Below are positions 1 to 64,000 of a DNA stretch of 64,000 nt, in pieces. The notes beneath the pieces are model-generated. The model ran no database searches. It worked only from the letters and a program-made list of their open reading frames with translations, and was not told the DNA's origin. The stretch is from an uncultured delta proteobacterium (lineage in GTDB: Bacteria > Myxococcota > Myxococcia > Myxococcales > Myxococcaceae). Every line of letters begins with the position of its first letter. The first letter of the stretch is position 1. The translations under genes and the position numbers were made by a program. The stretch lies in assembly GCA_963771175.1 (NCBI GenBank), contig CAVYSY010000021.1:236151-300150 (forward strand), read 5' to 3'.

Positions 1-63
1 ACCACGTTCTGGTTCACCCTTCCCGCGATTCCCACCTCTTCACGACAGGGCACGACTTCATGA
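1..63 (+). CDS. C-terminal end of a sensor histidine kinase (runs off the window edge)
   Basis: Frame 1 reads [20 protein letters not shown], the typical final strand of a HATPase_c domain; its stop overlaps the next ATG (ATGA at 60-63). Confidence 0.7.
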
Positions 64-511
64 GTCACGACACCCGCGGCACGACCCGATCGAAATCCTC
101 CTGGTGGAGGACAACCCCGGCGACGTCCGCCTGACCATCGAGGCCCTCAAGGAGGGCAAGGTGCGCAACAGCCTCTCCGTCGCGCGCGACGGGGTGGAGG
201 CGCTGGCCTTCCTTCGCCGCGAGGGCCCGCACGCCAACGCCTCGCGGCCGGACCTCATCCTGCTGGATCTGAACCTGCCCAGGAAGGACGGGCGCGAGGT
301 GCTGGCGGAGATCAAGGAAGACTCGCGCCTGCGCCGCATCCCCGTGGTGGTGCTCACCACGTCGAAGGCGGAGGAGGACATCCTGCGGACGTACGACCTG
401 CACGCCAACTGCTACATCACCAAGCCCGTGGACCTGGAGCAGTTCATCTCCGTGGTGCGCTCCATCGACGACTTCTGGCTCTCGGTGGTGCGGCTGCCGA
501 CGGTGGAGTGA
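60..511 (+). CDS. Single-domain response regulator (Rcp1-like REC), probable frameshift near the 5' end
   Basis: [12 protein letters not shown]...[13 protein letters not shown]...PVVVLTTS...[10 protein letters not shown]. The ATG at 60 is out of frame with the 104-511 ORF, implying an indel around 80-90. Confidence 0.9.
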
Positions 512-518
512 GGTGGCC

Positions 519-1656
519 ATGAGCGTGGACCCAGGTCGACCACTGCGGCTGCTGTTGGTGGAGGACAACCCCGGGGACGCCCGGCTCCTGCAGGAGGAGC
601 TCAAGGAGGTACCGTCCGTCGCGCTTCGAGGTGCGACATGTGACGCGCCTGGCGGACGCGATGGCGGTGGTGGAGGAGCCGGGGCTGGACGTGGTGCTGT
701 TGGACCTGTCGCTGCCGGACGGGCACGGGCTGTCCAACATCGAGCGGCTGCTGCAGGTGGCGCCGGCGCTGCCGCTGGTGGTGCTCACCGGCACCGACGA
801 CGAGCAACTCGCGATGAAGGCGGTGCACACGGGCGCGCAGGACTACCTGGTGAAGGGGCAGGTGACGGGCCCGCTGCTGGTGCGCGCGCTGCGCTACGCC
901 ATCGAGCGCAAGCGGGCCGAGGAGGGCCTCAAGCGCGAGGAGGCCGCGCGGCAGACGGCGCTGTTCCGCGAGCAGTTCCTGGGGATTCTGGGGCATGACC
1001 TGCGCAACCCGCTGCAGGCCATCTCCGGCAACGCGGCGCTGCTGCTGCGCTACGGGGGCCTGTCCGAGCCCCAGCGCAAGGCCATCAACCGCATCTCCAT
1101 CTCGGCGGATCGGATGGCGCGGATGATCGGCGACATCCTGGACTTCACGCGCACGCGGCTGGGCGGAGGCTATTCGCTGCAGCGCTCGTGGGTGAACGTG
1201 CACGACGTGCTGCAGCAGATCGTGGAGGAGCTGGAGGTGGCGCAACCGCAGCGGCGCTTCGAGCTGAGCGTGTCGGGCACCGGCTGGGGGGATTGGGACG
1301 CGGACCGCATCGCCCAGGCGACGTCCAATCTGGTGGGAAACGCGGTGCAGTACTCGCCGCAGGACAGCGCGGTGCGCGTGGTGGCGCGAGACGAGGGCGA
1401 CGGGGTGCGGGTGGAGGTCCACAACCTGGGCACCCCCATTCCGGCCGAGCGGCTGCCGTACATCTTCGACCCGTTCGTGCGGGGAGGAGAGGGCGCGCGG
1501 ATGGGCTCGCGCACGGGGCTGGGGCTGGGGCTCTACATCACGCATGAAATCGTGAAGGCGCATGGTGGCACGGTGCAGGTGCGCTCCACCGAGGCGGAGG
1601 GCACGTGCTTCTGGCTGAATCTGCCTCGCCACCCATCCCCCACCACGAAGGCATGA
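519..1656 (+). CDS. Hybrid REC-histidine kinase, frameshift near 625
   Basis: [10 protein letters not shown] in one frame continues as VVLLDLSLPD, H-box GHDLRNPL, N-box NLVGNAVQY and G2 GLGLGLYI in the 631-1656 frame; GAGGT RBS before ATG 519. Confidence 0.9.
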
Positions 1657-1874
1657 GCGATGTCTGAGATGGAAACACCTCGGAATAGGGCGAGCCTGGA
1701 GCCGCGGGGGTACACGCTGCGGACGAGGAGCTGCTTGCTGCGCGAGCTGAAGGTCTGGAGGTCTCGGGGAGACGGCAAGCCCGGGTGCCTGGAGCGCAGA
1801 GCGGGCGGGGGGGCGAGCGATGGAGGCGCGGCTCCGCTAGGCGACCCTAGCTTGAGCGGAAAGGAGGTCGTCTC

Positions 1875-2048
1875 ATGCCTGAACTTGCCCTCATCATCGG
1901 CTTTCTCGTGTTCTTCCTCATCATCGCGCTCACCCTCGTCCTCGGCGGCGTCAGCAGGAAGGGAGACAAGCGCGTGATCAGGGAGGGGCGCGTCACCCCG
2001 GAGCAGCGCCTGCCCACCGACAAGGAGCGCGAAGCCCACGGCTATTAG
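1875..2048 (+). CDS. Small single-pass membrane protein, 57 aa (not in the ORF track)
   Basis: AAGGAGGT at 1861-1868, then ATG 1875: MPELALIIGFLVFFLIIALTLVLGGVSRKGDKRVIREGRVTPEQRLPTDKEREAHGY*. Hydrophobic N-terminal helix followed by basic residues. Confidence 0.75.
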   Translation: MPELALIIGFLVFFLIIALTLVLGGVSRKGDKRVIREGRVTPEQRLPTDKEREAHGY

Positions 2049-2848
2049 CGGGGCGGTACGCCGGGAGGCCTCGGGTTGTAGTAGCGCCGCAGCCAGCGGG
2101 TGAGCCCGTCCAGGCCGGGGAAGAGCACGCGCTCGGTGATGTTGGCCTGGTCGAGCTTGTCCCGCACCTCCTGCTTGAGGCGCGCGGGGACGATGAGCCG
2201 GCGCACCCCCCGCTTCTGCTTTCCGAGGAACGCGTCCAGCCGCGCCGACGGGTCGTTCATCACCGAGAAGAGGGCGAACTGGTTGACGATGCGCTCGTCG
2301 AGCGAGGGCGGCTCGAAGAAGAGCACGAAGGGGTGGCGGGTGAGCCGGTCGAAGGCGGGGAGGCTCTCGGCCACCGCCGGCCAGCATCTCCGCGCTGAAG
2401 ACGTCGGCGCCCTCGGCGCTGAGCTGCTCCTTGAGGGGACGGGGGAGCAGCCGGTTCGTCTCCCGGTAGTCCACGCACCACACGACGCCGTCCTGTCGTA
2501 CAGGTCCGGGTCCTCGCTGAGGAAGTGCAGCGCCACGTAGGGGCTGAAGGTCCAGTCCAGCAGGCGCGTGGGCAGCCCGTGATGTTGGGCGAGAGAGAGC
2601 CAGTCCCAGAGGGACACGCAGGTGGTGGTGGTGCCGCGCGCGTACTTGCGGAAGGCGCGCAGCATGACGTTCTCCTGCCGGGAGTAGTCGCCGCCGCGCC
2701 GGTTGAGGCTGGTGGCCAGGTCATGGCGCGAGTCGGGCATGCCCCGGAAGGCGAGCGTGGGGCGGAAGCGGTGGAGCTCCTCGTTCCACGAGCCCGCGAA
2801 GAGCGCGTCCTGCAGCTCCAGCCAGCTCTTGAGCCGTTGCTCCTGCAC
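2045..2848 (-). CDS. FRG domain protein (frameshifts at ~2380-2490)
   Basis: AFRG motif, LAQHHGLPTRLLDWT.SPYVALHF, ERIVNQFALF, LDQANITERVLFPGLDG. Confidence 0.9.
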   Translation of the reverse strand: MQEQRLKSWLELQDALFAGSWNEELHRFRPTLAFRGMPDSRHDLATSLNRRGGDYSRQENVMLRAFRKYARGTTTTCVSLWDWLSLAQHHGLPTRLLDWTFSPYVALHFLSEDPDLYDRTASCGAWTTGRRTGCSPVPSRSSSAPRAPTSSARRCWPAVAESLPAFDRLTRHPFVLFFEPPSLDERIVNQFALFSVMNDPSARLDAFLGKQKRGVRRLIVPARLKQEVRDKLDQANITERVLFPGLDGLTRWLRRYYNPRPPGVPPR

Positions 2849-2905
2849 GCGGGGGAAGATGGGCAGCCCCGGGCGTCCAGGCACGCGGTGTCGTGAACCG
2901 GACAC

Positions 2906-3025
2906 TCAGCCGCCCACCGTGAGCCGCTCATGGATGTCCAGGTAGTGCCGCGCCATCCGCTCCGCGGAGAAGCGCTCCTCGGGGCCATCCACGAGGAAAC
3001 CGGTGCGACCGTGCTCGACGATCCG
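2906..3025 (-). pseudogene. Remnant C-terminus of a GT4-type glycosyltransferase
   Basis: Minus strand reads IVEHGRTGFLVDGP-EERFSAERMARHYLDIHERLTVGG*, the two characteristic GT4 C-terminal segments with the segment between them and the whole N-terminus missing. Confidence 0.65.
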
Positions 3026-3082
3026 GGTGCAACGGGGCGTGAGCCGTGGCGCGGGTGGAGGGGCACCATCCAGCCGGCGCCC

Positions 3083-4141
3083 TCACTCCTTCTCCTCGGG
3101 ACCGTGCCACAGGAAGCGCCGGTGGTTGCGCGTGTCGCTGGCGCCCCAGGTGTACTTGTAGGGCTCGCGACCTCGCAGGAAGTCGAACACCGAGGCGCCC
3201 TCGCGGCCTGCTTCCTCGACGGCCTGGGCCACCATCAGGCTGCCCACGCTGTAGCGTTCGAAGGCCGGCTCGAAGCCCCCGAGGTAGTAGCGGACGTACT
3301 CCCGGTCCCGGAAGCCGTAGAAGACGGCCACGGGCCGCTCCGCCACGTGCAGCGCGTACAGGCGCAGCACCCTGGCGGCGAGCAGGCCGCGCGCCACCTC
3401 GCGGTGGAAGGACTGGAGCGACGCATCCTCCAGCACGCCGGGCTCACCGCGGCGCCGCCAGCAGGCGCCGTGCAGCCGCACCAGCGTGTCCATCATCACA
3501 TCCAGGTTGCCCGCGTTCGCCTCCTCCAGGCGCACGGGACCCAGCCGCTCCAGGCGGCGGAGGGCCTGGCGCAGGTTGGAGGCGAGCCGCCCCTCCGGCT
3601 CCCTGGGGAGCGACGTCTGGGGGCAGACCTCCTGCACCTCGATGCGCTCGCCCCAGCCCGAGGGTACGGACGTGCGCAGGAGGGGGGAGTCCTCGCGAAG
3701 CTGCTCGAAGACGCACGTGTCCCAGCGCTCGCCGTTCAGGGCGAGCCAGTCGAACAGGGTCCGCACCCCGTGTGGGGCCAGCTCCGGGTCCATCAGCACG
3801 TCGAGGTAGTCGGAGATGCCCTCGCCGAGCAGCCGCACCACGCGGGCCCCGTCCTCCTCGCGGATGACGAGCGGAGCGAGCCCCACCAGCCGACCCTCGC
3901 TGCGCAGCGTCACCACCCAGGGCGGTCGCGAGGAGAAGTACGGGCCGAAGTGCCGATACCAGGGCAGCAGCCACTCGGGCCGCTGGAAGGTGGTGGCTCC
4001 GGGACAGCGGGCCCACAACCATCTCCACTCGCCCTGGAGTTGCTCCATGCCACGGAGGGAGACGACCTCCTCCACCTCGAGCGGAGCGGGGACGGGGGTC
4101 GGCCGGAGCCGGGGGACGCCCTGCTCGAAAGTCAGTGCCAT
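3083..4141 (-). CDS. GNAT family N-acetyltransferase (CelD/BcsL-like)
   Basis: W..LWARCPGATTFQRPEWLLPW, GRLVGLAPL, SDYLDVL, YSVGSLMV, FDFLRGREPYKYTWG; ATG 4141 overlaps the upstream gene end. Confidence 0.85.
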   Translation of the reverse strand: MALTFEQGVPRLRPTPVPAPLEVEEVVSLRGMEQLQGEWRWLWARCPGATTFQRPEWLLPWYRHFGPYFSSRPPWVVTLRSEGRLVGLAPLVIREEDGARVVRLLGEGISDYLDVLMDPELAPHGVRTLFDWLALNGERWDTCVFEQLREDSPLLRTSVPSGWGERIEVQEVCPQTSLPREPEGRLASNLRQALRRLERLGPVRLEEANAGNLDVMMDTLVRLHGACWRRRGEPGVLEDASLQSFHREVARGLLAARVLRLYALHVAERPVAVFYGFRDREYVRYYLGGFEPAFERYSVGSLMVAQAVEEAGREGASVFDFLRGREPYKYTWGASDTRNHRRFLWHGPEEKE

Positions 4142-5007
4142 GGTGTCTCCGGCAGCTTCAGTTCCACGAGGGCCTTGCGGGCCAACTCCCGCCAGCGAGC
4201 GCCCGTCATCCGCCAGCCGAGGGACTCGTACTGGAGCGTCCCCTCGTGCGGCGGCCGGGTGAAGTCGTAGCGAGGCGCGGCCCGGTAGCGCTCCTGTTCC
4301 ACGGAGAAGGCCTCCAGCACCCGTGCTTGCGTGGTGTAGCACGCGAGCATCCGCCGCTTGGCGGCGCGCTCGGCCTCGGTGAAGGACACCGTGGCCACCC
4401 GCCGTCCATCCGGCGCGGGGAGGAACTCGCCGGTGACGAGCGCCTCGTGATGGCGGTGATAGGACGTCATCTCCAGCAGCGCCGGAGGCGTGCGTCCTGC
4501 CCGGGCCAGCAGCGCCACGGCGGCGTGAGAGATGAAGGTGGAGGCATCGTGGTCCGGGTGGCCGCCCTCATACGGGTGGACGACGAGGAGCGCCGGGCGG
4601 AGAGCCTTCAGCAGAGCCACCAGACAGTGGGTGAGAGGGACGAGCTCCAGCGTGGCCTCCTGGTCCACCGCGCCCAGTGAGAGGAGGCTGTCCGGGGACA
4701 CGCCCGCGAGGCGCATCGCCGCGAAGGACTCTTCCTCGCGGATGCGCACGTAGGCCTCGCGCGTGGGCGGGGCATCCGGGGCGCGCAGGGCTGGGTCCCT
4801 CGGGGCCCCATCGGTGACGTGGAGGACGTGGCAGCCGGGGCCGCGGCGCAGCAGCCACGAGGCCCCCAGCACCTCGTCGTCCGGGTGCGCGGCCACGAAG
4901 AGGGTGGGCCCTCGCAGGGCATGGGGTGGCAGCAGGGGCGCGAGGACGTCTGCGACGGTGCGCCCGTCCCCGGCCGTGTACCCGGGTGATTCGTCAGGAG
5001 GGCGCAT
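4132..5007 (-). CDS. PIG-L/LmbE family deacetylase
   Basis: AHPDDEVLG, HVTDGA and GGHPDHD metal-binding motifs. Confidence 0.9.
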   Translation of the reverse strand: MRPPDESPGYTAGDGRTVADVLAPLLPPHALRGPTLFVAAHPDDEVLGASWLLRRGPGCHVLHVTDGAPRDPALRAPDAPPTREAYVRIREEESFAAMRLAGVSPDSLLSLGAVDQEATLELVPLTHCLVALLKALRPALLVVHPYEGGHPDHDASTFISHAAVALLARAGRTPPALLEMTSYHRHHEALVTGEFLPAPDGRRVATVSFTEAERAAKRRMLACYTTQARVLEAFSVEQERYRAAPRYDFTRPPHEGTLQYESLGWRMTGARWRELARKALVELKLPETPWH

Positions 5008-5090
5008 GCGCGTGCCTCCTGTTTGGAGCCCTCACCATCGCCGCCTCCCTTCCCTTGACCCCTGAGACCCACCCGCCTCCTGGGCGCGCA

Positions 5091-5129
5091 TTTCAGAAAC
5101 CTGTCCGACTGTCGGACAGGTTTTTGAAA
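5091..5129. repeat. Near-perfect palindrome (myxobacterial REP-like element)
   Basis: TTTCAGAAACCTGTCCGAC-T-GTCGGACAGGTTTTTGAAA: 19-bp arms with one mismatch, intergenic within the operon. Confidence 0.8.
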
Positions 5130-5176
5130 ACCGCGCCCGGCGGCTCCCCCTCCTGCACTGACTTTCTTCCGAGGGT

Positions 5177-6073
5177 TTAGGCGTACCGCCGCGTCATCCG
5201 CGCGCAGAAGTCCGCGAACAGCTCCGGCTGGTGCGGGGCACTGGTGTGGTGTGGCCGCTTGCCCAGGTGCTCCGGCGTGAAGCAGTAGGTGACGGTCACG
5301 TCGAACTCGTCCAGCGCCATCATCTGCTTGTCGAACCAGACGTCCGCGTTGGGCCGGAAGCTGTCGGCCCAGCTCAGGCCGGTGCGCAGCTTCTTCACCC
5401 CCAGCTTGCGCAGCCACTTCACGCCGTCGTCCAGCCGGTGGTCCTCGAAGTGGAACCACTGGCAGATGCCCATCCCCGGCGTGTAGTCCGGCGAAGTGCC
5501 GCAGCGCCTGCTTCGGCGTGCCGTCCTCGCGCAGCAGGCCCATGTAGAAGTGCCGGTAGTAGGACGAGCCCTCGGCCTCCCGGTGGCGCGTCGTCGCAGG
5601 CCACGCCTTGGGCAGGTCGTAGAGGCTGTACCAGTGGATGCGCTGCACGTGCGGGTTGCCCAGCAGCAGCTCCGCGGTGCGCCGCAGGCCGAACTCCTGC
5701 ACCTCCTCGGCGCCGAAGGTCGACACCCCGACCTCGGAGACCCAGACCGGCGTGCGACGTCACCTCGCGGATGTCCTCGAGCTGCTCGGGCCACTCGTCG
5801 AGCTGCCAGTGGTTCCAGTCGAGCGGAAAGCCGTGGACGGCCACCACGTCGACGCTCGTCCAGCACGCCCTGCTCCTCCATGTTGGGGATGAAGTTGGCG
5901 TCGATGGGCGAGATGCCACCCAGCACGCGCGGGAGGTGGGTGCGCTCCGCCTTCACCGCATCACCCGCCAGCTTCATCATCCCGGCGAATTCGACCCAGC
6001 CCTTGTCCAGGTCGAAGTCCCAGTGCGACATGTTGTTGGGCTCGTTCCAGAGCATCACCGCTTCGACCGGCAT
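5177..6073 (-). CDS. Glycoside hydrolase, beta-xylosidase-like (clan GH-A), several frameshifts
   Basis: [14 protein letters not shown] acid/base motif, VAVHGFPLDWNHW, VWVSEVG nucleophile region, GICQWFHFED, LRTGLSWAD spread across frames. Confidence 0.8.
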   Translation of the reverse strand: MPVEAVMLWNEPNNMSHWDFDLDKGWVEFAGMMKLAGDAVKAERTHLPRVLGGISPIDANFIPNMEEQGVLDERRRGGRPRLSARLEPLAARRVARAARGHPRGDVARRSGSPRSGCRPSAPRRCRSSACGAPRSCCWATRTCSASTGTASTTCPRRGLRRRATGRPRARPTTGTSTWACCARTARRSRRCGTSPDYTPGMGICQWFHFEDHRLDDGVKWLRKLGVKKLRTGLSWADSFRPNADVWFDKQMMALDEFDVTVTYCFTPEHLGKRPHHTSAPHQPELFADFCARMTRRYA

Positions 6074-6842
6074 GCGTGCCTCGCTCTTCTCTCGGGGGGG
6101 GCCTCAGGTGGCTCGGATGGACCGCGCGGCGGCAGACGTAGACCTCCTGGTACGGGTTGCCGAGGATGTCGAAGCCGGAGCAGCGCAGCATGGCCTCCGT
6201 GCAGGCCCGGTTCGGAACCCACCAGTTCGTCCAGTCGTGCGGCGTACTCGTGCTCCACGAAGTGCATCTTCGGGTAGCCCGGCTGGTCGAAGACGTCCTT
6301 CTCCTCGAAGGGGTAGTCCTTCGTCCAGCGGCTCCACGCGGGTGCTGCCGCGCTGCATGCTCTGGAAGACGAGCAGGTCGCTCACCACGTGCTCGTGCAG
6401 CAGGTCGAGCGCGAGCAGCGGGTGGCGCAGGTGGTAGAGCACGCCCATGAAGAGCACGACGTCGAAGCGCTCGCGCAGGGAGCCCACGTCGTAGACGTCG
6501 AGCTCGCGGAACTCGATGTCCAGGCCGTTCACCTCGGCGGCGAAGCGGCGCCTGGGCGAGGTAGCGCTCATCGCTGTCGACGGCGAGCACGCGCGCGGCG
6601 CCGCGCCGCTTCATCTCGATGGAGAAGAAGCCGGCGTTGCAGCCGATGTCGAGCACCGACTTGCCGGTGAGGTCCCGCGGAATGGCGTCCCGGATGTGCT
6701 TCCAGTTCATCTCCGGGTAGTCGCCCAGGAAGTGGTTGGGCGCGGTGCGCACGCCCTTGAGGTCCAGGTTGTGGAACCACTCGCCGAGGCTGCGCACGCG
6801 CTGCTCTATCTCCTGGCGCGTCAACTCGCGTGTGTTCTTCAT
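6055..6842 (-). CDS. SAM-dependent methyltransferase (TIGR04290-like), frameshifted; 3' end approximate
   Basis: [52 protein letters not shown]. Confidence 0.85.
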
Positions 6843-7624
6843 GGCTGCTCCAGCGGCAGGGGAAGGGTGGAGGCCCCTTCGTCCGAGACGGCGTTACGGA
6901 ACGGCCGGGTGCCGAGCAGTTGGATGGCCTCGCGGTAGCCATTGAGCGTTCCCACGTCCACGTAGGACTCGCCGGCGCGCACCGCGTGGGCCCTGCCGCC
7001 CCGGGCCAGCCACTCGTTCACCAGCGTGCCCACGTAGGGATCTCGCGGGTTACGGGTGAGCCACAGCTCGTACAGCTCGCGCATGATGGCGCCGGTGAGC
7101 TTGAAGGCCCCCCAGACCCAGTGGCTGGTGGCGCCCTCCTGCTTCACTTGAATCTCCCGCACCGTGCCGTCCTTGTCGGCCACCACCGCGTCGAACAGCT
7201 CGGGGCGGGCCACCGGGAAGCAGAGGAAGGAGAGGCCGCCGCTCGGCAGCTTGCACAGGCCGTCCTCGGGGAACCAGACGGTGTCCGGAAGACCGATGAG
7301 GACCTCCTCGTCCGGGTGGATGAGGGGCAGGGCGCGGAAGAGCGAGTCACACAGCCCCAGCGGCTCCGGCTGCACGGCGTAGCAGACCTGCGCGCTGCCC
7401 ACCGAGCCCCCGTAGTACTCGACGATGTCCGATTTGCCGGGGGAGATGATGAAGCAGAGCTTCGTCGCTCCCGCGACCAGCATCCGGTCCACCAGGTATT
7501 CGCTCACCGCACGAGGCCGCTCCGTCTTCCCGTCGTAGCGGCCTCCCACGGGCAGCAGCTCCTTGGAGAAGGCGAGCGGTTGGATGCGGCTGCCGATCCC
7601 CGCCGCCGGTATGAGTCCCCACAT
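6839..7624 (-). CDS. Sugar-phosphate nucleotidyltransferase (RmlA-like)
   Basis: MWGLIPAAGIGSRIQPLAFSKELLPVG, QPEPLGL, YVDVGT. Confidence 0.9.
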   Translation of the reverse strand: MWGLIPAAGIGSRIQPLAFSKELLPVGGRYDGKTERPRAVSEYLVDRMLVAGATKLCFIISPGKSDIVEYYGGSVGSAQVCYAVQPEPLGLCDSLFRALPLIHPDEEVLIGLPDTVWFPEDGLCKLPSGGLSFLCFPVARPELFDAVVADKDGTVREIQVKQEGATSHWVWGAFKLTGAIMRELYELWLTRNPRDPYVGTLVNEWLARGGRAHAVRAGESYVDVGTLNGYREAIQLLGTRPFRNAVSDEGASTLPLPLEQP

Positions 7625-7627
7625 GGA

Positions 7628-8716
7628 TCAGTTCCTCTCGTGTCGTGCGACGCGCGCTCCGTCCAACAACGCCACCAACTCCTCCGCGCGTCGGTCCGCG
7701 GTGTGCTCGGTGAGGGCGCGCTCCCATGCGCGCTTGCCCACACGGGCCAGTTCGTCCGGCGAGAGCGAGAGGGCCTCCAGCGCATCCTCGGTCGAATGCG
7801 CCACGAGGATCTCCTCGCCGGGACGGAAGAATGAATCCAGGCCCTCCCACCAATCCGTCAGCACCGGGGTGCGGCAGGACGCGGCCTCGAAGAGGCGCGC
7901 CGAGGGGCACCAGCCCATGGCCGCCATGGGGGCCCGGGTGACGTTGAGGGTGAGGGAGGACGAGCAATAGAAGGCCGGGTGCTCGATGGGCGGCAGGTGC
8001 TGGACGAAGAAGAGGTTCTTGGTCCACGCGAAGTCCCGCGGGTACTGCGCCCCTCCGATGACGAAGCGCCGCTCGGGCATGCGTCGCGCGGGCTCCAGGA
8101 AGAGGCGGTCCAGCGCCTGCTGGCGATTGGCGGCGTAGGTGCCCAGGTACGAGAAGTCCCCCCGGTACTGCTCCTTGTGCGGCACCGGGAAGTGCACCTT
8201 CGGGTCCACGCTGCCGTAGAGGGGCACCGTGTAGCGCGCGCCGAAGCGTCGCCGCAGTCCGGTGAGCGCCTCGCCGCCCGTGTAGCTCAGGACGACGTCG
8301 TAGTCGCCCAGTCCCTCCGGGGCGATGTACTCGATGGTTTCGCCCCGCTCGGCCCGCTCCAGGGTGATGGGCGTGTCCAGGTCATAGAAGGACTTCACCG
8401 GCACGCCCGAGCCCAGCACCAGCCGGCCCGCCTCGACACCGTCCGGACAGTAGGACGTCACCATGCCCACGTCCGCGTCCCGCAGGTGCCGGCGCGCGTG
8501 CGGCAGGGCCTCCTCCCACGAGGCGTAGAGGCACAGCTCCGAGCCGTGCGGCATCTCCATGAAATCCCGGTGGGCCGCGTAGAAGGGCTGGTCCCGCTCG
8601 AAGAAGACGACGCGGTGCCCCCGGGCGCGGAGCGAGGCGATGAGCCCCCGCCAGAGGGTGGCGTGGCCGTTGCCCCAGGAGGAGCTGACCGCGAGACCGA
8701 AGACCACCAGCTTCAT
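7628..8716 (-). CDS. CgeB-like glycosyltransferase
   Basis: MKLVVFGLAVSSSWGNGHATLWRGL, YDLDTP, LNVTR, PSARLFEAASC, EHT...RA; AGGAG RBS just upstream of ATG 8716. Confidence 0.85.
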   Translation of the reverse strand: MKLVVFGLAVSSSWGNGHATLWRGLIASLRARGHRVVFFERDQPFYAAHRDFMEMPHGSELCLYASWEEALPHARRHLRDADVGMVTSYCPDGVEAGRLVLGSGVPVKSFYDLDTPITLERAERGETIEYIAPEGLGDYDVVLSYTGGEALTGLRRRFGARYTVPLYGSVDPKVHFPVPHKEQYRGDFSYLGTYAANRQQALDRLFLEPARRMPERRFVIGGAQYPRDFAWTKNLFFVQHLPPIEHPAFYCSSSLTLNVTRAPMAAMGWCPSARLFEAASCRTPVLTDWWEGLDSFFRPGEEILVAHSTEDALEALSLSPDELARVGKRAWERALTEHTADRRAEELVALLDGARVARHERN

Positions 8717-9661
8717 GCCGGGCTCCTGCTGCGTGGTGGGGAGGGTGACGGCCCCGAGAGCCTCCTCGAGGAGGCGGCGCACCTTGGGCGCCAGCCGGAC
8801 ACGCGCGAGCCGCCAGCGCTGGGCGGGGCTCAGTCGTTTGAGCGTGTAGTTCACCTTGCGGCGGGTGTGCTCGAGCGGGAAGTAGCGCGCGAAGCCGGAG
8901 GCGTTGAGCGAGAAGAAGGAGAGTGCGTCCGCGTCGTTGAGGAGCGTGAGGCACACGTCCGACTCGGGGCGCTCGTGGCGGCCGATGAGCCAGCGCACGC
9001 GCTCGCGGGTGCCCTTGTCCACGCCCACCTCCGCGAGCAGCTCGCAGGCCACGTCCGCGCCGCGGGTGGCATGGGCGTCCTTGAAGGCCTGATAGTCGGG
9101 GGCATGGTGCTCCACGCGCCTGTCCGCCTCGGACAGGAGGCGCTCCACGTCGTGGAAGAGGGCCGCGCACTGGAGGTCCAGGTCCGCCTTGGGCGCGAGT
9201 CGCAGCACCCATTGCCAGGTATCCAGTGCGTGCCGGTAGTCCGCCACGACGAGCGGCTTGCTCAGGTCATGGAGGGCCAGGTGCCGCGCGAGGATGGCGT
9301 CGAAGAGGGGCCCCTCGGATGCGGTGTTGCGGCGGCCGACGAGGCCCTGGTAGCGGGTGAGGATTTCGAGGGCGGTGGCGCCGAGCGCCTCGCGGGGCGA
9401 GCCGGTGAGGAGCAGGGCCATACCGTGGCCCCGGTGCTCATGGGCGGCGCCGAAGACGCGCTCGTCCCAGTCGAACGGGTCGAACCCGGGGGCGCGCCAC
9501 ACCTGGGCGTCCAGTGGCACCACGTGGGCGTTGCCGCCCTGGGCGAGCGGCTGGACGGCAATGGTGGGAAACTCCTCGGCCAGCATGACGAACGCGCCGG
9601 GAGTGCTCGGCGTGGCGTCAGCTCGGAGGTCGGAATCGGACAGCAGGAGCTGTCGGAGCAT
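8713..9661 (-). CDS. DUF4202-like / HD-domain protein (appears fused to the CgeB gene in this sequence)
   Basis: HALDTWQWVLRL...AALFHDVER...FKDAHATRGAD...RHE...LNDADALSFF HD-like motif set; start position approximate. Confidence 0.7.
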
Positions 9662-9857
9662 CGCGTCTCCCGCGGGTGGCCCGCACCAGAGGACGCGGCA
9701 AGTTGCTGTCGGGATTCCGGAATGGCCAGGGCCTCCGTGTGGGGAGGCATGGGCCACTGCACGGAAGGACGAGCCCCGCGTGTGCCAGTGCACGGGCGCC
9801 TGGGGAGGGCCCGTGCGCTGGCGCACAGTCCGGGCGGATCATCCGGAAACCGCTCGA

Positions 9858-10100
9858 CTACGGCCGGCCGTTGTCCTCTGGCTGATCGTAGGCGTACTGG
9901 TCCGCGCGAGGCGCGGCGTCATTGTGGAACAAGGGGCACTTCTGGCAGCTGAAGCCCTCCCAGTCCTCACGGACGGCCGCGTCGATGCACATCGCGTATT
10001 GGCGGCAGTGGACGTTGCGGTAGTCCTCGACGCGATGGTGGTCCGCCCACATGGGCAGGCGGAGCTCGGTGGGATTGGGCTTGGGTGGCGAACATGCCAT
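9858..10100 (-). CDS. Small Cys-rich hypothetical protein (80 aa)
   Basis: RNVHCRQYAMCIDAAVREDWEGFSCQKCP (C-x5-C...C-x2-C); GAGGGAG RBS upstream. Confidence 0.75.
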   Translation of the reverse strand: MACSPPKPNPTELRLPMWADHHRVEDYRNVHCRQYAMCIDAAVREDWEGFSCQKCPLFHNDAAPRADQYAYDQPEDNGRP

Positions 10101-10425
10101 GTCGCTGAACTCCCTCTCTCGAAATGGGGCCCCCTGTTGGGACCCTTCAATACCCGCTGGTGCGTCGCGTCATTCCCGAGCCGGGAGTCCCAACATGAGA
10201 CGGTTCCCCTTCGCACGACAGGCGAGGGGGATTGCGCCTCCGCGTCGGGATGTGACGCCTGCGAGCCGAGCAGCCTGAGCGAAGGCCTCGTACGGCTGGC
10301 AGCCCACCACCCGGACATTCATTTTCTCGCGCCGTGACATTGCCGTTTCCAGAGGGTCGCCCGTCCGTTGGGCGAGCGATGAATCACTGCTTCAACCGGG
10401 CGCGGCTTTCCCCGAAGATGCCCCC

Positions 10426-12231
10426 GTGCGACCGATGCCTTCCCGCTCCTCTTCGTCCCTGTCCCGCCGGCTGGGGCTGATCGCCCTGTCCCTCTTCGCC
10501 CTACTCGCGGCCGCCGGCTGCACGGCCTTCTCCCGCGCGGTGAAGGATGGAGACCAGTTCACCGCGCAGCACAAGTGGGCCGAGGCCGAGGCCGCCTACC
10601 AGCGGGCCCTCGCCGTGGACCCGAGGGACTCGGAGGTGCTGCTGAAGCTGCGCGCCATGCGCAAGCAGTGGAGCGGCGAGGTGCTGCAACAGGCGCGGGC
10701 GGTGCATGACCAGGGAGACCTGGCCGGCGCCACGCCGCTGCTGGTGCGCGCGCTCGCGCTGGACAGCGAGAGCGAGCCGGCGCGCGCGCTCCTCACCCAG
10801 ACGCTGGATGCGCGGGTGGAGCTCGCCCAGAAGGCGCTGAAGGAGGAGCGGCTGCAGGACGCCCGGGCCGAGCTGGACGCGGTGCTGGCGGTGGACCCCG
10901 AGCACGCGGCGGCGCGCAAGGGCGTGGACGCGGTGAAGGTGGCGTGGGCGCGCCGGTGGTTCACCACGGCGCAGCGGCTGGAGGAGGAGGGCAAGCTGGG
11001 CAACGCGCTGCTGGCCTACGTGCGCGCGGACCAGGAGAAGGTGGGGGCCACGCCGGCCCGCGAGCGCGCCGAGGCGGTGCGCCGCAAGCTCCAGGACGAG
11101 GTGGCCTTCCTGGTGGTGGCCGCGCCCGCGGAGGACAAGGCGGAGGCGCCGGACGTGGCGCAGCGGCTGTCTCCCGGACGGCTGTCGGCGCTGCTGCCGC
11201 AGGAGGTGCCCATCCGCGTCATCACCACCGAGGCCCCGAAGGACCACGAGGGCGTGCGCCTGGGCCTGGCGCTGGAGCGGGTGATGCCGGTGAAGTCGAT
11301 GGAGCAGAGCCAGCGCACGCAGAAGTACCTGGTGACGAACAAGGCCGTGCCCAACCCGCGCCGCTCCCAGCTCGAGACGGCGCTGCTGGAGCAGGAGCGA
11401 AAGCTGGAGGAGGTGGAGCGCAAGCTGGGCGGGGTGCTGCGCGACTACCTGCGCAAGCAGGACGAGCTCATCCAGGCGCGCGAGGTGGCCAACCGCTGCC
11501 GCGACCGCGAGCGCAAGGCGTGCGTCACCGCGCTGGCCGAGTGCGGCCGGGCGGTGGGCCAGGGCAAGCCCGGGCAGGTGCCTCCCGAGTGCAACCCGGC
11601 CCGCTGCAACTCGCTGTGTGAGCAGGAGGAGGGCGCGCTGGCGCAGCGGACCGCGGCGGCGCAGGAGCTGGAGCGCCGGCTGTCGACCGCGCAGGAGAAC
11701 GCGGAGCTGCAGCGGCGCGAGGTGCAGCGCGGCCGGGACGGCTTCTACCGCGAGCCCCTCACCGTGGAGGAGCCCGTCTACAGCGAGTACCCCTATGACG
11801 TGGAGCTGCACCGGCTGGCCATCACCGCGAGCGTCACGGAGCGGCTGGTGGACCTGTCCAAGGACGCGGTGCCCTCGCCGCGCACCGAGGACTACGCGGC
11901 CATGCACGAGGACTCGTCCAACAAGGCCTATGACAAGGTGGGCGTGCTGGCGGACCCGGTGCAGCTTCGCAGCGAGGCGGAGCTGCGGGTGGAGGCCGGT
12001 GACAGGGCCATGGCCTCCATCGCCGCGCGCGTGAAGGAGCGCTTCGACATCTACCGCCAGCGCCGGGTGGAGGACGCGCGGCGGGGCATGGTTCGCCCCA
12101 GCGCCGAGGACGTGGTGGAGACGGCGGTGCGCGCGCTGCTGCTCACCGCCGACGCGCCTCCCGAGGACATCCTCCTGCCGCTGGCCAAGGCGCGCGGCCT
12201 GGAGAATCCCCAGGCCCTCTTCGGCGACTGA
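10426..12231 (+). CDS. TPR-containing lipoprotein (601 aa)
   Basis: Signal peptide with lipobox AAGC, TPR-like helices (AEAAYQRALAVDP; LDAVLAVDPEH), Cys-rich coiled-coil insert; clean ORF with GC-rich third positions. Confidence 0.8.
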   Translation: MRPMPSRSSSSLSRRLGLIALSLFALLAAAGCTAFSRAVKDGDQFTAQHKWAEAEAAYQRALAVDPRDSEVLLKLRAMRKQWSGEVLQQARAVHDQGDLAGATPLLVRALALDSESEPARALLTQTLDARVELAQKALKEERLQDARAELDAVLAVDPEHAAARKGVDAVKVAWARRWFTTAQRLEEEGKLGNALLAYVRADQEKVGATPARERAEAVRRKLQDEVAFLVVAAPAEDKAEAPDVAQRLSPGRLSALLPQEVPIRVITTEAPKDHEGVRLGLALERVMPVKSMEQSQRTQKYLVTNKAVPNPRRSQLETALLEQERKLEEVERKLGGVLRDYLRKQDELIQAREVANRCRDRERKACVTALAECGRAVGQGKPGQVPPECNPARCNSLCEQEEGALAQRTAAAQELERRLSTAQENAELQRREVQRGRDGFYREPLTVEEPVYSEYPYDVELHRLAITASVTERLVDLSKDAVPSPRTEDYAAMHEDSSNKAYDKVGVLADPVQLRSEAELRVEAGDRAMASIAARVKERFDIYRQRRVEDARRGMVRPSAEDVVETAVRALLLTADAPPEDILLPLAKARGLENPQALFGD

Positions 12232-12234
12232 GGC

Positions 12235-12987
12235 TCAGGCCACCGCTTCCTCGGCGGCCGGGGTCCACATCGAGCTCTCGGCCGAGTGCAGGCAGTCCCC
12301 GAGGAAGCGCAGGTAGATGTCGAGTGCTTGCGAGCCGAGCTCCGCGAGCGTCCGCGCGTTCTCCGGCATGAGCTGCAGCAGCTCCTCCATCATCCGCGTG
12401 TTGAGCGCGGTGTGGCCCACGTCGAGCTGGATGTGCTCCTTGAGGAAGCTGAGCCCCTCCAGCGTCTCGCGGCCGAGCACCCGCACCACGTTGGACAGCA
12501 GGTGGGGCCCGAGCACCACCGACAGGTTCTCGATTTCGAACTCGATGGCGATCTGCCCCATGGGCAGGTCGCTGGCGAGGGTGTCCTCGTGGAGCTGGCG
12601 GTAGGCCCGCATCGCATCCGTGGGGTGCTGGGCCAGCAGCCGCTCCGTCTGGAGCATGGGCCTGCGCCGCGCGTTCCACCGCCGCACCAGGTGCCGCACG
12701 TCGTCCAGCATCATCATGTGGTGGCCGGCCTCGTGCTTCGCGTGCGCGATGAGGGCGTGCCCGAGCGAGTCCAGACCCTGCGAGAGGCAGCGCTGGCCCG
12801 CCCGGCGGATCCACCCCTCCACCGGCTCGGTCACGTAGACGCCGAGCGAGTTGAGCTGGAGGAAGAAGCGCTCCAGGACCGCCGGCTCGATGGCGGGATC
12901 CACCAGCATGCGCATGACAGGGTCCGTCGAGATACGGGCGCGCGCCGGCAGCACATAGGGCTCATACAGCTCTTTGACCAGGCTCAT
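12235..12987 (-). CDS. Heme-oxygenase-like diiron oxidase (HDO / CADD-like iron redox enzyme)
   Basis: Helical 250-aa protein with KHEAGHH, EFEIE and H-x3-D-x2-H (EHIQLDVGH) carboxylate/His ligand spacing. Confidence 0.75.
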   Translation of the reverse strand: MSLVKELYEPYVLPARARISTDPVMRMLVDPAIEPAVLERFFLQLNSLGVYVTEPVEGWIRRAGQRCLSQGLDSLGHALIAHAKHEAGHHMMMLDDVRHLVRRWNARRRPMLQTERLLAQHPTDAMRAYRQLHEDTLASDLPMGQIAIEFEIENLSVVLGPHLLSNVVRVLGRETLEGLSFLKEHIQLDVGHTALNTRMMEELLQLMPENARTLAELGSQALDIYLRFLGDCLHSAESSMWTPAAEEAVA

Positions 12988-15082
12988 GTTCGACGACTCC
13001 TCCGGGGGTCAGGCGGCCCACCGTTGCTTCACTGACGTACTCCAGGAACTCGGGCAGCATCCGAGCGGACAGCAGCCAGAGACAGGGCTTCGCGCCGGGC
13101 TCGTCGTGCAGGCGGGCCGCGGCGGCATAGCTGTCGTCCTCGTCCTCGCGCACGAAGACGAAGGCGGTGCGGCCCCGCTGGGCGTACCAGCGGCGGGCCG
13201 CGTCCAGCAGCGCGACGTAGGTCTCCCGTCCCCCGGGGGCGAGCGGGAAGAGGCGCGCCGCGTCCAGCAGGCGGAAGAGGTTCACCCCCGGAGGCCCCAG
13301 CTCGAGGACGATGGCGGCCTGGGGCACGCCCTCGCGGCGAGCCACCAGGATGTGGCGCTCGCGCTCCAGCCCGGCCGCGCGCCACGTCTCCGTCACCTCG
13401 CGCAGCTCCAACCGGTCGCGCGCGAAGTCGAGTGCGTCCACGTAGCTCGTCGGACGGGTGAGGAAGAGCTGCTCCGCCAGGAGCGCCTTCTCATCGAGGC
13501 GGATCGGGCCGATGTCGAGCCCGTCCGCGGGCAGGCCGCTCTCCTCGTCGCAGCGCACGTCCATCAGGCGCACGGGCATGACCAGGGCCTCGCCGCCGTC
13601 GGCATGGGCACGCGCGTAGCCGAGGTGGACCCGCTCCAAGAGGGGCACGGTCGACTCGGCGTAGGCGACGAGCCACCGGAAGTCGGGGTCCGCCTGCGCG
13701 TGCTCCAGCGTGCGCACGTGGATGTCGCGCAGGATTTGCCCGGGCACATGCGGGGCCTCGGGCCTGCCGGGGCGCTTGGCGAGCTGGTGCACCAGCCAGC
13801 CATGGCGGTAGGGCCGCACCGAGGAGAGCGTGGCCTCCACGCCTCGCTCCGACGGCCACACCGTCTGGCAGAAGAGCCGGGACAGGCGCGCGGCGCGATG
13901 GCCCAGGTCCATGAAGCTGGTGCGCAGCTCCTCGAAGTGCTCCGTCGTCTTGCCGGCCAGGTTGAAGTAGCCCGAGTCGACGAGCAGCTCCCACAGCGGC
14001 TCGAGCAGTTGCTCGCCGCCGCGCGTGGTGGGGCTGAGCGCCTGGGAGACGAGCGCCACCCAGCGGGCCTCGTCCATCGGCGTGCAGGGGCTGAGCTGGA
14101 GGCCGTACGCGCGCTGCCCGTCCTTGCCCGAGACGTAGCGGACCTCTCCCCGCAGGAGGATGGGCTCGCCGTCCCGCTCGTCCCGCACCTCGATGGGCTG
14201 GAGCAGGAGGCCCGGGAAGAGGAGATCCTCGGGAGTGCCGCGCAGGCGCATGCCGGAGAAGGAGAGGTCCAGGACCTCGCGCTCCCGTGTGCCCAGCTCG
14301 CTCCACAGCGGGTGATGGAAGCGGGCGCGGAGGCCCGCGGGCGCTGTCACGCGGCGGTGCCAGCGGTGGCGCACCTGCCACAGCCGCCGGGGGATGGGCG
14401 TCACCATCCGTTCGCCCCGCTGCTCGAGCGCCGACACGCGCATGCGGTAGGCCGAGTTGTAGCCCACCACCTCGATGTCATAGGGCCCCGTGCCCCACTC
14501 CACTCCCGGCTCCTCACGGCGCCAGTGGAGCAGCGAGCGCTCGACGTCGAAGTACTCGAGGGACACGCGCAGCGACCGGCCGAGCTGCCGCAGCGTGCCC
14601 TTGTGCTGCATCACGCACACGGACTTGAGAATGGAGCGGATGCGCTCGGGCTCGACGAGGGACTCCTCGACGGGCAGGGGCGAGACTGCGGGCTGGGCGC
14701 AGCCGTGGTGGGCCGCTGTGTCCAGCAGGGCGAGGATGCGCTGGCCCTGCTCCCGCGTCACTTCCACGAGCTGGATGCCCACGGGCGCGTCCAACCGCCG
14801 CGGGTCGCTCCAGAGCATCTCTCCACGCAGCGGGCCGATGGTGGAGCCATGGCCCTCCAGGATGAGCTGGAGGGGCCGCTCGCGCGGCGGGAGCTCGGTG
14901 CCCGGCTCCGGGAGCGCCCACACCGCGGTGGGGCTCAATCGCGTCACCCGGCTGCTGCTGATGCCGGGCTGGGACAGGATGAGGTTGATGCTGTCCTCGG
15001 GAGACCGGGTGTGCAGCGAGTATCCCGAGTAGCTTCCGACGGCGAGGCTCGTTCCGGCCGATGTCTCCATGTCTCCACGCAT
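12962..15082 (-). CDS. PilZ-domain protein with a large C-terminal domain (possibly GNAT-like)
   Basis: RWHRR (RxxxR) and DLSFSG (DxSxxG) c-di-GMP motifs after a YcgR-N-like segment; GGGGAG RBS before ATG 15082; overlaps the HDO gene by 26 nt. Confidence 0.8.
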   Translation of the reverse strand: MRGDMETSAGTSLAVGSYSGYSLHTRSPEDSINLILSQPGISSSRVTRLSPTAVWALPEPGTELPPRERPLQLILEGHGSTIGPLRGEMLWSDPRRLDAPVGIQLVEVTREQGQRILALLDTAAHHGCAQPAVSPLPVEESLVEPERIRSILKSVCVMQHKGTLRQLGRSLRVSLEYFDVERSLLHWRREEPGVEWGTGPYDIEVVGYNSAYRMRVSALEQRGERMVTPIPRRLWQVRHRWHRRVTAPAGLRARFHHPLWSELGTREREVLDLSFSGMRLRGTPEDLLFPGLLLQPIEVRDERDGEPILLRGEVRYVSGKDGQRAYGLQLSPCTPMDEARWVALVSQALSPTTRGGEQLLEPLWELLVDSGYFNLAGKTTEHFEELRTSFMDLGHRAARLSRLFCQTVWPSERGVEATLSSVRPYRHGWLVHQLAKRPGRPEAPHVPGQILRDIHVRTLEHAQADPDFRWLVAYAESTVPLLERVHLGYARAHADGGEALVMPVRLMDVRCDEESGLPADGLDIGPIRLDEKALLAEQLFLTRPTSYVDALDFARDRLELREVTETWRAAGLERERHILVARREGVPQAAIVLELGPPGVNLFRLLDAARLFPLAPGGRETYVALLDAARRWYAQRGRTAFVFVREDEDDSYAAAARLHDEPGAKPCLWLLSARMLPEFLEYVSEATVGRLTPGGVVEHEPGQRAV

Positions 15083-15610
15083 GATTCTCCCCCTGTGGCG
15101 ACAGCGGCATGCTGACGGTGTCGGCGTGGGCGGAATGCTTCCACGACGAGGGTAATCACTTTCACGAAATGAGAACGCCCGCGCCCCCTTTTCGTCAAGG
15201 CTTGAGCAGTCATTCTTTGTCAGTGTTTCTCGCCACCCGGCGTGGCTGGAAAAGTCCATCCCCTCCGGTGTGAATCCCCGTGAGCCCTGTAAATCACAGG
15301 GAGATCCGCTCCCGCGTAGAGATGGGCAATCAATGACTTGCATGGCGCTGGCGAGGCGATGTCAGGCTTTTGCCGGACTGGCCGAGCTGCAGTGCCGATG
15401 TATCTGTTGCCCCTGGCTGTGCGGCTCCCGGCCTCGGCGTTGGTTGGGACACGGAATTTCGGTGTCGCACCGGAGCGCGTCCGGGGGTGGGGTGTTGGCG
15501 CGTGTGCAGGAGCCGGGCACGGGGCCGCCTCTGGATGTGAGCCGGAGGACGGTCAACCCCATGGACGCGCACTGCGGGAACGGCGAGGCTGCCGCCCGGG
15601 AGGGTTCACC

Positions 15611-15946
15611 ATGGCCAGGCTCACCACCGAGGACGCGTTCAACATCGAAGTGCTCAAACTGATGCTCCAACTCGCCTGGAGCGATGGTCAGCTCGACCTG
15701 CATGAGGTGGGGATCATCCTCGGCTCGGCGCGGAGCTGGGGTGTGCCGGAGTCGGAGGTCGCCGCCCTCAAGAAGACCCTGGACACCCAGGGGCCGCCGC
15801 CCGCTCCGGACCTGGCGCTGCTGCGCGGCCGCTCGGACGAGGTCTTCGAGGCGGCCCGCGCCCTCATCGCGAGCGACGGCAAGCTCCAGTCCGCCGAGAA
15901 GGAGATGCTCGAGGAGCTGCGCATCATCCTCGACGCCGAGCGCTGA
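15611..15946 (+). CDS. TerB/DUF533-like protein
   Basis: LMLQLAWSDGQLDLHE and LIASDGKLQSAEKEML are duplicated TerB-type A-D-G-x4-E motifs; GGAGG RBS. Confidence 0.8.
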   Translation: MARLTTEDAFNIEVLKLMLQLAWSDGQLDLHEVGIILGSARSWGVPESEVAALKKTLDTQGPPPAPDLALLRGRSDEVFEAARALIASDGKLQSAEKEMLEELRIILDAER

Positions 15947-15970
15947 GCCGCGGGCCACCGGCGGGGTGAG

Positions 15971-18900
15971 TCAGTCCCCCGCCTTCGTCACCGGCGGGGG
16001 CACCGTCACCACCACCTCGCGCCGCAGCAGCAGCTTCGCGTCCTTGTTCGGCAGGATGCGCACCTGGAAGCGCCGACGGTATTCGTCCCCCTTGTCGAAG
16101 ACGTTCCGGTCCGTCACCAGCAGCAGCGCCGTGGGCACCACGTACCGCGCCGAGTTGTTGCCGAAGTAGTGCACCACCACGAAGTACGTGCCCGGCATCG
16201 CCTTGCGCGCGTGGTACAGCTCCGGACCCAGGCCATCCGTGATGTCCCAGTAGAGCTGTCCGCCCAGCGACGTCTGCATGTGCTGGTAGAAGCACTTCTC
16301 GCCGTTGGGCTCCACCACCCACAGGTCGATGTCCGTCCCGTCCGAGTTCCAGTGCGTGGTGAGCTGATAGTCGATGGGCCCCATCTCCGCGAGCTGTGCC
16401 AGCTCGCGCCGCCGTGCCTCCAGCACCGCCGTCTCGCCCACCAGTCGCGGGTGCTTCGCCAGCGCCGCCAGCATCCGACCGTAGTGGTACGCCGCGACCT
16501 TCTTCGTCTGGAAGTCATGCCGGTTCCAGTCGCGTGCCAGGACGATCTCCCAGTCGCGCGCCGCCTCCGCCGGGCGTCCCGCCGCGTCGAGCGCCAGCGC
16601 CTCCTCCAGGTAGGCCTGGGGCTCGAAGGGACGGTTGAGGCGCACGTGCTCGAAGAGCTCGGTGGCCGCCGGGAACTGGCCGAGCGCCAGCAGCCCGTAG
16701 CCCACCAGCCGCAGGGCCTCGGCGTCCTTCGGGCGCAGCTCCACGGGTGAGGACAGGGCCCGCACCGCGCCCCAGGTGTCTCCCGAGAAGGCCCGCTTGC
16801 GCGCCACCGCCTCGTAGATCATCACGTCGTCCTTGTTGGTCCGCCGCGCCTGCCGGTACGCCAGCTCCGCCTGCACCCGCTCGTCGCCGCCCGTGTAGGG
16901 CTCGTCTCGCAGCGGCTGAGCCTTCATCCGCGAGCCCAGCTCCGCCTGCTTCGGCTTCAGCGCCCGGAGCACCTCCTGGCCCGAGGTGGGCACTCCCTCC
17001 AGCGAGAGCCCCAGCAGCTCATCGCGGCGCTGGTCCGCCTGCTGCCGCTGCAGGGCATCCAGGTCGGTGAGGTCCATCTGCTCGTCGCGCACCGCGTAGC
17101 GCGTGTAGTCCCCCTCCGACTCCAGCACCAACATGGAGGCCCGCGCATTGGTCAGCCGGTAGTGCTGGCTGAGCGCCACCACCATCCGGTCCAGCTTCAC
17201 GTCCTCCAGCGCCACCAGCCGGGACACGAACAGCTCCGCCCACGCGCGCGGGGCAAAGGCGCTGTCCTCGTCGCGGGGCAACGGCACCGCCAGCGTGCGC
17301 TCCTGCCCCGAGGCCTGGGTCACCACCTCCAGCTCCGCCGCGCCGTCCCCCACGAGTCGCCCGGCCACCTGCAGCTCCTGCCCGGGGAAGACGAGCCGGG
17401 GCCGGCCCGCCACCACCAGGTCCTTCACCTTCGCGCCCTTCACGCCCACCCGGGCCAGCACCACCGAGGCGGCCCGGTGCGCGCGCGCCGCCGAAGGCAC
17501 CTCCGCGCCGGACAGCACGTTCACCACCCGGCCGCCGCTCGCCCGAGCCAGCGCGTCGAAGAGGTCCACGTTCACCGCCGCCTCGCCGAAGCGGTAGCTC
17601 ACCCAGCGCAGCGTCTCCGCTGAGGCATGGCGCGAGATGAGCGCGTCCACGTTGCTCTGCCCCCAGGTGACGTTGCCGTCCGAGAGGAGGAAGGCCGTCA
17701 CGGGTCCGCCCTTCTCCGCCGGCTTCAGCCAGTCGCGGCTGGCCCTGTCCAGCTCGGCCAGCAGGCCGTCCACGTTGGAGGCGCCTTCGAGGAAGACGCG
17801 TTCCAGCTCGGCGAACGTCTCCTGGCGAGCCTCGGGCGTGTTTCGCCGGAAGCCCGGGCCGTGGAGCCAGCGCGGGCGCACGTCGAAGAGAAGCACCGCG
17901 TACTCGGAGAGGCTCTCGTCCTTCTCCAGCAGCGCGCGCAGCAGGGCCGCCTGCAGGGACCAAGCGTTGCCGTCCTCCGCCGACAGCGAGGTGTCCACCA
18001 CCAGCACCGCGCGTCCGGTGGGCGTGCCCTCGGTGCCCGCGGTGAGTCGCTCCGGCAGTCGCACTCGGGTGTAGAAGGCGTGGCCGGGCAGTCCCGCCGG
18101 GTCCGCGCCCACCAGCACGTCCGCATCGGCGCGGCGCGGGGTGAGGGCCACCTCCAGCGCTCCGTCTCCCTGGAGCTTCTGCCAGTCCCAAGCCTGCCAG
18201 GCGCCGAGCGTGCTCGGCTTGCCCACCTCCGGGCCCACCGTCACCTCACCCGCGTGCCTCGGGTCCACGTGGACGCGCGCCGCCACCTTCAGCTCCTTGC
18301 CGGCCCCCGGTGGCAGCGGCCACGTGTAGCGCAGGCGCTGGCCATCGAAGAGGAGCGTCTGCTCGTAGGCGATGACCACGCGCTTGAGGGACTTCGGCGG
18401 CAGCGGGAAGACGCGCGCGCTGAAGGTGGACGCACCGGCCCACTCCAGGAGTGCTGGATCCACGTTGTGGCGCACCACGTCCTCGTACACCTCGCGGGCG
18501 CGCTTCTGCTCGACGACACGGGCCTCCTGGGGCACGCCCCACGAGCGCTTCGCTCCTGGCGGGCTCGGCGGGGCCGCCGCCACCAGCTCCTCCGACTTCC
18601 CCGAGTCCCCCAGCGGCGGCAGCAGCTCCGACGACTGGAAGAGCGAGGGCGAGTCCACCGCCACCGCGCCCGAGTACAGCGCGAAGCCCGCCACCGTCGC
18701 GCCGCCCGGCAGCGGGTAATAGAAGGTTCCCTCCAGCGAGCGAGAGGTGTCGTTCTCGAAGAGGTAGTCCACCACCGTGCGCGCGCGGGCGCCCTGGATG
18801 TACGTCACCACCCGCACCGCGCGGGCCTTCAGGGGCTGGTAGCGGCCCTCTTCGTCCCGCACCAGCACCTTGGCCATGCGAGGCGCGGCCTCCACCTTCG

Positions 18901-19625
18901 GCAGCACCGGCCGGGGCGCGGCGTCGGGCTTCGCCGGGGAGTTCTCCTCGGGTTTGGGCTCGGCGGCGGCCTCCTCTTTCGCGGGGGCCGCGCTCATGCG
19001 TGGACGGGCACCACCGGAGGCGCGCTCCGACGCGTCGCTCCTGATGATCTGGATGATCTCCCGCCGCTTCTGCTCCAGCATCCGCCGGGCGCTCCTCTGG
19101 TTCCGGTGCGGGGGCTCCCGTCCTGCGAGGAGGTCGATGAGGTGCTTCGACTTGCGGGTACGGAGAAGGAACCCCAGGAGGAGGCGGCGGTGGGGGTGGA
19201 CGGATGCCCCCTGATGCCGGGGCGCCTGCCTCCGCCATCCGGTCCTCCATCTCCTCCGAGCCCAGCGACTCGTCGGCGTGCTCTCCGAATGTCCCGAGGT
19301 CGCGAGGGGCGGGGCGCTGCGCACCGGGCTGCGAGGTGGGGCGCCGCGGGTCCTGCTCCTGGACGAGCCGGGCGAGCTCGGGCTCGGAGATGGCCTGCGG
19401 GTCGGCCACCGCGTCGCGCAGCTCCGCGAGGTCCACCACGCCCGTGTCCACTGCACCCGGCGCCGTGGTGGGCACGGTGAGGCCGGCGCGGGCGAAGAGG
19501 GCGGGGTCCCCCTTGGGCCCCTCGGGCACCTGGGCCTTTTGATCTTCCGGGGAGCTGCGCTTGCAACCTGGCAGGGCCAGGGTCACGAGGAGGAGTCCGG
19601 TAAGGAGGACACGCGGGAGGGACAT
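15971..19625 (-). CDS. Large lipoprotein with VIT + vWA-like + TPR + YfaP/DUF2135-like domains, frameshift in the Pro-rich linker (~19050-19250)
   Basis: Lipobox LPGC after MSLPRVLL...; VIT ([11 protein letters not shown]...[10 protein letters not shown]...AREVYED...DPALLEW); vWA (VVDTSLS, FLLSDG); C-terminal [18 protein letters not shown]...DITDGLGPE. Confidence 0.8.
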
Positions 19626-19658
19626 GGACCCGGAGGTTAGTCCCTCGCCAGATTCGGG

Positions 19659-20714
19659 TCACCCCGAGTGCTGGGCGCGCCGGGAGAAGCGGAGGACGGC
19701 GCGGAAGATGGCCTCCACGGCGTCCGGATCCAGCCCCAGCTCGGAGGCCCAGGCGCGACGCGTGGCGATCACCGCTTCCTCCCGGGCCGGGTCGGGCACC
19801 GGCTGGCCCACCTGCGCCTTGGCTCGGAGCGCCCGCCGGGCCAGCTCGGCCCTCCGAGCCAGCAGCTCCACCAGCTCATGGTCGACCTGGTCGATGAGCT
19901 CGCGGGTCTCCTTGAGCTCCGGCAGGCCCGACTCCAGTGCGGGGAGGGCCATGCTCTCCGGTTCCGGCGTGCCGGCCTCCGGAGGCAGGTTCTCCAGCTC
20001 CTGATGGATGGCTCCGAGCGCGTTCAGCAGGTGTCGCCGCGCCTCCGTCGCGAACGGGTTCTCGCGCTGGATGGCGGTGAAGAGGTGCCCGGCGTCCGAG
20101 CGGACAATCTCGATGGTGCGCGACAGCGCCTTGAAGCTGGCGGGAGCGAAAGGCACGTCCACGCCCGAGCCGGCGTCCACCATTCCCTTGGCCACATAGA
20201 AGGTGAGCGCGTGGGTGTGTGCCATCACCCGGTCATGGCCCTCGGGAGTCTGCTCGATGACCTCACAGCCCAGCCGCTCGTAGAAGCGCCGGGCCCGGGG
20301 GGCCGCGTCGGGGTGGAGCGGGTTGGGACAGACCACGACGCGCAGGGGGCGCTCGGCCATGGCGAGGCTGAGCGGGCCGAAGAGCGGATGCGTGCCGACC
20401 CAGGGCACCCGCGTGCCGAGCACCTCGCTCATGGCCTGCACGGGCTTCACCTTGACGCTGCCCACGTCGAGCACCAGGTGCTCCGGCTTCAGGTGGGGGC
20501 TCATCTGCTCGAGCACGGCGTGCATTCGAGGCACCGGGACAGCCACCACCACCAGCTCGGCTCCGGCGAGCAGCTCCGGTATCGAGCCCGCGCGGAGGGT
20601 CTCGGGAATCTCGGCCGTCGGGTCCAGCGCCTTGTACCCGATGCCCGCCGCCGTCAGCAGCTCGCCGAGCGCGCGGCCGAAGCGCCCATATCCCAGGATG
20701 GCAACGTGCGTCAT
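19659..20714 (-). CDS. tyrA: Prephenate dehydrogenase with C-terminal chorismate mutase domain
   Basis: GYGRFG Rossmann motif, DVGSVK, GTHPLFGP, HDRVMA; then RELIDQVDHELVELLARR...DPAREE (AroQ-type CM). Confidence 0.85.
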   Translation of the reverse strand: MTHVAILGYGRFGRALGELLTAAGIGYKALDPTAEIPETLRAGSIPELLAGAELVVVAVPVPRMHAVLEQMSPHLKPEHLVLDVGSVKVKPVQAMSEVLGTRVPWVGTHPLFGPLSLAMAERPLRVVVCPNPLHPDAAPRARRFYERLGCEVIEQTPEGHDRVMAHTHALTFYVAKGMVDAGSGVDVPFAPASFKALSRTIEIVRSDAGHLFTAIQRENPFATEARRHLLNALGAIHQELENLPPEAGTPEPESMALPALESGLPELKETRELIDQVDHELVELLARRAELARRALRAKAQVGQPVPDPAREEAVIATRRAWASELGLDPDAVEAIFRAVLRFSRRAQHSG

Positions 20715-20884
20715 GCGCGGGACTGTACACGAGCGGCGTGGATGGGCTCGCGCCGTGAGGAGGCGACGGCTCCGGGTGGGATGTGCGCGGGAGAACACGC
20801 GGGCCCGCGTGGCTTGGACCCGGCTCGGCTCCCTGTCGCAGAGTGACTCCCACCGAGGCACTCGTGCGGCCCGAGGGAACAGAC

Positions 20885-21328
20885 GTGTCCGAAGAGAAGA
20901 AGAACGTGGAGCGGATGAGGGAAATCTACGAGGAGATGGCTCGGAGTGGGAGCGCCCAGGCCCTCCTCGACCAGCTCGCGGATGATGCCGTCTACAAGCT
21001 CTCCCTTCCCCCGGGCGTGCCCCTCAGTGGCGAGTTTCGCGGCAAGCGGGCCATCGTCGACTACTTCGACGAGCTCGGCGAGGTGCTCGAGGTGCTGGAG
21101 GTCAACACCTGGGACTTCATCGGCAATGGCAGCCAGGTCATCGTCCTCGGCGATGAGCGGTTCGTGGTGCGGAAGACGGGCAAGGTCTGCCACAGCGAGT
21201 TCGCCTTCGTGCTCGATTTCCGCGACGGGAAGATCGTCCGCGCGCTCGTCATCGAGGACCTGTCCGGCCTCGTCGAGGCCCACCAGCCCGCGAGCGGGCG
21301 CGTGGCCTCCCGTGCTTCCGGCGCGTGA
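20885..21328 (+). CDS. SnoaL/NTF2-like family protein
   Basis: LADDAVY..P...PLSGEFRGKRAIVDYF...FRDGKIVR; GAGGG RBS before GTG. Confidence 0.85.
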   Translation: MSEEKKNVERMREIYEEMARSGSAQALLDQLADDAVYKLSLPPGVPLSGEFRGKRAIVDYFDELGEVLEVLEVNTWDFIGNGSQVIVLGDERFVVRKTGKVCHSEFAFVLDFRDGKIVRALVIEDLSGLVEAHQPASGRVASRASGA

Positions 21329-21384
21329 TGGAACCGCGCCGGGCGCTCCTCCTGACCCCCGTCAACCAGGCCAGCGGGTGGTTC

Positions 21385-22629
21385 TCACACTGTCTCCGAC
21401 AAGGAGTCCTCCTGGGCCTTGTCGCCAGGGCTGGACCGTTCCATTCGCCGGGAGGGCCGCGAGAGGCAGACGCGGAACGTCGTTCCCTCCTCGGCGGTGG
21501 AGTGCACGGTGAGGGAGCCCCCGTGCGCCCGCACGATGTCGTGGGCGATGTAGAGCCCGAGCCCCAGGCTCGTGCGGACCGTCTCGTCCGTCTGCTCGCC
21601 CCGGCGGAAGGGCTCGAAGAGCAGGGGCAGCAGGCGCTCGGGGATGGGCGCTCCGTGGTTGTGCACCTCGAGGAGGACGGTCTCCGCGCCCCGCGCGTAG
21701 GTGGAGAGCGCACCGGGGTGTGCGCGCGGGCTGTACTTGAGCGCGTTGTCCAACAGGTTGGCGAGCACCTGCGCCAGCCGCTCCAGGTCCCACTCGCCCG
21801 GAGCGCCGTCGCGCGGGAGCTCACACAGGAGCAGCGCGCTCCGGGCGCGCGGCGTGGAGCTCGTCGGCGACCCGCGCGGCACAGCTCGTTGCAGGTCGCC
21901 CGAGGCGGCGGGACACCGGGATTCCACCGCCGATGCGCGCGCGGGTGAAGTCCAGGAGCAGGTCGACGATCTGCTGGATGCGCTCGCCGCCGCGCGTCAC
22001 GCGCTCGAAGGCCTTGTGCTGGGGCGGCGCGCAGCTGGCCCGACGCCAGTTGTGTCTGGGCCGTGGCGAGGATGGCGGACAAGGGCGTGCGGATGTCGTG
22101 GCCCACGATGCCCACGAGCTGCTGCTCCAGCTCGGCCGCGCGCCGGAGCTCCTCCTGGGCGCGGCGCTGCGCGGCGAGCTCCAGCGCCTGTCGCTTGAGC
22201 TGCTCGCCGCGCAGGTAGAGGTCCACGAAGACCTGCACCTTCGAGCGCAGGATGTCCGGGTCCACGGGCTTGAGCAGGAAGTCCACCGCGCCTTGCTCGT
22301 AGCCGCGGGTGATGTAGGCCGCCTCGCGGCTGAGCGCGGTGATGAAGAGGAGGGGAATGTGCCGGGTGCGCTCGCGCGAGCGGATGAGCGCGGCCGTCTC
22401 CAGGCCGGTCGAGCCCCGGCATCTGCACGTCCATGAGGATGCAGGCGAAGTCCCCCTGGAGGAGTGCCAGCAGCGCCTCGTCCCCCGAGTGCGCGAGCAC
22501 CAGCTCCTGCTCCAGCGGCTCCAGGATGGCCCGCAGGGCGACCAGGTTGGCGTGGATGTCGTCCACGACCAGGATGCGGGCACGCACAGGCTTGTCGCTC
22601 GAGGCCTCCACGGACGAAGACGAACCCAA
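21385..22629 (-). CDS. Hybrid REC-histidine kinase, multiple frameshifts
   Basis: ILVVDD, ILMDVQMPGLDG, GAVDFLLKP, GHDIRTPL, NLLDNALKY and LGLGLYIA distributed over three frames. Confidence 0.85.
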
Positions 22630-22816
22630 TCGTGAAATCTTGCTCGGACACCGAGAACCCCTGTCCTACGTGAAAGAGGCACAGCAGGCAGGCATGGGCA
22701 CGAGCCCTCCAGAGCTAGCCACTCGTCTACCGTGCGTCGCCATTTGCAACATCGCTACTGGCTCGGTTCATCCGAGCGCTGTCCGCTCGCCCCTTCCAGG
22801 TGCACAGGAGGGGTGG

Positions 22817-24055
22817 CTAGGCGGCGCTGCGTGTGGCGAGGGTCCCTTCGAGCCAGGAGACGGCGGTGCGCAGCGGGTCCCGGCTCCGGATGCTCTCCCC
22901 GGCGGCGCGAGCCCGTTCCCGCATGGGCTCGTCGCTGGCGAGCGCGCGGAGGCCCGCGGTGAGCCGGTCCACCGTCAACGCATGCTTGGGGAACGGTTTC
23001 GAGCCGAGGCCGCGCTGGTGGACGTGGTGGGCGAACACGAACTGGTCGAACGCGTGTGGCACCAGCAGTTGGGGGATGCCGGCCCGTGCTGATGCCGCCG
23101 TGGTTCCCGCCCCTCCGTGGTGCACCGAACCCGCGAGGCGCGGAAGCAGCAGCCCGTGCGACACAGGGCCCACCACATGCACGGATGAATCGAGGTCCTC
23201 TCCCCCGAGACCCGACCAGCCCGAGGACAGGAGGATTCGGACACCGGCTCTCCGCGCGGCTTCGCACACCACCCGGGTGGTCCGTCCGGGGTCATCGTCA
23301 GGCATGCTCCCGAAGCCCACGTAGATGGGCGGGGGCCCGGCGCGCAGGAACGCGTCGATCTCCGGTGGGAGCGGCCGGTCGTCGCGCAGCACGAAGGAGC
23401 CGACCTGGGGGACGTTGGCGAGGTCGGGCGACACGCGGATGAGCTCGGGGTCACAGGCGAGGAGGGCCTGCTCGCGGGGGAAGATGGAGTTGAAGATGTC
23501 CTCATCGCGCGGGAGGCCGCGCCGCACCCGGTGCGCGTTGTAGGGCTTGTCGAACAAGCGATTGTAGAACCACCGGGTGGTTCGCCAGATCGCCCGGTTG
23601 AGCCAGGGGGGCGACCGGGTGATTGGCACCATCATGGGGGGATGAGCCGAGGAGGGGAGGATCTGCGGTGTGTAACCGATATAGCGATACGGCACCCGCG
23701 CCGTGTCCGCGAGCAGGTGCGCCGCCATCGTCGCGCCTCCGCCCACGACCAGGTCCACGCCCTGGAGTCGCGGCTCGATGTCGGCCATCTGCTGCTCGAA
23801 TTCGTGGGCGAGGATCGCGTTGAGCGTCCTGATGAAGCCGAGCGGGGTGCGAGTCTTCTCGCGGGTCTCGGCGAGCAACGCCTGCACGTCAACGCCGCAT
23901 GGCCCGAAGGGGATGCCGAACGCAGCGGCCTCTCCCTGGAAGACGGGCGAGCCGAGCAGCGTCACCGAGTGGCCGGCCTGCCGCATCGCAACCGCGAGCG
24001 CGAGCATGGGCTGGAAGTCGCCGCGCGTGCCGGCCCCGATCAAGAGTGCATGCAT
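22817..24055 (-). CDS. GT1 glycosyltransferase (GtfA / sterol-glucosyltransferase-like)
   Basis: GTRGDFQP, YVGFGSM, HHGGAGTT, PHAFDQ. Confidence 0.9.
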   Translation of the reverse strand: MHALLIGAGTRGDFQPMLALAVAMRQAGHSVTLLGSPVFQGEAAAFGIPFGPCGVDVQALLAETREKTRTPLGFIRTLNAILAHEFEQQMADIEPRLQGVDLVVGGGATMAAHLLADTARVPYRYIGYTPQILPSSAHPPMMVPITRSPPWLNRAIWRTTRWFYNRLFDKPYNAHRVRRGLPRDEDIFNSIFPREQALLACDPELIRVSPDLANVPQVGSFVLRDDRPLPPEIDAFLRAGPPPIYVGFGSMPDDDPGRTTRVVCEAARRAGVRILLSSGWSGLGGEDLDSSVHVVGPVSHGLLLPRLAGSVHHGGAGTTAASARAGIPQLLVPHAFDQFVFAHHVHQRGLGSKPFPKHALTVDRLTAGLRALASDEPMRERARAAGESIRSRDPLRTAVSWLEGTLATRSAA

Positions 24056-24075
24056 GGGCGAAGGATAGATCGACT

Positions 24076-26665
24076 TCAGCTCAGCACCTTCATCGTGCCT
24101 CGCGTGACGCCGAACTGCTCGTGCACGGCCGTGCGCCGCACCGCCTCGGCCGGGGAGATTCTTCCGGCGAGCAGCTCCTGGTAGGCGGCCAGCACCCGGG
24201 CGGCTTCCTCGCGCGACTCACGGACGAACTCCACCCGGTAGCGGCGCACGCCCCGCTCCAGCAGCTTCGGCACCAGCGAGGCCGCGCTCTGCGCCTGCGC
24301 GTTGAACACCGTGTTGCGGCACCCCACGTCCACGATGACCGGGTGCTCCAGCCCGATGCGGTCCCTCAGCGAGATTTGATGCTGCTCGCACGGGCGGCCG
24401 CAGCTCTTGAAGTCGCGCCCGTTGGAGAGCGTGTGCGAGTACACGCAGTGCTCCGTGTGGAACGTGGCGATGTGGTGGTGCAGTGCCACCGCGAAGCGGT
24501 GCGCCGGCGCGTGGTCGAGCAGCGAGAAGAGCTGCGTCTCGTCCAGGTCGTGCGAGAAGGTGAGCGTGTCCAGCCCCAGGCTCAGCAGGTGCGCCGCCGT
24601 CAGCGAGTTGGTGACGTTGAGCGAGAAGTCCCCGTGCAGCACCGGGCGTGGCTGGCCCTCGGGTCGCTCCAGGAAGTGCACCATCGCGCCCCAGTGCCGC
24701 ACCAGCACCGCGTCCGGGCGCAGCTTGTCGATGCGCGCGTCGTAGCCCTCCTCGCCCGGCTTCTGCACGCGCACGGTGGCGATCGTCACGCGCAGCCCCG
24801 CCGCCCGCGCCCGCTCCACCGCGCGCTGCAGGCCCACCATCTCCATCCAGTCCAGCTCCACCTCGCGCAGGCCGGCGGCGATGACGGCCTCCAACTGCTC
24901 GTCGTTCCGGCACAGCGGCAGCAGGCGCGCTCCGTCCTCGGCCGGCACCTCGGGCACTCGCGCGAGCAGCGAGGCCCGCACCTGCTCCTTCACCGATGTC
25001 TGCGTCACCGTGCGCGCGTGGCCCCGCTCCACCGCGGCGGTGAGCTCGGCCACGAGGTCGCGGCGCAGGGCCTTGAGCTCGGAGACGGGCAGGTGCTGGC
25101 CCGGCGCCAACTCCGCGCAGTCCAGGTGCGCCAGCGTGAAGGGCGTGCCTCCGAAGGCGCCCAGCTTGTCCCGCAGCAGCGCCTCGTCCAGGCCCGCGCC
25201 CCGTGCCGGAGCCAGCGGCGTCTGGCTGGATGCCGAGCGCTCGTGCCCCCACGCGCTGGCATGCAGGTGCAGGGGCGCCCCCCGGCACTCCGGAGACCTT
25301 CAGCGTGAGCGGGATGCGACCCTCGGGCTCTCCCTGGGAGACGAGACTCTCGGTGCGGCGGGCCAGGGACGGGTCGCTGTTGAGCCACACGCGCTGGCCG
25401 GGCGCTACCCGCCCCAGGTCCGGGCCCGGGTGGCCGAAGCCCAGCACCCAGCCGTTGCCCCGCCGGTCCACGCGGAAGATGGGGCCTCCGGGCTCGTGCT
25501 TGTCCTCGGGCGTGCCCGCGTCGAAGACGACGCCCATGCCCGGGCGCGGGTCCACGGCAGCCGGCTCGGTCTCTCCCGAGAGAGGCGAGGACACCTGTCC
25601 GTTGGGGGCCTCGGGGCGCTCCTCGCCCAGGCCGAGTCCACCCGTCCACGGGCGCTCATCGGGGGTGACGAGCACCTCCTTGCCGGACACGGAGCGGACG
25701 CGGCCGAGGTACAGACCCCGGTGCTTGGGGAAGCGGCCCTCGACGAGCGTCTGGTGGTCCGAGCCCGCGAGGAAGCCGTTGGAGAAGCCGCGGCTGTACG
25801 TGAGGGACATGTCGGCCAGATCGCTCGCCAGCCGCCGCTCATCCGGCTTGCCGGCGACGACGCCGTCCACCCAGCGCCGGTACCCCTGCACGGTCGTAGT
25901 CACGTACTGCGGGCCCTTCAGGCGGCCTTCAATCTTCAGGCTGTGGACGCCGATGTCCACGAGCTCGGGGATGGCGCGCACGCCCGCGAGGTCCTTGGGG
26001 CTGAGCAGGTACCGCACCTCGCCCAGGTCGCGCGTCTGGCCATCCACCACCAGGTCATACGGCAGGCGGCATGACTGGGCGCACTGGCCCCGGTTGGCCG
26101 AGCGTCCACCCCAGGCCTCGCTCGTGAGGCACTGGCCGCTCCACGACATGCAGAGGGCGCCGTGGATGAAGACCTCCAGCTCCATGTCCGTCTGCCCGGC
26201 CAGCCGACGGATTTCGGTGACGGAGAGCTCGCGCGGCACGACGACGCGGGTGACGCCCAGGCCCCGGGCGAAGCGGATGCCCTCGGCGCTGGAGATGGTC
26301 ATCTGCGTGGAGGCGTGCAGCTCCAGCTGGGGGCAAAGGGCGCGGGCCAGCAGGGCGATGGCCGGGTCCTGGATGATGAGGGCGTCCACACCCGACTCGG
26401 CCACCCGGCGCAGGATGCGCTCCACCACGGGCAGCTCGGGCTCGAAGACGAGCGTGTTGAGCGTCACGTAGGCACGAGCCCCGGCCCGGTGGACGAGCGC
26501 CATCGTCTCGGGGAGGCGCTCCAGGGAGAAGTTGTCCGCGCGGGCCCGGGCGTTGAAGCCCTCGTCGAGCCCGAAATAGACGGCGTCCGCTCCGCTTGCG
26601 AGCGCGGCCTGGAGGGATTCGAGGTCTCCCGCGGGAGCGAGGATTTCAGGACGTCGGGAAGGCAT
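24076..26665 (-). CDS. U32-family protein with DUF3656 region (RlhA-like Fe-S hydroxylase), frameshifted at ~25100-25290
   Basis: PEILAPAG, GADAVYFG, HASTQ, HGALCMSWSGQC...NRGQCAQSCRLPY Cys cluster, LKIEGRLK; C-terminal DVGCRNTVFN. Confidence 0.9.
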
Positions 26666-26819
26666 GCCGTCTCCCATAACACGCCCCCGCCGCCCCGGAG
26701 TTCCCCGCTGGCGGAGCCCCACGGGTGCCCGGTTGTCCAAGTGGGTTCCTCCCTCGCGGCGGGTCTGGTAGGCACCCGCGTGCACGCCTCGGCCGGGGGT
26801 GCGCAAAGAGGAGGGGGAC

Positions 26820-28577
26820 ATGTTCTTGCCGAAGCAACTCGGGGTCCTGGGGTTCGTCCTGGGCGCCGCACTCGCGGTGAGCTGTGGGTCCGGCGACGAG
26901 CCGGAGATCGACTTCATCCTGCCGAGCGAGGGGATGGTCACCCGAGGCGAGCTGGGCATTGCCCTGCGCGTGCAGGGCATCGCGCCAGAGCGGGTGTCGC
27001 TCTTCGTGGATGAGGCCTGGCTGGCGAACCTCGAGGAGGCCAGCTACCGCTGGGACACGCGGAGCTGGCCCGAGGGCGAGCACACGCTGATCGCCCGTGC
27101 CTTCGCCGCGGACGAGGTCTACTCGAGCAAGGGGCTCAAGGTGGTGGTGGACCGGACGCCGCCCCAGATCGTCTCGATGCAGCCCGCGCCGGGGACGAGC
27201 GACGTCGCGGTGGATGCGCCCATCTCGCTCGTCTTCTCGGAGCCTCTCGCGGCCTCCGTGCTCGCCACCGCCTCGCTCCTGGTGAGCGTGAGCGGGGAGG
27301 GGACGGAGACCCTCGAGCCCTCCAGCCTGTCCCCGGATGGGAGGACGCTCTTCTTCCCGAGACCCTCCCGCCCCTACCTGCCGCCCGTCACCATCTCCGC
27401 CCTGCTCGTGGGCAGCGTGGAGGATGCGGTGGGCAACGTCCTGGTGCCGGCGCGTGACTCGGGCTGGTCCTGGCAGGTGCCGGTACTGCTGTCGGTGGGA
27501 GATGCCATGGCGGACCTCGACACCTCATCTCGTCCGTTCGGCGCCAGGGTCGCCTTGCGGCCCGACGGCGAGGGCCGGCCGGTGGTCGCCTGGAGCCCGT
27601 CGCCTGGCTACGTGTTTACACGCCGATGGGATGGCACGAAGTGGGTCTCGCTTCCCTCGGGTCTCGAGGTCTCCGTCAATGGCGCCTTCACCGCCAACGA
27701 CATCGTGCTGGATGCCCAGGGCCGTCCCTCGGTCGCCTGGGGCGCGACGTTGGCCCAGGGGGGCCGGTCCGCGACCTACGTGTATCGCCTGGAAGAAGCG
27801 CAGTGGAAGTTCCTGGGCGGTGTCGGTACCAATCCCGAGGGCGAGTTCCCCATCATCAAGCACGTGGCGCTGCGCGTCGCCCCTTCGGGGCTGCCCCGAG
27901 TCGCCTGGCTGGCGGAGTCGAAGACGACGCCGGGGCGCGCGGAGGTGATGGTGGTCCAGTCGCGCGGCGAGCCGGGATGGGACTTCAGCGCGCGCTCGAC
28001 CAATGCCTTGCTGGAGCGGAGCCTGGCGTTGGAGGTCACTGCCTCGGGAGACCCCGTGGTGGCATGGAGCGAGCGCACCGAGTCGTCCGGGTTTCGCATC
28101 GCGGTCCACCGGGTGGTGGCCACCGGGTGGGAGAGCCTGCCCGGGACGCCGTTGAGCACCGGCTCCGTCCATAATCCCTCCCTGGCGCTGGAGTCGGACG
28201 GGACTCCGTTGCTGGCCTGGAGTCGCGATGGAGCCATCGAGGTGCGTCGCTGGGCTGGTGGTGAGTGGCAGCCGGTGGGCCAGCCCATCCCGACTCCCAT
28301 GGGCAAGGCCAACCTGGTCGTTTCGGCTCTGGTGCTGCGGGCCTCTGGGCAGCCCCTGCTCGCCTGGAGCTATCCTGGCTGGGCGGAGGTATGGGGGTGG
28401 AAGGAAGGCGCCTGGGTCCAGCTGGCGATGCTCCGCCAGCCCACCTTTGAGGATGCGTCGCCCTGGCCCGTCTTCCTGCGGGTGGAGGGCACGGGCTCTC
28501 CGGTGATGGCCTGGATGCGGCGGGACAGCTCCTACCTGGGACGCGGCTCCCTGGACGTGTACCGCCTCAACCTCTGA
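26820..28577 (+). CDS. Lipoprotein with Ig-like (Big) domains and a repetitive beta-rich C-terminal region
   Basis: Lipobox AVSC; WDTR..PEGEHTL.ARA; VDRTPPQIVS..PA; repeated G.PVVAW...RRW.G..W units. Confidence 0.8.
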   Translation: MFLPKQLGVLGFVLGAALAVSCGSGDEPEIDFILPSEGMVTRGELGIALRVQGIAPERVSLFVDEAWLANLEEASYRWDTRSWPEGEHTLIARAFAADEVYSSKGLKVVVDRTPPQIVSMQPAPGTSDVAVDAPISLVFSEPLAASVLATASLLVSVSGEGTETLEPSSLSPDGRTLFFPRPSRPYLPPVTISALLVGSVEDAVGNVLVPARDSGWSWQVPVLLSVGDAMADLDTSSRPFGARVALRPDGEGRPVVAWSPSPGYVFTRRWDGTKWVSLPSGLEVSVNGAFTANDIVLDAQGRPSVAWGATLAQGGRSATYVYRLEEAQWKFLGGVGTNPEGEFPIIKHVALRVAPSGLPRVAWLAESKTTPGRAEVMVVQSRGEPGWDFSARSTNALLERSLALEVTASGDPVVAWSERTESSGFRIAVHRVVATGWESLPGTPLSTGSVHNPSLALESDGTPLLAWSRDGAIEVRRWAGGEWQPVGQPIPTPMGKANLVVSALVLRASGQPLLAWSYPGWAEVWGWKEGAWVQLAMLRQPTFEDASPWPVFLRVEGTGSPVMAWMRRDSSYLGRGSLDVYRLNL

Positions 28578-28786
28578 GTGGCTCTCCGCGCAGGCCCCTT
28601 CCTCCCTCGCCCCGGTCGGCCCTCCTGGGGCCGATTAGGAACAGGACGCCATCGGGGGCAAAATCTTTATTTCCCGGATTGCTGGGTCTTCCCTTGCTCT
28701 CCAAGAAAATGCATCCTGCCCCGCGCGGTCCGCCCCGCGGAGGGGAAGGGCCGCTGATTGACCCCAACCCCCCCCTAGGAGTGCTC

Positions 28787-30397
<1,611 letters not shown>

Positions 30398-30422
30398 TTC
30401 GCTGCTGACGTGAGAGGTACTT

Positions 30423-30475
30423 CGGGCCGTTGGCCTGGGGGGTCAGCCCCTCCGAGCCAGCGGCCCGTTGCTTTT
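30423..30475 (+). terminator. Probable intrinsic terminator of the amidase gene
   Basis: CGGGCCGTTGGC...GCCAGCGGCCCG stem followed by TTGCTTTT, 25 nt after the stop codon. Confidence 0.65.
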
Positions 30476-30666
30476 CCGGGCAGGTGTCCGAAATGGGGAC
30501 AGAGGTGTTCGTTTCCGGGACAGGTGGGTTGGACGCGACAACCTGTTGGACTGTCAACGAAATACGGCGATTTTGTCATGACGCTTTACATTCCAGGAAT
30601 GGGAGGTGGAGCGTTGACGCACCGGGTCGGAGGATGGGTCTTCCATCAATTCAAGGGGTTGAGCTC

Positions 30667-30682
30667 TGGCACGGAGCCTGCT
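30667..30682 (+). promoter_or_regulatory. Sigma54 (-24/-12) promoter candidate
   Basis: TGGCACGGAGCCTGCT has GG-N10-GC spacing and matches TGGCACG-N4-TTGCW at all but one position. Confidence 0.65.
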
Positions 30683-30692
30683 TTAGAGGACA

Positions 30693-30767
30693 GCGGCCGT
30701 CTCCTCACGGCCAGACGAGAGCGGCGGACGGCCCTTTGCCAGAGGGGTCGCCCGCCGCTGTTTTTTT
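30693..30767 (+). ncRNA. Candidate ~75-nt small RNA
   Basis: Begins at the predicted sigma54 +1; hairpin GGCCGT-CTCCTC-ACGGCC, then a GC-rich terminator stem (30721-30758) and a T7 run; no ORF. Confidence 0.5.
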
Positions 30768-30784
30768 CCTCGTCCGCTGGTGCT

Positions 30785-33739
30785 TCAGGCCGGGTGCGGC
30801 GTCTGCCCCCCGCCCTCCGGCGGCTTCCCGTGCTCGCGGCGCTTGAGCAGCTTCGTTCGCGCCAGCTCCACCAGCGTGTACAGCACGGGGATGAAGATGA
30901 GGTTGACGAAGGTGGACAGGAGCATGCCGCCGAACACCGCCGTGCCCAGTGACTTGCGCGAGGCGGCGCCCGCTCCCGAGGCCAGCACCAGCGGCACCAC
31001 GCCCAGGAGGAAGGCGAAGGACGTCATCAGGATGGGCCGCAGCCGCGTGTCCGCCGCCAGGATGGCCGAGTCCACCACGCTCTTGCCCTGGCGACGGAGC
31101 TGCTCGGCGAACTCGACGATGAGCACCGCGTTCTTGCTGGCCAGGCCCACCAGCATCAGCAGCCCCACCTGGCAGAAGACGTCGTTGGCCAGTCCGCGCA
31201 GCAGTTGGAAGCCGAGCGCGCCGAGCATGGCCACCGGCACCGCCAGCATGATGACGAAGGGCAGGGCGAAGCTCTCGTACTGCCCCGACAGCACCAGGAA
31301 GACGAAGACGCCGCCCAGCAGGAAGATGAGCAGCACCATGCCGCCGGCCTGCGTCTGCTCGAGCGACAGGCCCGTCCATTCGAAGGTGAAGCCGGCGGGC
31401 AGACCCTGGCGGGCCACGGACTCCATGACCTGGAGCGCCTGTCCCGTGCTGACGCCGGGAGCGCCCTGGCCGTTGATGGTGGCCGAGCGGAACAGGTTGT
31501 AGTGCTGGATGTTCTGCGCGGTGGTGATGGGCTCCACCTTCACCAGGCTCTCCAGCGGCACCATGTCGCCCTGGGCCGAGCGCACGTAGAAGGCGGAGAT
31601 GTCCCGGGGCTCGTTGCGGAAGGGCGTGGCCGCCTGCACGTAGACGCGGTAGACGCGGTTGGCGAAGGTGAAGTCGTTGACGTACTGGCTGCCCATGTAG
31701 ACCTGGAGCGTGGAGTAGAGCGCGTCGAGCGGCACCCCGAGCGCCTTGGCCTTCTCGCGGTCCACCGACACGTTGAGCAGTGGGGTGCTCGCCGTATAGG
31801 AGGAGAAGACGCCGCGCAGTTCCGGTAACTGGTTGGCCTGGGCCGAGAGCTGCTGCGTGGCCGCCGCCAGCTCGTCCAGCGTGTGGGTGCCCTGCTGGTC
31901 CTCCAGCACGAACTCGAAGCCGCCGACGCTGCCCACGCCGCGGATGGTGGGCGGCTGGAAGGGCAGCACCCGCGCTCCGGGGATGGCGGCGAAGGGCCCG
32001 CGCAGCCGGTTCACCAGCCCCGCCACGCTCTGCTCCTGCTCCTCGCGCTCGTCCCAGGGGGCGAGGTTGACGAAGAGGACGCCGTAGTTGGCGCCGGTGC
32101 CCAGCAGCGAGAAGCCGCCCACGGTGAAGATGTCCTTCACCTCCTTCTGCTGGCGCAGCACGTCCTCCGTCCGCAGCAGCACCTGCCGCGTGTAGTCCAG
32201 CGACGTGCCCTCGGGGCCCTGGATGGCGACGATGAGGTAGCCCTGGTCCTCCTCGGGGATGAAGCCGGTGGGGGTGACGGTGTAGAGCAGCGCCGTGAGG
32301 CCCAGGCACGCCACGAAGACGCCCAGCACCACCCACCGCATGGCCGGCCGCAGCAGCCGGTCCAGGAAGCGCGCGTAGCCGGTGCGCAGGCGGTCCATGC
32401 CCTGGTCCACCAGGCGGAAGACGCGCCACTTCTGGCCCTCATGGGGCCGCAGCAGCCGCGCGCACAGGGCGGGCGACAGCGTGAGGGCCACCAGGGCCGA
32501 CAGGCTGATGGAGAAGGCGATGGTGAGGGCGAACTGCCGGTAGATGGAGCCCGTGGTGCCCGGGAAGAAGGACACCGGGACGAACACCGCGGAGAGCACC
32601 AGCGCCGTGGCCACCACCGCGCCTCCCACCTGCTTCATGCTCCGGTGCGACGCCTCGTGCGCCTCCAGGTTGTCGTCCGCCATGAGGCGCTCGACGTTCT
32701 CGATGACCACGATGGCGTCGTCCACCACCAGGCCCGTGGCCAGTGTCAGGCCGAACAGCGTCAGCGTGTTGAGCGAGAAGCCGAACGCGCTCACGAAGCC
32801 GAAGGTGCCCACCAGCGACACCGGCAGCGTCGTGGCCACCACGAGGATGCTGCGCCAGCCGTGCAGGAAGATGAAGACGACGAAGATGACCAGCGCGATG
32901 GCTTCCATCAGCGTGCGCAGCACCTCGTCGATGGACTCCTGCACCGCCGCCGTGGTGTCGAAGGCTCTCTGGTGGACGAGGCCCGGGGGGAAGCTGGCCT
33001 TCAGCCGCTCCAGCTCGGCCACCACCCCCTCGCGCACGTCCAGCGCGTTGGAGCCGGGGAGCTGGAAGATGCCCAGGCCCACCGCGTCGCGGCCGTTGAA
33101 GCGCAGGAACTGGTTGTAGTTCTCCGCCCCCAGCTCCACCCGGCCCACGTCCTTCACCTGCACCAGCGAGCCGTCCTGGCCGCGCTGCACGACGATGTCC
33201 CCGAACTGCTCCGGCGTGGACAGCCGGCCGAGCACCTGCACGTTGATTTGATACGTCTGCCCCTGGGGCGCCGGAGGCTGGCCCACCTGGCCCGCGGCCA
33301 CCTGCACGTTCTGCTCGCGCAGCGCGGCCACCACGTCCTGCGCCGTGAGGCCCCGGCTGGCCAGGGCCGTGGGGTCCAACCACAGCCGCATGGCGAAGCG
33401 GCGCTCGCCGAAGATGCGCACGTCGCCCACGCCCTTCACGCGCAGCAGCGCGTCGCGGATGTAGACGTCCGCGTAGTTGCTGATGAAGCCCGGGTCGTAG
33501 CGCCCCTCCTTGTCATACAGGCCGAAGGACATGAGGAGCTGCGACTGCGTCTTGTTGATGGTGATGCCCTGCGCGTTCACCTCGGCGGGCAGCCGGGCCG
33601 AGGCGGTGGCCACCCGGTTCTGCACGTCCACCGCGGCCACGTCCAGGTTCCTCTCCGGGTCGAACGTGACGATGATGGTGCTGGTGCCGTTGTTGCTGCT
33701 GGTGGAGGAGATGTAGCGCATGCCCTCCAGGCCGTTGAT
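30785..33739 (-). CDS. RND efflux permease (HAE1/AcrB-like), 5'-truncated at the junction
   Basis: INGLEGMRYISSTS, GLVVDDAIVVIENVER, GLASKNAVLIVEFA, RLRPILMTSFAF; the first TM helix and start are missing. Confidence 0.9.
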   Translation of the reverse strand: MNGLEGMRYISSTSSNNGTSTIIVTFDPERNLDVAAVDVQNRVATASARLPAEVNAQGITINKTQSQLLMSFGLYDKEGRYDPGFISNYADVYIRDALLRVKGVGDVRIFGERRFAMRLWLDPTALASRGLTAQDVVAALREQNVQVAAGQVGQPPAPQGQTYQINVQVLGRLSTPEQFGDIVVQRGQDGSLVQVKDVGRVELGAENYNQFLRFNGRDAVGLGIFQLPGSNALDVREGVVAELERLKASFPPGLVHQRAFDTTAAVQESIDEVLRTLMEAIALVIFVVFIFLHGWRSILVVATTLPVSLVGTFGFVSAFGFSLNTLTLFGLTLATGLVVDDAIVVIENVERLMADDNLEAHEASHRSMKQVGGAVVATALVLSAVFVPVSFFPGTTGSIYRQFALTIAFSISLSALVALTLSPALCARLLRPHEGQKWRVFRLVDQGMDRLRTGYARFLDRLLRPAMRWVVLGVFVACLGLTALLYTVTPTGFIPEEDQGYLIVAIQGPEGTSLDYTRQVLLRTEDVLRQQKEVKDIFTVGGFSLLGTGANYGVLFVNLAPWDEREEQEQSVAGLVNRLRGPFAAIPGARVLPFQPPTIRGVGSVGGFEFVLEDQQGTHTLDELAAATQQLSAQANQLPELRGVFSSYTASTPLLNVSVDREKAKALGVPLDALYSTLQVYMGSQYVNDFTFANRVYRVYVQAATPFRNEPRDISAFYVRSAQGDMVPLESLVKVEPITTAQNIQHYNLFRSATINGQGAPGVSTGQALQVMESVARQGLPAGFTFEWTGLSLEQTQAGGMVLLIFLLGGVFVFLVLSGQYESFALPFVIMLAVPVAMLGALGFQLLRGLANDVFCQVGLLMLVGLASKNAVLIVEFAEQLRRQGKSVVDSAILAADTRLRPILMTSFAFLLGVVPLVLASGAGAASRKSLGTAVFGGMLLSTFVNLIFIPVLYTLVELARTKLLKRREHGKPPEGGGQTPHPA

Positions 33740-34243
33740 GCCGCCGCCTACAATGCCGGCGAGAAGCAAGTCGCGGCAGTAATTGCCGGCAGGAGCAGCC
33801 TGCCACTTGAGACGCAAAATTACGTGTTTGCCATCACCGGACGCCAAGTCGCGGACTGGCTCGGTGTCACTCATCCAACAGCACCGTTTTCAACCGAGCA
33901 CGATAGCAATGACTTCGTCAGGTCATGTTTGCGACGTGTTAGAGTAAATTTCCGCGACTCCGAAATACCGGCTGCAACGACTGTCCAACCCTGGGGCGTC
34001 CAGGTTTCCGAAAGTTTCTCGCGCAGCCAGGCAGTCAACATTTTTCGAGCACTTCAAGAGCGACTGCCTGGTATATTTGGCACTTCACCGCCCATGATCA
34101 TCGCCGCGCGGAATTACAGCATTGGCTTGGCACTACGCCAGCGAGTCTTTTTGGGCGCCGCAAACCGGGCCGAAGCCGACAGCAAATGCGCTGCCTTGAA
34201 CCAGGTAGGCGTCGCGTGCCTGGTGCGGCGAACCGGACGCTAG
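33740..34243 (+). CDS. 3' part of a lytic transglycosylase (SLT + SPOR-like), 5'-truncated
   Basis: AAAYNAGE...LPLETQNYV.AITG (SLT motif III) and QPWGVQV...A...C..L...G.ACLV (SPOR-like tail). Confidence 0.8.
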   Translation, partial: AAAYNAGEKQVAAVIAGRSSLPLETQNYVFAITGRQVADWLGVTHPTAPFSTEHDSNDFVRSCLRRVRVNFRDSEIPAATTVQPWGVQVSESFSRSQAVNIFRALQERLPGIFGTSPPMIIAARNYSIGLALRQRVFLGAANRAEADSKCAALNQVGVACLVRRTGR

Positions 34244-35250
34244 AGCGCGCTCTGCTTTAAAGCGGCAACAGGAACAGCGAAACCTCCAATCCGATCTGAG
34301 CCAGACTCGATGCCAGGGTCGGAGGTGTGGGACACTATCCCGGACTACAGCAAGGGCTGAGTGGTTTGTGCCTACCGCTCCAGACCCACCGCCATTGCTG
34401 CATATTCGGACGTACTGGCTATAACAAGCGTCAGGCGACGTTCAGTTTACCGCCGAGGATATTCACCAGATTCCGGGCCTTATCGGCGTCGACCACCGCT
34501 TGGGCCAATTGGCGCCCGGTATTATCGACGGTCGTAATAAGGATGGTATCCCCGTATCCCTCTGCATAAGTCGTCGTGTCGGGCTCACCAAGATTCGTTC
34601 GCTCTGGCATCTTCCCCTTCTCCCCGATACTCCCCACGGCAGTCCCGCCCACAGTAGCTCATTCGGGTTAAGTCGTGGGCTCACAGCATTCCGCCACCAA
34701 ACGCAGGCATGGTCGGCGGGGCAGCCCAAGCCCCTCGCTGGACGCTGCCCCACCTACGGACGCGTTTGCAGTCAGAAGCGCCCCGCCCGTTCCGCTCTGC
34801 GCTTCACCTGAGATGAACTCCCCATCGCTCATGACCGGCATCAACGAATATTCCACAACAGCGCGACCGGATTTCGGCACCGGCGTTGCTTTTGATTGTT
34901 CATCATCGGGCGGAACGATGAGCCAAAGGCACCTAAGAGATGCACGCCGGGCGGCGTGACTTGAATGTATCACCGCCCCGCTACTTACGCCTAATCACTC
35001 ACCGTATTGGCTCGCTTACCGGTGAATGAATCGACCCGGCATGAATACCGGTTAGCTGGCATCAAGGGTTTCTGGCCGCAGGTAGGCAGGGACCAATGCA
35101 ACAGGTTGGTTCCACACAGCACGGCCCCTGTCGCCGATCAGATGATGCGGGCAGCTCCATCTGATCGACAGGATGGAATCGAGGCGAGCCGAGAAAGGTT
35201 CGGACGCATCGGTAACACTCACAAATCAGTACTCGATGGTGGGACCAACA

Positions 35251-35658
35251 TCAGGCGCTGTGAGCGACCTTTTGGCGCCTCCGCGCCACGCTGTCGGCGA
35301 ACTCGGCCCGATCGATGACCACCAACTCGTCCCGAAGCCGCGCCAACGGCTGGTCAGTGGCTTCTGGCACCTCTTGGGCCAGTGTTGACATCCGCAGCGC
35401 CTCATATTCGATTGCGGCCTGCAGGTCGAGGAGGCTAGTAAAAAGCTGAATCTGCTTCATCTTGGCGGTCTCGCAGACTGCCTCGAGTTCCCTCTGGATC
35501 TGGTTTATGCTGGTAGTGAATTCCTCGAGAATGCCCTGGAACGCCGTGACAATGCGGCCGATCTGGTAACCGCGTTCGCGGTGCGTCGTAGCATGATTAT
35601 TTTCGATCTGCTCCACGTCGCGCCGCAATCTGTCTATTACTGTAGTGACCTCGCTCAT
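35251..35658 (-). CDS. Hypothetical helical protein (135 aa)
   Basis: GAGGGGG RBS before the ATG; coiled-coil-like composition; no family recognised. Confidence 0.5.
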   Translation of the reverse strand: MSEVTTVIDRLRRDVEQIENNHATTHRERGYQIGRIVTAFQGILEEFTTSINQIQRELEAVCETAKMKQIQLFTSLLDLQAAIEYEALRMSTLAQEVPEATDQPLARLRDELVVIDRAEFADSVARRRQKVAHSA

Positions 35659-35859
35659 ACACCCCTCACTTACGCTTTAAGACGCCGTCCCTAAAAATGC
35701 CTGGGACAATATGACCAGTGATTTGGTGAATGTGGGGCTACAGTGAGGCCCGCTGATGGACCCGTATGTTGGAATTGAGCGCTCCAGACGTGGCAGCAGT
35801 TTGAACAAGAGCGCTTCAGCAGAAATGGGAAATCGCCTACAGCGCCCTCACACTGCCCG

Positions 35860-35925
35860 CTTCACGAGATCAAGTACGACGGTTATCGCACCCTGATCTT
35901 TGTCGTAGCCAGGTCCGTGCCTTTA
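35860..35925 (+). pseudogene. ATP-dependent DNA ligase (LigD/LigC-type) fragment
   Basis: LHEIKYDGYRTL contains the KxDGxR adenylation motif, with no intact ORF around it. Confidence 0.65.
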
Positions 35926-36244
35926 CCATTTGCTTGCCCGTGTCCGGTCGAACTCGCCTTCAGCCATCTGATGAGAGGGCGACTCCTTTTTGGGCGGGCG
36001 GCAAACCGTCGACGATGGACATGAAGTTTCCCCAGGATTGCCCAGCTTCATTAAGCTGGCGTTCACAGATGGCGGCTTTCTTTAACGATGCCGCCCGCTT
36101 CCCCACAAATGCGGTCGGTTTGAGGGAATGGGACAGTCCCTGCATGTACCCATCCCCTCCCCTTCAACCTCACAGCAGGCGGGCAACCATTATGCGGAAG
36201 TGCCGAACAAGGCTGAAACCACAGAAGCATGACTATAATCGCTA

Positions 36245-36459
36245 GGGAGTTATGGGCGAAAGTTGGTGACGGCATGCAGGGGGGTGAGGCGGCGTATCGT
36301 GGGGTGCTTGACGCCTCCACTTCTCCTCCGAAGGAGCGATACGGCGTGACCGAGAGAAATATCTTCCCGTTTTCGCAACCAGGAGCTTTTGGCGATCCGC
36401 TGACTGAGGTCTTGCGCAACGGCGCACAAGCACTGCTGGCGCAGGCGGTTGAGGCCGAG
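36245..36459 (+). mobile_element. IS256-family element, left end and transposase 5' fragment only
   Basis: GGGAGTTATGGGCGAAAGTTGGTGAC end-like sequence, AAGGAG RBS, GTG 36346 giving TERNIFPFSQPGAFGDPLTEVLRNGAQALLAQAVEAE, then similarity is lost. Confidence 0.7.
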
Positions 36460-36896
36460 GGTTTTCGGTTCCCCGACCGGGCACCCTACTTAACGAATGA
36501 GCTGACCCGCTCCCTGCCTGGCAGAAGCGGCTCGGATAGCAAGTCTTTGGCGTGTTTGAGCAACGACGGGCCACGATCAGCCAGCCAAGTGTTTAGGGCG
36601 TGCAACGGCGACGCGTGAGGGGATTAAAGGCTCCCTGGAGGTCCCGCCTCTCGGGGGTTTTTTCGATCGCGACACGCTGCCGGCGTTAATGGGTCCTGAC
36701 TTTAGTCTCTCCCGAGATGCCCGGACAGTGTACTTGCGATCCATCTCCAGACACCTGTCTCTGGAAGAGCCTCGGAACAGAGAGGGTAATCGGACCCAAT
36801 CCAGCGCCGCGAACGACATAGACCCATGACGCGCGCCTGCGCCCGCTTTTTGGGGTCGCGGAGTAGACCCAACTGGTCCCGGAACGATTTGGCCGT

Positions 36897-37289
36897 TTAG
36901 GCGGCCGACCGCTTAAGCCCAAGACCGATCTTCTTTGCCAGCCTTGATCTCGCCTTGGAATATCTCGGAGCCACCATCGGATAGTCGTCAGCGAGACCCC
37001 ATCTGGTTCGATACTCATCTGGGGTCATTCCATGCATGCCGAGGTGCCTCTTCAGTGACTTGAACTGTTTCCCATCCTCCAAGCAGGTCAAGTAATCTGG
37101 CGTGATCGACTCATCGATAGGCACAGCGGGGTCCTGCCTCGCTCCGAATTCTTCATGGTTGTCCTTAGAAAGTGCGCGACTGATAGCGCGCACGACATCC
37201 GCAATTTGCGAAGGCTCGACGCTATTATTACTCACGTAAGCAATAAACATCTCACCTACGAGTTTTTCATTGAAACTTTCGTCAGTCAT
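36897..37289 (-). CDS. mucR: MucR/Ros family zinc-finger regulator
   Basis: AYVSNN, PAVPIDESITPDYLTCLEDGKQFKSLKRHL..HGMTPDEYR.RWGL..DYPMVAP.YS..RS.LAKKIGLG; GGAGG RBS. Confidence 0.95.
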   Translation of the reverse strand: MTDESFNEKLVGEMFIAYVSNNSVEPSQIADVVRAISRALSKDNHEEFGARQDPAVPIDESITPDYLTCLEDGKQFKSLKRHLGMHGMTPDEYRTRWGLADDYPMVAPRYSKARSRLAKKIGLGLKRSAA

Positions 37290-37826
37290 AGTCCGCCTCC
37301 TATGCCATCCGAGGCAATGTTATCCCCTGCAGTAAAAGATTAAAAGTCGCTAGTTGCTTGAATTCACGCAACCGCGGGGTGGTAATCTGACGCGCGTATC
37401 AGCTCATCCCCAAAAAGGAACGGAACAAACTGCTGAGGAGATCGGCGCCATAAAAGTGTCGAGTTGCCGATCCCTTTCTTCAGAGCGCCAGGCTCGGCGC
37501 CGCACGAAAGTGCAGAGCTGTGTCCTTGTCGCCTATATCGGATACCTCGGCGAGGGAGATGTCGCCGACAAACTGCGGCCCATTGCGAGGTTCAGGCGAC
37601 CACCATACTCGGCCCAAGTCTTGTGACCGATGGTGAGGAGCGCGACGCCGCTGGCAACGGCATTTGTGTCAGTGCTTCACCTGATCATCGCTTGGCTTGG
37701 GGTTTATCCCGAGCGCGAGATCAGTTGGCCAAGCCTCCGTGCTCTCTTGCTCCGGTGCCGGAAATGGCCCTACCTCGGCCGCGATGATGTTAGCCTGAGA
37801 ATCAATTCAAACATTGAAGGACAAAA

Positions 37827-39131
37827 ATGGTGGATCGTGCGGCGCAGGATGAGAGACGAGTAGCCTGCTGGGACGATGAGAGCCATCATCCAGATCACCG
37901 GGACATCTTTATCGTTTCCGGGGAGGGCAGCTGGATCACAGACAAGTCACGTAGGAGGTTGCTTGATGCGGCATCGGGCCATAGTTGTGTGAATCTCGGC
38001 TATGCCAACGAAGAGCTTATCGAGGTCGCTGCGCAGAGCTATCGAAGGCTCGCCTATTGTTCACCAGAGCACCGCTGCCAGTCGGTTGCCGCCCTATCCG
38101 CGGGATTAAGCGATCGGCTTGGCGGCGATTATCGGCTGCGCTATGCCACCACAGGCGGAGGAGCGAACGAATTGGCAATCGAAATCGCTCGCCGCTACTG
38201 GCTCCACGTTGGAGAGCCCAGGAAGAGAAACATCATCGCTCTGGATCGGAGCTATCACGGGTCAACCGGCACGGCGGGCTTCGCAAGCGGCCCCAACATT
38301 CTGCAGTCGCCTCACACGGACCGCAGCCTGGAATTTCGACATGTGGTCGGTGCGCGCGATCCAATCCACGGGAGATCGCGAGACTTAGCTTGCCTTCGAG
38401 CAGGCTTTGAGAGCCAGATCGAAACGCTTGGGGCACACACCATCGCTGCCATTATCGTCGAACCAGTCGCCTTCGCAGGTGGCGTCATTGTTCCTCCGCG
38501 TGGCTTTCTTGAGGCGGTCTTCGACCTCTGCCGAAAAAACAGATTTCTGCTGATCGTCGACGAAGTCATCACCGGATTCGGGCGGAGCGGGAGGTGGTTT
38601 GCCTTCCAGTGGGCCGACGGCGTTCGGCCGGACATCGTCACGATGGGAAAAGGTATCACCTCAGCTTATTTCCCGCTCTCCGCCGCAGCGGTGTCAAATG
38701 AGATCTACGAGACATTCCTTGCGCCTGGAAATGCTATCAGCAAAATCATCACCATGGCCGGTCACCCGGTTGGATGCGACATTGCGCTTAAGGTCATCGA
38801 GATCACGGAACGCGATGATCTTGTCGGTCGAGTGCGGCAAAATTCCGAAGAGCATCTCTCGAAGCTCTCCTCGCTAGACGGCCTACCCAAGGTTCGTGAC
38901 GTTCGTGGACTTGGCCATATGTGGGGCGTGGAGTTCGCGGATGCCGCGTCGGGCGACGGTGCGACGCTTGCCCGTCGCGTGGCCGACCGGTGCTTTGAGG
39001 CCGGGCTCCTTGTCCTTCACACTGACAATCTGATCCGCATCAATCCGCCGCTCACCGCAACCGTCGACGAGATTCGATTTGTCGCAGACACGCTCATCTC
39101 CGCAATCAAATCGGAGGCGACGGAAGCGTGA
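37827..39131 (+). CDS. Class III PLP aminotransferase
   Basis: GEGSWITD, SYHG, IIVEPV, LIVDEVITGFGRSG, PDIVTMGKGITS, VRGLG, RINPPL. Confidence 0.9.
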   Translation: MVDRAAQDERRVACWDDESHHPDHRDIFIVSGEGSWITDKSRRRLLDAASGHSCVNLGYANEELIEVAAQSYRRLAYCSPEHRCQSVAALSAGLSDRLGGDYRLRYATTGGGANELAIEIARRYWLHVGEPRKRNIIALDRSYHGSTGTAGFASGPNILQSPHTDRSLEFRHVVGARDPIHGRSRDLACLRAGFESQIETLGAHTIAAIIVEPVAFAGGVIVPPRGFLEAVFDLCRKNRFLLIVDEVITGFGRSGRWFAFQWADGVRPDIVTMGKGITSAYFPLSAAAVSNEIYETFLAPGNAISKIITMAGHPVGCDIALKVIEITERDDLVGRVRQNSEEHLSKLSSLDGLPKVRDVRGLGHMWGVEFADAASGDGATLARRVADRCFEAGLLVLHTDNLIRINPPLTATVDEIRFVADTLISAIKSEATEA

Positions 39132-39884
39132 CGCAAAGGGAAGGCGCGTATCCGGAAGAGTCTCAGCCTCAGATGTGACCCAACGCTTGGCCACTGTGCA
39201 GGAAAGACACAGTTCATGGCCTATTCTCCCGACTCCCGAGACTGGCCATTTCACGGCCATTGTTGAAGGCAACTCTCATCAATCGGCTCGAACGCGATTT
39301 AAGAACCCGGTAAGCCGAGGCAGTACCAATGTAGGTGACAAGCCACTTACAGCGGTCTTTCTGCAGTTAATTCGGCCAGGGATATCGCGTGACTGGGAAT
39401 GCTACCTGAGTTTCTGTGCGTAAGCGTGTAGAGCATAACCGCCCTATCGGAAGTAGGAGTCGGCTCTTCGGCATGGCCATGGAGCCTAGTTGAGTGAGAA
39501 AACCGTTATGCACCTTCGCCAAATTACCGAATCAGGTAGCTATGCCCGGTTCTTCTTTGAGTTGATAGCGATGTTTCTGATTGTATCGGGTTTGGCATTT
39601 TGTCTGATAGCAGTTGCTTATGCTGAGGAGCGGCCGCTAAACACACCTGCGACTAGCTTCATCTCGAAGAACTCGCGAGTAGCAATCCCGCTCTGAAAAG
39701 TCGGCAGGACCCTGACATATGGTCGGGCCACCTTGGCCATCCATCGCCTTTCCTCGACCCGCTAATCAGAGTTAGCCCAACCGAGAGCACATCGTCATCT
39801 CTCACGCAAGAACGCCTGATGGGAAGGGCGATGATCTAACTACGTGCCGGACTCTCCTTGTGACTTGGCCCCAACACCGCAAAG

Positions 39885-40070
39885 CGGGAAACGGCATCCG
39901 CAGCGGAGTGGACGTGGCGCGCGCCCTAGCACTCGGTGCCTCGGCCGCGCTCTCCGGCAAGGCGTTTCTCTGGGGTCTCGGGGCGCTTGGCCTATTCCCA
40001 GTAAGGCCCGACGGGCCGGGGCATGTTATCGACCTTATCGACGAGCTGCAGTCCTCACTGGGGCCAGCTC
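39885..40070 (+). pseudogene. FMN-dependent alpha-hydroxy-acid oxidase C-terminal fragment
   Basis: GIRSGVDVARALALGA.A.LSGKAFLWGLGA.G...HVID...DEL...LG; no 5' portion present. Confidence 0.75.
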
Positions 40071-41421
40071 GGGCCGCACCCGCCAGAGGAGCCGCGCATC
40101 GTGGTGGTCCGGCATCCGGGAGCACTGCACTTCTGATCTGCCCCAGCGGCGCCTTGACTGTCGCATGCTTAGGCGTGCCTTTGGCCTTGAGGTGCTGAGC
40201 CCTGATCCCGATCTCCGGCTTCAGCCACAGCGTCTCATTGGCTCGCCTCAGCCCCTTTAAAACCGGCTTCTCGATTTGACATAGCCGCGAACTTGTCGGC
40301 CCATTCGGCACTGGCATGTGATGGCGGCCGCCGGATCGCCGGACCGGCAAACTCCAGCTCTCCGAAGCAATCGCGAACCAACCGCTGCCGATGGACTATC
40401 AAAGCACCCGGGAGATTCCCTGCCACGAGACCGGTTCAGACCCTTCCAATCGGTAAGGTCAGCGACTTGGCGCACACGTAACATTTCAGCAGTTGCGGCG
40501 ACTTGGCACACCCACACCTCGAGGCAGGCTGCCAAAATACTGTCCCTGCCGAATGGCACATCCCCGCTCGAATGGCCATGGCCGTCGGCACAGCGCCGGA
40601 TTCCCCTCCCGGCGCAAGCGTGCGCAAGGGCGCCTGTTCCCCGACGGGCGCCCTTTTCGTCCGGCCCTGGCCGTAGTAGCCCCTCTCCGATGGTCGGCAA
40701 AAGGTCTGGGACGAGATTGCAGCTACCCTCGTCGCAAGGATCGAGGTGCCGCCCTTCGTAGGGTGGATGGAGGATAACACCTCGGTCCCCGCCCCTCGAT
40801 GAGGCGGGTCGTAACAGGGTTGCCATAGATGCTTGCTGAAGGAGCCGTATAGGTGTCGTTCACCGTGGCAACCGCTAGCACCAGCCTCCGGCGGGAAGGC
40901 CCCTGGAGCGGCCGCGGATCCGGCCTGCCCGTACTAGGACCAGGCCCTAAGGCACTCTTACAACCCTGAAAACGCGCTCGCTCTCGCGCGTCAGGGGCGT
41001 CGATGCTTGATCGAATTGACTGGTATTGCAAACGCGACCTAATCGGTAATGAGCTGTTTCACACTCGCGTGTCGCAGCATACGCTTGGCCTTCAAATCTC
41101 CGCGCGCAACCGCCGTTCCAGACCTGGCATCAAGCGTTCAGCCAACCCGGGTTCTCCCCTCGGATTGCAAAATTTTCCGCTTGAGCGGAATCGGATCATC
41201 GCTCTCGGTATTGACGGGGTCGCGATTCTTTGCTGATGCGCCCCTTCGCGTCTTGCCCTGCAAGTATGTGAAAACGGCCACAACCTCGCCAGCCGGGCCC
41301 ATCGAGGCAAATTCGAGTGGATGCCGCCGTGTCACTCAAAGCTGGAGCGGCCAGGAGATTTACCTAGGCACCTGCAGGCCCAATGGCCTACTCAGTTCCC
41401 TAGTTCCCTCACCATCCGCGG

Positions 41422-42642
41422 CTACTTGACGATGAGTTTTAGATAAAAAAGCAAGCTTGTCATCTGTTTGCGCGATACTTCCCCGGCGATTATTGCGCAT
41501 AGCGTATCCTTTACCTCTTGGCTGCGCGCCGCCTTGCGGATGGTGAAGTTCAACAATGGCTCACAACCGGCGATCCACTGGAGTTGGGTGCTGATCCTCA
41601 ACTCGTCCCCAAGCCCATCCCAGAGTTCCCGATCATATCTGCAGATACTCGCTCCACCGACGTCGCCCGACTTTATCGCGGCGGCTGCGACAGTGGCGGC
41701 TACGCGCCCCGAATACATTGCATTTGCTATACCCTCGCCGGTGAAAGGGTCGATCAATCCGGCTGCATCTCCGACCAGGAGGTATCCTGGGCCGCAGCAT
41801 GCCCGATGAGTACTTCCGACCGGCAGATGCCACCCGATCGCCTTCTCAATTGGCGCGGCGTAGGCGAAGCGCGGTGCAAAATGGGAATCATGCACAGTGG
41901 CTTGCAATGCTTTGACCAAATGTACTCGCCTCCTTTTCATCACTGACGCAAGCATTGCAATGCCGACGTTGGCGAGCCCTTCATCCGCTGGGAAAATCCA
42001 GAAATACCCCGGCGTCACGGCCGACAGGTAATGCAGCTCAATTCTATCCGAGAGTTCTGCGACATTGCGCTGATAGCAGCGAATAGCGACGAGCCAATGC
42101 GCCGGATCAATAGCGTAGCTACCGACTTTACGCGCTACGATCGAACGATAACCGTCCGCGCCGACCACAACGCGACCTCGAAATTGACGCACTAGTCCGG
42201 AAGACTTGTTGCAACCGACAACGCCACAGACCCTACCGCCTTCCCAAACGAGGTCTTGAACGGAAAACCCTTCAAGGCACGTCGCCGCGGCGGCACGTGC
42301 GCGATCAAATAGAAAGGCATCGAAGATGCTTCGGCGTATGACATATCCGATCGAGATATCTCGTTTGCGTGCGCGGTCGAGATCCACCTCGGCTTCGACG
42401 TGTTTCGTGTTGCCAAATACGACCTTACGAATACGAGTGCCCGGGAGATTGCCAACCGCATCTTCGAGCTGCAAGTCTCGCAAAATGGTAACGGCTTTGC
42501 CCCAAATCGCGTCGCCGCAAATCTTGTCACGCGGAAACTGGCACTTGTCGAGGAGTAGAGTCGTTAGGCCATGGCGTGCAGCATAGAGGGCGGTTACAGC
42601 ACCCGCGGGCCCGCCCCCAATGATGATTAGGTCGTAGATCAA
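41422..42642 (-). CDS. Geranylgeranyl-reductase-family FAD oxidoreductase
   Basis: IIGGGPAG, FPRDKICGD, GADG, GYFWIFP, LVGDAAGLIDPFTGEGI. Confidence 0.9.
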   Translation of the reverse strand: MIYDLIIIGGGPAGAVTALYAARHGLTTLLLDKCQFPRDKICGDAIWGKAVTILRDLQLEDAVGNLPGTRIRKVVFGNTKHVEAEVDLDRARKRDISIGYVIRRSIFDAFLFDRARAAAATCLEGFSVQDLVWEGGRVCGVVGCNKSSGLVRQFRGRVVVGADGYRSIVARKVGSYAIDPAHWLVAIRCYQRNVAELSDRIELHYLSAVTPGYFWIFPADEGLANVGIAMLASVMKRRRVHLVKALQATVHDSHFAPRFAYAAPIEKAIGWHLPVGSTHRACCGPGYLLVGDAAGLIDPFTGEGIANAMYSGRVAATVAAAAIKSGDVGGASICRYDRELWDGLGDELRISTQLQWIAGCEPLLNFTIRKAARSQEVKDTLCAIIAGEVSRKQMTSLLFYLKLIVK

Positions 42643-42857
42643 TGCGTCGCTCTCTGCATGGTTTCGGCTAGGGCAGCTCGCTGGTTATATTCAAAGCCTT
42701 TTCCGCGTCACGGGAGTAATCGCGCTACTCCAACCGGCACGACAGACGGGCTAGAATGAGTTCGAAAATCAGGAGCCTAAGGCGACCAGTCGGTGTAACT
42801 CCGTGGGGTTCGCCTGGACGATAATGCCGAAATCTGGGCTGGTGCACGCTTACCTCT

Positions 42858-44546
42858 TTAGTGTCGGCCGGAGCGCCAGATCGAAACAATGATCCACAGG
42901 CTGTTCACGAAGGCGATCAGGTAACCGAGCAGCCCGAAAAAGGTGAGCAGCGGCACGCCAAACAGGGTCGGCCCTCCCGCTACAGTCATCACGATGGAGG
43001 AGCCGACCACGAGCGATGCCGTCATGATGCCGACGGTCGCCCGATTCATCGCGCTGTGGAGGCGATGGCCGAAGCTGTCGAGGCGCTTGAGGTCGAGATC
43101 GACCCGCATGCGACCGTGCCGCGCGTCTTTGACCAACCGCGCAAGGTCGCGCGGCATTGACGTGACTAAGCCAAAGAGGTCGCTGAGCGTCGTTTGTGCG
43201 CGCCGCGCCGCCTCTGCCGGCTGATAGCGCTCAAGCATGGCGCGGTCGAGAAACGGTTTAGCACGTTCGATCAAACGGAACTCTGGGTCGTACTGGCGGC
43301 CGAGCCCCTCGACGCTAATGAGCGCCTTAAAGAGGAGGGTGAGGTCGACCGGCAGCACGATCGAGTGCTCGCGCAGGATCGCCGCTACTCTGCGTAACAG
43401 CACCCCGATCTTTAGATCCTTCAACTGCATGTCGGCATAGTCGAACGCGAATTCGCCGAGATCGGTGGCGAGCCGGACCTCGTCCACGACATCATCGCCG
43501 CGCCAGTCGAGCAGCACCTCCAGCATCATCTCCTCATCGTGGCGCGCGAGCCCGGCCAGCAGATCGACGATCTGCCTACGGCGTACCGGGGCGAGCCGAC
43601 CCACCATGCCGAAGTCGATCAGCGCGAGGCGGTTGCCGGGCAGATATATCACGTTGCCGGGGTGCGGATCGGCGTGGAAGAAGCCGTCCACCAGGATCAT
43701 CTTGAGCACGGCATCCGCACCGCGCGCGGCAAGCACCTTTCGGTCGAGGCCCGCATTGTCAATGGCTGCCAAGTCGTTGCCGCGGATGCCCTCGATGTGC
43801 TCCTGGACATTCATCACGCTGCTCGTCCACTCCCAGTAGACGCGTGGGACGAGGATATTGAGATCGTCGGCAAAGTTGCGCGCGAAGCGGTCCGTGTTGC
43901 GTGCCTCCACCGCGAGATCAAGCTCGCGCTCGAGCGAGGCGCGCAGTTGGCCTACGACCTGCACGGGCCGGTAGCGACGCACCTCGGGTATCTCGTGCTC
44001 GACAAGTTGGGCAAGGTGCTCGAGGATTCTCAGATCAGCGTCGATCTTTGCCTCAATTCCGGGGCGGCGAATCTTGAGAATCACCGGCGCGCCATTGGCG
44101 AGTTTGGCCCGGTGTACCTGCGCGATTGAGGCGGCGGCGTAGGGTTCGCGTTCAAGATTGCAAAACACGTCTAACGGAGAGCGGCCGAGCGCCTGTTCGA
44201 CCTGGGGCAACAGATCGTCGAACGGCACCGGTGCCACTTGGTTGTGCAGCCGGGCGAGTTCAGTGGTCCACGCCGGTGGCAGAAGATCCTCTCTCGCCGA
44301 GAGTATCTGGCCGAGTTTCAGGAAGGTCGGCCCGAGCATCTCGAATGCCAGCCTCGCACGCTGCGGCGGCTCGAGATGTGCGATTTCGCTGGCTTCCCCC
44401 CACTGTAGGACTTGTCCGGCGCGCTCGAGCAGCGAAACGATGCCGGCCCGACGCACGAGGTCGCCGAGCCCATGCCGCACGAAAACCGCGCTGATCTCAC
44501 GCAGGCGGGGCAGCTCGCGGGCTGTACTGAACCACCCAGAGACCAT
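42858..44546 (-). CDS. AarF/UbiB/ABC1 family atypical kinase
   Basis: LGPTFLKLGQILS, AASIAQVHRA, FFHADPHPGN, IDFGMVG, C-terminal TM helices. Confidence 0.92.
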   Translation of the reverse strand: MVSGWFSTARELPRLREISAVFVRHGLGDLVRRAGIVSLLERAGQVLQWGEASEIAHLEPPQRARLAFEMLGPTFLKLGQILSAREDLLPPAWTTELARLHNQVAPVPFDDLLPQVEQALGRSPLDVFCNLEREPYAAASIAQVHRAKLANGAPVILKIRRPGIEAKIDADLRILEHLAQLVEHEIPEVRRYRPVQVVGQLRASLERELDLAVEARNTDRFARNFADDLNILVPRVYWEWTSSVMNVQEHIEGIRGNDLAAIDNAGLDRKVLAARGADAVLKMILVDGFFHADPHPGNVIYLPGNRLALIDFGMVGRLAPVRRRQIVDLLAGLARHDEEMMLEVLLDWRGDDVVDEVRLATDLGEFAFDYADMQLKDLKIGVLLRRVAAILREHSIVLPVDLTLLFKALISVEGLGRQYDPEFRLIERAKPFLDRAMLERYQPAEAARRAQTTLSDLFGLVTSMPRDLARLVKDARHGRMRVDLDLKRLDSFGHRLHSAMNRATVGIMTASLVVGSSIVMTVAGGPTLFGVPLLTFFGLLGYLIAFVNSLWIIVSIWRSGRH

Positions 44547-44554
44547 TGGTTAAT

Positions 44555-45184
44555 CTATTCGCCTTTCTTCGCCTCGGATTGATCGCGCAGTGCGTCCGCG
44601 ACGCCGGCCAGCACGCCGCTGGCAAGCAACGCCATGCGGACGCCTGCACCGCGCATCGTCACCAATCCCGGAGTGGCACGCATGCCGCTGGCAAACTCCC
44701 CCACCACGTTTGCGACACGGGCACTCGCTTCCACGCCGATGTTTTGGGCGTGAACCGCAAGCTCTGTCATTTCGCGGCGCAGGTTGCTGCCACTCATCGC
44801 CTCGGTGATGCGTTTCGCGGCAGCCTCGCAGTCCTCCTCCAACTTCCTCAGACAGACGAGCGCTTCCTTGAGGTCGTTGTCAGTGAAGTCCTTTCCCCGC
44901 GACGCGAGCTGTTGGAGAGCGTTGTGCGTCGCGCTGGCCGATTTCATGAGTGCATCATCAAGCTCTCTCGCGGCATCGGCGAGCAGTTCTTCGGCGTCCG
45001 CGCCCCTGACGCCCGTTTTGTCTGGCGTTCGACCGATCACTGTGCGGACAACGTCTCTGACGGCCTCGGGGTCGAGCCGGCCCTGCTGCAGAACCTGGCT
45101 CGTCAGCCCTTTAACCCGTTGTCGGATCGCTTCGTCTTCGGTGACGGGAGGCACGGGGTCCGTCGAAGTGGTCGGCTCGGACAT
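44555..45184 (-). CDS. Hypothetical helical protein co-oriented with the UbiB-family kinase
   Basis: GGAG RBS before MSEPTT; amphipathic helices ending LASGVLAGVADAL; 8-nt gap to the kinase gene. Confidence 0.65.
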   Translation of the reverse strand: MSEPTTSTDPVPPVTEDEAIRQRVKGLTSQVLQQGRLDPEAVRDVVRTVIGRTPDKTGVRGADAEELLADAARELDDALMKSASATHNALQQLASRGKDFTDNDLKEALVCLRKLEEDCEAAAKRITEAMSGSNLRREMTELAVHAQNIGVEASARVANVVGEFASGMRATPGLVTMRGAGVRMALLASGVLAGVADALRDQSEAKKGE

Positions 45185-45251
45185 GTGAAACTCCATGGCT
45201 GGTAGTGGTCGAAAGTCTAGCGGGTTTTCCGGCCGGCCGAAAGGCGAGCCC

Positions 45252-45316
45252 CGAAATTTTGGCTCTAGGACCTTTCCCCCCACCGGGGCGGATCGTTCCA
45301 TCGGTCAAAGGACGAT
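45252..45316 (-). repeat. Solo copy of the ~100-bp repeat family
   Basis: Reverse complement reads ATCGTCCTTTGACCGATGGAACGATCC...GGGGGG...GGTCCTAGAGCCAAAATTTCG, matching units at 49273-49413 and 61130-61290. Confidence 0.7.
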
Positions 45317-45537
45317 ACCCGCCCCCTGGCAGCGGCGCGGAGCGCAACAAGAGGGTTTTAAGGTCGACGCCACACAGGGATGGTCAGTCTTCTGCAGTTA
45401 TACGCCGGCAGTGCCCGTGAGGGTTGCCAGATCCGTCGTGGCGAGGTTCGCCACCCTTCCTGCACACTAGCTTCGACCGGTGCTATGATCAGGACGTCTC
45501 AACAGCGCTTGCCCACTTCTGACCGCTGGAGGCTCTT

Positions 45538-46509
45538 ATGCGTCCTGTTCTGTACGTGCTCGCCGCCCTGTTGTCCTTGATTCCGACTTTAGCCAATTCC
45601 CAAGAGTCGAAATACTACGACGTGCCAAAGGGCGACTTTCCGCATGACGTCGCTGTCGGCCCAGGCGGCGAGGTCTGGTACGCCGGACAGAAACTCGGCA
45701 TTGCCGGTCGCCTTGATCCCGCCAGCGGTCAAGTCGAACGCATTCCGCTCGGTAAGAATTCCGCGCCCCATGGTGTCATCATCGGGCCGGACGGAGCGCC
45801 GTGGTTCACCGATGGTGGACAAAACGCTGTCGTGCGCGTGGACCCCGCCACGAAAGAGGTCAAGGTCTGGCCGCTGCCACCCGAGAGCATGCCCTACACC
45901 AATCTCAACACCGCTGCCTTCGATGGCAAGGGCCGCATCTGGTTCACCGGACAGAACGGGATCTACGGCCGCCTCGATCCCAAGTCGGGTGACATGAAGG
46001 TGTGGGACGCGCCCAGGGGTCGAGGGCCGTACGGAATCACCGGTACCCCCAGCGGTGATATTTGGTTCGTGTCGCTTGCCGGTAGCTATCTCGCCAATGT
46101 CGATCTCGAGACCGGCGCCCCGACGGTCTATGAACCACCGACTAAGGACCAGGGCGCACGCCGCGTCTGGTCTGATTCCAAAGGACGGCTGTGGATCAGT
46201 GAGTGGAACTCGGGAAACGTCAGCGTCTACGATCCGGTGGCCAAGAGCTGGAAGCAATGGAAGTTGCCCGGCGAGAAGCCGCGCACCTACGCCGTGTGGG
46301 TCGATCCCGACGATAAGGTCTGGCTCGCCGACTGGGCTGCTAATGCCATCTTACGGTTCGATCCCGAGACCGAGAAATTCGAGAGCTTTCCCAGCGATCG
46401 CCCTAATTCCAATGTGCGCCAAATGCTCGGCCGCAAGGGCGAGACGTGGATTGCCGAGTCAGGCACGGAACGCATTCGTGTGATTCGCTACCCCACGAAG
46501 ATCAATTGA
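45538..46509 (+). CDS. Secreted Vgb (virginiamycin B lyase)-like beta-propeller
   Basis: Signal peptide; repeats PHDVAVGPGGEVWY, PHGVIIGPDGAPWF, PYGITGTPSGDIWF; GGAGG RBS. Confidence 0.85.
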   Translation: MRPVLYVLAALLSLIPTLANSQESKYYDVPKGDFPHDVAVGPGGEVWYAGQKLGIAGRLDPASGQVERIPLGKNSAPHGVIIGPDGAPWFTDGGQNAVVRVDPATKEVKVWPLPPESMPYTNLNTAAFDGKGRIWFTGQNGIYGRLDPKSGDMKVWDAPRGRGPYGITGTPSGDIWFVSLAGSYLANVDLETGAPTVYEPPTKDQGARRVWSDSKGRLWISEWNSGNVSVYDPVAKSWKQWKLPGEKPRTYAVWVDPDDKVWLADWAANAILRFDPETEKFESFPSDRPNSNVRQMLGRKGETWIAESGTERIRVIRYPTKIN

Positions 46510-46593
46510 CACAGCGCGTGGCCAGGGTGACAGCGGTGTGTCTGCGAGCGCCCGCGAGGGCACTGATAGCTATGGTCCAGTCGATCCGCCTCA

Positions 46594-46815
46594 ACCAGCT
46601 ATGGCTTGGCATCGAGCGTCTGGACCAAAGACATCAGTAAGGCGCACAAGCTTGCCGGGATGATCCGTTCGGGTGCAGTATGGGTGAACTGTCACAACGT
46701 GTTCGACGCTTCTCTCCCATTCGGCGGTTACAAGCAATCCGGGTGGGGCCGCGAAATGGGCGGTGAAGTGTTGAGAAACTACCCGGATCACGAGGCCGTG
46801 ACCGTAAAACTCTGA
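46594..46815 (+). pseudogene. Aldehyde dehydrogenase C-terminal fragment
   Basis: YGLASSVWTKD...GAVWVNC...PFGGYKQSGWGREMG; most of the protein is missing at the 5' side. Confidence 0.8.
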
Positions 46816-46899
46816 TTGCTTCCAGCAGCGAGATTGGCGAACGGCACTTTTGCCGCTCGTCGTGCAATGACGTCAGTTCATCGAAGAAGGGCAGCCGCC

Positions 46900-48414
46900 A
46901 TGAACCTCGAACAGGCCAAGAGCTTGAAGAAGCGGGATTTTCACGAGTATGCCGACAAGCTGAAATACGAAACCCGCAATTTCATCGATGGCAAATTCGT
47001 CGCCGCCAAATCCGGCCGGAAATTCGAATGCGTCAACCCGGCAACCGGCCAGACCTTTTGCGAGGTGGCACGGAGCAATGCCGATGATGTCGACGCCGCG
47101 GTAAAGGCCGCACGTAAGGCTTTTCGCAGCGGTGTGTGGTCGCGCATGGCGCCGCGTGATCGGATGGACGTGCTGTACCGCTTCGCCGAGCTCATCAAGG
47201 CCAATGCCTTGCAGTTTGCTCTGCTCGACGTGCTGAATATGGGCAAGCCGGTCTCGGACATGCTGAATTCCGACGTTCCCGGTTCCGCCCTCACCTTCCA
47301 GTTCTTCGCCGAGACAATCGACAAGATCAGCGGCGACGTCACCAACACGGCCAATAGCGAATTCCAGATGATCCTGCGCCAGCCGCTGGGCGTCGTGGGC
47401 TGCATCGTCCCGTGGAACTATCCCTTGATGATGGCGGCGTGGAAAGTCGCGCCGGCTCTTGCCGCCGGAAACACGGTCGTGCTGAAGCCGGCCGAGCAAT
47501 CGCCGCTGTCGGCCAATCTGATGGCCAAGCTGTTCATGGAGGCGGGTGGTCCGGCCGGCGTGTTCAATGTCGTGCAAGGCCTCGGCGAGGAGGTCGGCAA
47601 GGCGCTGGCGCTGCATATGGACGTCGACAAGATCGGCTTCACCGGCTCGGTCGAGGTCGGCAAGCTGATGCTGATCTATGCCGGTGAGTCGAACATGAAG
47701 CGGGTGACCACCGAATGCGGCGGCAAGACCCCGCAGATCGTCATGAGCGACGCGCCCGATCTCGAAACCGCGGCGCAATATGCGATCAACGGCATCTATG
47801 GCAATCAGGGTGAGGTCTGCAATGCCGGCTCGCGCATCATGGTGCAGAAGAAGATCCACGACTCCTTCGTCGATCTCTTCCTGAAGAAGAGCGCCAAGCT
47901 GTTCCAGCCTGGCGACCCGCTTGATCCGGCAACGACGATGGGCCCGCTGGTCACCCGCAGCCAGCAGGATCGCGTGCTCGGCTATATCGAGGCCGGCAAG
48001 AAGGAAGGCGCCAAGCTGGTCAAAGGCGGCGGCGTGCCGACAGGTCTCGAAAAAGGCTGCTATGTCGAGCCGACGCTGTTCACCAATGTCGACAACAACA
48101 TGAAGATTGCCCAGGAGGAAATCTTCGGCCCGGTCGGCGCTGTCCTCACCTTCAGCGATATCGACGATGCCATCACCAAGGCCAATGACTCGATCTATGG
48201 CCTCGCTGCAAGCATCTGGACCAAGGACCTCGATACCGCGATCCGCGCCGGGCGCGATCTCGAGGCCGGCATTGTCTGGATCAATTGCTTCGACCATGGC
48301 GACATGACCCAGCCCTGGGGCGGCTATAAGCAGAGTGGCTCCGGGCGCGACAAGTGCCTTGAGGCAATGAGCCAGCACACTCAGACGAAATCGGTGTGGA
48401 TCCATCTGGGATGA
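46900..48414 (+). CDS. Aldehyde dehydrogenase (PuuC-like)
   Basis: PWNYP, KPAEQSP, FTGS, ECGGK, NQGEVCNAG, EEIFGP, PWGGYKQSG. Confidence 0.95.
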   Translation: MNLEQAKSLKKRDFHEYADKLKYETRNFIDGKFVAAKSGRKFECVNPATGQTFCEVARSNADDVDAAVKAARKAFRSGVWSRMAPRDRMDVLYRFAELIKANALQFALLDVLNMGKPVSDMLNSDVPGSALTFQFFAETIDKISGDVTNTANSEFQMILRQPLGVVGCIVPWNYPLMMAAWKVAPALAAGNTVVLKPAEQSPLSANLMAKLFMEAGGPAGVFNVVQGLGEEVGKALALHMDVDKIGFTGSVEVGKLMLIYAGESNMKRVTTECGGKTPQIVMSDAPDLETAAQYAINGIYGNQGEVCNAGSRIMVQKKIHDSFVDLFLKKSAKLFQPGDPLDPATTMGPLVTRSQQDRVLGYIEAGKKEGAKLVKGGGVPTGLEKGCYVEPTLFTNVDNNMKIAQEEIFGPVGAVLTFSDIDDAITKANDSIYGLAASIWTKDLDTAIRAGRDLEAGIVWINCFDHGDMTQPWGGYKQSGSGRDKCLEAMSQHTQTKSVWIHLG

Positions 48415-48439
48415 TGATCGCCAACGCATATCCGAGCCG

Positions 48440-49258
48440 ATGAGCGCGTTCTCCGAGGGAAATATAGCCGTCGTCACCGGTGCCGCGAGCGGCATCGGCT
48501 TGGCGGCGGCACGGCGGCTGGCGGGCATGGGTCTTATCGTCTGCATGGTCGATCGCAGCGAAGCAGCCCTCGTCGCTGCAGCGAAGGAGATTGGCAGCAA
48601 TGCGACACCGTTTGTGGTCGACGTCGCTGACCCGGCAGCAATGCATCGCCTGGCGACGGAAGTCGCCGATCGGTTCGGCCCCGTTTCGATTTTGATGAAC
48701 AATGCCGGCATCGGCGGCGGCGGTGATGCATTGTCGAATCCGGATGGCTGGACCCGGGTGCTGGACGTCAATCTGTTCGGGGTGCTCCATGGCGTCCAGG
48801 CCTTCGTGCCGGCAATGGTAGCGAGCGACCGGCCGGGCATTGTCGTCAATACCGGATCGAAGCAGGGCATTACGCAGCCGCCCGGCGACACGGCCTATAA
48901 CGTCAGCAAGGCCGCGGTGAAGGCTCTGACCGAAGGGCTTGCCCACACGTTACGGCAGCAGACCAAAGGCCGCGTGACTGCGCATCTTCTCATACCCGGC
49001 TTCACCTTCACCGGTTTGACACGGGCAACCCAAAAGCCGCCCGGCGCGTGGTCGCCCGAGCAAGTGATCGACTTCATGTTCGATCATATCGCCGCCGGCG
49101 ACTTCTATCTCCTCTGTCCCGACAACGAAACCACCCGGGCGATGGATGAGAGGCGGATCGCCTGGGCCGTCGGCGACCTCATCGAGAATCGGCCGGCCTT
49201 GTCTCGCTGGCATCCGAAGTGGCAGGAGGCTTTCGCAAAGCACATGCGCGGCGCTTGA
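48440..49258 (+). CDS. SDR family oxidoreductase
   Basis: TGAASGIG, NNAG, YNVSK. Confidence 0.92.
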   Translation: MSAFSEGNIAVVTGAASGIGLAAARRLAGMGLIVCMVDRSEAALVAAAKEIGSNATPFVVDVADPAAMHRLATEVADRFGPVSILMNNAGIGGGGDALSNPDGWTRVLDVNLFGVLHGVQAFVPAMVASDRPGIVVNTGSKQGITQPPGDTAYNVSKAAVKALTEGLAHTLRQQTKGRVTAHLLIPGFTFTGLTRATQKPPGAWSPEQVIDFMFDHIAAGDFYLLCPDNETTRAMDERRIAWAVGDLIENRPALSRWHPKWQEAFAKHMRGA

Positions 49259-49272
49259 AGCTGCTAGCCCAA

Positions 49273-49915
49273 CCGCGACGCATCGTTCCATCGAGGCGAG
49301 GACGATGGGGGTGGGTTAACTTGGTCGAAGCCGGGTGCAAAATTTGTTGTCTCAGGCTCTCACCACCCCCACCACCCCCGCCGCGACGCATCGTTCCATC
49401 GCCGGCAGGACGAGGAGGGGGGTATAGGACCTGCAGCGATAATTTTTCGATTGCCGATGTAGTTAACTCGACACCCCATCGTGGGGGTGGGGGGTCGAGA
49501 GCCGAATTTTTTAAGCTGATGTCGAGATGCTTGAGATCGAGATCGATAAACCGACCCCCATCGTCCTTTCACCGGAGTCCCGTTTCCTGCCCGGCGGGGG
49601 GTAGAGGACCTGCAGTGATAATTTTTCGATGCCGATCCCGTTAACTCGATACCCCATCGTCCTCAGCCGGAGTCCCGTTTCCTCGCGGCGCGGGGTGATA
49701 GGAGCCGCGACCGAAATTTTTTCTTTCGATCTTCAGGGCAGGGCGTTAACCCCCATCGTCCTTTCGCCGGAGTCCCGTTCCTTCGGCCGGCGGGGTGATA
49801 GGAGCCGCGACCGAAATTTTTTCATTCAATGTCGAGATGATCGAAGCTTCAGGCTTTACCCCATCGTCCTTTCGTCGGAGTCCCGTTCCTCCGGCCGCGG
49901 GGGGATAGGAGGTCC
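49273..49915. repeat. Array of ~100-bp degenerate repeats: two units on the minus strand, then about six (two partial) on the plus strand
   Basis: CCCCATCGTCCT-N3/4-CCGGAGTCCCGTT core with its A at 49560, 49656, 49755 and 49863 (partial at 49478), each followed by a G-run and, except the last, AATTTTT; inverted ATGGAACGAT-type units at 49273-49413. Confidence 0.9.
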
Positions 49916-50053
49916 ATGCCGATCCTGGACGAGCTGATCACCAAACGCCTGGAGATGGACGCGGTGTTCCTTGCCATGGAAGACGCGGTCGAGGAATGGC
50001 TGAAGCGCGCCGGCGGCGCAAAGCGGCCGGCTAAGCGGCGCGGCCGGCGCTGA
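49916..50053 (+). CDS. Small ORF, 45 aa, directly after the repeat array
   Basis: AGGAGGT at 49907-49913, then MPILDELITKRLEMDAVFLAMEDAVEEWLKRAGGAKRPAKRRGRR*; GC-rich third positions. Confidence 0.55.
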   Translation: MPILDELITKRLEMDAVFLAMEDAVEEWLKRAGGAKRPAKRRGRR

Positions 50054-51435
50054 GCCCCTTCGTTCCCCGCTCGCCGAGGAGCTGCCAGTAGCGGTTCCAG
50101 GCCTTGAGCCCGTCGTCGAGGCGCTGCAGGCGGAAGAACTCGTTGGGGGCATGATAGTCCTCGTCGGCGGTCGAGAAGGAGAAGAACACCGTCTCGGCGG
50201 CGATGGCGTTGCGGAAGATGAGGCCGATGGGCACCGTAGCGCCCATCCGCACCCTGAGCGCGCGCTGGCCATAGACCTCCTCCAGTACTTCTTCGGCCAG
50301 CGCCAGGCCCGGATGCTCGTCGGAAATCGCATAGGCCTTCGAGCCGTGGCCCGCCTTGACCTCCAGGCGCAGGCCGGGCGGGCAATGGCGCTTCAGGTGC
50401 TCGGCCACGAGCGCCACGATCTCCTCCGGCTCCTGGTCGGGCACGAGGCGGCAGCTGATCTTGGCATGGGCCTCGCCCGGGATGACGGTCTTGGTCCCGG
50501 GGCCCTGATAGCCGCCCCACAGGCCGTTGAACTCCAAGGTCGGACGCAACCATTGCCGCTCGAGCAGGCTATAGCCCGCCTCGCCCCAGCCCGGCTCGGC
50601 GCCGATGCCTGTCGAAATAGGCCCGCTCGTCAAAGGGCAGGTTGGCGATCATGGCGCGTGCGCTGTTCGAGGGCGGACGGACCCGGTCGTAGAAGCCTTT
50701 CACCGCCACGCGGCCCTCGGCGTCGTGCAGCGAGGTCGCGAGCCGCGAAATGGCCTGGAGCGGGTTGGCGACGCGCTGCCGCCATGGCGGCCCGGAATGC
50801 AGGTCCTTGACCGCGCCGAAGACCGAGAACTCCAGGGTCGCGATGCCGCGGCTCGCGACCGTGATCGAGGGTTCGTTCGGCGCGCCACATGGCGCCGTCG
50901 GCCGAGAGCACGAAATCGGCCTTCAACTCCTCTGCATGGGCGGCGACGAATTCCTCGAGATGGGCGCTGCCGCATCTCCTCCTCGCCCTCGATCACGAAC
51001 TTGACGTTGACCGGCAGGCGTCCCGCCGTCGCCATGTAGGCCTCGGCGACCTTGAGCGGGATCAGCATCGGCCCCTTGTCGTCGGAGACGCCGCGGGCAT
51101 AGAGCCGGCCGTCGCGCACCGTCCGGCTTGAAGGGCGGGCTCTTCCAGCGCTCCAGCGGATCGGGCGGCTGCACGTCGTAGTGGCCGTAGATCAGGATCG
51201 TCGGGGCCCCTGCTGCGCCGGTCCAGGTGCTGGTCACGATCGAATGGCCGCTGGTCGGATTGATCCTGACATTCTCCAGCCCGGCCTTGCGCATCCGCTC
51301 GGCGACCCAGGCCGAACCCCGCGCCATGCCCTCGGCATAGGACGGGTCGGTGCTGACGCTGGGAATGCTGGCGAACTCGATGAGCTCGCCCAGGATGCGC
51401 TCGCGGTTCTCGCGGATGTAGTCGAGAGACTGCAT
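50031..51435 (-). CDS. M20-family dipeptidase, multiple frameshifts
   Basis: IPSVST, YGHYDVQPPDP, LYARGVSDDKG, EGEEE, HAPNE. Confidence 0.9.
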
Positions 51436-51436
51436 T

Positions 51437-52200
51437 CTAGGACCTCCCGCCGTCGACGCTGAGGATCTGGCCGGTGATCCAGCCGGCTAGGTCGGACGCA
51501 AAAAACAACACGGCCGCGGCGATGTCGTCGGCGCTGCCGAGCCGTTTCAGATCGAGCGAATCCACGAGCTTCTGCTGGCCTTCCGCCCCATAGGATTCCC
51601 ACTGCCGCTCCGTGGTGGGGTTGGAGCGTACGAAGCCCGGCGCCACATTGTTGACGGTGATGTTCCAGGGCCCGAGCTCGTGGGCGAGCTGGCGGGTGAG
51701 GCCGATCTGCGCCGCCTTGGCAGCTGCGTAGGCCTGGATGCCGGTCAGGCTGATGCCGCAGGCCCGCGCCGCTGGAGATGTTGACGATCCGCCCGAAGCG
51801 CGCCGACTTCATCCCCGGCGCCACCGCCTGGCTGCAATAGAAGGCGCCGGTCACGTTGACGTCGAAGATCGCCTGCCAGTCCCTGGCCGGCACGGTTTCG
51901 ATCGGCCTATGGGTCTGGCCGAGCACGCCGCCGGCATCGTTCACCAGGATGTCGATCCGCCCGCGCGCGCCTTCCGCCTCGGCGACGAGGCGCTTCACCG
52001 CCTCCTGGTCGGTCACGTCGAGCCGGCGGACTTGGCAGCGCTCGCCGCAAAGGGCCTTGGTCTCGGCAAGCTCGCTCTCCAGGAGATCGCATCCCCACAC
52101 GGCGGCGCCCGCGCTTGGCGAAGGCTTGCGCGATGGCGCGACCGAAACCATGGGCGGCGCCGGTGACCAGCGCGGTCCGGCCGCTGAAGTCGAAGTTCAT
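51437..52200 (-). CDS. SDR oxidoreductase, frameshifted
   Basis: TGAAHGFG, IVNISSG, YAAAK, VNNVAPG, ITGQILSVDGG. Confidence 0.88.
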
Positions 52201-52225
52201 GATCGCGGTCCTTGCTTGCGATCCG

Positions 52226-53258
52226 TCATGCCGGCACGGCCTCGCCTAGGAGATCCAGGGCCTCCCAGCCCTGGGCCCGGCGTCCAGTCTCGATATCGCG
52301 GATCAGCTCGATGAGCCGGGCGGTCAGCGGCGTCGGCACGCCGTGCTGGCGGCCGAGCTCGACCACGGGGCCCAGCTGCACCTCGGTCTCGGTGCGCCGC
52401 TTGCGCACGGCGAGATCGCGCCAGATGCCGCTGTGGGTCTTGGCCGAGCGGCGATTGAAGGCCACCAGATCGTCGAGGGAGCTGAGCGCCGCGGCCTCGC
52501 TCATGCCCGGGCGGAAGGCGGCGGGATCGAAACCGTCGAAGGCCTCGGGCACCACCTTGCGCGCGGCCGCCACGGCCAGGGGCTCGCGCGCCAGCGCGAT
52601 GAACAGCCGGCGATGGCGCTCGGAGGCGAGGCAGTCGGCGATCGAGTCGTTGGTGAGGGCGGTCGCGATCAGCATCGCGCCATAGGCGAGCTTGCCCCAG
52701 AGATAGCCCCAGATGTTGTCGGTCAGCACTGCGCGCTCGCTCGAACTTGCGCAGCAGTTGATGCAGCTCCTGGAGGCGCGCCGTCTCCTTGCCGTCGATC
52801 TCGCCGATGACGACGGCGCCGCGACCAGCATAGTGGATCACGCCCGGCTCCATGTAGTCGGCGCCGAAATTGACGAAGCAACCCATGGTCCGTTACCTCG
52901 CCCAGGATCTCGGCGATGGTGAGCTCGTTGAGCCCGTTCTGGGCCGAGACGACGTAGCCGTCCTCGGTTACGTGGGGCAGCAAGGCGCGCGAGGCATCGG
53001 CCGTATCCTGGGCCTTGACGCAGAGGAAGACCCGCGCGAAGCGGCCCTGGAGCTGATCCGCCGTGACCGCCTTCGCCGGGACGGTGAATTCGACCATCGG
53101 GCCGGTGATGCCGAGGCCTTTCGTTGCATCGCCGCGACATGATCGCGATCGCGGTCGACGAAGGTCACGTCCTCGCCGGCCCGCACCAGATGGGCGCCGA
53201 TCGTCCCGCCGATGGCGCCGGCGCCCCAGACCAGGATCGGTCCGCGCTCTACAGCCAT
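52226..53258 (-). CDS. Ketopantoate-reductase (PanE/ApbA)-family oxidoreductase, frameshifted
   Basis: WGAGAIGG, LCVKAQD, SAQNGL, LWGKL, SGIWRDL...RRTE...G.VV..G..HGVPTP. Confidence 0.85.
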
Positions 53259-53953
53259 CCGGCTTCGATGACCTCCCGCGTTTCATCGACGGCGACCTGC
53301 CAGAGCGCCATCATCTCCTCGTCCTTGCGCTGATAGTAGCCCGCCGAAATTGCCGTCGCCCAGCAGGCTGCGAACGCGACTGGGGCGAAAGCTGACGGAT
53401 GCGCTCGACTTCCATCGGCTGCTTGCCACCGTCCGGCGCCGGCGCGTTTGCCAGGCGCGTCCAGGGGAAATTCTCCATCCAGGAGGCATGGGAGGCGACG
53501 GGATCGATTTCCTTCACCTTCTTCCAAGTCTTGGGCGCGTTGTACCAGTTGTGGAACTTCACCTGGACGGCGGGTCGTCGCCGCCATCCATTCGGCGGCC
53601 AGCGACTGGGCAGGTGCGTTGCCGCCATGGCCGTTGACGATGACGATCCGCCTGAAGCCATGGGCGGCGAGGCTGTCCAGGATGTCGCCGATCACCTTGA
53701 TGAAGGTCTCGACCTTCAGGGTGACCGTGCCGGGAAAGGCCATGAAATAAGGCGTGAGGCCATAGCTGACCGCCGGGAAGACAGGCACGCCGATGGGCGC
53801 CGCCGCATCTTCCGAGACCCGCTCCGACAGGATGCTGTCGACGGAGAGGCTCAGCTGCGCATGCTGCTCGGTGCTACCGGTGGGCAACACGGCGCGGTCG
53901 TCCTTGGCGAGATAGGATTCGACCTGGCTCCAATTCATCTCACTGATCTTCAA
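53249..53953 (-). CDS. Creatininase-family amidohydrolase, frameshifted
   Basis: PTGSTEQHA.LS..VD, FPGT, VNGHGGN, HASWME. Confidence 0.9.
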   Translation of the reverse strand: MKISEMNWSQVESYLAKDDRAVLPTGSTEQHAQLSLSVDSILSERVSEDAAAPIGVPVFPAVSYGLTPYFMAFPGTVTLKVETFIKVIGDILDSLAAHGFRRIVIVNGHGGNAPAQSLAAEWMAATTRRPGEVPQLVQRAQDLEEGEGNRSRRLPCLLDGEFPLDAPGKRAGAGRWQAADGSRAHPSAFAPVAFAACWATAISAGYYQRKDEEMMALWQVAVDETREVIEAGWL

Positions 53954-54132
53954 GCGGGCCTCCTGGGTATGGCGGAAGCGAAACGGACCGGCCGGGCGCA
54001 GAGCCCGGGGACAGCCTCCGGTGGAAACCAGCCTAGGCGCAATCGGCCGCGGGCTTCAAGCAGGCTTGGAGCGATTGACTTGTCCGCGCCGGCGTTCCTA
54101 CGATTTGACAAGGTAAAGGGACGAGAGACCCG

Positions 54133-55137
54133 GTGGCAGGATATCTGGCGCGACGTCTGATCCAGCTAGTCTTCGTCCTCATCGGGGTCAGCCTCGTCGT
54201 CTTCTTCACCATGCATGTTCTGCCGGGGGATGTCGCGACCCTGATGCTGGGCGACCGCGCCACGGCGCAGCAACTGGCCGATCTCCGCCATCAGCTAGGC
54301 CTCGATCAGCCGGTCTTCATCCAGTACTTCCGCTTCGCCGGCGACGCGCTGACCGGCGATTTCGGCCGGTCGCTGCGCACCAACGACCCGGCCTTCAAGG
54401 AGGTCTGGCTCGCCTTTCCAGTGACGATCCAGCTCGCGCTGGCCTCGCTTGTCATCGCCTCGCTCGTCGGCGTGCCGCTCGGTGTCTTCGCGGCCATCAA
54501 GCCGCATTCGGCCTTCGATAACGCGATCATGACCGTGTCGCTATTCGGCATCTCGATGCCGATTTTCTGGCTGGGGCTGATGCTGATCCTGGTCTTCGGC
54601 GGCATCCTGGGCTGGCTTCCCATCGGCGGCTTGCTCCCCATCGGCGATGCGGTGCCGCGGGTGACCGGCATGTCGGTGCTGGACGCGCTTTTCACCGGCA
54701 AGATCTCCGTAGTCGGAACGGCCTTGCGCTACCTGCTGCTGCCGGCGCTGACTTTGGCCACCATTCCCCTCGCCTTGGTGACCCGAATCACACGCTCGGA
54801 AATGCTCTCGGCCGGTTCCCTCGACCATGTGCGAACGGCACGGGCCAAGGGCCTGCCCGAATGGCGTGTGATCGTGAAGCACACGCTGCGCAACGCCCTC
54901 ATCCCGGTAGTGACGGTAATCGGTCTCCAACTTGGCCTGTTGCTCTCTGGCGCCGTGCTGACCGAGACGATCTTCGCGCTGCCCGGCCTCGGCCGGCTGA
55001 TGGTCGCCTCGATCCTGTCGCGGGACTATCCTGTGGTGCAGGCGGGCGCGCTGCTGACGGCCTTCGTCTTCGTGCTGGTCAATTTGCTGGTCGACATCTC
55101 CTACGCCTATCTGGACCCCAGGATCCGCTACCGATGA
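54133..55137 (+). CDS. dppB: Peptide/nickel ABC transporter permease
   Basis: LPGD, GLDQP, GDFGRS, TARAKGL, RDYPVVQ, LDPRIR. Confidence 0.92.
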   Translation: MAGYLARRLIQLVFVLIGVSLVVFFTMHVLPGDVATLMLGDRATAQQLADLRHQLGLDQPVFIQYFRFAGDALTGDFGRSLRTNDPAFKEVWLAFPVTIQLALASLVIASLVGVPLGVFAAIKPHSAFDNAIMTVSLFGISMPIFWLGLMLILVFGGILGWLPIGGLLPIGDAVPRVTGMSVLDALFTGKISVVGTALRYLLLPALTLATIPLALVTRITRSEMLSAGSLDHVRTARAKGLPEWRVIVKHTLRNALIPVVTVIGLQLGLLLSGAVLTETIFALPGLGRLMVASILSRDYPVVQAGALLTAFVFVLVNLLVDISYAYLDPRIRYR

Positions 55138-56003
55138 CCGTGGCTGCGCAAGGGATGGCGCCCAAGCGGCGGCGCTCGCCGCTGGCAGCGCTGCTGCGCC
55201 GGCCGACGGCGCGCGCCGGCGCGGCCATCGTCTGCCTTTTTCTGTTCCTGACCGCCTTCGCCGCCCTGATCGCGCCCTATGATCCCTTCGACCAGGATCT
55301 GTCTGCGGCCCTCACGGCGCCATCGGCGGTGCATGTCCTCGGCACCGACCAGTATGGCCGCGACGTGCTGAGCCGGATCATCTACGGCTCGCGCACGGCG
55401 CTGCTGGCGATCGTCGTCGCCGATGGAATCGCGCTTGCGTTCGGCGCGGCGCTCGGGTTGTTGGCGGGGTTCCTGGGCGGCAGGACGGATGCCTTGGTCA
55501 TGCGGGTGGTCGACGTGCTACTGGCTTTTCCCTACCTGCTGCTGGCGCTCATCATCGTCGCGGCGCTGGGCCCGAGCCTGATCAACTCCATCGTGGCCAT
55601 CGGCGTCGTCTACACGCCTCAATATGCCCGCCTGATCCGCGGCCAGGTCCTGTCGATCAAGACGACGGAATACGTGCTGGCCGCGCGCGCCGTGGGCGCG
55701 AGCCCGCTCCGAATCATGCTCCGCCACGTGCTGCCCAACAGCTTCACGCCCCTCCTGGTGATGGCCACGCTCCAGTCCGGCACCGTGGTGGTGGAGACGG
55801 CGGGGCTCTCCTTCCTCGGCCTCGGCGCCCAGCCGCCCTCGCCCGACTGGGGCGCGCTGCTGGCGGACGGCCAGAGCTATTTCCTCACCGCCTGGTGGAT
55901 CGCCACCTTCCCCGGCCTGGCGATCTTCGCCGTGGTGATCGGCTTCAACCTGTTCGGCGACGCCTTGCGCGATTTTTTTGATCCGCGCCGGCGGGGAGCC
56001 TGA
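55134..56003 (+). CDS. dppC: Peptide/nickel ABC transporter permease
   Basis: [46 protein letters not shown] overlap with dppB. Confidence 0.92.
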
Positions 56004-56010
56004 GGCGCCG

Positions 56011-57054
56011 ATGGCAGGCGAGCCGCTGCTCGAGGTCGAGGACCTCCAAGTCGAATTCGCGACCGAGGAAGGCAAGCTCCGCGCCGTGGATGGGCTTTCC
56101 TTTACCATCGCCAAGGGCGAAACCCTGGTGATCGTCGGGGAATCCGGATCGGGCAAGTCGGTGACCGGGCTTTCCCTCATGCGCCTGATCGCGAGTCCGC
56201 CGGGTAGACTCGCCGGCGGCCGGCTGACATTTCTCGGCCGGGATGGGCGTCCGCGTGATCTCGCAAAGCTGGACGAAGCGGCGATGCGCGATCTGCGCGG
56301 CAACGAGATCGCGATGGTCTTCCAGGAGCCCATGACCTCCCTCAACCCGGTCTACACCGTGGGCGAGCAGGTGATGGAGGCGATCCGCCTGCACCAGAAA
56401 ACCACAGCGGCCGCCACTCGCGCCCACGCCCTGGAGATGTTCGAACTGCTCGGCATCCCCGAACCCGAAAAGCGCCTCGATGCCTATCCGCATCAGATCT
56501 CCGGCGGCATGCGCCAACGGGTTATGATCGCCATGGCGCTCTCCTGCCGGCCGGCTCTGCTCATTGCGGACGAACCGACCACCGCCCTCGACGTCACAAT
56601 CCAGGCCCAGATCCTGGAGCTGATGGCCCGCCTGCAGCGGGAGCTGGGCATGGCGGTGATCTTCATCACCCACAATCTCGGGGTCGCGGCCGAGATCGCC
56701 GACCGGATCCTGGTCATGTATGCCGGCCGCGGCGTCGAGTATGGGCCAGCGAGGACCGTTCTGCGGGACCCGCACATGCCTTACACCATCGGCCTGCTCG
56801 AGTCCGTACCGCGGCTCGGCATGGACCCGACCTCGGCCGATCTCCAGGCCATTCCAGGCAACGTCCCCAACCCGCTGCATCCGCCGGCGGGCTGCTCCTT
56901 CCATCCGCGCTGCGCCCATGCCCGGCCCGGTCTTTGCGACGTTCAGGCGCCGCCGCTGGAGGCCTGCGCACCCGATCACCTGCTGCGCTGCCTGCGCTGG
57001 CGCGACATCGCGAGTGAGCGCGTCGCGCTCGCCCGCAAGGCCGCGACATCATGA
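56011..57054 (+). CDS. dppD: Peptide ABC transporter ATP-binding subunit
   Basis: [35 protein letters not shown]. Confidence 0.92.
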
Positions 57055-58049
57055 ACGAGACCGCGAGCAGTCCGCCCTCGCCGATGCTGGACGTGCGCGG
57101 CCTAAAGAAGTGGTTCGACGCCAGCGAGGGTCTCTTCGGTACTTCCCGCCTGCATGTCCATGCGGTGGAGGACATGTCGTTCCATGTCGGCGAGGGTGAG
57201 ACCGTCGGGCTGGTCGGAGAGTCAGGCTCCGGCAAGACCACCGTCGGGCGCTGCATCCTCCGGCTCATGGATCCCACCGCCGGCGAGATCTTGTTCCAGG
57301 GCCGCGACATCGCGCGACTGCCGGAGCGGGCGCTCAAGTCGTTCCGCCGGCAGGCTCAGCCGATCTTTCAGGATCCCTTCGCCTCGCTCAATCCGCGCAT
57401 GCGCTGCGAAGACATCATCGCGGAGCCGCTGATCGTCCACGGTCTGGTGCGAAATCGCGAGGAGCGGCGCGAGAAGGTCGCGGCACTCATGGGATCGGTG
57501 GGATTGGCGCCTGAGTTCATGCGCCGCTATCCCCACGAATTCTCCGGCGGCCAGCGCCAGCGCATTGGTATCGCCCGCGCGCTTGCTATTGGTCCCAGCT
57601 TCATCCTCGCCGACGAGCCGGTCTCCGCCCTCGACGTCTCGATCCAGGCCCAGATCGTCAACCTGCTGCGCGATCTCAAGCGGCGCCTCGGGCTCACCAT
57701 GCTGTTCATCGCCCATGACCTCGCTGTGGTGGAGTATCTGTCCGACAGGATCGTCGTCGTCTATCTGGGGCGGATCATGGAGATCGGGCCCTCGCGCGAG
57801 CTCTGCTCGCGCCCGAAGCATCCCTATACTGAGGCCCTGCTCTCGGCCGTGCCGACGGTCGATCCCGACCGCAAGAGCAAGCGCATCGTGCTGAAAGGCG
57901 ACATCCCGAGCCCGATCCAGCCGCCCTCCGGCTGCGTCTTCCGCACCCGCTGCCCCTATGCCATCGCCGACTGCGCGAGGGAAGTTCCGGCGCTCCGCGA
58001 GATCGCGCCCGGCCGCTTCAAGGCCTGCATCCGGGACGACGTACTGTAG
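57051..58049 (+). CDS. dppF: Peptide ABC transporter ATP-binding subunit
   Basis: [40 protein letters not shown]. Confidence 0.92.
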
Positions 58050-58059
58050 GTGGAAGCAT

Positions 58060-58174
58060 CCCCCTCACCTAGCTTCGGGTAGGGCTCGGCTGCGCCTCGC
58101 CAACCCTCCGCAACCGTCTCCCCACTGGGGGCAATATCCCCTCCCCCACTGAGGGAGAGGGTAGGGTGAGGGGG
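58060..58174. repeat. REP-like palindromic element between convergent genes
   Basis: CCCCTCACC(T)A...CTCCC / GGGAGAGGGTAGGGTGAGGGG inverted arms, a common proteobacterial intergenic repeat type. Confidence 0.65.
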
Positions 58175-58200
58175 ACCGACGCGAAAAGTCGCTGGCCGAC

Positions 58201-59802
58201 TTACGATAGCGACACCTTCTCCATGCCGAAGAACATCTGGGTCGGGTTCAGCACATAACCCTGGACCCGCTTGCTCGCGGCGCGAACCTGCTCCAGCGAG
58301 TTGATGAAGACCCAGGGCGCGTCGTCCATGATCGTCTTCTGCGCCTGCTGATAGAGGGCCACGCGCTTGTCGTGGTTGGCCTCGTGCTGCGCCTGGCGCA
58401 AGGCGGTGTCAACATCCGGGTTCTTATAGCGGCTGGTGTCGCCCACCGGGATGTTGTCCGAGGAGAATAGTTCGTAGAGGAAGTTGTCCGGGTCGCCGTT
58501 GTCGCCGGTCCAGCCGACCATGAACAGGCCCGGGTACTTGCCGGAGCGGATCTGGCTCAGGAACGAGCCCATCTCCATCTTGGTCACCGAGACCTCGACG
58601 CCGACCTTGGCGAGATAGCCCTGGATCGCGACCGCCAGTTCCGGCCCCGCCGAGTTGTAGCCGCGGGCCGAATTGTAGGTCAGCAGCTCGGCCTTGAAGC
58701 CGTTGCCAAGCCCGGCCTCGGCCAGCAGGCTCTTGGCCTTGCCCGGATCGTAGGAATAGCCCTTGAGCGAAGGATCGAAGCCCCACTGGGCTTCCGGCAG
58801 CGGCGAAGTCATCGGCACGGCGAGGCCCTGGAACAGCGATTTATTGATCGCATCCTTGTCGACGGCGTAGTTGAGCGCCTGGCGCACGCGCTTGTCGCTG
58901 AAGGGCGCGGTGTCGAAGGGCATGCCCATGCCGCTGATTGCCAAGCCCGGCTGGGTCATCAGGACCAGGCCGCTGTCGGCCTTGATAGCAGGCACGAGCT
59001 GCGAGTTGACGTCGGCCAGGATATGGACGTCGCCCTGGCGCAGCGCCAGTAGCGAGGCCTGAGCGTCAGGATTGATCTTGAAGATCAAGCGGTCCAGCTT
59101 CGGCGCCCCGCCCCAGTAGTTCTTGTTGGCCTCCAGGATGATCTGGTCGTTGTGGCGCCACTCCTTGAACACGAAGGGCCCGGTGCCGACGGGATTGTTG
59201 CGGAAGTCCTTGCCGGACTTGATCGCCGCGTCCGGGCTGACCACGCCGTTCCAGACCATGGCAAGGCTGGTGAGGAAGGGCGCGAAGGCATGCTTCAGCT
59301 GGAACGAGACGGTGTTGTCGTCGATGACCTTGTAGGAATCGACGGCGCCATAGGTGAAGTCGATGTAGCTCTCGACGGGACCGGTGTTGTAGATCGAGTT
59401 CGGGTCGTCTTTCTTCAGGCGGTCGAGGCCCTTCACGAAGCTCTGGGCGTTGAAGGGCGTGCCGTCATGGAAGGTGACGCCCTTGCGCAGGTGGAAGGTG
59501 TAGGTCATGCCGTCGTCCGAAGCCTCCCAGCTCTCGGCGAGACCGGGTCCGACCTCGACCGTGCCCAGCTTGTAGTTCAGCAGGCCGTCATAGATCGTCG
59601 CCATCACGAAGCCGGAGCTGTTATTCAGCACCGCCTCGGGATCGAGGCCGGTCGGGTCCGCCTGCTGGGAGATCACCAGCGTCCCGGTATCGGCGGCTCT
59701 GACGATCGTCGGACGCGCGGCGACGAAAACGCCGGCTCCGGCGGCGCCCTTCAGCAGGCTGCGGCGAGAAATCTTGGTTTGCTGACGTGTCATGCGGGGC
59801 AT
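58201..59802 (-). CDS. Family 5 ABC substrate-binding protein with a Tat signal
   Basis: SRRSLLK twin-arginine motif; LAESWE.S.DG.TYTF.LRKGV.FHDG.PF; PVGTGPF; VRQALNYAVD. Confidence 0.93.
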   Translation of the reverse strand: MPRMTRQQTKISRRSLLKGAAGAGVFVAARPTIVRAADTGTLVISQQADPTGLDPEAVLNNSSGFVMATIYDGLLNYKLGTVEVGPGLAESWEASDDGMTYTFHLRKGVTFHDGTPFNAQSFVKGLDRLKKDDPNSIYNTGPVESYIDFTYGAVDSYKVIDDNTVSFQLKHAFAPFLTSLAMVWNGVVSPDAAIKSGKDFRNNPVGTGPFVFKEWRHNDQIILEANKNYWGGAPKLDRLIFKINPDAQASLLALRQGDVHILADVNSQLVPAIKADSGLVLMTQPGLAISGMGMPFDTAPFSDKRVRQALNYAVDKDAINKSLFQGLAVPMTSPLPEAQWGFDPSLKGYSYDPGKAKSLLAEAGLGNGFKAELLTYNSARGYNSAGPELAVAIQGYLAKVGVEVSVTKMEMGSFLSQIRSGKYPGLFMVGWTGDNGDPDNFLYELFSSDNIPVGDTSRYKNPDVDTALRQAQHEANHDKRVALYQQAQKTIMDDAPWVFINSLEQVRAASKRVQGYVLNPTQMFFGMEKVSLS

Positions 59803-60014
59803 CGGTTTCCTCCCATCTGGCGGTGGCGCATCTTCTCGGCGACCGGCGGGCATTAGTGCCGTCTTCGATCGGTCGACTGTGCGGCAGCTCGGCTTCTATG
59901 CCCGGGGCCCCCCGAAGGCAGGCGAGGCTTCGCCGCCCCCCGGGGGCGGCTGCGGATCAAAGCACAACCCTTCGGAGTCGGCAATTAGGGGCGACTAAAC
60001 ATCCGTTTAGCCGG

Positions 60015-60990
60015 CTACTCGACCCCCACCCCGCAGACGAGGCCGTTCTTGGCAATGGCCGGGCTGACCAGCATGAACAGGATCTGACCCTTGTCGGGTG
60101 CCGCCACCTCCTCGATCACCCGGCCATAGAAATCGACCAGGCTGCCCGAGATTCTGACCGGCTGCGACTTCGTCGCCCACCTTGATCGCCGGCCGGAAGA
60201 ATCCGGCCTCGCAGGTACGCACCCAGGCAAAGCGGCCGAAGCGGCGCGGCGGTGGCAGGTTGCGCAAGGTTCCCGGAATGACTTCGAGGCTGCGCAGCAC
60301 GTTCTCGAGCCCGCCCAGCATCCGCTCGGCAATCGTGCTGTCGTACTGGCCCGCGCCGCCGTCCTCGGCGATCATCGCCGGCACGCCGAGCCCCGCCGCC
60401 GTGGCGTAAGCCAGGCCCGAGACCGGCGCGCCATGGCTGCGCTGGACGATGACCGCCGGCGCGCCGAAGACCTCGGCCATCTGCCGGCTCTTGGCGTCGA
60501 CTTCGGAATTGCCCGTCTCGTGGTAGATGTTGAACGGCACCAGGGCTTCGGGCACGTCGCCGCCATGCATGTCGATATAGGCGTCGGCGCCGCGGATCGC
60601 CTTCTCGACCAGATGGTAGGCGAGACGCTCGCTGAAGCTACCCTTGGCCTTGCCGGGAAAGACGCGGTTCAGGTTCAGGTTGTCGATCGGCGAGACATAG
60701 GCCGTGCGCTCCCAGAAGGCCGACGGGTTCATCACCGGCAGGCAGAGGACTTGGCCCTTGACCGTCTTGGGATCGAGGGCTGCGCCAAGCCGCACAACCG
60801 CGTCGATCGAGGCATATTCCGAGCCATGGATGCCCCCGGTCACCAGCACCGCGGGCCCGCTCTGGGCGCCGTTGACGGCGACATAGGGCCATTCCCAGCC
60901 GACCAGGACCGGATCGCCCCAGTCGACCTTGCCCGTCGCCTTGCTGCCGGCTGCCGGGCCGGGCACCAGGGGAAATTTCCAGTCGGCCAT
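60015..60990 (-). CDS. Succinylglutamate desuccinylase/aspartoacylase-family (M14) hydrolase, frameshift near 60150
   Basis: GGIHGSE, NLNRVFPG, IDMHGG; GGAGG RBS before MADWKF. Confidence 0.9.
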
Positions 60991-61044
60991 GTCCTTCCTC
61001 CCATCAATCCGTCCTTCGAGGGCCCGCATGCTAACCTCTGCGAG

Positions 61045-61300
61045 GCGGGGGTGGGGAGGGGTGGGCAGGTCGAGAGACAAAATTTCTTCAGCTTATGTCG
61101 AGATGCTTGACATCGAGATTCGTCACCCCGTCGTCCTGTCGCCGGGGTCCCGTTCCTGGCTGGCGGGGGGTAGGGAGGTCGAGAGGCAAAATTTCTTCGG
61201 CCTATGTCGAAACCGTTGATGCCGAGATCATTTACCCCACCCCCATCGTCCTCGAGCCGATGGAACGATTCCTCGCCGGCGGGGGGGGGGGCAGAGCGAC
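61045..61300 (+). repeat. Second array (about 2.5 units) of the ~100-bp repeat family
   Basis: GGTCGAGAG.CAAAATTTCTTC.GC.TATGTCGA occurs twice, 109 bp apart; cores CCCCGTCGTCCTGTCGCCGGGGTCCCGTTCC and CCCCATCGTCCTCGAGCCGATGGAACGAT; ATGTCGAGATGCTTGA is shared with 49519-49534. Confidence 0.88.
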
Positions 61301-61306
61301 CGCGAT

Positions 61307-61500
61307 CTCTATAATCAGGGTGAGCCTGGACCAGACATTTCCTGCGCGCAATGGCTGAAGGAGAAGGACATCATAGCGATTGGTGCTGATAATTTTGCGG
61401 TAGAACGAATGCTGGTGCGTGAAAGCGATCGGAGAAATCCCTGGCTACATACTGTCGTTCTGCGTGACCTCGGAATCTACTTGATTGAAAATCTTGACCC
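61307..61500 (+). pseudogene. Internal fragment of a cyclase-family (kynurenine-formamidase-like) protein
   Basis: EPGPDISCAQWLKEKDIIAIGADNFAVE...LHTVVLRDLGIYLIENLD; no start or end of the gene present. Confidence 0.7.
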
Positions 61501-62108
61501 TCGAGGTCCTTGGGGACGCTCAATAGACGGTCGCGGAGGGTGTCGCAAAGCACGCCGATGGCGGCGACCTCTTCCGCGATCCCTTCAACAAGGAGCGCAA
61601 CCTCCTCGTCGATCGGCTCGTCTGTCAACAGCAAAGCGGGGCTGTTGTTATTGCTGGCGAGCCATTCCCGGTGCCGTCGCTCGTCTTCCAGAATTCGCGT
61701 AATCGTTTCCTGAGAGCGGGCGAGCTTCGCAAGTTGCTCGTTTTCGCTCAACAGCGCCTGTGCGGCCGACATGGTTTCCGACCCATAATGTGGCTCCTCG
61801 ATCTTTTTCTCAACCGAGTCCTCCCCGGTGAACGGCGGCCAGGCAGATGCCCCGAAGTTCCATTCGCTCCGCACCGGCTCGTCGAGCGCCTCCTCGACGC
61901 CCTCGACGAGTGCGCGCGCGAACGCCTCCTCGGCCGCCGCGACTTGCTTCGCCTCGATCTCTGCGCACGCGAGGCAGAGGCGGTGATCGCCGGATTGCAC
62001 ATAACCCTCACCGGCAAGGATACGGTACCCGCAGAGGCCATCCCAGTCGCCCAGATGACCTTCGCACCAGAAGGCGGTGTGAGCCCGGTGGATCCCTCGA
62101 CCGATCAT
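61371..62108 (-). CDS. Hypothetical protein; the last ~45 codons probably read across a junction into the antisense of the cyclase fragment
   Basis: Cys/His-rich N-terminus (WCEGH...LCGY...HRLCLAC), acidic helical body, translationally coupled to upstream tiny ORFs. Confidence 0.5.
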   Translation of the reverse strand: MIGRGIHRAHTAFWCEGHLGDWDGLCGYRILAGEGYVQSGDHRLCLACAEIEAKQVAAAEEAFARALVEGVEEALDEPVRSEWNFGASAWPPFTGEDSVEKKIEEPHYGSETMSAAQALLSENEQLAKLARSQETITRILEDERRHREWLASNNNSPALLLTDEPIDEEVALLVEGIAEEVAAIGVLCDTLRDRLLSVPKDLEGQDFQSSRFRGHAERQYVARDFSDRFHAPAFVLPQNYQHQSL

Positions 62109-62785
62109 TATTTCGGCCGGTTCCCTCTTAAGTTCAACGCGAGTTGCCGAGCGCGGCTGGACCGGACGCCCGTTCGTACGGTCCGAGCGTTCATGACACC
62201 AACTGCGTGACCGGGACAGCTCCCGGAACGTTCATCCGCGATGCGGCGCGCAAGGCGACTTGAGCAGTGTCCGTGCTTGCAATCGTCATTTCTTTTTCTC
62301 CTGGCTGAGCCGGAGGGGTCCTAATCAGCGCTGATGTTATCTCTTTCGGCACAAACAAGAGCGACAGCGTCGCCCAGACGATCGCTACTCACAAGGTTTA
62401 AGGCAAAGGCAACCTGATCACCGCCGAATTTGAAAACCCACTACAAGTCGAATGGAAGAAGGTGCGCTGACGTTCCGTTAACCTTCAAGGTATTGTTGTG
62501 GCACTCGAAGAACCGACATCGAGTATTCCACAACGTGATATTTGGATGCCAACATTTCGCCAACTTCAGACTCTTGCCCAGGAAGCCGAATCACTTCAAA
62601 GGTTGAAGTGTCGCCGGACGGTCGAATGGGATTTTCGCAGGGATTAGGCGGCTGATAGCTACTCCGCCAGGAGGACGGAACCGTCCCGTCCTCACCTTGA
62701 GCGGAGCGAGTGTCGGATCGGATGTGACCCTTGGGTGGAATACACCCATGTCCGCACCACGTCCCACCTACGAGAGGCTAGGGAT

Positions 62786-62974
62786 ATGGACCTTAGTGGC
62801 CAAAAGCTGAGAGTGAGAAGGAAGGTCAAGTACGGCGTCGGAGAAAGCTACGATGTGGAGATCAGAACTTCACACGGCTGGAAGTTCTATAAAGAGTTCA
62901 CCAGTCACGAAGCCGTACGCTGGTGGCTCAGTATCAAGAAGATACCAGTAGAGAACATCACCCTACAGACTTAG
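62786..62974 (+). CDS. Small hypothetical protein (62 aa)
   Basis: MDLSGQKLRVRRKVKYG...; protein-like composition, purine-rich sequence upstream. Confidence 0.4.
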   Translation: MDLSGQKLRVRRKVKYGVGESYDVEIRTSHGWKFYKEFTSHEAVRWWLSIKKIPVENITLQT

Positions 62975-63081
62975 AGCCTCGTCCTTGCTTTATAACGACC
63001 GACGATGACTGCTTTCATGATGCTTCTCTGTCCAATTTGTCGCGGAGTTGCTGAAGGGACGGGTCGCCGAGACGGTGCTGT

Positions 63082-63133
63082 TCACCCCGGCATCGAGCGT
63101 GGGAAGGTACCGGTACCCGACAGCTCCTGTTCC
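63082..63133 (+). repeat. ~52-bp direct repeat, copy 1 (copy 2 at 63937-63996)
   Basis: CCCCGGCATCGAGCGTGGGAAGGTACCGGTACCCGACAGCTCCTGTTCC versus CCCCGGCATCGATCGTGGGAAGGTACCCGGTACCTCGACGGCTCCTGTTCC. Confidence 0.85.
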
Positions 63134-63311
63134 GCCCTAGGTACCCCGACGCCGCTGTTCTGCATTCCAATGCCGGGGGTTCAGGCGTCGCTGAGAAAGT
63201 GACCGGAACTCCTGAATCACGGGTTTATTCTGGTGCTCGCGCAGCCGCAGCGCTACTGTTCAGCGTCCGCTCTCGGACAAACTCGGAGGAGTTTTCGATA
63301 GGAGAGTTCCC

Positions 63312-63647
63312 ATGCCCATTTACATCTCACGCGGTCGTTTCACCACAGACGCAGTCAAGGGCATGATGGCCAAACCGGAAAATCGCGAAGAGGCGGTATC
63401 CAATCTCTTCAAGAGCGTCGGAGGTCGGCTCATCGGCTGGTACTTAACCTTCGGTCCCCATGACTGGTTGGCCATCGGCGAGTTTCCAGACAACAAGGCG
63501 GCGGCATCTGCAGTGCTCGCCGCGGCTGCCGGGGGCAGTCTGTCCGACGTTGAAACAACCGTCGCCATGACGGCTGCGGACGCCAAAGCCACCTTTGAAG
63601 CCGCGGGAAAGGTCGCAAAGGAGTTTAGGAGCGCTGGACGCTCGTAG
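63312..63647 (+). CDS. GYD domain-containing protein
   Basis: MPIYIS.GRFT..AVKGM...PENR.EAV......GG.L...Y.TFG.HD...I.E.PD; AGGAG RBS. Confidence 0.88.
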   Translation: MPIYISRGRFTTDAVKGMMAKPENREEAVSNLFKSVGGRLIGWYLTFGPHDWLAIGEFPDNKAAASAVLAAAAGGSLSDVETTVAMTAADAKATFEAAGKVAKEFRSAGRS

Positions 63648-63936
63648 GCGAGCACTAGTTGCGCGTGCCGACGTCTGGCTCGCCAAGATCTTTACTCGAA
63701 GAGCAATAACGGCAACGCATTCGCCGACCAGCTTAAGCGTTGCCAGACTGAGCATTAGGAAATCTCGATGATGGCGACCTTCCCCGCCGAGGATGCGCCG
63801 CCAGTGCGCGCGGTCCTGCCAGAGGCGCGAGGAGGACAAAGCAGGTAGGGAGGAAGGAAGCGGCCGACACGCTTTTTATCAGTTGGGATAGATATTCGGA
63901 TAGCTCGGCAGTGCTTGCAGCTAATTGGGTCCCATC

Positions 63937-63996
63937 TCACCCCGTCCCCGGCATCGATCGTGGGAAGGTACCCGGTACCTCGACGGCTCCTGTTCC
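63937..63996 (+). repeat. ~55-bp direct repeat, copy 2
   Basis: Matches 63082-63133 with a few substitutions and indels. Confidence 0.85.
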
Positions 63997-64000
63997 AAAC

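Follow-up and report, generated by a model that had tools for sequence, protein, structure and literature searches.

A sigma-54-type promoter, an anti-Shine-Dalgarno hairpin and a terminator conserved together in Archangium very probably form an uncatalogued small regulatory RNA gene

The window, that is the whole stretch of 64,000 nucleotides that was analysed, comes from the source genome G000 (other G numbers denote genomes of relatives, L numbers the loci compared and C numbers contigs). Between an amidase gene and a convergent AcrB-family (RND) gene it holds a sigma-54 promoter box followed by two hairpins and a T-run (Table 1). The positions of the box, hairpin, terminator and upstream repeats given in a preliminary description of this DNA were all verified in the window sequence. 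The box has GG at 30668-9 and GC at 30680-1, and the +1 of the predicted small RNA (sRNA) was placed at about 30693 because this is the canonical spacing from a sigma-54 box. For the 77-nt sRNA strand, folding predicts two hairpins, one of 18 nt that presents CUCCUC in its loop and one of 38 nt that forms the terminator (-45 kcal/mol, z = -4.4; 1 of 200 shuffles did as well), in agreement with the fold of hairpin plus terminator proposed earlier. The terminator of the amidase gene folds at -40 kcal/mol (z = -4.9). A hairpin with a T-run follows 6 of the 86 strict sigma-54 boxes in G000, namely four Pxr genes, the sRNA locus and one other candidate; the chance rate, under a slightly looser rule, was 41 of 6000 random positions. 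A simple terminator scan reported no terminator at the sRNA locus, probably because the stems have mismatches and long loops.

Table 1. Features of the sRNA unit and its immediate neighbours (window coordinates)
Feature	Position	Strand	Details
Amidase-gene terminator	30423..30475	+	upstream of the sRNA unit; insulates the unit here, outside the unit
Upstream activator-like site 1, TGTCC-N7-GGACA, 17-bp palindrome	30485..30501	.	182 bp before box; -182 to -184 in 17/17, 0-2 mismatches
Upstream activator-like site 2, same palindrome as site 1	30506..30522	.	21 bp after site 1; -161 to -163 in 17/17
Third dyad, TGTCA-N7-TTACA, 17-bp	30574..30590	.	-92 to -94 in 17/17
Fourth conserved motif, GTGGAG-N3-TGACGCACC-N-GGTC	30606..30628	+	from alignment of 17 upstream regions
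IHF-like site beside sigma-54 box	30649..30661	+	similar sequence in homologues
Sigma-54 -24/-12 promoter box	30667..30682	+	TGGCAC-N5-CTGCT; TGGCA and TGCT invariant 17/17
Predicted small RNA, short form, ~75 nt	30693..30767	+	start inferred from box spacing; 73 bits with the long-form-built model
Stem-loop 1; loop CUCCUC 30701-30706, presumed seed	30695..30712	+	loop identical in 6/6 short forms; accessible
Intrinsic terminator of sRNA	30721..30767	+	stem 30721-30758; T7 30761-30767; plus-strand T-run 17/17
Convergent AcrB-family (RND) gene	30785..33748	-	PF00873; 5' end missing at junction; outside sRNA unit

Alignment of the upstream regions showed that the dyads, the GTGGAG...TGACGCACC motif and the IHF-like site stand at fixed distances from the box in 17/17. 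The IHF-like site has one mismatch to what we take to be the IHF consensus, WATCAANNNNTTR. The direct repeats noted upstream in the preliminary description are present at 30473-30486 and 30512-30526, but the conserved element is the pair of palindromes, which the repeats partly overlap. The near-consensus reading of the -24/-12 box was borne out by its retention in all 17 homologues, the consensus used for comparison being that in the available text of PMC7910581. As far as its sequence tells, the unit has the general attributes of a sigma-54 sRNA gene: its own box, activator sites 80-200 bp away, its own terminator and no ORF. The Myxococcus xanthus sites set out in the accessible parts of PMC4320627, PMC3509222 and PMC7910581 are TGTYN8RAC for MrpC, TAATC-N14-GATTA for DigR and CT(C/G)CG(C/G)AG repeats for Nla28. 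Compared by eye, the sites of the sRNA promoter (TGTC-N9-GACA) equal an MrpC site plus one base and are unlike those of DigR and Nla28, and membership in these three regulons was rejected. The GTGGAG...TGACGCACC motif was also seen at L211 (G108), towards the 3' end of what seems to be the coding sequence of an enhancer-binding protein, where it may be due to chance.

The genes around the unit vary among the genomes. The RND gene is adjacent in 9/17, displaced by an insertion in 5/17 and absent from the locus in 3/17, and the amidase lies upstream in two of the 17 genomes, most long forms having a divergent aminotransferase instead. The terminator stays with the promoter in all 17, with the T-run always on the plus strand. 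The idea of a standalone sigma-54 sRNA gene with an exposed anti-Shine-Dalgarno loop is supported in that promoter, loop and terminator are kept together in 17 genomes while the flanks change. Compared with a relative's copy in L009, the amidase ORF of the window (28787-30397) is out of frame at about 29150-29470; the U32 peptidase gene (24076-26980) is split across two frames, and both probably reflect sequencing indels. The RND gene is cut short near 33748, and from there (~33749-64000) GC content drops from about 70% to 57-62%; this part, which extends to the contig end, has a MucR/Ros gene and others of alphaproteobacterial appearance. The assembly showed no separate 5' part of this gene for the RND protein. 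This junction is probably a chimeric join that leaves the sRNA locus unaffected.

The homologues occur in two forms. The short form (75-82 nt) is present in 6 genomes including the source genome, and the long form (99-103 nt), in which the stem is extended and the loop consists of CUC repeats over 11 or 13 nt, in 11. CUCCUC lies within the loop of every form (17/17), and the long-form loops show just two variants among 11. Identity of the loop is 100% in short and 93% in long forms, against 78-81% for the whole of stem-loop 1; it is 53% (short) and 51% (long) for the spacer between the upstream dyads and 36% (short) and 41% (long) for the 30 nt past the T-run. In the long forms 7 of 31 pairs are changed on both sides, three of them in stem-loop 1 and four of 14 in the terminator, giving a covariation score that 0 of 500 shuffles reached under a control that ignores kinship. 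The short forms alone (n = 6, window included) gave no significant covariation, with 1/21 pairs and 176/500 shuffles as high, so that the covarying stems sought as a check of the earlier proposal are found in the 11 long forms but not in the 6 short ones. As to which form is older, a gyrB tree places the short forms in three well-supported pairs on an unresolved backbone, and the AU test gave p = 0.049 for one short clade and p = 0.059 for one long clade. No conserved ORF was found within the unit on either strand in 17 genomes, in agreement with the lack of coding capacity noted earlier: the plus strand has no start common to the homologues, and the minus strand has no start codon in the short forms and ORFs of 1-83 codons in the long ones.

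BLAST matched the sRNA region in 16 of the 17 other Archangium genomes, the missing one being a 73% complete genome, and gave no match in 43 genomes from other genera. Conservation of the promoter and first hairpin in relatives, the test named beforehand, is thus seen in 16/17 other genomes of the genus, which are related and hence non-independent samples. A covariance model trained on the 11 long forms recovered the sRNA in 9/9 Archangium genomes, and among 111 non-genus genomes (26 candidates per genome scored) it gave only 28-32-bit matches in three, which on reading were terminators of unrelated genes. A deeper model search returned nothing in three sister-genus genomes (0/3) and four 21-23-bit matches in two other genera, and BLAST with the long form in 5 genomes gave just two short matches, both within coding sequence. 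In a pattern scan of GTDB, 27 matches were obtained, 12 Archangium/Vitiosangium records at 54-161 bits and the other 15 at no more than 23.2 bits; the 12 named records overlap genomes already counted and are not additional homologues. A similar scan of metagenomes gave 31 matches, of which one contig above 50 bits is a true homologue and the others reach at most 23.2 bits. These large searches were filtered weakly, and a negative there means not found rather than absent. A probe of third dyad plus box hit 4 places in 3 of 62 other genomes; three were read, none with the sRNA, and apparent coding starts or unrelated sequence lay behind them. At the syntenic site behind the aminotransferase, no promoter was found in 3/3 non-genus genomes with the gene (10 searched), and in a sister-genus genome this gene interval is occupied by a lipoprotein gene and a comparable terminator, without promoter. 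In Rfam, neither the window nor any of 3 long-form loci reached a gathering score. Because it is present across Archangium and was not found beyond, the sRNA family looks as old as the genus.

The locus was also matched in two sequencing runs. One of them, of RNA, gave an unstranded soil contig of depth 3.8 that overruns the predicted sRNA on both sides, by about 6 nt at the +1 and by about 70 nt beyond the terminator. The second of the two runs covers 30366-31300 with 9 differences, none of the listed ones within the predicted sRNA.

The promoter type of the sRNA is shared with secreted peptidase genes. Among 201 genomes of the family, 21 contain the exact pattern of palindrome plus box, at 33 places in all; reversed, the pattern occurs nowhere. 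Ten of these places are the sRNA gene itself; 20 other loci were fetched and 17 scanned, three near-duplicates being omitted. Peptidase genes (M10/M57-like, M4, S8 and trypsin-like) follow in 16 of the 17, and their products have signal peptides or lipoboxes as judged by eye. Over 190 ungapped nt, the promoters of L065 and L066, which precede M10/M57-like metalloprotease genes, are 47-48% identical to the sRNA promoter, compared with 28-36% for the other 15, and the closest protease promoters have a dyad related to the third dyad at an equal position. These likenesses suggest that the sRNA promoter probably descended from the promoter of a protease gene. TGTCC-N7-GGACA was seen about 160-175 bp before the box at L057, L064-L076, L079-L081, L083 and L084, in five genera of the family. 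G000 itself has the same promoter type at C32:377662 and less perfect examples at C47:44296 and C56:63929. A perfect palindrome, TGTCCGAC-N-GTCGGACA, also stands upstream of a sigma-54-like box in G000 at C26:485281 (+), where the ORF behind it is presumably RecA-like from its N-terminus, and at L078, where a short non-peptidase ORF follows. Literature searches, mostly of open-access text, found no description of a TGTCC-N7-GGACA site or regulon, nor of the Archangium sRNA.

The next match of the sRNA model in G000 is C57:146099, where a hairpin follows a promoter of this type after a short interior. At this locus (C57:145884-146224 in G000, L085; L086-L099) a protease gene has been lost between sigma-54 promoter and terminator in most genomes of the genus. 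In G004 and G017 this promoter and hairpin still enclose an ORF of roughly 870 bp, which in G004 encodes a trypsin-like peptidase. The ORF is gone in 9 genomes, with an interior of 7-35 nt that is 38% identical, against 60% for the locus's own spacer; the box is lost in two further genomes, and the deletion ends differ among genomes. From this comparison, the C57 locus is a gene-deletion scar with an unconserved interior and serves as a control; the sRNA locus is unlike it, since its loop is kept at 93-100%. The scar illustrates how a layout of promoter plus terminator can arise, and with it a route by which such an sRNA can come into being.

In design, the cuckoo RNAs (ar14/NfeR1 and CcsR1-4) resemble the sRNA in having an exposed CCUCCU anti-Shine-Dalgarno loop that is kept while the stems vary, as the available text of PMC4615179 and PMC10746234 describes; ar14 is the Rfam family closest to the long form, whose loop nearly equals that of ar14. 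Membership was rejected: the long form scored 35.9 bits against a threshold of 58.8 for ar14 (RF02344) and 20.4 against 65.3 for CcsR1 (RF02791), and neither model matched in the window. The sRNA has one anti-Shine-Dalgarno loop, ending in CUC, whereas cuckoo loops end in CCC and cuckoo RNAs consist of 2-4 hairpin modules with CCUCCUCCC-type loops (accessible part of PMC4615179); the sRNA terminator also has a CCUC stretch, mostly paired. In the portions of PMC4615179 and PMC10746234 at hand, cuckoo RNAs occur only in Alphaproteobacteria among 2,680 genomes, and the promoters described are RpoH-type or controlled by LsrB/NtrC, unlike that of the sRNA. By analogy, the sRNA probably works like a cuckoo RNA without being one.

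Sigma-54 is known to drive other small RNAs, such as Qrr1-5 of Vibrio (LuxO), CrcZ of Pseudomonas (CbrB) and NrsZ (NtrC), in which a non-coding output turns activation into repression. These depend on or sequester Hfq, whereas the Archangium sRNA shares its activator site with secreted peptidase genes, and no sequence likeness to them was found in Rfam. MXnc1 is likewise an intergenic myxobacterial RNA and pairs near the Shine-Dalgarno sequences of several mRNAs (available text of bioRxiv 10.1101/2025.09.11.675593). Identity of the sRNA with MXnc1, which was compared by its description in that text alone, or with other M. xanthus candidates is unlikely because no homologue was found in the non-Archangium genomes searched. 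G000 contains two further sigma-54 RNA candidates. One, on the minus strand of C26 (box at 136171; L194, L195), would be about 77 nt long, with a hairpin bearing a CAUAG-type loop and a terminator; its region matches 17/17 other genomes of the genus, and of the 15 loci fetched, 5 were read as having all three elements, one of them with an extra 5' hairpin. The other, at C21:45416 (+), is C-rich, about 92 nt long and has three hairpins and a C-run loop, unlike the Archangium sRNA in loop and layout.

The 16S rRNA of G000 ends in CCUCCUUU, and the sRNA loop matches the anti-Shine-Dalgarno sequence over 5-6 nt, with the long forms extending in register. The loop is predicted to be free to pair at zero opening cost. 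GAGGAG was the commonest 6-mer before predicted starts (395/8105, with a crude start picker that favours such words). Hfq was not found in 5/5 complete Archangium genomes, with working controls. Target prediction was run in a single genome as had been proposed, but the ranking was flat and no target stood out, the best among 1870 regions reaching -11.6 kcal/mol; a 9-nt extended loop match occurred in 9 regions, about the chance expectation. GAGGAG preceded the called starts of 0/28 enhancer-binding-protein genes (crude starts) and of none of the protease leaders read, so there is no evident feedback target. Precedents come from NfeR1 (ar14 family), in which ntrB is silenced via anti-Shine-Dalgarno loops (accessible text of PMC10746234), and from Pxr and MXnc1 in Hfq-less M. 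xanthus, which pair near the Shine-Dalgarno sequences of several mRNAs (available text of bioRxiv 10.1101/2025.09.11.675593).

We infer that the unit is transcribed, and propose that an enhancer-binding protein, common to the unit and the peptidase genes, would bind the TGTCC-N7-GGACA sites 160-185 bp upstream, that IHF would bend the promoter DNA and that the sigma-54 polymerase would make an RNA of 75 nt (100 nt in most relatives) ending at its own terminator. The stems would hold the CU-rich loop open, and the loop would pair with the GAGGAG/AGGAGG Shine-Dalgarno sequences of several mRNAs, lowering their translation without Hfq. The sRNA would most likely be the repressing arm of the secreted-protease (feeding) sigma-54 regulon, given that genes for secreted peptidases are under the same activator site. 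Repression of several mRNAs is favoured because of the open Shine-Dalgarno-complementary loop, the likeness to cuckoo RNAs, the precedent of Pxr and MXnc1 and the failure to find Hfq, and on this analogy we consider it fairly probable. That the locus produces a functional RNA is likely, and we regard with reasonable confidence the full account, an independent, Archangium-specific, trans-acting and sigma-54-driven sRNA whose anti-Shine-Dalgarno loop represses mRNAs as an arm of the feeding regulon.

Several other explanations were weighed. The hairpins might do no more than terminate the convergent RND gene or structure its 3' end, the box being there by chance. In 9/17, 110-214 bp separate the end of the RND gene from the box, a similar hairpin lies behind it in a sister-genus genome without the promoter, and the RNA contig joins the sRNA region to the RND 3' end. 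The preliminary description had raised this reading itself, and it is contradicted by the T-run, which is on the plus strand in 17/17 with none on the RND strand, and by the hairpins, which keep with the promoter where the RND gene is displaced or absent; it also leaves the four conserved upstream motifs unexplained, and is extremely improbable. Scarcely better is the chance that the sRNA is a diverged Pxr paralogue acting in the same developmental gate. According to the consulted portions of PMC5568312, PMC5684412 and PMC11928866, Pxr lies directly downstream of pxrK-pxrR (nla19), has three stem-loops with a C-run in SL1, blocks fruiting-body development and is processed from a long to a short form. 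Both RNAs are myxobacterial and intergenic, with a sigma-54 promoter and upstream enhancer region, a GC-rich intrinsic terminator, no Hfq and a C-rich first loop, which is essential in Pxr (same portions of these sources). G000 multiplies pxr readily, with four true copies on contig C31 (81-99 bits) preceded by an enhancer-binding-protein gene, and an sRNA model that includes the promoter gives Pxr loci 26-30 bits. Against this, the window scores 14.5 bits and the long form 14.8 with the Pxr model (RF01812; gathering score 80), the sRNA has two hairpins and a CUC-repeat loop, CUCCUC, where Pxr has three and UUCCCCCCCAC, and Pxr promoters show at least 8 mismatches in 20 to the tandem palindrome. 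The sRNA was moreover not found beyond one genus, unlike Pxr, and is not beside pxrK/pxrR, its neighbours being amidase, aminotransferase, U32 peptidase, RND and other genes. The relation to Pxr, left open in the preliminary description, is one of analogy rather than membership, and on sequence grounds the paralogue reading is largely refuted.

The unit might instead be a functionless scar, left with promoter, leader hairpin and terminator after deletion of a protease coding sequence. This has happened at C57, two metalloprotease promoters resemble that of the sRNA, and some protease leaders start with a hairpin that has a 6-nt C-rich loop. However, the C57 interior is less conserved than its own spacer, whereas the loop and stem-loop 1 of the sRNA are well kept, all its promoter elements are present in 17/17, and no ORF lies inside the unit in any genome searched. 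We judge a present-day scar to be quite unlikely, although this account may be true of the origin of the sRNA rather than its present function. A functional RNA that uses its loop to bind a protein or to sponge up another RNA, instead of pairing with ribosome-binding sites, is also unlikely, if somewhat less so. Its 6-nt loop would pair weakly and unspecifically, no target stands out, the terminator apex CCAGA is also invariant (17/17), and sigma-54 RNAs such as CrcZ sequester proteins. The fit of the loop to the 16S rRNA, extended in register by the long forms, speaks against it. Motifs of the CsrA type are GGA loops and those of the Hfq/Crc type are CA-repeats; the sRNA has neither, and Hfq was not found.

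Taken together, the observations make it very probable that Archangium, a predatory soil bacterium, has at this locus a real gene for a small regulatory RNA that is so far uncatalogued. More tentatively, and with some doubt, the sRNA may have been born in the Archangium ancestor when a protease sigma-54 promoter was joined to a terminator, its cuckoo-like loop having arisen by convergence, and may have become the repressing arm of an undescribed protease regulon. If such a birth from a protease gene is true, G000 shows both outcomes, one locus fixed as a functional RNA and the other, at C57, decaying as a scar, and this pair makes the origin of sRNAs from collapsed genes testable. The TGTCC-N7-GGACA site, common to the secreted-peptidase sigma-54 promoters of the family, offers a direct handle on the activator of the feeding enzymes. 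In the literature found, Pxr alone among myxobacterial small RNAs has a studied function, and the Archangium sRNA adds a genus-wide family in cultured, non-pathogenic species, in which the seed and promoter are defined and can be mutated.
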